In this document: positions 1-30,177 of the stretch, piece by piece
How the letters are laid out: each line of letters begins with the position of its first letter
How positions within the stretch are numbered: position 1 is the stretch's first letter
Program-made: the position numbers and the translations under genes
Virus record (IMG/VR): IMGVR_UViG_3300010331_000033
Span: 1-30,177 of that record
DNA from: a virus
Taxonomy: Duplodnaviria; Caudoviricetes
Direction: 5' to 3' (one strand)
DNA length: 30,177 nt
Notes under the pieces: generated by a model
Seen by the model: the letters and a program-made list of their open reading frames with translations, nothing else
The model's database searches: none
What the model was told of the DNA's origin: nothing

Positions 1-315
1 AAGTCGTCTCCAGTGGCCGCCCATGACCTGACCGATACCAATCGATGTCGAAGACATGGCAGATAACGGCCTCATCTTAAAAGCATCGTTAAAAGCTATC
101 CATTCTTGTACCTGCACATCGACTTTATTGACCGACCATTTACCTGAAGGGGCATAGGGTTCTTTTTTTCGAAACCAAACAGGCTCAAACTGAATGATTA
201 GTTTAGCGGTTTTTGTATCAAAGCCTCGACCACCCGTTTCAACATTGAGAAATGACATCACCGACTCCCATTCGTAGCCAAATTCCTTAGTGATTTGTTG
301 TACTATCTCTTTCAT
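1..315 (-). CDS. Endolysin, N-acetylmuramidase DUF3380-like (5' part; runs off window edge)
   Basis: Not in ORF track. Manual translation from ATG at 315: MKEIVQQITKEFGYEWESVMSFLNVETGGRGFD...IIQFEPVWF...AMSSTSIGIGQVMGGHW. The VE-G-GF, FE-xx-F and S-S-G-xx-QxMG motifs fit this family. Follows a holin-like gene. Confidence 0.8.
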   Translation of the reverse strand, partial: MKEIVQQITKEFGYEWESVMSFLNVETGGRGFDTKTAKLIIQFEPVWFRKKEPYAPSGKWSVNKVDVQVQEWIAFNDAFKMRPLSAMSSTSIGIGQVMGGHWRRL

Positions 316-319
316 CTAC

Positions 320-610
320 TTATTGTATAAATTTCTTGTCAGCTTTTAAATTTAATTGTCCAGTTATTTCCGTGAGCTGCTTATCAATCTGCATAAACAT
401 CTCCCGGACTTCCTTAACCATGGCCCTCGTATCTGTTTGTTCGAGCTTCATGTTTGTCTGGTCAAGCTTGACAAGCTCAATTTGCTTTTCTAACTCATAG
501 ACACGTGCGTTAATTGTCACATAAGCACCACTGATGCCACCTGTAACGCTCAAAATGATTGTAACAGCCCAACCAATCCACATAGATTTTGAAATTCTTT
601 TAACAGTCAT
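320..610 (-). CDS. Holin-like / lysis-module membrane protein
   Basis: One N-terminal hydrophobic helix (WIGWAVTIILSVTGGISGAYV) plus coiled coil; lies between tailspike and endolysin. Confidence 0.5.
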   Translation of the reverse strand: MTVKRISKSMWIGWAVTIILSVTGGISGAYVTINARVYELEKQIELVKLDQTNMKLEQTDTRAMVKEVREMFMQIDKQLTEITGQLNLKADKKFIQ

Positions 611-630
611 AAAGCCCTCCTTTCTTTAAG

Positions 631-3423
631 TTAGATTATTACACCCATTGCATCAACCCACATACTGCCAGACGTTGCGCCATTATATGTTTCTTTTTTT
701 AATGTCGATAAATTTAGAAACTCATCCCCTTTTGATAAAATGTAGTAAGGTGGACGCACATAAGCTGCGCGTCTATACGGAACGAACCGAACTTCATTTG
801 CCGAACTCCATGCCGCTACATTGTTAACATCATCGTAGACGTAGCGATAAAATACCCCTCCGAACACACAAACATCATTTATGCTCATGCTTGCGGATGG
901 TAAAGCGGATGCGCGATAGAAGACATTTAGGTACGGAAGATTAGTGCTAGTAGCGCTTGTATGCTTTAGCTGATACCAGTTTCCTGAATTCATTATCACA
1001 ACGATATCTAGATCCATTAAAGTTATACCCGTAATCGTTTTTCCTCCAGCGATGAAAGCCTCAAAGGTGGGCTTTAAAGCGATGAAATCGGCAGATAAAA
1101 TATAATATCTGTGTGTGTTTCCGTTTATATACTCCATGACGGTGTGACCATTCAGAATAGTTTTTGCGCATCCTTCGATTTTGTAATCTACATTAAGAGA
1201 CGTCAAAGCTGGATTGTAATTATCCGAAATATCAAGGCTTAACCCTGCTAAATCATAATACGCCTTTCCAAACTCCAATTTCCCTTGTAATCCATATTTT
1301 GCGGGAATAGCGCATTTCATCTTTGGATATGCTGCATAGACAGTATTTTCCTTCATCGCGATTAAGTCAGGGATATAGATTGATTTGTTTAATATTGCAT
1401 TTGCATTTGGGGAGATAGCTATCCTAGTTTCTAAACCTTTGATTCCAGTGTTTCCCACGATTGATATATCGTGAGCATCTCCATTCGCGCAATTACCAAA
1501 AAATTTATCTATTTCAAATTTATTGTTAGACACAATCGTATTACTGCCAATACCCCTAAAAAAGTATTCTGAGGTTGTACGCATAATTGCTGGTAAATCA
1601 ACATAAGCTGCTCGGTCTGCTAGCGTGCAATTTCTAATAGTATTCACACTAAAAAGAAATTGTTGCTCAGTTCCGTCTACACTGTCTGATTTATTTTTAT
1701 TAAATGCAGCGCATAAGTCAATAATATTCCCCACTACGTTACATTCTAAAAATAAATAATTTGTTATGTAATAGAAGAATTCAATATAACAATTTGATAT
1801 TATTGTACTAGAGACAGCACCCTCAAACAGGCAGGATTCACCAGAAAATGAGTATTGAAAATTGTTGTAACTATCATTGTCTCCTGACATATAACACATA
1901 TTAAATACTCCATCCTGTATATTTGCGTTTGATAATGATCTTTTACAAAAGAAGTTACATTCAAAAAATCTTGGAGACGATACGAGGTTAACGTTAAACA
2001 CGGTAACCCAGAAAAATATAGTAAAACAACCAGACATTCGTAAGCCATATAGTTCACCTATTCCGTTTGTTTTAAAAAGTGTTTTTGTCGTCTTATTTAT
2101 TCTGTCACCTACAAATCCAACTTTTTCGATATTCACGCGTGTTTTTGCGTCTGCAACGATTATTCCATCTTGGCTGGAAAAATAGAGGCATGATAAATTA
2201 ACCTGATAAGCTAATGTGTATATATCATCAAGGTTCATCAATTTGTTTTCTCCTTTAAGACAAAAACGAGAAGGGGCTGTGAATTGCGCCACGTTCCATT
2301 TTCCGCGAGGAATAAACACATATGTTGACATAAGATTTGACAGTGCAACGGCATTAAGTAACGCTGTACTGTTATCTGTATAACTTACGTCAGCATCAAA
2401 AAAAGTCAAGTCAACCCTGAAACAACGGAATGATCCTGCAAAAGATAGCGTATTTTTGAAACACTTTGAAGTAGGCATAAGGACTGTTTGCGCCCCCGTC
2501 AATATGCCATTTTTAAGAGACCCACCTTCGAACTGTAAAGCAGAATTGGCAGGCATTGTTATTGTTTCCCCTGCTAGATCATAATCATATTGAACGATAT
2601 ATATTGTGCTTGCATCGCTTACCATCGCCTGAATAAGTGTGTTAACTCCACCAACAATATTTTTACGTAGTCTTTTACGTGCTAGTCCGCTAAAATTAGA
2701 TGAACTATAAACCTTGTCTTTTAACTTTAATACAGCAGGTGCTCCTATTAATTCTAAATCCTCACCATCCGCGTTGTTTGTTACAGCACCTCCATTATTG
2801 AGTAATAAAAGTGTTTCAGACGATAAGTTCTCAGGAAGTATTGAGCCAGGAAGCACTTCAGTTGATTTATTATCAATATAACTTCTCAAGCTATTTGTAA
2901 CATCATCTACATATTTTTTAGGGGTTGCCGCTGATGGCAAATTAGGGCTTAGAGGAATTAAGGGTGATTTTGTAAATGTATTTAACTCTGTAAAAGTATT
3001 ATTCAAGGCTTTATCCGCCTTTTTATCATCAAGAATTTTGCCTTGACCAGCATCTAATAATTTTCCTGGTATAGTTTCAAGGAGATTATTAATAATTTCA
3101 GGCGTCTCTATTGCGACATATTCATATACACTGTTATTATATACCACAGAACAATGCCAACCAATTTTAACAACAGGTGTACCTTGAATCCAGGTAACAG
3201 GTCCCGCCGTAATGAATTTATAAAAACCGCTTTTACCTGGTAAAGGTGCTGAGCTATTATAATTTAATGGGCCCAAATATCCACCTTGAACTGCACCTAT
3301 ATGAAAAAACAAAGACTCGACAATTTCTATTTCTAAATCTTGATGTTTTTGAGGATCAATCCGGTTTTTGTCATTAGGGAAAATGACTGATCTGATTTTT
3401 GTAAGTAACTGTTCTCGATTCAT
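631..3423 (-). CDS. Tailspike / receptor-binding protein with probable beta-helix depolymerase domain
   Basis: 930 aa; AATPKKYVDD fibre motif; DNSTALLNAV...VFIPRGKW pectate-lyase-3-like cap followed by Asn/Cys-rich beta-helix-like rungs; located at the end of the tail module. Confidence 0.75.
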   Translation of the reverse strand: MNREQLLTKIRSVIFPNDKNRIDPQKHQDLEIEIVESLFFHIGAVQGGYLGPLNYNSSAPLPGKSGFYKFITAGPVTWIQGTPVVKIGWHCSVVYNNSVYEYVAIETPEIINNLLETIPGKLLDAGQGKILDDKKADKALNNTFTELNTFTKSPLIPLSPNLPSAATPKKYVDDVTNSLRSYIDNKSTEVLPGSILPENLSSETLLLLNNGGAVTNNADGEDLELIGAPAVLKLKDKVYSSSNFSGLARKRLRKNIVGGVNTLIQAMVSDASTIYIVQYDYDLAGETITMPANSALQFEGGSLKNGILTGAQTVLMPTSKCFKNTLSFAGSFRCFRVDLTFFDADVSYTDNSTALLNAVALSNLMSTYVFIPRGKWNVAQFTAPSRFCLKGENKLMNLDDIYTLAYQVNLSCLYFSSQDGIIVADAKTRVNIEKVGFVGDRINKTTKTLFKTNGIGELYGLRMSGCFTIFFWVTVFNVNLVSSPRFFECNFFCKRSLSNANIQDGVFNMCYMSGDNDSYNNFQYSFSGESCLFEGAVSSTIISNCYIEFFYYITNYLFLECNVVGNIIDLCAAFNKNKSDSVDGTEQQFLFSVNTIRNCTLADRAAYVDLPAIMRTTSEYFFRGIGSNTIVSNNKFEIDKFFGNCANGDAHDISIVGNTGIKGLETRIAISPNANAILNKSIYIPDLIAMKENTVYAAYPKMKCAIPAKYGLQGKLEFGKAYYDLAGLSLDISDNYNPALTSLNVDYKIEGCAKTILNGHTVMEYINGNTHRYYILSADFIALKPTFEAFIAGGKTITGITLMDLDIVVIMNSGNWYQLKHTSATSTNLPYLNVFYRASALPSASMSINDVCVFGGVFYRYVYDDVNNVAAWSSANEVRFVPYRRAAYVRPPYYILSKGDEFLNLSTLKKETYNGATSGSMWVDAMGVII

Positions 3424-3432
3424 GATTTTTTT

Positions 3433-3855
3433 TTAAATTGTGATTACCCAAGTACCCTCAATTGTTAGATCCTGTATTTTGTTGATGGCTGGCCATGATT
3501 TACGGGAGAAAAGTGTACCATCAGCAAGTATCAAACCAAATTCCTGAAATGTTGATTCATTTCCAGTATTAGCACCGATAGCAAATTTTATTATTAGTTC
3601 GGTGGATGTTGCCACTTTGCTCGTGATAACAATATCTACAGCGTTGGTGATAACGGTATTAGAAGATACAGGAGTATTGCTGTTAGTTCCTATCTGAACT
3701 TTACTGATAGTTTTATTTGCAATTCCCGAAAGCCCTTGTAATAATGCCAGATAACCGGATGCAACAATCAAATTATTACCACAGACTGTTTTCTGTTTTA
3801 TACCCTTTAAATAAGTAGTCAGGGTAAGTCTACCATGTAATTCTAGCTTATCCAT
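3433..3855 (-). CDS. Baseplate/tail-fibre attachment protein
   Basis: NLIVxxG...IGT...EFGL...GTLFSRK...L-I-W-I pattern typical of small baseplate-wedge or fibre N-terminal proteins. Confidence 0.55.
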   Translation of the reverse strand: MDKLELHGRLTLTTYLKGIKQKTVCGNNLIVASGYLALLQGLSGIANKTISKVQIGTNSNTPVSSNTVITNAVDIVITSKVATSTELIIKFAIGANTGNESTFQEFGLILADGTLFSRKSWPAINKIQDLTIEGTWVITI

Positions 3856-4469
3856 CAGAATAATTTTATTATGTAATACATAGCTACAAAAGGGGGCATA
3901 TTTTGGTGAGGTGTTGTCTGACCTGCTGTATCACCACCTGATCCCGATGTGGTATTTTGGTATGCGACTGTGGTAGCACCTCCAGCTATTCCCGATCCTG
4001 TATTTCCTGACGTGTTCTCATGGTTAATAGTGTGTGTGTGTTTCGGTATTTCTGTCAATAAAAGAGTATGTTTATTTTCCCCGCCATGAAGGGCCAGTTT
4101 GTAAAAACTTTCATCATTGTTTTGAAGGTTTTCGTTTGCTTGGTTTGCTTGTATAATTGTTTCTGAAGGTTTTAAAAGAGGAAGTGAAAAAGTTGTATCC
4201 TGTACACCCCAAGGTGATAAGTTACCACCTAATGCGGCAAATAAATCAGGGTAAACAATCTGACTCTTTTGTGATCCGTCACATAAAATCCAACCGGCTG
4301 GAATAGTAGATTTTAATCCTGGCCAAATACGTACTACTCCAGCAGGTGTATATGTGGCATCAATAAGAATCTCATTAAATGCACGTACCTCATAGGCCGA
4401 AATACCTCTAGCACCATTTGTATCGTAAGTGGCTGCTGATGATTCCTTTAAAACTGTTTTTGTATTCAT
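3855..4469 (-). CDS. Tail-collar domain fibre protein
   Basis: PAGxxxxW...IPAGWILCDGS...YPDLFAALG...FSLP collar motif; GGENKHTL...EIPKHTH and PHQNMPPFVAMYYIIK C-terminus. Confidence 0.85.
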   Translation of the reverse strand: MNTKTVLKESSAATYDTNGARGISAYEVRAFNEILIDATYTPAGVVRIWPGLKSTIPAGWILCDGSQKSQIVYPDLFAALGGNLSPWGVQDTTFSLPLLKPSETIIQANQANENLQNNDESFYKLALHGGENKHTLLLTEIPKHTHTINHENTSGNTGSGIAGGATTVAYQNTTSGSGGDTAGQTTPHQNMPPFVAMYYIIKLF

Positions 4470-4475
4470 GTTTTT

Positions 4476-5075
4476 TTAATTAAAGTCATAACTAAAATCT
4501 AAAGAAAAATCACCTCCTGTTAGGTTACTTGTCAGTGTCAAACTATCCCTTTCCTCAGCTGGTTTAGAAAATATCTTGTCAGACATATGAATATCAAAGC
4601 CGATACCTGCCAAAATGCTACGTGCATTTTTGTAATACTCAATATAAGTCCTCAGTTTAGTCAGAGAATCAGTATTAAAAGAACCTAGATCAGAGGGTGA
4701 TAACCTGATCCTAAAAGCACACCATGTATTTTCTGTCTCACCAGACAAGGGTACATTTTCTTCAATGGCCGTTGGCGTATATCCAATAAGGGAACAAGCT
4801 TTGCGAATCGTGGAGATAGTGCCGACATGTCTATGTAAGTCTATAGCGCTTTTTATGAGCTCTCTTTTTTGTGAGGTAGTCTGGCATAAATCATAACCTT
4901 TGAAACTGTCTACATCAAATTGTTTGGCAAGCCATGGCAGGGCTGAAGCTGCAACAGTATCAATGAGATTTACCATCATCGGTGTGAGGTCAAAGTCATC
5001 AAAACGGTGTGAGGCGATAGTATCAAACTCACCTATTCTGGACGAAGCGACAGCTGAAGACATTAACTTATTCAT
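4476..5075 (-). CDS. Phage tail protein I (P2 gpI-like)
   Basis: LPWLAKQF, KRELIKSAIDLHRHVGT and YKNARS motifs; follows baseplate J. Confidence 0.85.
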   Translation of the reverse strand: MNKLMSSAVASSRIGEFDTIASHRFDDFDLTPMMVNLIDTVAASALPWLAKQFDVDSFKGYDLCQTTSQKRELIKSAIDLHRHVGTISTIRKACSLIGYTPTAIEENVPLSGETENTWCAFRIRLSPSDLGSFNTDSLTKLRTYIEYYKNARSILAGIGFDIHMSDKIFSKPAEERDSLTLTSNLTGGDFSLDFSYDFN

Positions 5076-6538
5076 CTTCTGTAGGTGCTATGTTGATTAT
5101 TATTCCTGTTAAATGAGAGACAGCGTTATTTGCAATAACCAGATTGTCAGAAGATGCTACACCGTTGATGGTTAATGTTGCATCGGCATCGTAAACACCT
5201 GTAAGCATTGATAGAGCCTCGATTTTTGAGGTAACGATATTTCTACCCATCTTTTTACCTGCTTCAGCAGCATAATCGGATAATGCAGTATAAACTCTAT
5301 TGGTTAAGTCAGGGGTAGCCTCATCGGTAGTATAGATGTTTACTGTTATTTCATAGTTTATGACCGTTGGTGACTTAAACAACTATATCCGTAATGGGAC
5401 GAATATTCTCATCGTTAAGAACAGCCTCTATGCTATCGTTTATCACTGTAGCGGTAGATTTTCCTTTTTTGGGGGCATATATAATAAAATTTATCCCTGT
5501 CACGCCAGCATCACAAGTTGGATCGGCACAATCACCAATGGTATTTTTTTCGAAATAAACTTCACTATCCTGTCCACTTACTGTCCATCCCGCAGCACCA
5601 GCAGATCGTATACGGTCACAAACCTGATTACCTGTCTCATGAGCTATAACATTGTAAGAAAAGACAATACCATCAAGTGTGACAATAAAGACACCGCTTG
5701 TGGTTACGGCTTCGCCTGTTATTAAATTACTTAGGATATCCAATTGAACAATCTCTTTGACTCCACCATATTTTGGATCAGTAGATAAACCCTCAGCAGA
5801 TAATAAAGCGTAGACATCAACCTCACCTTTAGCAATTGAATTATCCTCATTATAAGTCATTATACCTACATCAATAACAAGGGGGCTGGCTGTACGTGCC
5901 CAATATTTATAAGCTCCTACAGGTCCTGCACAAGAAAAGGTAGAAGGAGCAAGGAAAATGCGTTCCTGAAGCTCACTATCTGTCTCGGCATCAGAACCGC
6001 CGTAGGTGATATCCGTGTTTGTCACGGCAGTAACAAAAGCCCATGGGTCCTGAATAACTGATATTGTTCCTACAGCGTAACCATTCCCACTTTTTCCAGC
6101 TGTCTGGCAAGTAGCCAAGATACTAACAGTATTCATTGAGGTAGGAATGACAAGATCATCAATAGTCTCAAAAATAACTGATCCATCTGTGCTGGCTACA
6201 CGTGTGCCAAGGGGGATAAAAACCTGTAGATGTCCGGGGATAATGGAAAAACTCAGATTACAAGTCGCTTTAGCTTCAGCTAGTCTGGCAACACCTAGTA
6301 GCTGACCAAGATAATCCAGCACGGGGTAAGTGGCAAAGGATACCAATTGAGATTTACCAGCTGCATTAATTCTGTTTCTAAGTAATACCTCACGATAAGC
6401 CATTGAGGTGCAGAATGAATACTCAGGTTGTCCGGGAAAAATCGCATAACCTGTCAGAGCTTCAAACTCTATCAATATCTCAGACAGAATCTCTGCTGGG
6501 TCAACGGGAACAAAAATAGGCTCATCCATAGTTTTCAT
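5068..6538 (-). CDS. Baseplate J/gp47 family protein, split by a frameshift at ~5377 (ORFs 5375..6538 + 5068..5382)
   Basis: LDYLG, GGSDAETDSELQERI, S-AGP-GAY-YWA and RPITD motifs. Coding continues as KSPTVINYEITV in another frame after GTT GTT T AAG. Confidence 0.85.
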
Positions 6539-6932
6539 TATTATAAGCGTCTGAATAGGCGCGTTTTATTACTGAATTATCCATAGTCTCCAAATTGGAC
6601 AGTGAAATAGTTGCGGTTAATGGGTTTCCTGTAGATTTTTGGAGGCCGCTGATGTTTAATGCTATCTTATTATCTTGTAAGGTCACTTTAACCTGTGAAA
6701 TTGTTGTACGTGTTTCCCATCTCTCCAAATCGGTGATAACTTGTGAAATGAAATCACCCATAAAAAGCGTAATAGGCTTATCTATATACTCAAATATTCC
6801 TGATCCAAACGTTGGACGCAAAGGATCACTGCCTTTGACGGTATTGAGTATAATGGCCCATGATTGCCGGATTGCCTCTACACCTGTAAGCATTAGACCT
6901 AAATTATTGATATCTATACTTCTATCGTTCAT
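6522..6932 (-). CDS. Baseplate wedge protein (gpW/gp25 family)
   Basis: IRQSWAIILNT-KGS-P-RPTFGS and LERWETR motifs. Confidence 0.85.
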   Translation of the reverse strand: MNDRSIDINNLGLMLTGVEAIRQSWAIILNTVKGSDPLRPTFGSGIFEYIDKPITLFMGDFISQVITDLERWETRTTISQVKVTLQDNKIALNISGLQKSTGNPLTATISLSNLETMDNSVIKRAYSDAYNNENYG

Positions 6933-7405
6933 GGTTTTGCTATTGTTATTGTTCCCGTCACTGGTGTAGCTCCGGCCATAAGTTCTGGTGTGGCCGTATG
7001 AGCATGATTTTTAAGCGATATATTTCCAGCAACCACATCACCGGAAACAATAAGTTTTGAGCAAATCAGCTCTATCTCACCTGTATAAGCTATCGTTATC
7101 TTTAACTTATGCGTAACGGCATTATACAAGACTGTGCTACCATCAGAAAATATATATCCCTCATGACTATCATCACTCCATGAAGGGGGTAAGATATTAC
7201 CGCCAGGCTCAGTATTAAGTATCACACCATCTTCGCCATTCTCAGCCATCAAAATAGACACCTGTTGTTTGAGGTTATAATGAATGTTAGCGTTTATCCC
7301 ATGAGGCAAAGAAAGCCAGTCAGTAACTATCCCTGAACCATCAAGAAGAACCTTGGCACGGCCTGTCTTGTAGTTAATATCTGATATGATTCCATATTCT
7401 ACCAT
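6929..7405 (-). CDS. Baseplate spike protein (gpV-like)
   Basis: GRAKV...TDWL OB-fold start, FSDG-VLY, and C-terminal ISLKNHAH metal-binding HxH motif. Confidence 0.85.
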   Translation of the reverse strand: MVEYGIISDINYKTGRAKVLLDGSGIVTDWLSLPHGINANIHYNLKQQVSILMAENGEDGVILNTEPGGNILPPSWSDDSHEGYIFSDGSTVLYNAVTHKLKITIAYTGEIELICSKLIVSGDVVAGNISLKNHAHTATPELMAGATPVTGTITIAKP

Positions 7406-8481
7406 CCTTCTTCATTTTCTCCCAAATCAGAATAAGCCTGTTGGGATTTTGTTGTTACTTTTTTTGCTATGCTCAAGGGTTTTGGGATAGTCCCTGTTTT
7501 CCTAATCTCTAGTTCCATTGAATAATCGCCCATGATGGTATGAGTAGATTTTACTATGTGCCATTTTCCGGATAGTACACCTATTCCAGTGAGGTCAAAA
7601 TTTACACCTGAGATATATCTAGCGTTTCCAGGTACAGATATTGATCCCGATTGTTTAAACTTATTCTTACCCCAAAGATTTGCGTTTGTCTTAGCTTCAG
7701 CTTGACCAGCAGATGTAGCTTTTCCCGATGTCATTAGAGTGTCCTCAACAATTATTTTACCGTCCCAATCCGTATAGCTAGATTTTTGGTTAATTACCTT
7801 GTTTTGTTTAGGTATGCGAGCTTTAAATGTCGCTGAAGCATTGGTGTCTGTTGTCTTCTCCGTGAGATCGTATGAGCTTATCTCTCTAATATCTATTGTA
7901 CCAATTGAGGCAGCGTTATCTAGTGCATAGTAAGAAGTGAAAACCAGCTGATTACCACGAACGGCAAAGATGAACCCATATTCTTTAGCCAAATCAGTCA
8001 AAAATTTTAAGTCTGTAGTATCTTTTTGCGTTTTGCGGTCAAGGTTGATTTTGGATAACATGCTTGACTGGTCCACAAGCTTAAGATTATGTTTTATGGC
8101 AAAGAAAGTAGCTATCTGTCTCAACGTCTGATTTTCAAAAGCTTTGTTATTTCGTGTCCTGAGAGCCTTAGTTATTCCAGCAGCCAGACATTTGACCTGT
8201 ATCATATCCGGTGGTCCTGAGACAGTAATCTCATCAATCTCAAAAAGACCTGAATCTGTCAAGGAGTTAAAGCCAAAATAAGCCTGTAAAGTATCTCCTT
8301 TTTGTGGGTACCATTCATTCGACCAGATTCCTGTGCTATTGTCAAATGATAACGTCAGATCATCAGAAAAACCCTCCTCGACATCCACATAGGAGAATGA
8401 AGACAGATAAACTGAAACATCCTTAGTTACATCCTTGGCGTTCCACAGAATCTTTACTATGACTTTTTCGGCTACTTCCAC
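7399..8481 (-). CDS. Baseplate hub / late control protein (P2 gpD-like)
   Basis: SDDLTL, GLFEIDEI...GPPD, Q...TDLKFL--LA--YG and G-G-LSGKWHI---HT motifs. Confidence 0.85.
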   Translation of the reverse strand: MEVAEKVIVKILWNAKDVTKDVSVYLSSFSYVDVEEGFSDDLTLSFDNSTGIWSNEWYPQKGDTLQAYFGFNSLTDSGLFEIDEITVSGPPDMIQVKCLAAGITKALRTRNNKAFENQTLRQIATFFAIKHNLKLVDQSSMLSKINLDRKTQKDTTDLKFLTDLAKEYGFIFAVRGNQLVFTSYYALDNAASIGTIDIREISSYDLTEKTTDTNASATFKARIPKQNKVINQKSSYTDWDGKIIVEDTLMTSGKATSAGQAEAKTNANLWGKNKFKQSGSISVPGNARYISGVNFDLTGIGVLSGKWHIVKSTHTIMGDYSMELEIRKTGTIPKPLSIAKKVTTKSQQAYSDLGENEEGW

Positions 8482-8681
8482 GGTACATTTTTTATGCTAG
8501 ATACTTCTGAATCATCAAGAACAGGGACGTGTAATATTGTCCCTCTGGGTAAAATGGCATCAACAGGCACTGAGGGGTTAGCCTCAATAAGTGTCTTTAT
8601 GCCGGACATGGAGCCATATTGTTTCCAAGCTATTGAGCCCCAAGTTTCACCCTCTATCGTTGTATAGTTAAACATATTCAC
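8472..8681 (-). CDS. Tail protein X (LysM-like)
   Basis: YTTIEGETWGSIAWKQYG...LIEANP...LPRG--L-VP...PWK. Confidence 0.85.
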   Translation of the reverse strand: MNMFNYTTIEGETWGSIAWKQYGSMSGIKTLIEANPSVPVDAILPRGTILHVPVLDDSEVSSIKNVPWK

Positions 8682-9504
8682 CTCCTTCTCTACTGCCTAT
8701 GAAAGCCACTACAGGTACACTAGATACTGATAGTAAAGAGACGGCACTGCCTAATGTCACGTTTGCATTTAGCAAATCATTGAAGCTATTGATATCCGCA
8801 GCATTTCGAACGAATTGCGCAGCAACAGCAGCATTAGTCAGTGCCGTTCTTAATGAGGTGACTCTATAGATAAGTTTTTTTGTATTGTTGATCTGAGTGT
8901 TGGCAGCCTCAAACGATTTTTTTGCTTCGCTGGCAAGGCTGGCAATCTTTTTATACATACCCATTGACGGCTCAGAGGTCACATGTGAGCTTATCTGGTT
9001 GCTACTCATAATACCTTTTGTGATATTATCATGTATGCTCTGAGCAGTGCTACTAAGTTGCACCGCTTTTATTTCTGATGGGGGTAGTTTGCTGGCAAGG
9101 GCCTCACCTGTATTTTTTGTTTTTGTAATGGAATTATATTCCAAAAGTGATATTGTTGCAGATATAGCTGTTGGCGTTCCGTTGGCAAGACATTGAGTGT
9201 TTGATACATCAATGTTTTTAATGACATATTTTCCATAATTACGACCTATTCCATCGATCAAAGGAAGCACCTCGGCATTTATCCGACTTAGGTTAAGGGC
9301 TGCAATCTCCTCAGTAGGGTTACAAAATTCAGAAGAGAGGAAAATACCAAAAGACTGCTCAATAAGATTTTCACCGACAGCCTGAACGGATGGTTTACCG
9401 TTGATAAGTGGTATCTGGCTATACTCAGTGGAATAAGATATATCCCAACTTTGAGGTAGCTTGATGCCTTGAAATTTATATGTTCCTAGTTGTAAAAACA
9501 TCAA
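8668..9504 (-). CDS. Tail tube initiator (P2 gpU-like) with helical C-terminal extension
   Basis: LQLG---F, GKPSVQAVGENL, LPLIDG-G--YGKYVI and ISLLEY motifs; follows the tape measure. Confidence 0.75.
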   Translation of the reverse strand: MMFLQLGTYKFQGIKLPQSWDISYSTEYSQIPLINGKPSVQAVGENLIEQSFGIFLSSEFCNPTEEIAALNLSRINAEVLPLIDGIGRNYGKYVIKNIDVSNTQCLANGTPTAISATISLLEYNSITKTKNTGEALASKLPPSEIKAVQLSSTAQSIHDNITKGIMSSNQISSHVTSEPSMGMYKKIASLASEAKKSFEAANTQINNTKKLIYRVTSLRTALTNAAVAAQFVRNAADINSFNDLLNANVTLGSAVSLLSVSSVPVVAFIGSREGGEYV

Positions 9505-11070
9505 TAGGTTGTTCTAGCAAGGTTTAAATTCCATTTCTTCATCTGTCTGGCAAATTCTTTCTGAGAATCTTGAGAGACTTTTTCAATATCCGATTTACTG
9601 GCATTGCCCTGCACGATGATAGTAGGGGAGTATGTTACTTGTTGGTTGGCAGCAATAGGCTTTCTAATCATTACGGCTGTTGATGCTGGTTGTGTTTTAC
9701 TTGCATCTTTGGATCTCTCCACAGCAAGGATTTCTCTATGTCTTGTTGAAATGTTTGAAACCAGAGCAGCACTGTTTTGCATGGCCTTGACTTTAGCATC
9801 ATATCCATTCAACGCCTTGACACCTTTTTTAGCTTCATCATAGGCAGCGGCAAACTTCCCATGAAAGACCAGACTTATAGCCTTACCCATACTGCCTAGC
9901 CCCGTGATTATCCCTTTGATACGGTCTAAGACAAAATCCTTAAGGATGTTTCCAAATCCCTTGACGGTATCCCAGACGGTGAGTATAACAGCCCTGAATC
10001 CTGCGAATTTCTTCCAACAGATCACGACAGCAGCGACAACAGCGAGTATAATGGCAGGTATCCAAAATAATGGACTGGCAAGAAATGCAAGATTCATTCC
10101 CGTAGTTGCATACTGTACGGCAAAGACAGCAAACTGTAGAGCCTTGAAAACAGCAATTGCCCCCTGTACAAGCTTTATCGTCAAAGTAACCGTACGTATT
10201 GCAACAGTTGCAGCGATAAGACCGATACCTATCTTAGCAATGGTCTTAATTAATTTATGGTTGTTACCGATCCATTCAGTCACCTTTAAGAATAGTGAGG
10301 AAACGGAAACATTGGTTTTATCAACAGCGGGCAAGAATGCCATTCCAATAGATTCAACAACCTCACCAAAACCAACCTTTATTTTACTAGTTGATTTTGC
10401 AGTAGCTTCAGCTGTACCCTTAAACTGTCTCTCAACAGCTTTTAAGATATATTCCGTGCAGCACCTAGACCTTTAGTGAGTTGGATCTGTTTAACTAAAG
10501 CAACATCACCAAAATCAAGTGTTCCAGCTTTCTTCATAGCAGCAGCACCATTCATAGGGTCGTTCAAAGCTTTGCCTAACGCTACAGCATTTGTCGCTGC
10601 CTCACCAAAACCACCAGCGGCCATGTCATGAGCAGCAACCGTAGCACGATCAAATAATCCGGTCATTACAGCTGTTTGGGAAGAGACGTTCTTAAACGTT
10701 GCTATCTTAGCTTGTGTCAAAGCAATAATCTCATCTTAACACCTATCTGCATAGCGAGCTTACTGGCATATTTAAGTTGATCCTCAGCAGCTTTATTGGC
10801 AAGTGGTGAGTTGTTCCACATTTGCTTATAAGCATTTTTCAAGCGATTAACAGCTACCCTGGAGTCCTCGGCTGCATCAATAGATTTCCAAAGCCCGGCA
10901 GCAGCAACACCACCTGCAACAAACATCTTATTTGAAACAGAGTTGACACCTGCCATAACAGCCTCAAGCTTCTTCATCTTCATTTGAGACTTTGAAACAG
11001 CCTGACTCACCACCCTTGACATCTTATCAGTTGCGGAAAGTATTAATCCAACTTTTGTAGTATTTGCCAT
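9501..11070 (-). CDS. Tape measure protein (~523 aa when repaired), split by two 1-nt deletions at ~10736 and ~10455
   Basis: LSATDKMS start, ALGKALNDP motif, Ala-rich helical and TM-like segments. Adding one A at each break gives QIGVKDEIIALTQAK and GLGAAQEYILKAVERQFKG, open to the stop at 9501. Confidence 0.85.
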
Positions 11071-11256
11071 TTAGTCTTCTTTTAATTCAACCAGTAAAGC
11101 TCTGACAGGTGTCAGTATATCGTTTTGTCTTTGTTCATGTGCAGATGCCAGACAGTCCTCAAAAAACTCGGCATCCATATTCAGTATTTCCGTTAACCCC
11201 GTTGATGTGTAGTGACTCAAAAAAACAAGATCATCAACGAGGATTACACGTTTTTT
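11071..11256 (-). CDS. -1 frame extension of tail assembly chaperone (gpE'/gpGT-like)
   Basis: Slippery heptamer A AAA AAC at 11256-11250. The -1 frame reads KKRVILVDDLVFLSHYTSTGLTEILNMDAEFFEDCLASAHEQRQNDILTPVRALLVELKED* and its TAA abuts the tape-measure ATG. Confidence 0.8.
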   Translation of the reverse strand, partial: KKRVILVDDLVFLSHYTSTGLTEILNMDAEFFEDCLASAHEQRQNDILTPVRALLVELKED

Positions 11257-11609
11257 ACTTCACCAGGCTCACCACCAAAGATGGACATATCACCACCATT
11301 GATGAAGTGCATGACCTCCATGATCTCCTCACCATCGAAGCAGTTGGCTAACTCTTCATAAACGATAGGCAGACCATTGATTCTAAGTGCTGAAACTGAT
11401 CTTGCATACTCATCCTTAACGGCTTTCTCAGCGAGCTTACTGGTGTTCTTGTCGGTTGATGCAGATACGGAGGATTTAACCAGTGAGTCCATGACCAGAC
11501 GGCCATTGGTGACAACCATATCAAGCTTGATATCTTTATCAAAGCTGCAAACGTGGGTACGTTTTACCGTACCCTCATTTATCTTGCGTGTGAAATATTT
11601 GTTTTCCAT
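11244..11609 (-). CDS. Tail assembly chaperone (gpE/gpG-like)
   Basis: Canonical position between tube and tape measure; ends at a slippery site. Confidence 0.75.
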   Translation of the reverse strand: MENKYFTRKINEGTVKRTHVCSFDKDIKLDMVVTNGRLVMDSLVKSSVSASTDKNTSKLAEKAVKDEYARSVSALRINGLPIVYEELANCFDGEEIMEVMHFINGGDMSIFGGEPGEVKNV

Positions 11610-12121
11610 TAGATACCCAGATTAGAGCGATAATTTTGTAATAAATCTTCACCACCGACAACGAAAATGTTGTTTGGAATATCCAGTTCAAGAATTTCCT
11701 CACCATTTGATATGTACTTGATATACGTCAAATCAAACTTCGATTCCGTCTCTGTGTCTTCTTTGGGCTTGAAAGAGCCTAAAGACATATTCGCTGGAGC
11801 ACCTTTAAGGTGAAAAACAACGGGCTCCTGTCCCGAAAGATTGCCGTCTACATATCTATCTCTTTGTGAATAGACCATTAAATCAACGGCCTGCATAGGG
11901 TTAAGACAAGCTTTTGCGACATCATTCTCAGGGGTGTTCCATTTAATGGAGCATTCCAGAGCTTCAAAGCCGTTGAAAAACTTAAGGACACCATTCAAGC
12001 CTAAAGCCTTATATTCACTTTTGGACGGTGAAATTTCTGGCAATGTTATCTCACTGGCCTGACCTAAAGTGGAGGTACCATTGACATACACATTTGCATC
12101 ACGTAGTTTCATTACTTTCAT
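11609..12121 (-). CDS. Major tail tube protein (P2 FII-like)
   Basis: ANVYVNG---LG---EITLPEI and ELDIPNNIFVVGGEDLL--YR-NLG motifs. Confidence 0.9.
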   Translation of the reverse strand: MKVMKLRDANVYVNGTSTLGQASEITLPEISPSKSEYKALGLNGVLKFFNGFEALECSIKWNTPENDVAKACLNPMQAVDLMVYSQRDRYVDGNLSGQEPVVFHLKGAPANMSLGSFKPKEDTETESKFDLTYIKYISNGEEILELDIPNNIFVVGGEDLLQNYRSNLGI

Positions 12122-12125
12122 CGTC

Positions 12126-13313
12126 TTAAGCGTTTAAAAGGTTACTCAATAGAGTTGTATCAATCACAGAGTAGAAGGTGAACCGTTCACCAGGAGTGGC
12201 ACCCATAAAGTTTTTGGTCCATACATAATGACCTTTGGCCATTTCTGTTGGAGTGTTCTTGGCGGCCTCAAAAAGACATTTACTACCTTGTATAAGCGCT
12301 CCCCTTGAAATAAGTGTATTAAAATAACCGTTCACCATTTCCGTGACAAGGTTAATCTGTGCAGGTGACATCGGTAGATCCAGATAAGGCAAACAAGCAA
12401 GCTCGATACTTTCAGAAGATATGTCATCAAGTCTCTGCATAGCTTCAAAAGTGCGGGAATCGGCATTAAGAGGGAAAGCACCGTTTCTGTTACCCCATTC
12501 ACGGATACCAGCTCCATATACGTTGACAAAAGTTGTAATACCTTGAGCATTCAATAGGTTGACTTCTGAATTGCTGTCATTGATTTCAAAACTTAATGGG
12601 GTTTCTATGCCAGCGGCACCTTTAAGAGTATGGTTTGAAGATGAATACCAGAAACCAAAGTTTTCGTCAACAAAAGAGCGTAATCCGGCAGAGCTGGCAG
12701 AGGCTGGTACAACCTTGTTGTCAAAGTCTATAAGACCTGAGAAAAGAAGCTTAGTACGATAGCTGGCCGTTGTCCAAAGACCTGCAACACCTCTAGCTGT
12801 CAAGGCGGCAGAGAAAAGCATAGCTGTAGGTGAGTCAAGATATGCACAACCTCTGTAGGTCAAAGCAGCAGCTTCAAGATCGGCAGCGATGGCAGCCGTT
12901 GAACTGAATCCAGGAGCAATAAATATTTTAGGGACAAGGCCATAAAGTGCACGGCAGGTCTCAAACAATTTTAGCCCGGTCTTTACACCTGTAGCGACAT
13001 TCACTGCACCTGCAAAATCAGATTCTGTTGGTGTCGTAGCACCTGTACCTACACTGATGACAAAAACAACAGCTTTAGGGTTTTCCTTGCGAATAAGCCT
13101 TAAAGCGTTGGGTATTGTATCAGTGGCAACCTTTGAATAAGCCCCGAAATGGGTCATATCATTGGCCTCAGATAATGAGAGATAGAGTTTGTTAGCCGTA
13201 CCCGTCACAGAAGTACCTATAAGTCCAATAACCGCACTTTTGACAGCGGTTACGGTACCTTCAGAACTAGCAACCTCGATGGTCTCAACCCCATGAAGAA
13301 ATGTATCTGGCAT
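12126..13313 (-). CDS. Contractile tail sheath protein (P2 FI-like)
   Basis: FLHGVETIE, SAVIGLIGT, GFWYSSSN, LLNAQGITT and WGNR motifs. Confidence 0.92.
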   Translation of the reverse strand: MPDTFLHGVETIEVASSEGTVTAVKSAVIGLIGTSVTGTANKLYLSLSEANDMTHFGAYSKVATDTIPNALRLIRKENPKAVVFVISVGTGATTPTESDFAGAVNVATGVKTGLKLFETCRALYGLVPKIFIAPGFSSTAAIAADLEAAALTYRGCAYLDSPTAMLFSAALTARGVAGLWTTASYRTKLLFSGLIDFDNKVVPASASSAGLRSFVDENFGFWYSSSNHTLKGAAGIETPLSFEINDSNSEVNLLNAQGITTFVNVYGAGIREWGNRNGAFPLNADSRTFEAMQRLDDISSESIELACLPYLDLPMSPAQINLVTEMVNGYFNTLISRGALIQGSKCLFEAAKNTPTEMAKGHYVWTKNFMGATPGERFTFYSVIDTTLLSNLLNA

Positions 13314-13474
13314 TATTTTTTAGTTTTAAGCGGTTTAATAAACTTTTTTTCAACGAGATTCTGTACATGGCTATCTTTTTCGGGTAAACTGATAACCTCA
13401 CCTTTCTGAGAGATAGATCCTTGACCATTACAGGTAAAGCTTAACAGGCCATATAGATTGACAAACTTTTTCAT
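13313..13474 (-). CDS. Small pre-sheath tail protein (53 aa)
   Basis: Not in track. MKKFVNLYGLLSFTCNGQGSISQKGEVISLPEKDSHVQNLVEKKFIKPLKTKK exactly fills the gap, with ATGA and TAATG overlaps. Confidence 0.65.
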   Translation of the reverse strand: MKKFVNLYGLLSFTCNGQGSISQKGEVISLPEKDSHVQNLVEKKFIKPLKTKK

Positions 13475-13926
13475 CCATTGACAAATTCAGGATTCTTAAG
13501 CGGGTAAAATGGTTCTTCAGGCTGGTTTTCCATAGTCTTTGAAGTCATAGAAAAAGAAAAGATGTAATTCCATTCATTGGGACCACCTTCTTTGTATCCG
13601 TGACTTTTCAACTGGATCTTACCACATCCTGGGAACTGATAGCCCATGATCTTGTCTGAGATATTTTTGATGATGGCAAAAATCCCTGATTCTCCACGTC
13701 TTGTCTTTGCAAGAATAGTAACATCAAAGGATATAGTCTCTTCCTGAACCATGACAGACAGATTTTCCGGTTCTGAAAAATCAGCTCCACAACACATGAT
13801 AAGCGCACATGACTTATTCAAATTTTTGGGATAGTCAGCTTCATTCTCAGGTAAGGGTTTGACAGTGTATATGTCGTTTTCCAACAATACACATATATCA
13901 TCTTCTCTTTGGCTATAATCAATCAT
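13471..13926 (-). CDS. Tail terminator/completion protein (gp37-like)
   Basis: Size and position; PLPEN, I---IMGY---G and W-Y---F pattern. Confidence 0.6.
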   Translation of the reverse strand: MIDYSQREDDICVLLENDIYTVKPLPENEADYPKNLNKSCALIMCCGADFSEPENLSVMVQEETISFDVTILAKTRRGESGIFAIIKNISDKIMGYQFPGCGKIQLKSHGYKEGGPNEWNYIFSFSMTSKTMENQPEEPFYPLKNPEFVNG

Positions 13927-14263
13927 CTAGTTCAGCGTATGCTATGCAAGTTCTACCATCATGCTTTGTGTAAACCTCTTTAATAATCAGCTTGTCACCC
14001 TTGACAGTTACCTTTTCGACATGACCGCTATCTACTGATAATTTCAGACCGATAAACTGGTCTATATAAAATTCAATTGAATAGTTGTATGGCCGATATT
14101 GGTATTTATCATTCCCGATATTTACAGGATCATTGGGTGAGTTATAGAGTACTAAAGTTTCTTGTGGGATGAGTGAGCCCGATGGTATCCAGATAGCCTC
14201 ATCACCAAACACCGCCGCTGCGGTGGAGAATACGATTTTCTGGATATCATCGAAGACGCTCAT
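13919..14263 (-). CDS. Head-tail joining protein (head closure, lambda FII-like)
   Basis: MSVFD...FG-EA-W...DG-T pattern; position after the capsid decoration gene. Confidence 0.6.
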   Translation of the reverse strand: MSVFDDIQKIVFSTAAAVFGDEAIWIPSGSLIPQETLVLYNSPNDPVNIGNDKYQYRPYNYSIEFYIDQFIGLKLSVDSGHVEKVTVKGDKLIIKEVYTKHDGRTCIAYAELDD

Positions 14264-14266
14264 ATC

Positions 14267-14731
14267 TTAGGCCATTAAACCGGCAGCTTTAAGGCTTACC
14301 AGCATTTCGTTTACAGTAACTTTCAAGGCGTTAGCCAACGCTTGAGTAGTGGCAGCATCTGAACCGTTGACAGTGGCGACAACAGCAACAGTGGCAGCCG
14401 TAACGGGAGTACCATCGACTATCAACAGATCAACAGTGGCAGCACCGGCTGCAGCAGCTGAATGAGCATAACCACAGAAAGTGTTTTCGGCAGCAGTAGT
14501 AGTCACCGTCTTTGCACCTGCTTTGAGGTAAAGAGCCTGACCAATGGTGATAGCACCCGCTTCTTTAGGCACGTTATAAACACCTTTTGTTTGACCAATA
14601 AACTCTGCATTAATGGCCGCATCATTTTGGGCCACAACCACCTTGGCACCGACAAGCACCAAGTCACCAGAATCAATAGCGGCAACCGCTACAGCCTTAA
14701 TGGTTTTTCCTTCACAAATTAAATTTTGCAT
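14267..14731 (-). CDS. DUF2190-family capsid decoration protein with head-fibre-like C-terminus
   Basis: MQN-I-EG-TI, I-SGDLV-VG, GVY-VPK and G--LY motifs; extra tail ...VNEMLVSLKAAGLMA. Confidence 0.75.
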   Translation of the reverse strand: MQNLICEGKTIKAVAVAAIDSGDLVLVGAKVVVAQNDAAINAEFIGQTKGVYNVPKEAGAITIGQALYLKAGAKTVTTTAAENTFCGYAHSAAAAGAATVDLLIVDGTPVTAATVAVVATVNGSDAATTQALANALKVTVNEMLVSLKAAGLMA

Positions 14732-14745
14732 ATCTTATTTTGTTA

Positions 14746-14764
14746 GGGGAGGCAAAACCTCCCC
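14746..14764. other. GC-rich hairpin just downstream of the capsid gene
   Basis: GGGGAGG-CAAAA-CCTCCCC perfect 7-bp stem. No U-tract on the minus strand, so more likely an mRNA stabiliser/attenuator than a full terminator. Confidence 0.55.
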
Positions 14765-14774
14765 AGATTAATAC

Positions 14775-16804
14775 TTATTGACCGTTGTTTTTGAACAACC
14801 CACGATAGTCGATTGCGTTGGCCCCAAATTCACCTCTTACAGCAAACTTGATAGAGTCAGAATCGAAATCCTCTTCACGGTTGGAACGGAGACCTTCGTT
14901 ACCGTCAAGGTAACAATGGTAAAGGCCATCTACTGCATTAGGATCAGCAGCCAGGTACCAAGCTTTACCACTCAAGCGAGGTTCAACAAGAACTTGCAGA
15001 TTCATTGCAGAGAAAACGTTGATATCAGCGGTTTTGGTAGGGGTGATAGAAGTGATCAACATGCTTGCATCAACTTCGTATTCAGGAGACACGATGATGA
15101 AACGAGGAAGGATGCGTAAAATCTTCTTACCATCCAATGCTTTCTGAGACTTCATAGCCAAAATAGCAGCTTTCAAAGTAGTGGCTGAAATGACACCGGC
15201 AGCACTTGCAAGGTTAGCATGATCAGCATGAAACAAAGTCTTTGTATCATTCATGGTAACATTACTTGTGATCAAAGCCCAAATGATGTCACCTCTTTGA
15301 GTATTCCAATCAAGGACAAAGCGGTTAGGGATTATGGAGAAAGCAGAAAGATCATCGTTGATCATTGCTTGTCTGGTGAACTTAATACCTTCAGCAAATG
15401 ATTTTGCCTGCAAAGTTTGTTTTGCTTCAATAAGGGAGGTGTACTTGATGTCTTCACCTTCAGCGATTTCTTTCATACCACTTTTAGAATCTACCTGATA
15501 CAGGCTTTTGGCCTTGAAATCAGATACGGTAGTTTGTTGGAGATCTTATCCCAATATTCAGGAGCAAAAACATAGTCACCTCTTAAAAGCTTGTTGCTGA
15601 CATTTTCCAACAATAAAGGAAAATCAGAAGTGGATAAGTCACGGGAACCTTTGAGGATACATCCGGCAAGTTCCATTTTACTCATTGCTCTTACATTGAC
15701 GCCACGTTCAATAAGCAGTTCTTTTCCCATTTCCATAATGGTCATACCACGATATTCACCACCTTCGTTCTTCTCATCTTTGAAAGTAGAAGGGGAGATA
15801 CGATGCAATAAAGCTGTTTCGATTGCTTGACGTTTGCCTGCAATAGCTTCGTGTCCGATAGAGATCACTTTAGGATCAGCTTTCTTGAAATCAGTGATAA
15901 TTTGCTGACGGATAGCTTCAATAGTATCATCACTGTTGAACATCTCGATAGCTTTAGCATCGTCTAGTCCAGCAGCGCGGGTGCTCAAAGTAATAGCATC
16001 CATACGGTTTCTTTGAGCTAACGTAGCAGCAGCACGAATAGCCTCAACATTTACAGGTACCTCAGCCTTTACAGCTGGATTTTCAGAACGAATAGCCTCA
16101 ATGGTCTTTTCGCTCTGATACAACTCTACTACTTTACCGTCAATCTTGGCGGCACGGCAGACAGAGATAATTGCTTCCAAACGAGCTATTTGCTCGTTAT
16201 TCGCGTTTGCTCGAATCTCTTCAATTGTAAACATCTTTGGTTTATTAGGGTTATCTAAAATAAAAGGGTTAAAAAAATCTTTATCACGCATCGTTGAGTT
16301 GATGTCAGCAGGTATAGGAGCGATGGCCACATGGTTTGGCTCCCAATCGGTCATCTGATAAGTAACTACGTTAGTCACCTTATCGTCCATCCTGATACCT
16401 TTGTAGATGGTATATCCCACAGAGAAGGTGTTTAGGATGCCACTCTTTAAGTCGGCTCTGGTCTTATCACTACATTGAGCACCAAGGGTCACGGTACCGA
16501 TCATATTATTGTTTTCAAAGCGGACATTACCGATCTTACCCATGACGTCTTCGGGTTTTGTTCCAACACCATAAGAAGGATGTGCATTCAACAGTGATAG
16601 TCCGGCATTAATGCGCTCCATACGTACATTTGCCTCACGACACAAAAGAACTTCATGATAGTTCGCATCCCAATTGGTTCTTAAGACAGGTGTCTCAGTC
16701 GCAAAGGTTATGTCAAAAGTACCGAACTCCTCGTTAAAGGAATTTTGTACGATTTCAGCTCGTGTGAACTGCATACCTGCTTTGAGGGTCATTGGTTTTG
16801 CCAT
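14775..16804 (-). CDS. Prohead protease - major capsid fusion protein (~676 aa when repaired), split by a 1-nt deletion at ~15537
   Basis: Protease part: LLNAH, FSVGY, WEP--V-IAPIPAD. Capsid part: STSDFPLLL, TRQAMINDDL. Adding one A gives WDKISKQTTVSDFKAKSLYQVDSKSGMKEI. Confidence 0.88.
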
Positions 16805-16805
16805 A

Positions 16806-18248
16806 TTAAAGTATATTAGGGTCAGGTTCTAAAGGTTCAGGGGCGATCATGATACTTGAGAATGTAATGCCGGCATCGGCCAACAACTTACGCTCAGCAA
16901 TTATCTCGTCTAAAAATTCCTGCGGATCACGGCCATCTTCACGAACTGATTCACTCCATGTTGTCAAGCCTGCTTGTAGTTGCAATACACGGGCATTTGT
17001 CTCTTTAACTGGATCTAGCTGTTGCACTCTTGGTGCTGTCCAGTCTGTTGCGTTACAAACGACCTTAGTGGATGATAATCCGGTCATAATAACGGCATCC
17101 ATAAACCACCGCCAAACATTCACACATACCTGCGGTACCATCATGTTGTACTGCCAGTTGCGGAAATTGGGTGTGATATCAATTTTTGCCATACGGCCAC
17201 TGGTGAAATTGACATTGGAATAGTCCATTGTCAACATCTCATAAGTGATGCCATAAGCGGCAGCAATGCCTTGTAAAATCTTTTTTGAATATTCAGCGTA
17301 ACCATCAGCAGCTGGAGGTTTTGAAAATTCTATTGTTTCACCTTCACCAAGATCCTCAATTATTCCAGGTTCAAGGGATTCGAGATCTGATGAAGCCACT
17401 CCTTCACGTCCAGTCCTGAAAGCACAGAAAGCAGCGGCAGCTTTTTGTCTTACCAATTGTGCGTCTTCATAATTGGAAAAGTCAGACATCTTAATGAAAG
17501 AGGAAATACCCATAGGCACGCCACGCACTTGACTAATCCTAAGAAGTTCAAAAGGATGGATGATATCATTAACAGAAAAGTATTGAGATTGCAAAGAGCT
17601 CAATTTACCTGTCATATCGGTAGGGTGTTGTGGCCATATCCAATAACCTATCGTAAGACCAGCCTCATCAAATTGCACACCAAGACGGGCAAACCCTTTA
17701 TCATTAATACCATCCTTGCAATGATCCAACTGATCACCTTCAAGAACTTGAAGTTTTATTGGTAGAGGATTTTCACGGGTAGGGGTGACACGTCTTCTTA
17801 CGATTAAGCAATCACCTGCTTCGGCTATCTTAGACATCACAATACGTTGCAATCCGTAAAAGGTATTCTTACCGTTCCAATCGCAAGCAGTTGTCTCAGC
17901 CCAATCTTTCCAGATCGCTTTTATTTTCTTTACCTGAGATTTTGTGCCTACGGGTGCCGGACGAATACCCTCACCGACAGTGTTGTTGGCAATGGCATTA
18001 ATGGCACGTTTCGCCCATCCGTTATTTCTTACAAAATGACGTGAGCGATTGCGGAGTGTGATAAATCCTTGGGATATTTCGAGATTAGGACCGGCAGAGT
18101 TAGCTCCTTTAAAGGATTTTCCCCGTCTACCCATAGTGGCAGCTTCGTAAGACCTTCGTGCATTAAAGCGAGAAAGGGCAGCTTTCGGGGAAAAATAGGC
18201 TATTGACCTATCAACAAGGTTTAATTTAGAAGCCTCTGCCATACTCAA
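16806..18248 (-). CDS. Portal protein, lambda family
   Basis: LRNRSRHFVRNN, VGEGI, LGVQFD--G---GYW, QVRGVP, DYSNVNFTSGR and LDPVKE motifs. Confidence 0.92.
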   Translation of the reverse strand: MSMAEASKLNLVDRSIAYFSPKAALSRFNARRSYEAATMGRRGKSFKGANSAGPNLEISQGFITLRNRSRHFVRNNGWAKRAINAIANNTVGEGIRPAPVGTKSQVKKIKAIWKDWAETTACDWNGKNTFYGLQRIVMSKIAEAGDCLIVRRRVTPTRENPLPIKLQVLEGDQLDHCKDGINDKGFARLGVQFDEAGLTIGYWIWPQHPTDMTGKLSSLQSQYFSVNDIIHPFELLRISQVRGVPMGISSFIKMSDFSNYEDAQLVRQKAAAAFCAFRTGREGVASSDLESLEPGIIEDLGEGETIEFSKPPAADGYAEYSKKILQGIAAAYGITYEMLTMDYSNVNFTSGRMAKIDITPNFRNWQYNMMVPQVCVNVWRWFMDAVIMTGLSSTKVVCNATDWTAPRVQQLDPVKETNARVLQLQAGLTTWSESVREDGRDPQEFLDEIIAERKLLADAGITFSSIMIAPEPLEPDPNIL

Positions 18249-18423
18249 TAAGCTTTCTTCTATTAGTTGGTGCAGGGAATAACTCAGCTTCCATCATGTT
18301 CAATATCTGTTTCATCTCAGACAGGTTGCGGTATGTGATTTCTTTATCAGCATACTTAACCGTTGTAGCACCTAGTGCAATAGCGTCCTTTAATTTCTGA
18401 TATTGTTCTGATGTATAGGTCAT
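18226..18423 (-). CDS. Head-tail adaptor (lambda gpW-like)
   Basis: L--AI--G---V-Y----ITYR---EM pattern; overlaps the portal start. Confidence 0.85.
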   Translation of the reverse strand: MTYTSEQYQKLKDAIALGATTVKYADKEITYRNLSEMKQILNMMEAELFPAPTNRRKLIEYGRGF

Positions 18424-18527
18424 TCGATGCTTTAAATTAAAGCAACAAATTAAGTAATAGATGTCAACATGAAGAAATATAATAGTTTAAAGAATTACGG
18501 CATTTTTTCGGAGGGTAAAAAAAGGGC

Positions 18528-18556
18528 AAAAAAAAAGCCCCAATAATGTGGAGCTT
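18528..18556 (-). terminator. Intrinsic terminator after HTH gene (copy 1 of duplicated terminator)
   Basis: Minus strand AAGCTCCACATTATTGGGGCTT followed by a long T run. Confidence 0.7.
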
Positions 18557-18576
18557 AAAAAAAATATTTAAAAAAA

Positions 18577-18876
18577 TTACAGTTGAAGTATGCCAAAAAT
18601 CCTTTCTAATATTTCAAATGGGATGCTTCGTTTTCCTGAAAGGAAGTTTTTAAAATTGCTATAATCATAATCAATATCCTTAGAAAATTGATTAACGGAT
18701 AAGCCCTCTTCGGCTAATTTGTTTTTGATAGCTATACGGATGTCTTTTTTTACATACGCCTGCTTAGTCTCAAAATTGAAACCTACATTGTAGCCCGGGC
18801 AAAGTTTTTGAAGTGCAAGAAGCTGTTCGCCTGTTTTGCACTCTGAAATTATTTTTATCAATTCTATTGTTTTCAT
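18577..18876 (-). CDS. XRE/Cro-type HTH regulator, candidate Aca-like repressor
   Basis: C-terminal IKNKLAEEGLSVNQFSKDIDYDYSNFKNFLSGKRSIPFEILERIF; last gene of the island. Confidence 0.75.
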   Translation of the reverse strand: MKTIELIKIISECKTGEQLLALQKLCPGYNVGFNFETKQAYVKKDIRIAIKNKLAEEGLSVNQFSKDIDYDYSNFKNFLSGKRSIPFEILERIFGILQL

Positions 18877-18896
18877 AAAATTCTTTTTTATATTTG
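18867..18896 (+). promoter_or_regulatory. Bacteroidota-type sigma-A promoter for the plus-strand RNA
   Basis: TTG (18867-69) - 19 nt - TATATTTG (18889-96) fits the -33/-7 consensus TTG-N19-TAnnTTTG. Confidence 0.6.
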
Positions 18897-18916
18897 TGGT
18901 GTCCGGATGCCGAAAG

Positions 18917-18946
18917 GCACTAATCAGACCAATCTGGAATTGAAAT
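18917..18946 (+). CRISPR. Solitary 30-nt type I-B/III-like CRISPR repeat (repeat A)
   Basis: GCACTAATCAGACCAATCTGGAATTGAAAT; ends in the canonical 8-nt Cas6 handle ATTGAAAT. Confidence 0.6.
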
Positions 18947-18996
18947 ATTAGATGTAATTATCTGGACAATTCGCTGCAAAGCGTGGATTAAAACAA

Positions 18997-19015
18997 AATT
19001 TCTACTATTGTAGAT
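18997..19015 (+). CRISPR. Solitary type V-A (Cas12a) crRNA handle
   Basis: AATTTCTACTATTGTAGAT equals the conserved AATTTCTAC-loop-GTAGAT mature Cas12a repeat. Confidence 0.85.
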
Positions 19016-19037
19016 TGTGATTTACTTCACAGAATTT

Positions 19038-19066
19038 AAGCAGGGCTTTAAAACCCTGCTTTTTTT
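19038..19066 (+). terminator. Intrinsic terminator of the plus-strand RNA
   Basis: AAGCAGGG-CTTTAAAA-CCCTGCTT followed by a T run. The U-tract is on the + strand although all protein genes are on the - strand. Confidence 0.8.
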
Positions 19067-19235
19067 ATTTCATTTCGACAATTCTAATCCAAAACAAATC
19101 TTCCAATTTGCATTTTTCAACCTCGGCGTTTCTTTGTATTACAGCCTCTTTATGAGATGCCGCAGTGATTTCTTTGGTGTCCAGTTCGTTTAGCTGGCGA
19201 TCTTCGTAAATTAGCTTGAATTTGAGATCTTTCAT
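19065..19235 (-). CDS. Small hypothetical protein (56 aa), candidate Acr/host-takeover factor
   Basis: Not in track: MKDLKFKLIYEDRQLNELDTKEITAASHKEAVIQRNAEVEKCKLEDLFWIRIVEMK; starts 10 nt after the upstream stop. Confidence 0.6.
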   Translation of the reverse strand: MKDLKFKLIYEDRQLNELDTKEITAASHKEAVIQRNAEVEKCKLEDLFWIRIVEMK

Positions 19236-19245
19236 GATCTTTTTG

Positions 19246-19704
19246 TTATTTCAATAAAGCTTCAGCTTCTTCGGCTTTTGAGGCGTATTTTTTATTCAGC
19301 TCTTCTATTCGATTATTCAGCAATTTAACAAAAGGAACAATTCCGACGCGGGTAAATTTTGTAATAGGCAGATTAATGTTTGATTCATCGTCTTTTAGCC
19401 GAAATTCTTTATATGTTTTGTATTTGCCAGTGTAAATATCTTTTTCGCAGTCCCAGATTCGCCCATCATGCTCTACAGCAATAGCCCAAAAATTTGAATC
19501 ATCTTCATCCTTTTGAGGCTCAATGTCGGAAAAAGGTTTTACATACATTGTAAAAAAAGATTTGCTTAAGTCGTAACCATCAAGCATTTTCGCAAATGCA
19601 GGAATAATTTCGTTTTCAGTTTTTTCAATAAGTTGATTAAAAATAGCGGTTCTTTTGTCGCTGATTTGTGCAGCTTCCTGAAATAATTCATCAAAAGTTT
19701 TCAT
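19246..19704 (-). CDS. Acidic hypothetical protein (152 aa), candidate Acr
   Basis: Asp/Glu/Lys-rich; no family recognised; directly downstream of repeat B. Confidence 0.6.
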   Translation of the reverse strand: MKTFDELFQEAAQISDKRTAIFNQLIEKTENEIIPAFAKMLDGYDLSKSFFTMYVKPFSDIEPQKDEDDSNFWAIAVEHDGRIWDCEKDIYTGKYKTYKEFRLKDDESNINLPITKFTRVGIVPFVKLLNNRIEELNKKYASKAEEAEALLK

Positions 19705-19759
19705 AATATAAAGTATTAATTTTTTTGCCTACTCTGTTTAGCGGTTTTCGGCATCCACG

Positions 19760-19789
19760 CTTTAAAATCCAAGATGGTCTGATTGTTTC
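19760..19789 (-). CRISPR. Second solitary I-B-like repeat (repeat B)
   Basis: GAAACAATCAGACCATCTTGGATTTTAAAG aligns ungapped to repeat A at 21/30 positions (core AATCAGACCA---TGGA-TT-AAA). Confidence 0.5.
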
Positions 19790-19817
19790 CCCGTAAAGCC
19801 GGTAGGACAGCATTAAA

Positions 19818-19961
19818 CTATTTTACTGAAATGTGATCAGAATCAGAAACGAAGTTTTTAAGCTGAGCTTTAAAGATGCTGATTGCTTCGTTTTTACTAC
19901 GTGCATTAACTTCGCGTGAACTAAAAGTAGTTGATACTTTGTAAAATTTAATAGTTGCCAT
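19818..19961 (-). CDS. Small hypothetical protein (47 aa)
   Basis: Not in track: MATIKFYKVSTTFSSREVNARSKNEAISIFKAQLKNFVSDSDHISVK. Confidence 0.55.
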   Translation of the reverse strand: MATIKFYKVSTTFSSREVNARSKNEAISIFKAQLKNFVSDSDHISVK

Positions 19962-19973
19962 GACCTTCGAGTA

Positions 19974-20180
19974 TTAAAAGTTTTTTACTAAATTAAATCT
20001 ATCAGCTATTTGACCTGCTACTGTGATACATTTTCCTTTGTAGGATACTTCACCGTCTTTTATAAAGACGCGATCATTTCTTTTCGCTCTTACTACTACT
20101 ACGATGATACCATTTTCTTCAGAAGCAAGACAGTAAGGGATTTCGCTGTTGATAATTTCAATAATTTCAGTTGTTTCCAT
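19974..20180 (-). CDS. Small hypothetical protein (68 aa), candidate Acr
   Basis: ORF track; second gene of the island operon. Confidence 0.6.
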   Translation of the reverse strand: METTEIIEIINSEIPYCLASEENGIIVVVVRAKRNDRVFIKDGEVSYKGKCITVAGQIADRFNLVKNF

Positions 20181-20198
20181 TGTGGTGTATATTTTAAA

Positions 20199-20390
20199 TT
20201 AAAATTCAAACATAAAATCATATTGCTTTTTAGCGGCTATTTTTACTTCTTCAGATTCGCCGAATTCATTAAATATTGATTCGAGTACTGATTCAAATGA
20301 AACGAATCCTTCTTCATCGCCATTTGATATTACAAATGATTCAACTCTACTTTGAATTCTTGATCTTGTGATAAAGTCTATTGTTGTCAT
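20199..20390 (-). CDS. Small acidic hypothetical protein (63 aa), candidate Acr
   Basis: First gene after the island promoter; Glu/Phe-rich. Confidence 0.6.
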   Translation of the reverse strand: MTTIDFITRSRIQSRVESFVISNGDEEGFVSFESVLESIFNEFGESEEVKIAAKKQYDFMFEF

Positions 20391-20432
20391 TGTCGTGGTT
20401 ATTAGTAGTTGTTATTGTTCTTAATCATGTAT

Positions 20433-20464
20433 CAAAGATAGTGTCAAATGTGACATTATCCAAA
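20433..20464 (-). promoter_or_regulatory. Consensus Bacteroidota promoter with palindromic operator in the spacer
   Basis: Minus strand TTTG (20464-61) - 20 nt - TATCTTTG (20440-33); inverted repeat TGTCA-N4-TGACA at 20442-20455. Confidence 0.8.
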
Positions 20465-20507
20465 TAAATAGAGTTAATAAACGTTAACTTTATTGATTAT
20501 TTTACAT

Positions 20508-20535
20508 AAAAAAAGCCCCAACAAATGTGGAGCTT
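20508..20535 (-). terminator. Intrinsic terminator at terL stop (copy 2 of duplicated terminator)
   Basis: Minus strand AAGCTCCACATTTGTTGGGGCTT plus T run; nearly identical to 18528-18556. Confidence 0.7.
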
Positions 20536-22406
20536 TATCTATCCCAGAAGCTTCCTTTTCGGGGCCTCTTAGGTTGGTTTTCAGTATGATCCTCAACGGT
20601 TGGATTGTCTATTTCCTTTTTCGGGATAGGCTTGGCATCCGATACCATACCCATAGCTTTAAGTTGTTCGGGCTTCTTCCTGTCAAGTCCGGCAATGGTA
20701 GCAGCGGCACGGGCATATATCCTACAGTCAAGGGGCTCATTACGTTCATACTTCTTCACCCATTTACGTTTAGCAGGTATCCAGTCCTCACCGGTCAGAC
20801 CTTCGAAATAACGGTTATCATACTGAGGAAAATGGCAGTAACAAGGCGGGAACGTACCATCGGTACAGGGTTCAATGGTCAGCCATGAATACAATTCTGA
20901 CTTAAGCAATGACACACCGATATTCCATTGTTTAAATTTCCCGATCTTCTTACCATTTTTTGTGTAGTCAACCTGACGGGGAGGTGCAACGGATAAACCA
21001 AGTGAGTCAACACCCTTGATAGGGATAACACGGCTACCGTGATACTTACGACAAAAGGTATGAACCTCAGTGGTATTGTAACCGCTGTCAATGGCCATCC
21101 TCAAAAGCTGAAGCTCTACACCGTCCGTTCTGGTCCATGTCTCATCGACAACCTCAGCAAGCTGACTCCATACATCAGGAAGGGTGGTATTTCCCAACAA
21201 TACCCTGAAATCAATTGAATAACTGGATTTATCTGAACACCATCCGACAATCTCTAACTCAATACGATCCTTTTGAATATCGACTCCACTGGTGAGAAAA
21301 CAAACATCTCCAGGTACCTTGTTGAGAGGATATGATTCTCTCCGGTTATATACATTTTGCCATGCGGGGGCCTCACCAGAATCCTCAATGACCTCACCCA
21401 ATACGGTATTTATGAATGTGGTCATTCTGGATGGGTCTTTAAGGGCTTTTTCATAGTCCTCAGCAATGCCAGCCCATGAGTACCATCCAAATGGTGAATA
21501 AAACGAAGACAAATGAAATCCAATTATATCCTCACTGACTTTTTCAGGACATAAGGATATCCATTCACCCTTAGCCATCATTTCAGTTTTATGCCTTTCC
21601 TCAATCAACTCTTCGCAATTGGGGCATTGCATTTTGGCCGTTTTCGGAAATCCTTCATCCCATTTTAAGTTTTCAAAAACAAAAGTATGATATACACCAC
21701 AATGGGGGCAAGGTACCTGATAATAATTCTGGTCAGTTTCCAAAAACTCACGCTCGATGATGGAGGTGTCTTTTATCGTTGGGGTAGAAATGATAAATAT
21801 TTTTTTCTTGGCAAAGGTTCGGGTTCGGGCTATTGCAAGTTCTACGGGTGATCCCTCACCGTCCAAATTATATGGATATCCGTCAACTTCATCTAAGAAT
21901 AGATTTTTTATTGGAACGGACCGTAAACCAACTGGCGTATTGGCACCGGCCATAAGAAGAATTCCACCTGGAAAACTTTTTTGTGTTATAGTATTCTCTC
22001 CACTTCTGGATTTTTTATCTGAAACTTTTTTAGAAAGTGACTCTGATGAGTTGATCATTGGATCAATACGCATCTTTGAATTTCGCTCAACGGTCTTGTC
22101 TGTTGGTTGGACCATTAACGTAGGTGCCGGTGTGCTATCAATTATATACCCGATCCAGTTATTTCCAGCTTCTGTCAATCCAAGTTGCGCACCTTTCATT
22201 ACAACAACTTTTTTATACGGGAAATAGACAGAAAGAGAATCCATTATCTTACGAAGATATGGAGTCCTAGTTGTCCTCCATGGCCCATACTCTGATGCAG
22301 CCATCGAAGACAGTATTCTATTCTCATCTGCCCATTCCGATACTGTCAGACGGGGATCAGGCGTAAAACCTGCTAGATAGTCTAATATGGGAGGGTTACC
22401 GGTCAA
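20535..22406 (-). CDS. terL: Terminase large subunit, lambda gpA family
   Basis: TVSEWAD, RTPYL, KGAQLGLTE (Walker A), LFLDEVD (Walker B), ISTPT, VPCPHCG, GVDIQ, IDSGY and NEPLDC--YA motifs. Confidence 0.95.
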   Translation of the reverse strand: MTGNPPILDYLAGFTPDPRLTVSEWADENRILSSMAASEYGPWRTTRTPYLRKIMDSLSVYFPYKKVVVMKGAQLGLTEAGNNWIGYIIDSTPAPTLMVQPTDKTVERNSKMRIDPMINSSESLSKKVSDKKSRSGENTITQKSFPGGILLMAGANTPVGLRSVPIKNLFLDEVDGYPYNLDGEGSPVELAIARTRTFAKKKIFIISTPTIKDTSIIEREFLETDQNYYQVPCPHCGVYHTFVFENLKWDEGFPKTAKMQCPNCEELIEERHKTEMMAKGEWISLCPEKVSEDIIGFHLSSFYSPFGWYSWAGIAEDYEKALKDPSRMTTFINTVLGEVIEDSGEAPAWQNVYNRRESYPLNKVPGDVCFLTSGVDIQKDRIELEIVGWCSDKSSYSIDFRVLLGNTTLPDVWSQLAEVVDETWTRTDGVELQLLRMAIDSGYNTTEVHTFCRKYHGSRVIPIKGVDSLGLSVAPPRQVDYTKNGKKIGKFKQWNIGVSLLKSELYSWLTIEPCTDGTFPPCYCHFPQYDNRYFEGLTGEDWIPAKRKWVKKYERNEPLDCRIYARAAATIAGLDRKKPEQLKAMGMVSDAKPIPKKEIDNPTVEDHTENQPKRPRKGSFWDR

Positions 22407-23034
22407 TGGATATGATATCTTTATAAAAATTAATATAAAAATCAGTTAATGAGTGATCACATGTTATTACAGTATTCTCACATCTGGGATTTGTATTTAT
22501 ATTGGCAGAACTTTCAATAACAAATGAAAACTTATCACCATGACCACACATAACTTTTGAGTGATTCCGAAATATGCTGACATTCGCTTTTCCTTCTTTC
22601 TGCAATTTTTTTAACTCTTCATATTCCCCGGCATATGAAGCTTTAAATATTTCACCAACATAGAAATGGACAAAATCAATACGGTGAACCTTAATCCATG
22701 ATTCTATCTCAAGAATATCAGATATCCCCATGCACCAGGTGGATATTATTACTTCTTTGATATGTTGCTGTTTTATGATATGCCTTAAAAACGTCAGGCT
22801 ATCAATGTCCCCCTGTGATATAACATGATATGAATTACCAGCGGCAAAATCCCAATCAATCAATTCTTCAAGTTTTTTTTCTGAAGAATAACGTCTGGCC
22901 ATATTCTGTGGAGTAATGACATATGCTTTTGCGCTTTCACGACTTTGATTCGTAGTTATAATACCTTTAACTAGATTCTCTTTCTTGGCTTTTTTAGGTA
23001 TGACAACATCCTCTTCAATTGAATTGATCTTCAT
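22396..23034 (-). CDS. Phospholipase-D-fold (single HxK) putative nuclease
   Basis: IISTW, RNHSKV and ESSANINTNPRCE match the HxK...SxN...N-E PLD/Nuc pattern. Confidence 0.65.
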   Translation of the reverse strand: MKINSIEEDVVIPKKAKKENLVKGIITTNQSRESAKAYVITPQNMARRYSSEKKLEELIDWDFAAGNSYHVISQGDIDSLTFLRHIIKQQHIKEVIISTWCMGISDILEIESWIKVHRIDFVHFYVGEIFKASYAGEYEELKKLQKEGKANVSIFRNHSKVMCGHGDKFSFVIESSANINTNPRCENTVITCDHSLTDFYINFYKDIISIDR

Positions 23035-23630
23035 ATTGTGGATTTACAGTTTTGTATGATTTCAAGGATTGCAGCATCAACAGCATTCCTGAAATGGTTA
23101 TAAAACTTATTTCTGTCATTTGATAGAGAAATAAGTGTATCTGTTTCACGATCAGGTAAAGATTGTAATACATTTCGTGACGCTTGGCCAGCTGAGAATA
23201 GCTGAGAACGAACAAGATCACGAGGTACTAATGTTCCAGCCTTTTCATCTACTTCAAGACTGGCCAGTTGAGCCTTGAATATTTTCTCGGCTCTTTGAGC
23301 TTGAGCCATTGAACTGTCACCTGTTAATCCTGCAATATTATCAAGACTATCTGATGAGTCTTCAACAATGATAGTTTTCTCAATATCCTTTTTTTTAGTT
23401 TTAAGTTCGTTGACAGGTTGTTCTTTTTTTGATTGACAATAAATAGCTTTTGAACCTAGACCATATTTTTCAAATTCCTTTTTAGCTATTGAAAATATAA
23501 TTTTTGGCTTACCATTTTCAATCTTAACACCTTTGACAATTTTCTCAAGACGTATACCGTCTCTAATAGTTTTCTCACCGATATTGACACGTCTTGCAAA
23601 CTCCCTGATACTGATTACTTCTTCTGACAT
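23031..23630 (-). CDS. terS: Terminase small subunit (Nu1-like); probable start MSEEVIS at 23630
   Basis: N-terminal wHTH (ISIREFARRVNIGEKTIR); A---EK---A-LA-LE-----G-LV----V and LQSLPDR motifs. Confidence 0.8.
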   Translation of the reverse strand: MSEEVISIREFARRVNIGEKTIRDGIRLEKIVKGVKIENGKPKIIFSIAKKEFEKYGLGSKAIYCQSKKEQPVNELKTKKKDIEKTIIVEDSSDSLDNIAGLTGDSSMAQAQRAEKIFKAQLASLEVDEKAGTLVPRDLVRSQLFSAGQASRNVLQSLPDRETDTLISLSNDRNKFYNHFRNAVDAAILEIIQNCKSTI

Positions 23631-23632
23631 TT

Positions 23633-23852
23633 TGCGTATATTTTTGCGTACTTTTTTTATTTTTCTAAAAAATAAGATCACGAACTAAAAAAGTGCGTAC
23701 ATCATAATATTTTTTGTGTTGTTTTTTTCTGATTTGTTTTATAGGTGTAAATACATCATATTTTGCGTACTGCGTACATTAAAAAAAGTGACTAACTAGC
23801 GCGAAAATGGGGGTGGCGCTGCCTGCGTTCATTTACGCCGCACAGTACCTTT
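23633..23852. repeat. Putative cos/packaging region with TGCGTA(C) iterons
   Basis: TGCGTA(C) at 23633, 23645, 23694, 23764 and 23771; TACATCATA twice; GC-rich patch 23798-23850; lies just upstream of terS as lambda cos does. Confidence 0.5.
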
Positions 23853-23937
23853 TGATTCTCTGCATAATGATGTGATAGTCAATGATATAAACATATATTA
23901 ACATTTAAGAATTAACATTTAGGCACACATAGTGCTG

Positions 23938-24564
23938 TCACTTGTCTTGAGTGAGCTTATCAACCGTTTGACGCAAGAATACTCTGTATCTTTCTGCTAG
24001 TGTTCTATCAATGTAAGACGTGATCTGCTTACTCATAGCCTTACTACTGTACATGGTGTATGGTGATGCTGTCTGGACGTTCGTTATCCTGGTCTTACCA
24101 CTTGATGTTCTAGCGTTGGATGGGACGAAACGTTTACCAACATAACTTCCACTTACAAAAACACCGATATGTCCTGACTTCATCTTACGAACAAAGGCAT
24201 GTCTATAGGTTATAGGACGGCCTTTCTTGATCTCTACAGTAACAGGGTTACCATGACGGGGGTTATTGTGCTTAAACCTGTTAAGACCTATTACGCTTGT
24301 TGAATAGGATACCTCAGCATATAAACCTTCTTTTGTTCCTCTTGCTGGTTTGGATAGCTTAGAGGCTTCAGTAAGACCTTTGGCGTTGATAGTGTAATAT
24401 TTCTTGACTTCTTTCTTCATCAGGCCAACGACACGTCTCGATGTCACATTGATGGTCTTAGCAGCTGCTTTCTGAATCTCTTTATCAGATAAGAGGGAGT
24501 GGAACTCACGCTCCACTTCCTTCATACTCCTCTTACCTTCATAGGTTATGTCTACTCTGAACAT
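23938..24564 (-). CDS. Minor tail / tail completion protein (lambda gpZ-like)
   Basis: Very basic; VTVEIKKG and HAFV-KMKSGH-GVF motifs. Confidence 0.65.
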   Translation of the reverse strand: MFRVDITYEGKRSMKEVEREFHSLLSDKEIQKAAAKTINVTSRRVVGLMKKEVKKYYTINAKGLTEASKLSKPARGTKEGLYAEVSYSTSVIGLNRFKHNNPRHGNPVTVEIKKGRPITYRHAFVRKMKSGHIGVFVSGSYVGKRFVPSNARTSSGKTRITNVQTASPYTMYSSKAMSKQITSYIDRTLAERYRVFLRQTVDKLTQDK

Positions 24565-24836
24565 AGTTGTTTACGTATTGTATCGTCCATGAACTTAAAA
24601 AGAATATTAGACTCTAATTCTGTTTGGTAACGGGCGATAGATGGCCTAATATCGTCCAAAGATAAATTAACAGTCTTAACAATCGCTCTACTATCAGGCG
24701 TTAGTTTTACGGCATAATTAACAAACAATGTCCGGGCTAAAACAAGCTCTTTACGTTTACATTTTTGGGATATAGCATCCTCTGAAATACCGCAAACATC
24801 GCAGACAATTTTCTTTAGCTGGTCAAGATACTCCAT
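24552..24836 (-). CDS. DnaA C-terminal-like HTH protein
   Basis: IVCDVCGISEDAI---KRKELVLARTLF resembles DnaA domain IV. Confidence 0.55.
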   Translation of the reverse strand: MEYLDQLKKIVCDVCGISEDAISQKCKRKELVLARTLFVNYAVKLTPDSRAIVKTVNLSLDDIRPSIARYQTELESNILFKFMDDTIRKQLCSE

Positions 24837-24860
24837 AACCTATAAATTTGATTGATTTTC

Positions 24861-25604
24861 TTACTGTTCAATAATGGCAATGCTTGGACACATTTCTCTG
24901 ATTTTTACAATCTCTTTGTCAATGATTGTATCCCTGATATCTTCCATCAGCTGGTTGGCAGCTGGGGAAAGAAGGACAAAAGCCACATCACGGCCATTAA
25001 CTTGAGCAAATGTTTCCACCTCCAACGTTTCGGGATCAGTGCCCTTGAAAACGGGTATTTTCAGGGTAAACGCCTTCGGGATGTTTGAATCTACTGTTTG
25101 TTTAAAGACATCCGTTCTGTCTCCGGTTTCCTTCGTTAATCGTTCGAGGGTTTGATTAACTGTAGCGTTAAAGTGCAATAAATCGTGAACGAGTTGCATA
25201 TTAATAGCCTTATCAGGAAAAAAGGCACGATTCATTTTGAAGAACATACCCAAATCGGCTGGACTCCATTTTGTACTGTCATTAATACCAAAAGCCACGA
25301 ATGAAGGATGAGGTTGTAATACGCCTTCAACAAATCCAGTATTCCGATTGTCATTTTCGTTAAAAACAAGCTTAATGCTTATATCCTCACGATTTACAAG
25401 TATATGACACCGTTTTTCATTGATTTGGTCAGGTTGGTCCTTACGTTGACTCAGAAACTCTGTCACACATGTTATAACACCTTTCAGTTGCAGTTTAAGA
25501 GGTTCAAGGACTGGGAGCTCATTGAGTTCTGATAATTCATGGATGATAATTCTTGTTGGCGTACCATCATCTGGTGTGTTGATAATCAATTTGTCTGTGT
25601 TCAT
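24861..25604 (-). CDS. Phage hypothetical protein (possibly YfdQ/DUF2303-like)
   Basis: IPKAFTLKIPVFKG motif; family call is tentative. Confidence 0.4.
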   Translation of the reverse strand: MNTDKLIINTPDDGTPTRIIIHELSELNELPVLEPLKLQLKGVITCVTEFLSQRKDQPDQINEKRCHILVNREDISIKLVFNENDNRNTGFVEGVLQPHPSFVAFGINDSTKWSPADLGMFFKMNRAFFPDKAINMQLVHDLLHFNATVNQTLERLTKETGDRTDVFKQTVDSNIPKAFTLKIPVFKGTDPETLEVETFAQVNGRDVAFVLLSPAANQLMEDIRDTIIDKEIVKIREMCPSIAIIEQ

Positions 25605-25614
25605 AAATTAAAGA

Positions 25615-26043
25615 TTAATTGTTTGTACCTGTTTTTCTGGTCATTTGAAAGATCGTTCCCTGCATTTCATCTGGTGTGGATGGTCTGGATTCAATAAGAA
25701 GACCGGAAGCACTGTAAAAGCCAGTCATTTTGTCTTCTTTGTCAATAAACTTGTAGCAATTTTCTTTAACAAAGACAGCCTTTGTTTTAATGTTTCCAAG
25801 TAAGGTTTTCTTTTCTTTGAGGATAGGAGCTATTTGATCCTTAAACCCTTTCATAACATCCTTCATTTCTTCTTGAATGTCATTGAGAAGGATAGATGAT
25901 TCTGCTAGATTATCCTTCATTGCCAAAATAGCTTCAGGTGTAAAAGGCTTCATGTATCCTTTTTCCTCAACGCTGTCACAATTGTCTTTCAAAAAGTTAA
26001 CTCTTTGAACATCATCATAATTTTCTCCTAAAATTTTCTGCAT
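25615..26043 (-). CDS. Coiled-coil phage hypothetical protein
   Basis: Long ORF in operon context; central heptad pattern. Confidence 0.5.
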   Translation of the reverse strand: MQKILGENYDDVQRVNFLKDNCDSVEEKGYMKPFTPEAILAMKDNLAESSILLNDIQEEMKDVMKGFKDQIAPILKEKKTLLGNIKTKAVFVKENCYKFIDKEDKMTGFYSASGLLIESRPSTPDEMQGTIFQMTRKTGTNN

Positions 26044-26066
26044 TGTTTTTGTTTTAAGTAAATAAA

Positions 26067-26453
26067 TTAAAGTTCTTTTTCTTTTCTCAATCGTTTGACC
26101 TCAGATGAATAGAGGTCATATAACTCTTTCAATTCAACATCTTTTAAGCAGCTTATTGAGTACTTTTTTGATTCAAGGTTCAACACCTCATCTTCACCAT
26201 AAAGTTCAACGAGCCTCATCCTGTACACTATCAGGTTACCTCTTTTTCCTACATTACACTCATTGCATTGAGGGTGTGTGTTCATAGGTAAAAAGCGTGT
26301 CCCCTTGTGTCTCCTGTCAAGATAATGACCACACTGCATCTTAGACCAGTGGTATCTCTCTTCACAGGTGAAACAAGTACATCGACCATAATCATCCGTA
26401 TTACAAAGACGGATGAATTGGGAATAGGGAATATCTACTTTCTCAATATCCAT
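26067..26453 (-). CDS. ninG: NinG/Rap-like recombination endonuclease
   Basis: FIRL, C-TC, CGHY--R---TRF---N---QC--CN and GN---YR--L---YG motifs. Confidence 0.8.
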   Translation of the reverse strand: MDIEKVDIPYSQFIRLCNTDDYGRCTCFTCEERYHWSKMQCGHYLDRRHKGTRFLPMNTHPQCNECNVGKRGNLIVYRMRLVELYGEDEVLNLESKKYSISCLKDVELKELYDLYSSEVKRLRKEKEL

Positions 26454-26943
26454 TGAACAGACCTGCTTTATAATACCTATCCAAATCCGTCCTGAGCGTC
26501 CTGATAACTACGTTTGTGGATGAGCTGATATAAAATGCCTTTTTAAGACAATTGACATACTTATCAATTATATAATCAGCATTGAGGGTGAAGTGATATA
26601 TCTCACAAACAGCGTTAATGCGTTCCTTGAGATATTCCAAATCAAAAGTATCAGGCTTTTCCCATTTTACCAGGTTCTGAAAATCAGTTTCAAATTTGGA
26701 CTTACCTAAGTTTGTGACATAAAAATATCCGGCAGCACCGGATCTTGTATACATAAACTTATCATCAACCATCATTTGTAGCTGCTCCCAATTTGAATTT
26801 CTCTTATTGGAACAGAAATAGTTTCTTGAATAATCCTTTGGTAAGACCTTATCTTTTTTCTTTGAGGATACAACAGCATTTAGCAGGTCTATGCCAAGCG
26901 AATGAGCTATAAGCTGCATCTGGTCAATAGATAAGTCAGTCAT
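26443..26943 (-). CDS. Hypothetical protein
   Basis: ORF track; H-LG...RNYFC...FYVT--G winged-helix-like pattern. Confidence 0.5.
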   Translation of the reverse strand: MTDLSIDQMQLIAHSLGIDLLNAVVSSKKKDKVLPKDYSRNYFCSNKRNSNWEQLQMMVDDKFMYTRSGAAGYFYVTNLGKSKFETDFQNLVKWEKPDTFDLEYLKERINAVCEIYHFTLNADYIIDKYVNCLKKAFYISSSTNVVIRTLRTDLDRYYKAGLFNGY

Positions 26944-27136
26944 GTCCTGAATTATTAAAGTGATAGATAAAGTTCTGAGGGAGCATGAGAAATAGCTCCG
27001 TTGTAGTCATGTCAGGGCGTTTAAACCTCTGTATTGATGATGTGAGAGTGATGTTAACCATCAAAAGCACCACAATGAGATATATTAACTCATTGGCATT
27101 CTTAAGCCTCATCTTATGCTTCATATTGCTTTCCAA
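26936..27136 (-). CDS. Small membrane protein
   Basis: Single hydrophobic helix (LIYLIVVLLMVNITL). Confidence 0.45.
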   Translation of the reverse strand: MESNMKHKMRLKNANELIYLIVVLLMVNITLTSSIQRFKRPDMTTTELFLMLPQNFIYHFNNSGHD

Positions 27137-27497
27137 TTATTTCAACCGTTGCAGAAATTAAACGTGTAAGATGGGTTACATAGTAGGTAGGTCTATAGAT
27201 AGAAAAGCATCCATCCATAAACTCAATATGTGCGGTGTTTTTATTGTGAGTAACCAAATCACCGCCTTTTGTCACCTTCCCGTTGATATAGATGCTTCCA
27301 AAGAGTGGATTTCCTTTTCGGTCACTCTGTAGTGTGTATTGACCGACTGAATCAGGATAAACCCCTATCCATGTACCATCTATTTCAAGGTAACAGTTTC
27401 CATATTTCCTTTTAATAGTACCATTTGATATTGTCATGCTTTCAATCCATTCACCAGTATTGATTGACTTTCCTCGAAATAAAACTGTTTGTTCCAT
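27114..27497 (-). CDS. YopX family protein
   Basis: LFRGK---GEW, VGQYT---DRKG and VEIIG--YE motifs. Confidence 0.8.
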   Translation of the reverse strand: MEQTVLFRGKSINTGEWIESMTISNGTIKRKYGNCYLEIDGTWIGVYPDSVGQYTLQSDRKGNPLFGSIYINGKVTKGGDLVTHNKNTAHIEFMDGCFSIYRPTYYVTHLTRLISATVEIIGKQYEA

Positions 27498-27499
27498 GT

Positions 27500-27718
27500 T
27501 TAGATTTTTTTGTGAATCAACTTGTAGATATCTGATCCAAGAGCGAGTAATGCCTCTATCTTTCTCCTGTCACGCTCACGGGCATGGTTCATGCGGGCTT
27601 CATAACGCTTGATTATCTCAGCCTCTCTCTGTGTACAGAACTGACCGTTATCAGCTCTTCTCTTCTTATGCTTCTTTGGGGCTTTTACCACATCGGGAAA
27701 TAATGTTTGCTCTTCCAT
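27500..27718 (-). CDS. Basic hypothetical protein
   Basis: ORF track; R---GQF motif. Confidence 0.45.
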   Translation of the reverse strand: MEEQTLFPDVVKAPKKHKKRRADNGQFCTQREAEIIKRYEARMNHARERDRRKIEALLALGSDIYKLIHKKI

Positions 27719-27807
27719 AGCTCTCTTGTTTTACCAGTCGTTAAAATCCCAATTCTTCAGAAGATAGCAGAATGATATAATTGACTTGATTAAGCGTATC
27801 ATGTGTA

Positions 27808-28578
27808 TTAACTTTTAAGTTTTAAAATTACCTCTCCCCCGTGATCGTATAACGTTCCTCGGAATTCACAAATACCATTCTTTCCGTTTCTTGGTGTGTA
27901 GTAGTCGCATTGAGATTTGCAACACTCTGATTTATCCCCCGCTGTACCCATTTCGCAAAAGCCGATTGTCTGCTGAATCATTTCCATACTCGAATTAAGG
28001 TCTATTATAGGCTCAATAGATGCAAAGGTTTTGAATCCTGCATTATGAAGCTTTTTCATAGCCTCGATACGTTCAGCGTTGGTAGATGCGTTTGGCTCCA
28101 ATTCATCGTGGCCGGTCAAGGTAAAGCCGAAAGCAAGAAGGTGCTTCTTTGGCTCGTAATTCCAGATTGTTTGGTTTTCGTTCAATTCACGGATTAAAGC
28201 ATCTATATGCCAATCTGCTCGCTTCGTTAGGAATTTAACGGGCACATCGTTAATTAGGCACAACCTTGCTGCCTGTTGAGTAAGAAGTGTTGTTTCTGGT
28301 AGAAATGGATCGGATGTAAACGTAAAGAATAGACCGTGTTTTTGAAGTTCAAGAAGGTTTAATTTCAGTTCCTTTTCAAAGATCTTTAAGGCGTCCGCTT
28401 CATCCTTAAAACACTTTTTCAAAGTAGGTATTAACCCGCCCATTACATGACCTAAAACGCCTTTCTTGCAATAACAGTAGGAACAGTCATTTGAACATCC
28501 TACATAGAAATTACAAGCCCATTCTGCATATTCCCCAGCAGGGCCTTTTGGTTGATATATCGCTTTTCCTTTATACAT
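27808..28578 (-). CDS. Radical SAM protein with atypical Cys-rich C-terminus
   Basis: CSNDCSYC = CxxxCxxC; FTSDPF, LTK, EPNAS---RI and SIEPI motifs. Confidence 0.8.
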   Translation of the reverse strand: MYKGKAIYQPKGPAGEYAEWACNFYVGCSNDCSYCYCKKGVLGHVMGGLIPTLKKCFKDEADALKIFEKELKLNLLELQKHGLFFTFTSDPFLPETTLLTQQAARLCLINDVPVKFLTKRADWHIDALIRELNENQTIWNYEPKKHLLAFGFTLTGHDELEPNASTNAERIEAMKKLHNAGFKTFASIEPIIDLNSSMEMIQQTIGFCEMGTAGDKSECCKSQCDYYTPRNGKNGICEFRGTLYDHGGEVILKLKS

Positions 28579-29080
28579 GATTTTCTTTGATTAAAGTTTC
28601 GTCAAATTCCCAAAAGCTAAGTTTTCCTTTAGCGGGTATAGGCTTTTCAAAAAGGATTGGATTTCGTAAAACCCAATTGTATGTTATCTTTGGGTTTTTG
28701 CCTTCTGAAACAGCTTTCGTGATTTCAAATGATTCTCGAATCTTCTGAACATCTGTTTTATTTTGATCCGCCCATATACTTGTGTGATTGATAACGCAGT
28801 CCACTATTTCAACACTTCCAATAATTGAACCAGTTGGTAGGCTTTCAAGCCATCCCTTTGTTTCAGGAAATATCTTATAAAGTGAAGGGATTATATCGTA
28901 TAAATACTTTATAAACATATTCCCATTCCATGATTTTGCGGCTGCATGAATCAAAACACGACCACGAAAATTAGTTTTCCATGTACGGTTTTCAATATCC
29001 TTGAATAATATTACATTGTCAATTTTCAGGCCTTCAACTATAAGTGACGCCCAAGGTTGTTTTTCTGTTATTGCTTTCAT
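28571..29080 (-). CDS. ASCH domain protein
   Basis: MKAIT-KQPWA-LI, KDIENR-W-T-FRG-VLIHA and KGKL-FW motifs. Confidence 0.9.
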   Translation of the reverse strand: MKAITEKQPWASLIVEGLKIDNVILFKDIENRTWKTNFRGRVLIHAAAKSWNGNMFIKYLYDIIPSLYKIFPETKGWLESLPTGSIIGSVEIVDCVINHTSIWADQNKTDVQKIRESFEITKAVSEGKNPKITYNWVLRNPILFEKPIPAKGKLSFWEFDETLIKENHV

Positions 29081-29397
29081 TATACAAATCTTTTATATTT
29101 CGGGTTTGTTTTCCTTTTTTCAACCTTATCTATTGCCATTTCAAGAAGGTTTTGATGATGCAAACCGAATAAACTTGCAAGGTGTGTTACGGTTGCATAT
29201 AAATCCGAAATTTCGTCCTTTAAGTGCTCTTCGCATTCATTAGACTTTCCAAAATGTGGAACCCGAATATATTCTTCAAAAGCTTCAGTCATTTCTTCAA
29301 ATTCTTCTTTGACTTTGTGATATCGTGAAAGTTTTACTGTTCCAAAATTTTCGTTAAAAACCTCAATTGCTTCCACTTCTATGCTAGTGTTATTCAT
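29080..29397 (-). CDS. MazG-like nucleotide pyrophosphohydrolase
   Basis: KVKEEFEE...LKDEISD acidic motif and K---R ending. Confidence 0.7.
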   Translation of the reverse strand: MNNTSIEVEAIEVFNENFGTVKLSRYHKVKEEFEEMTEAFEEYIRVPHFGKSNECEEHLKDEISDLYATVTHLASLFGLHHQNLLEMAIDKVEKRKTNPKYKRFV

Positions 29398-29549
29398 AAT
29401 TTTACTTTTTTAGATTCATTCCATCCTTTTGCAAAAGCCTTCCGCTGTATTTCAGCTTTCAGCGTCCTGAACTCAAAGTCCTCCTTATCGAAGGTATTCC
29501 CCTTTGTGGGGGTAGGGTAGAGGGATTGGGCTCTTAGTTCTGGGGTCAT
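29394..29549 (-). CDS. Small hypothetical protein (51 aa)
   Basis: Not in track: MTPELRAQSLYP...QRKAFAKGWNESKKVKL; ATGA overlaps at both ends. Confidence 0.55.
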   Translation of the reverse strand: MTPELRAQSLYPTPTKGNTFDKEDFEFRTLKAEIQRKAFAKGWNESKKVKL

Positions 29550-30130
29550 GGATTAACTTCTTTTTCGGCCTCTATTCTCATTCTTAGACACATTTCATCA
29601 AAAGCATCAAAGACACATTTTAGACCTGCATCCAATTTTTTACAGAATGGGATTTGCTCGTAGTCAATGAAACCGGGTTTCCCATATTCCCGATAAGCAG
29701 TATAGGTATATCCTAATTCATCATCAACCTCAGAAAGTAGGTTGTGAAACCACATTTTCGCTTCTTTAAGCTTTTTACCTGAATATCCGTATTCCTTGAG
29801 TCCTTTACTTTCAAGCTCTCTTAACTCTTTTGCTGTTTCTTCGGGGTCGTATTTACCTGGTACCTGACAACTGCCTATTTTGAGTTTTTCAAGCCAGTAC
29901 ACCGGATCAACACATTCGCCTTTTTTTCCTGATGGGAAGAATTGCCGGCAAAACATCCACGAACCACAATCACCATAAACCACAAGTCCATTTGGCCCGT
30001 TTAAAAAATGAATGGCATATATTCCGGTACCCGGTTCGGCAAAGTGATCAATCAGGATCGTTTTCTCTCCACACTTGAAAGTTTCTACCGTGTGGACGTG
30101 CTTACTAAAATCAACGTTAGTTCTTTTCAT
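29546..30130 (-). CDS. Phage hypothetical protein (probable start MKRTNVDF)
   Basis: L-V-GD-G-W-F and YW-EKL pattern seen in phage hypotheticals; start uncertain (track start 30175). Confidence 0.55.
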   Translation of the reverse strand: MKRTNVDFSKHVHTVETFKCGEKTILIDHFAEPGTGIYAIHFLNGPNGLVVYGDCGSWMFCRQFFPSGKKGECVDPVYWLEKLKIGSCQVPGKYDPEETAKELRELESKGLKEYGYSGKKLKEAKMWFHNLLSEVDDELGYTYTAYREYGKPGFIDYEQIPFCKKLDAGLKCVFDAFDEMCLRMRIEAEKEVNP

Positions 30131-30177
30131 GTGGGGTGAGGTCGTTATAGTAAACAAGAACTTGCTGTAAGGCATCC

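Follow-up and report, generated by a model that had tools for sequence, protein, structure and literature searches.

A predicted small RNA chaining look-alikes of three CRISPR repeat types within an accessory island of a likely temperate Bacteroidota phage

Within a 30,177-nt stretch of viral DNA (the window, from the 43.7-kb phage record IMGVR_UViG_3300010331_000033), look-alikes of type I-B, I-C and V-A CRISPR repeats follow one another in that order on one strand, and similar RNAs are present in other phages. They are chained in a predicted 165-nt RNA that probably serves as a single decoy for several CRISPR-Cas systems. The evidence is strongest for this RNA, whose repeat mimics had been mentioned as a side feature in an earlier account. 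The RNA lies inside a ~2.1-kb island between terL and gpW, and a variable slot, an acr/aca-like gene layout and the repeat-mimic RNA itself support an accessory anti-CRISPR island. A preliminary description had proposed a self-contained acr/aca-like island; the accessory island and its layout stood, but in place of a single unit there are two predicted transcription units, opposed in direction.

Repeat mimics on the + strand

The three mimics occupy 95 nt of the + strand (18921–19015) in the order I-B, shortened I-C and exact Cas12a 19-mer. For each type, nowhere in the window do the reference repeats find a better match; the scores are equalled in 0–1 of 100 shuffles, and the core motifs for I-B, I-C and V-A, which arise in 4, 2 and 0 of 1,000 shuffles, each occur once in the 43.7-kb record. 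The I-B mimic (18921..18946) is identical at 22 of 24 positions to the array repeat of genome G236 and is the top window match for all four I-B references (0 of 100 shuffles); the reference arrays were typed by neighbouring Cas7/DevR, Cas5b and Cas1b (G143, G239) or Cas1b (G236), with G082 untyped. The shortened I-C mimic (18970..18994) comprises a 3–4 bp hairpin and a 3′ tail; it agrees at 13 of 14 positions with the 3′ ends of three array repeats and is again the top match in the window (0–1 of 100 shuffles); the I-C reference arrays of genomes G055 and G106 were typed by adjacent Cas8c, Cas5c and Cas7. The type V-A direct repeat (18997..19015) is exact over 19 nt (0 of 100 shuffles). Its label comes from the SRUFinder table, where all five entries with the 19-mer are V-A, and the last 21 nt of the repeat in a 38-copy Flavobacterium array are identical to this region. 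Three mimics had been described, without coordinates, as solitary; the look-alikes are real, but they form a chain and lie on the strand opposite to the small ORFs. A possible likeness of the 5′ GCCGAAAGGC hairpin to a Myxan-type I-B repeat was set aside.

The candidate polyvalent RNA anti-CRISPR that contains the chain is predicted to be ~165 nt long (18899..19068, + strand), antisense to the operon discussed below and colinear with RNAs at viral loci L049 and L129. Its predicted fold has a z-score of −3.85, and 1 of 200 shuffles is as stable. A Bacteroidota-type promoter (TTG..TATATTTG; 18867..18896, + strand) is predicted from a motif match and overlaps the start codon of the HTH gene, while a terminator scan places an intrinsic terminator-like hairpin at 19038..19068 (+ strand; the minus strand is without a T-tail). 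Fold prediction encloses the I-B mimic in a 9-bp stem (18900..18968, + strand; 18900–18908 with 18960–18968), and the guide position 3′ of the V-A repeat is taken up by a hairpin (19016..19031, + strand; p 0.003 against shuffles of the 24-mer). A proposed II-C mimic at 19015–19031 was rejected, since 50–100 of 100 shuffles reach its likeness, and it is read as the usual post-V-A hairpin. Among 17 I-C modules compared across phages, that of the window is the most degenerate (TTC start, 3–4 bp stem, one handle change). With a tail that is similar, too, to the start of a full V-A repeat at its 5′ end, it may not be a working module, which would leave two instead of three.

The chain can be compared with Racrs, which are RNA anti-CRISPRs derived from solitary repeat units (Camara-Wilpert et al. 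2023, PMC10651486); in the accessible text of that study, single I-C and V-A repeat mimics are demonstrated inhibitors. As with Racrs, the window has phage-borne, intergenic look-alikes of repeats of known subtypes, with small unknown genes nearby and no cas family found among 29 window ORFs and 18 scanned ORFs in the remainder of the record. Nor is there a direct repeat family within 18899–19068, as a CRISPR mini-array would have, among the 20 largest of 30 listed. A Racr as described there is one repeat of one type, whereas the window has three types from both CRISPR classes on one predicted transcript, in shortened repeats. Furthermore, a Racr has no other repeat within 100 bp; with three types within 95 nt, the chain may be Racr-like in its working and yet is not a solitary repeat unit. 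The SRU table of PMC10651486 (2,193 rows) contains neither the identifier of the window phage nor its I-B mimic. According to the accessible text, the SRU pipeline classed full matches within 100 bp as arrays, which it left out, and required 90% identity, so composite RNAs may be undercounted. Other phage small RNAs in anti-CRISPR islands that imitate host CRISPR RNA include vsgRNA (10.64898/2026.06.01.729453) and rAcrIIA1 (10.64898/2026.06.03.729762), but these, in the text available, are crRNA–tracrRNA fusions against Cas9 only, and the II-C likeness in the window is not above chance. The literature search yielded no cross-type Racr or Cracr; its scope was the literature outside subscription papers, Cracr Table S2 and the vsgRNA tables, which might list some loci.

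It is unlikely, on this evidence, that the chain is a mixed-type Cracr-like guide array that would load host Cas proteins with its inter-repeat pieces and direct them against rival phages or, as repressors, against cas or toxin promoters. Viral crlRNAs for V-A, I-B and I-C do occur, also in arrays (Liu et al., bioRxiv 10.1101/2024.10.29.618823; "Bacteroid" does not appear in its main text). Like Cracrs, the window RNA is a phage crRNA-like RNA multiplexed in one unit, combining type I with V-A and ending in a terminator, and a gap of ~24 nt lies between its I-B handle and its I-C module. However, the accessible text has arrayed Cracrs always targeting variants of the same type, in contrast to the I-B, I-C, V-A chain, and a Cracr spacer matches a cas or creT promoter (at least 9 PAM-proximal spacer bases, the criterion applied here), of which none was found in the window RNA. 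The I-C module is without a spacer, the sequence after the V-A repeat is a hairpin and that after the I-B mimic is partly paired. Three pseudo-spacers (post-I-B, post-V-A and following the leader mimic described below) were compared with 188 kb surrounding 16 Bacteroidota CRISPR loci, which do not include the true host, and no match exceeded chance; the longest, of 9–10 nt, were reached by 17–51 of 60 shuffles.

In the decoy reading, the small RNA would be transcribed from the + strand promoter, and each of host Cas6b, Cas5c and Cas12a would bind or cut the module of its own type. Since the guide positions are folded into stems or absent, the complexes formed by the captured proteins would be non-targeting, and the proteins would thereby be drawn off real crRNAs.

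The variable slot and the opposed operon

The flanks of the island are a lambda gpA-type terminase gene, terL (20535..22406, minus strand; PF05876 E 3.7e-89, PF20454 E 4.8e-74), whose product has GpA ATPase and nuclease domains in a profile search, and a gpW-like head–tail adaptor gene (18226..18423, minus strand; phrog_2545 E 6.5e-16). The earlier observation that ~2 kb of AT-rich DNA separates them holds: the island has 32.4% GC compared with 42.8% for terL and 43.4% for the portal gene. A comparison of the interval in related phages, which had been proposed as a check, found it not to be invariant; it is empty or holds other cargo, such as PcfK/PcfJ genes (L007) or a NYN gene (L022). A 28-nt direct repeat brackets the island, with copies that are 82% identical and located in terminator-like hairpins, one 3′ of terL (20505..20536, minus strand) and one at the operon end (18528..18556, minus strand; repeat and hairpin scans). 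The empty site of L002 has a similar single hairpin 3′ of terL. The island DNA has no homologue among GenBank phages, where short chance matches were the only hits, and the phage record encodes an integrase. We read the island as an accessory cassette of a Bacteroidota phage that is likely temperate. An invertible segment suggested by inverted repeats I1/I2 was rejected, as these are explained by RNA motifs common to opposite strands.

All five tiny ORFs listed in the preliminary description are present on the minus strand. In order of transcription they encode 63 aa (20199..20390, pI 4.3), 68 aa (19974..20180, pI 5.3, with one homologue at 75%), 47 aa (19818..19961), 152 aa (19246..19704, pI 5.0) and 56 aa (19065..19235, pI 5.8). 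The claim that several are acidic fits most of them, but the 47-aa product is basic (pI 9.9). No member of the set, including the 63-aa and 56-aa ORFs, matches Pfam or PHROG at E<0.01 or NCBIfam at E<0.05. The final HTH gene is also confirmed as a 99-aa ORF (18577..18876, minus strand), whose product has a C-terminal Cro/XRE-type HTH (HTH_26 in profile searches, E 3.5e-4, 21.2 bits, slightly below the cut-off of 22) and is a candidate Aca-like repressor.

Ahead of the ORFs lies a predicted Bacteroidota promoter (TTG..TATCTTTG; 20433..20463, minus strand), matched with a −7 consensus taken from PMC4747536, as given in its accessible text. A Bacteroidota-type motif is thus present where a consensus promoter had been reported, but 446 of 1,000 island shuffles contain one as well and a sigma-70 scan gave 9 sites against 10.1 expected, so the motif alone is not above chance. 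Between the promoter boxes, a palindrome TGTCA-N4-TGACA (20442..20455) is a candidate operator of the HTH protein; the pattern has two further occurrences in the 43.7-kb record.

An acr-aca operon typically has small genes under one promoter, a last gene encoding an HTH protein, an inverted repeat in the promoter and a location among head genes. Such operons are the subject of AcaFinder (PMC9765179, accessible in part). The island shares the clustered, co-oriented small genes, the last HTH gene, the promoter palindrome and the head-gene location. It differs in that none of its ORFs matches a known Acr or Aca in family and structure searches of general libraries, and in that its HTH protein, extended by 45 aa at the N terminus, has a single known homologue (at 70%). 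The acr/aca reading is therefore one of layout. The proposal that the ORFs are candidate Acrs retains this layout in a variable slot, but not a match to known Acr or Aca proteins; that the five are Acr proteins is neither shown nor refuted. The opposed operon might nevertheless supply five small anti-defence proteins, some perhaps Acrs, and the HTH protein might repress it at the promoter palindrome.

The 152-aa protein belongs to an unnamed family (71 clusters at E<=0.001). Its predicted structure has an AF2 pLDDT of 91; the best Z in a fold search was 5.1, and Foldseek gave no match at E<=0.001. This absence of a clear match does not show a new fold. No Pfam family is common to 69 members, and the family was not found in other viral contigs, 301 genomes or GenBank phages. 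Directly 5′ of its start codon, as in the host-genome copies viewed, is a DUF805b-like leader RNA motif (RF02914; 19726..19761, minus strand; 33.4 bits, E 4.2e-7), a full-length model match 2.2 bits below the gathering cut-off of 35.6 and the sole family near cut-off in an Rfam scan. In 3 of 10 homologues, the leader appears as an extension of the N terminus, and the motif is found in 52 of 151 Bacteroidota genomes; no paper describing DUF805b was found in the literature searched. In contrast to the host copies (0 of 8 viewed), a weak, degenerate I-B repeat-like stretch adjoins the motif upstream (19761..19784, minus strand), scoring 28 against the G236 repeat, compared with 27 for the top of 100 island shuffles and 13–18 for the other three I-B repeats.

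These small, mostly acidic orphan ORFs, with their last HTH gene and promoter palindrome, bear on a second alternative, to which we give a small chance: that the island acts chiefly through protein Acrs of an acr-aca operon, the RNA being carried along as a minor or decaying element in which just one or two modules are still live. The degenerate I-C module would fit, as would the frequent occurrence of Racrs beside acr genes noted in the accessible text of PMC10651486. Against it stand the ORFs' lack of known Acr or Aca matches, and the exact V-A repeat and 22/24 I-B identity, which argue for upkeep of the RNA.

Related RNAs in other phages and in genomes

Of 119 other viral loci with the V-A 19-mer, 29, from 11 of the 55 flank families, carry a repeat of a second type no more than 100 nt away on the same strand. 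On the opposite strand this holds for 1 of the 119, and among distal windows for 0 of 1,169. The search motifs for I-C and II-C were adjusted post hoc, and the flank families may not all be independent lineages. Loci L049 and L129, L135 and L151 have the order of the window, namely I-B, I-C, V-A, hairpin and terminator. Upstream −7 motifs are commoner in composite-RNA families (10 of 11) than in families overall (22 of 55). An equivalent of the stem enclosing the I-B mimic is predicted in L037, L039, L041, L049, L106, L129, L178 and L180, and across the 17 I-C modules the stem is kept with eight different sequences (mean 5.0 bp, shuffled 1.9). The 24 nt 3′ of the V-A repeat form a hairpin in 9 of 13 composite RNAs but in only 9 of 69 real spacers. 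In an RNAalifold alignment of nine RNAs, 2 of 30 pairs changed on both sides and the covariation term was unfavourable.

Rfam gave no match at cut-off in 12 composite loci, and the L049 RNA has no DNA homologue among GenBank phages. Stricter viral patterns recovered the window phage alone, and another pattern added one phage with a lone I-C repeat. In genomes, the V-A motif occurred in 1 of 201 from Bacteroidota, outside any array, so V-A hosts may be rare. The 14-nt I-C 3′ end was present in 22 of 121 genomes; a strict I-C pattern that kept the short spacing seen in the window was absent from 201. The composite I-C and V-A pattern was found in 0 of 351 genomes of one family, which leaves no host-matched case.

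No known Acr family was found among 92 ORFs neighbouring composite RNAs, and the related RNAs occur in varied gene settings with no ORF in common with the window island. The antisense position is thus not conserved, which makes it quite improbable that the RNA is a sensor running antisense across the junction before the HTH gene and tuning the operon, with host Cas cutting altering this control. The overlap of the RNA promoter with the HTH start codon would suit such a role. Because the stretch from the 56-aa ORF to the HTH gene has no full promoter motif on the minus strand, the HTH gene would have to be expressed by read-through, antisense to the RNA. It is very improbable that the mimics are inert remnants, acquired from host CRISPR loci, in an ordinary moron with proteins unrelated to CRISPR: the other cargo in the slot of relatives and the commonness of the DUF805b leader would fit, but not three types in one order from promoter to terminator, in several phage groups, with stems re-written yet paired.

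Beyond the single decoy RNA, we tentatively consider a wider reading, for which the chances are a little short of even: a widespread, modular family of polyvalent anti-CRISPR RNAs in Bacteroidota phages. Its members would be 110–180-nt transcripts carrying several types from both classes, cut by Cas6b, Cas5c and Cas12a, which would be disabled, with modules added, dropped and reordered; the island would hold a three-type member beside an operon of new Acrs. The findings also raise the prior of the five ORFs as Acr candidates. The RNA anti-CRISPRs known from the accessible literature are directed at one CRISPR type each. If the decoy reading is true, a single RNA of 165 nt would block systems of class 1 and class 2 alike, a compact counter-defence of broad range, and would help to explain how Bacteroidota phages cope with hosts of differing CRISPR types.

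The phage, its island and the encoded proteins

The window accounts for 30.2 kb of the phage record (G256, 43.7 kb), and its genes include a lambda-type terminase, a portal and a tail sheath gene. An integrase (PF00589) is found in the phage record, and a metagenome contig of 310 kb (L038) contains the same island, which points to a prophage. Seven genomes have portal relatives at 55-64% identity, six of them titled Bacteroidota, Bacteroidetes, Prevotellaceae or Tidjanibacter. From these observations we therefore infer a temperate phage of Bacteroidota. Consecutive radical SAM, ASCH-like and MazG-like genes (27808-29397, minus strand) are possible further counter-defence cargo, as are two genes for DNA methylases that lie beyond the window (G256 35638-39781).

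As the preliminary description had proposed, an AT-rich stretch of about 2.1 kb separates terL (20535-22406) from gpW (18226-18423), with 32.4% GC compared with 43% in terL and portal, and ORF calling confirmed the sizes of its five small ORFs (63, 68, 47, 152 and 56 aa) and the HTH gene. The island is bracketed by a 28-nt terminator-like direct repeat; insertion probably took place at a terminator, leaving one copy at each end. Comparison of relatives, at both genome and viral loci, showed the terL-gpW interval to be variable and not invariant. In four of seven genome loci, gpW is 119-214 bp away from the last terL codon in the alignment; the other three carry different cargo. Within one group of viral loci (L002-L005) the slot is empty and retains one similar hairpin. 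Cargo in relatives comprises PcfK and PcfJ (viral locus L007, 3430-5135), NYN-domain or HTH genes (L022 5541-6164, L025 5990-6604, L006 1505-1831), and none of the island ORFs is shared with other slot occupants in the genome and viral loci compared. The slot before gpW is a cargo hotspot, and the phage island is real and variable.

The five ORFs had been put forward as candidate anti-CRISPR (Acr) proteins. The acr/aca-like layout stands, and the reading is an argument from that layout; none of the five has a Pfam or PHROGs match at E<0.01 or an NCBIfam match at E<0.05, and the chance that at least one is an Acr seems a little below even. The 152-aa protein is a member of an unnamed family (71 clusters), and its well-predicted model (pLDDT 91) gave no clear fold match in a structure search (best Z 5.1). 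The 68-aa ORF has a single further homologue, as does the HTH protein.

The consensus promoter described for this operon corresponds to a motif at 20463-20433 that fits the Bacteroides -7 consensus (PMC4747536), but such a motif arises in 446 of 1,000 shuffles, and it is supported by position and not by score. A TGTCA-N4-TGACA palindrome sits between its boxes; more copies lie at 13993-14006 and at G256:1624. The HTH gene lacks a full promoter motif, so its transcription would depend on read-through, antisense to the predicted small RNA discussed below. The leader of the 152-aa gene has a DUF805b-like motif, with a weak I-B-like stretch upstream of it. The DUF805b motif occurs in 52 of 151 Bacteroidota genomes and is located some 20-30 nt upstream of start codons (window 19726-19761; loci L216-L227). 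The predicted small RNA begins with a hairpin similar to this motif (20/24).

Repeat look-alikes in a predicted small RNA

The plus strand, on the other side from the operon, has a segment of about 165 nt between a second promoter motif (18867-18896) and a terminator (19038-19068). Its predicted fold is more stable than those of 199 of 200 shuffles (z -3.85). Reference array repeats were gathered from Bacteroidota genomes and typed by adjacent cas genes as I-B (G143, G239, G236), I-C (G055, G106) or Cas9 (G100, G038, G006); the G082 repeat was not typed and that of G083 only partly. In alignments against the complete window, the best site was 18921-18946 for each of the four I-B references, 18981-18994 for each of the three I-C references and 18994/7-19015 for the two V-A references, with scores reached by 0-1 of 100 island shuffles. 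All five entries with the V-A 19-mer in the SRUFinder table are labelled V-A, a label taken from the table and not from a cas12a-linked array, and a Flavobacterium array repeat ends in the same last 21 nt as the V-A mimic (PMC5395568, Table 4). A II-C mimic at 19015-19031 was rejected, its likeness being not above chance in island shuffles.

Composite RNAs in other phages

A metagenome pattern of an I-B end plus a V-A repeat identified six loci: the window phage, four copies of another RNA and a third kind. Scanning viruses for the V-A 19-mer gave at least 119 loci (estimated 170), the window phage not among them. Of these 119, 29 have another repeat type on the same strand no more than 100 nt away (11 of 55 groups defined by common flanks, which may not be independent). 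The control counts were 0 of 1,169 for distal windows and 1 of 119 for the opposite strand. The second type is I-C in 26, I-B in five and II-C-like in two, using I-C and II-C search motifs refined after viewing the viral loci. L049 and L129/135/151 match the window order, with an enclosing stem around I-B, then I-C, V-A, hairpin and terminator. Seventeen I-C modules retain a stem ahead of the 3' tail, with a mean of 5.0 bp (1.9 in shuffles) and eight distinct stem sequences among them, and 16 of the 17 start with GTC, the window module being the weakest. Against such conservation, a consensus fold of nine aligned RNAs has little covariation (2/30 pairs); in its stems the window sequence is not in register. 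No Rfam family covers the composite RNAs. Most of their 92 neighbouring ORFs are of unknown function; five match HTH families and none an Acr family. Relatives of the window RNA occur in about ten other phage groups.

Individual loci vary. Clearer II-C repeat starts lie beside the V-A repeat in L036 (2471-2600, minus), L053 (1503-1626, plus) and L116 (1421-1525, minus); in L036 a type I/III-like end and the start of an I-B repeat are present as well. L059 (around 1440-1640, minus) has a tandem duplicate of the I-C module ahead of the V-A repeat, showing module shuffling. In L128, a sigma-70-type promoter precedes a V-A repeat and then an I-C-like end, so composites may not be confined to Bacteroidota.

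Simpler elements were also observed. L161, L173 and L177 have single I-B mimics behind a promoter motif, with ~17 nt of identical downstream sequence in two contexts that otherwise differ, possibly a guide of the Cracr (phage crRNA-like) type. L080, L098 and L154 are phage mini-arrays of two V-A repeats some 20-40 nt apart, with very short spacers; the second repeat of L154 is imperfect. L017 (about 2500-2532, minus) has a lone I-C-like repeat among phage genes that differ from the island's, and a host genome (L035, G108:C15) has two V-A repeats, one full and one degenerate, separated by about 470 nt.

Decoy or guide

Such an RNA could act as a guide or as a decoy. In nine of 13 composite RNAs a hairpin forms in the 24 nt that follow the V-A repeat, compared with nine of 69 real spacers. 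In the window, the I-C tail abuts the V-A repeat directly, and the stretch following the I-B handle is partly paired within the enclosing stem of the predicted fold. Around 16 CRISPR loci, the pseudo-spacers had no match above chance. These features favour a decoy over a guide. Among known RNA anti-CRISPRs (Racrs), RacrIF1 is cleaved by Cas6f and locks Cas proteins into an aberrant complex, and RacrIC1 and RacrVA1-3 are inhibitory (PMC10651486). By analogy, a decoy transcribed from the plus strand would be bound by Cas6b, Cas5c and Cas12a, each at its own module and probably cutting it, and the bound proteins would be diverted from real crRNAs, leading to inhibition. Use of Cas12a in Bacteroides has been described (10.1101/2023.07.03.547467).

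Racrs are solitary by definition, and the pipeline for solitary repeat units (SRUs) excludes full matches within 100 bp (PMC10651486); the window phage element is absent from its SRU table. Cracr arrays, as described in the available text of 10.1101/2024.10.29.618823, are always directed against variants of one type, whereas the window RNA mixes types. The accessible portions of a review (PMC11656645) cover single repeats and mini-arrays only, and no cross-type RNA anti-CRISPR was found in the literature searched, which covered few subscription papers and no bioRxiv supplements. The best-supported part of the island is a candidate polyvalent RNA anti-CRISPR with modules for both CRISPR classes.

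Follow-up and report, generated by a model that had tools for sequence, protein, structure and literature searches.

A phage small RNA chaining type I-B, I-C and V-A CRISPR repeat mimics is a candidate mixed-type decoy anti-CRISPR

We analysed a 30,177-nt stretch of phage DNA (hereafter the window) and found on its plus strand a predicted small RNA of about 165 nt (18900..19066; fold z −3.3) in which mimics of type I-B, I-C and V-A CRISPR repeats follow one another within 99 nt. The three mimics match real repeat classes, the segments behind them are short or self-paired, and the design recurs in other phages. Judged from sequence, the best explanation is that the RNA acts as a mixed-type decoy anti-CRISPR, a reading to which we give a probability of about 0.68. 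We also lean towards the broader view that Bacteroidota phages have arrived, probably on more than one occasion, at a modular mixed-type array of shuffled I-B, I-C and V-A repeat mimics, which the host enzyme present, whichever it is, would cut into targetless crRNA decoys, so that one 165-nt gene is directed against both CRISPR classes. If this is true, it would be a natural anti-CRISPR in which a single small RNA covers two CRISPR classes, and a compact template for broad CRISPR off-switches.

A small RNA gene with three repeat modules

The RNA gene begins with a predicted promoter of Bacteroidota type (18867..18896, +), in which TTG at 18867-69 is followed after 19 nt by the −7 box TATATTTG at 18889-96; the call was made against what we take to be the Bacteroidota consensus. 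The gene ends in an intrinsic terminator (19038..19066) with its stem at 19038-61 followed by a T run. A bidirectional terminator was considered and rejected, since the signal is confined to the plus strand.

Between these signals, all on the plus strand, 18900-08 is predicted to pair with 18960-68 in a closing stem (18900..18968) that encloses a GAAA hairpin (18909-18) and the first module, a type I-B repeat mimic. This module is a 30-mer ending ATTGAAAT (18917..18946) with a predicted 8-nt handle at 18939-46, and it is followed by a 23-nt pseudo-spacer (18947..18969) whose 3′ part pairs in the closing stem. Next comes the type I-C repeat mimic (18970..18994), consisting of a 4-bp hairpin (18972-83) and a predicted 11-nt handle (18984-94), and 2 nt after that handle lies an exact Cas12a (type V-A) crRNA handle (18997..19015). 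At the Cas12a seed position the RNA pairs with itself (19016..19031), forming from a 5+6+5 palindrome a hairpin of −4.9 kcal/mol, a value reached by 0.4% of 1000 shuffles. The original prediction had laid out a promoter, a 30-nt repeat, 50 nt, a Cas12a handle, 22 nt to the terminator stem and a U-tailed terminator, and all were found at the positions claimed. It had counted two repeat mimics; both of these stood and the count did not, as the type I-C mimic (18970-94) lies inside the 50-nt gap.

Comparison with shuffled sequences showed that these words are rare by chance. The Cas12a handle pattern matched once against 0.01 expected, the I-B pattern with at most 3 mismatches matched twice against 0.02 expected, and the 14-nt I-C pattern matched once, with no match in 100 shuffles. 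The window's I-C handle is one position off real repeats, and its stem has just 4 bp. Rfam holds no family for the small RNA.

The mimics match repeats of real arrays

Allowing at most 3 mismatches in 25 nt, the 30-mer was present in 4 of 401 Bacteroidota genomes, and 4 of the 4 sites were arrays. Five host array repeats are identical to it at 22-24 of 30 positions. The cas loci inspected near these arrays were, where a type could be assigned, of type I-B; one neighbourhood (G236) contains cas1b, cas6, Cas7/Csh2, Cas5b and Cas3, and another (G071) contains the PGING variant of I-B. The proposal that the 30-mer represents a CRISPR repeat class was thus borne out, the class being a type I-B one in Bacteroidota arrays near I-B cas genes.

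For the second module, 8 of 151 Bacteroidales genomes contain cas5d, and the I-C mimic agrees with five arrays beside cas5d at 13 of 14 positions at the 3′ end and at 4 of 5 at the 5′ end. For the third, cas12a scored above the cut-off in 6 of the 151 genomes, and the exact 19-mer of the window forms the repeat end in four arrays next to it. Type V-A is present in about 4-5% of the sampled Bacteroidales genomes, and type I-C likewise. At one locus (L507), cas12a is preceded at a distance of ~90 nt by a single V-A handle, which is a CreR-like host element.

Two lysogens have a system mimicked by their own RNA: G002, with 136 I-B repeat matches, mostly in arrays, together with cas6, cas3 and cas1b, and G004, with cas5d. 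Among the six RNA-carrying genomes tested, cas5d was present in one and cas12a in none. An array of G002 (L185:13500-13800; G002:C144, −) passes from I-B repeats straight into two I-C repeats with regular spacers, and this junction, ordered as in the phage RNA, is a possible origin of the latter.

The phage and its accessory cassette

A lambda-type terminase, a portal and a contractile tail among the window proteins indicate a temperate myovirus-like phage, of which the window is most of the genome. An identical IMG/VR record of 43.7 kb extends the window and adds an integrase gene, whose plasmid matches are exclusively Bacteroidales at an identity of ~30%. Because of these integrase matches and the promoter type, for which the consensus is presumed, the sequence suggests a Bacteroidota host. 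The terminase names no host: among 301 Bacteroidota genomes it reaches 39-40% at best, in 6, and it is 49% identical to those of Wolbachia phages. The runs listed for the stretch comprise four DNA runs labelled glacier metagenome and no RNA run, which does not bear on expression, and the RNA locus is intact within a single contig in 4 of 4, although these runs may be the window's source and are not independent. As had been predicted, there are no cas genes: profile searches found no cas family among 48 window proteins, nor among 19 others, of which the remainder of the identical 43.7-kb record supplied 18. Separately, the capsid/protease (15476-15491), tape measure (9501-11070) and baseplate J (5068-5382) genes each appear split into separate ORFs, a pattern that errors in the sequence, frameshifts or gene decay could produce.

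The plus strand of an accessory cassette of ~2 kb (18529..20535) harbours the RNA gene. The cassette lies between terL and the head-tail adaptor gene, bounded by two similar terminator-like copies (18529-56 and 20508-35, repeat family D16). In relatives this interval measures 40-5244 bp, and in the six inspected it carries unrelated cargo; among 75 terminase-related loci, the V-A handle was found in the identical record only. In the same interval of one related phage (L372:8866-10751), a 328-aa ORF that looks reverse transcriptase-like by eye lies beside a repeated gene end, which suggests a diversity-generating retroelement.

On the minus strand, the cassette itself consists of five small ORFs in a row, with an HTH gene last. 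Its predicted operon promoter (20433..20460, −; −7 box 20440-33) is overlapped by a 9+9-bp palindrome (20437-60), weak evidence given 54 such matches in the window. Then come three ORFs of 47, 68 and 63 aa (19818..20390, −), one of 152 aa (19246..19704, −) and one of 56 aa (19065..19235, −), for none of which profile searches gave a family, and finally, in an aca-like position, a 99-aa Cro/C1-type HTH gene (18577..18876, −; PF13443, E 3.5e-4, just under the cut-off). The 152-aa protein has 10 homologues besides itself and is a candidate Acr by position only. No named relative was found for it or for the 99-aa protein, no cassette neighbour matched known Acr or Aca families in Pfam, PHROGs or NCBIfam, and the 17 matches of the cassette to an annotated phage collection were short and weak, none of them real. 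The leader of the 152-aa ORF (19726..19789, −) holds a second, degenerate I-B-like repeat (19789-19760) and, after it, a motif resembling DUF805b (19761-26; Rfam RF02914 at 33.4 bits, short of the 35.6 cut-off). An 11-nt word of this leader is that of the RNA's 5′ end, and these are its only two sites in the 43.7-kb record. The leader (19789-19726, −) resembles a repeat-led mRNA.

This arrangement could also suit a sensor or regulator, an antisense RNA that host Cas proteins would cut so that the output of the operon and its HTH gene is tuned to the CRISPR status of the host. The RNA gene does lie in antisense orientation, flanked by the 56-aa ORF and the HTH gene, with a terminator acting on the plus strand only, the second repeat is located in a sense leader, and both flanking ORFs lie on the strand opposite to the RNA in 56 of 72 cores of the family described below, among the matches listed. 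We nevertheless regard such a role as rather improbable: full effector handles and seed-blocking hairpins are retained, exceeding the needs of cleavage alone, and the neighbouring genes differ freely between phages. For a decoy, antisense placement inside an operon of acr-aca-like layout would keep cleavable repeats off the mRNA.

The design recurs in other phages

The original prediction had proposed a search of other phages for co-located repeat pairs, and we found that the layout recurs. A search pattern in which a gap separates an I-B handle from a V-A handle behind it retrieved 39 viral loci: 31 with I-B and I-C modules (one being the window's copy), three with I-B and a degenerate I-C, one with I-C only and four lone V-A handles. 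An I-C handle thus stands between the I-B and V-A handles in 32 of 39 loci, and in degenerate form in three more, in a search that did not require it. Likewise, a V-A handle follows in 33 of the 41 loci retrieved with an I-B plus I-C pattern that did not require V-A; one of the other eight lacks an intact handle, and the remainder resemble arrays or chance. A third pattern, I-C handle plus V-A handle, matched at least 119 viral, at least 121 metagenome and 14 genome loci, including Segatella copri, Leyella stercorea, Prevotellamassilia and one Tannerellaceae genome. Of the 14 genome loci, three are V-A arrays of the ordinary kind; another three, true members of the family, lie in bins labelled as other phyla.

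Six of these matches, at least 255 in number, lie in ordinary arrays, and 249 are solitary among the matches listed. The latter reduce to 165 distinct cores, many closely related, of which, among the matches listed, 102 have I-B, I-C and V-A modules, 56 were scored as I-C plus V-A (the I-B regular expression used for sorting misses some I-B modules) and seven have two I-C modules before V-A. Across the loci retrieved, the core most often shared is I-C plus V-A. Some members lack a module, and others have one twice or have their modules in reversed order; the reversed arrangement (V-A then I-C) was seen at 10 loci representing three distinct RNAs, all of them flanked by a −7-like box and a terminator. 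The count of 165 overstates independence, because the 155 cores with a promoter call, among the matches listed, collapse to 9 + 24 representatives at 86% similarity. One Prevotella-type lineage dominates, and six loci (L028, L040, L315, L364, L439 and L481) duplicate the locus of the window and give no independent support.

A covariance model built from 16 Prevotella-type RNAs, with the window excluded, gave 18907-19033 of the window a score of 43.2 bits, against 10.5 for the next best match, with the modules in equal register. A glacier phage and gut phages share that register. The model does not separate common descent from convergence, because the similarity sits mostly in repeat-derived words. 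Under strict filters it found the seed genome alone among 151 Bacteroidales genomes. Among the matches listed, and as raw counts with no shuffle control, a promoter was called in 156 of 165 cores and the closing stem in 102 of 102; the stem shows no both-side change within the family alignment, and Prevotella-type members form an equivalent one from different sequence. The linker from I-C to V-A measures 1-19 nt, with one of 26 nt, a range bounded by the 30-nt gap of the search pattern.

We considered whether the RNA might be a functionless remnant of captured host arrays, or a structured RNA of unrelated role. The G002 array, with the order of modules seen in the RNA, would fit a captured origin, as would the drift of the handles: among the matches listed, the I-B handle is intact in 36 of 102 cores and reads ATAGAAA in 46. 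The I-C stem argues otherwise. Among the matches listed it has at least 4 bp in 164 of 165 cores and is closed by C-G in 162, from 51 hairpin sequences, and both-side changes at 4 of 6 pairs are compensatory; in a small control of 14 sites, five had a stem and two were C-G closed, both of them true array ends. The V-A stem is invariant across the family, which is partly imposed by the search pattern. Together with the RNA's own promoter and terminator, the reordered versions and the equal register in a glacier phage and gut phages, these features make a remnant very unlikely.

An Rfam scan of the family gave weak matches in five loci, one of them a sub-threshold CRISPR-DR2. An annotated phage collection contained no match for two family RNAs, and plasmids none for one. 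One metagenome contig carries two I-C plus V-A matches ~3 kb apart (L273 and L274). The 3′ parts of five loci (L068, L102, L287, L330 and L331) show additional hairpins, ending GAGGATT or, in Prevotella-type RNAs, shaped like degenerate I-C repeats; these extra hairpins are possible fourth modules.

Post-handle segments do not resemble guides

The I-B segment has 23 nt in the window, with a family mode of 22-23 nt, compared with 33-37 nt for host array spacers. The I-C module is followed by 2 nt and then the Cas12a handle, leaving no spacer. Among 70 distinct 22-mers behind the Cas12a handle, from the matches listed, 70% fold at −4 kcal/mol or lower (median −6.2), against 6.6% of 106 real spacers (median −0.35) and 21% of shuffles. 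With lengths of 23 and 2 nt and a self-hairpin, the segments do not look like guides.

These data bear on a further possibility, a mixed-type Cracr array in which the I-B and V-A products would guide host effectors to repress cas or toxin promoters. Segments of 22-23 nt suit short Cracr spacers, one subfamily has an A-rich unstructured segment after the V-A handle, and the I-B segment of L256/L266 has a 12-nt match in G002, ~55 nt before the −7 box of its I-B operon, which we treat as a lead only. However, matches of a PAM plus at least 9 nt were found for none of 70 segments in the 14 sampled regions lying upstream of cas12a (1.1 in shuffles) and numbered 6 in the six whole V-A loci covered (4.4 in shuffles), and I-B seeds matched in 21 of 45 cases with no excess over shuffles (17.4, maximum 25). 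The seeds vary while the hairpins persist, and the I-C module has no spacer to guide with. On balance, we consider repression by such an array unlikely.

The segments might alternatively belong to a mini-array that borrows host effectors against competing phages. The V-A segment of the window does find a match, over a PAM plus 15 nt, in four IMG/VR stretches. They represent two sequences, however, and every match stops at 16 nt, where the palindrome ends. The palindrome (19016-19031) resembles what we take to be a CRP binding site, which may explain these four 16-nt matches. In 3.6 Mb of locus flanks (both strands), PAM-flanked seeds were found for 1 of 70 segments (shuffles 0.22, maximum 2). 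Viral mini-arrays are known to act against other phages (PMC11656645, as described there), but spacers of 23 and 2 nt behind non-identical repeats make this use highly improbable here. The original prediction had named true spacers with PAM-flanked targets as an alternative, and the guide tests gave no signal over shuffles on the few loci covered.

Proposed mechanism

Returning to the decoy reading, we placed cut sites on the RNA according to what we take to be the properties of Cas6, Cas5d and Cas12a. Cas6 would cut at 18938/39, releasing the 8-nt handle joined to the pseudo-spacer of 23 nt, part of which is paired, and giving a stunted I-B complex. Cutting by Cas5d at 18983/84 would leave no spacer, merely 2 nt and two hairpins, and Cas12a, cutting near 18996/97, would be loaded with a handle whose seed is shut in a hairpin. 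Because its I-C product overlaps its V-A product, any single molecule would serve either I-C or V-A. A resident system would in this way be drained of its processing enzyme and effector subunits by targetless complexes. With V-A and I-C each at about 4-5% of the sampled Bacteroidales genomes, one RNA covering three systems would insure the phage across varied hosts.

Single Racrs inhibit I-C and V-A systems, as reported in the text of PMC10651486. In another report, a spacer-mutated V-A RNA, a pure decoy, left the immunity of an autoregulated system unblocked (10.1101/2024.10.29.618823, in the text available). This failure and the drift of the handles limit our confidence in the decoy.

Relation to known systems

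As described by Camara-Wilpert et al. 2023 (PMC10651486), Racrs are solitary, single-type units, including RacrIC1 and RacrVA1-3. They share with the window RNA a viral setting, an intergenic position close to small genes, the mimicry of repeats and the lack of cas genes: the window RNA mimics host repeats (V-A exactly, I-B at 22-24/30, I-C in shortened form) and lies on a mobile element, in an intergenic site away from cas genes. By that description Racrs are also often linked to acr or aca genes, and the window operon is acr-aca-like in layout, with no family match. The difference is that a Racr has no other repeat within 100 bp, whereas here three mimics lie within 99 nt. In the method given there, SRUFinder groups full repeat matches within 100 bp as arrays and then discards them, and published repeat searches by design tend to overlook mixed-type RNAs. 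In the supplement of the same paper, the family's I-B sequence appears as a type I-B solitary repeat in 52 + 4 rows, matched by sequence and not locus by locus, and a V-A handle is given with the sequence and coordinates of L446; 0 rows contain the family's I-C words or two V-A loop variants. If our reading is true, dozens of I-B repeats now catalogued as 'solitary' in phages of the gut would be one module of a bigger RNA, and the family would mark anti-defence islands of Prevotella-group phages with family-less small genes.

Cracr arrays (Liu et al., 10.1101/2024.10.29.618823) share with the window RNA crRNA-like phage units, short spacers, a multiplexed transcript and a terminator of their own, and the window RNA, with repeat-like units and short spacer-like segments (23 and 22 nt) in one predicted transcript, fits this build. 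Their targets, according to that text, include types V-A, I-B and I-C, and their hosts are Pseudomonadota, Bacillota and Actinomycetota. In its main text, co-encoded Cracrs are always directed against variants of one type, whereas the window RNA combines three types of two classes. Cracrs are also described there as needing a promoter-matching guide, and no such guide was found for the window RNA in the few loci searched. By this comparison the window RNA would act like a Racr yet is non-solitary, and appears built like a Cracr array yet is mixed-type, with no detected target.

Viral mini-arrays, as characterized in PMC11656645, likewise have few repeats, no cas genes and a dependence on host effectors. 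Their repeats are described as identical to those of one host system and their full spacers as directed against related viruses; the window RNA has non-identical repeats and segments of 23 and 2 nt, against 33-37 nt. The vsgRNAs (10.64898/2026.06.01.729453) and rAcrIIA1 (10.64898/2026.06.03.729762) are also phage RNAs that fuse CRISPR RNA parts against immunity, but as presented in those texts they join the crRNA and tracrRNA of one Cas9 system, whereas the window RNA joins repeats of several systems. The acr-aca operons of 10.64898/2026.07.27.740549, by the account given there, similarly combine small genes with an HTH gene and have an inverted repeat that covers the promoter, a likeness to the window operon in layout only, with no Acr or Aca family match. 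No mixed-type phage RNA was found in the literature searched, which lay mostly outside subscription papers, and within that scope the suggestion that such a hybrid is undescribed stands. Lone Cas12a handles with terminators in other phages (L004, L010, L007 and L038) are candidates for ordinary Racrs or Cracrs.
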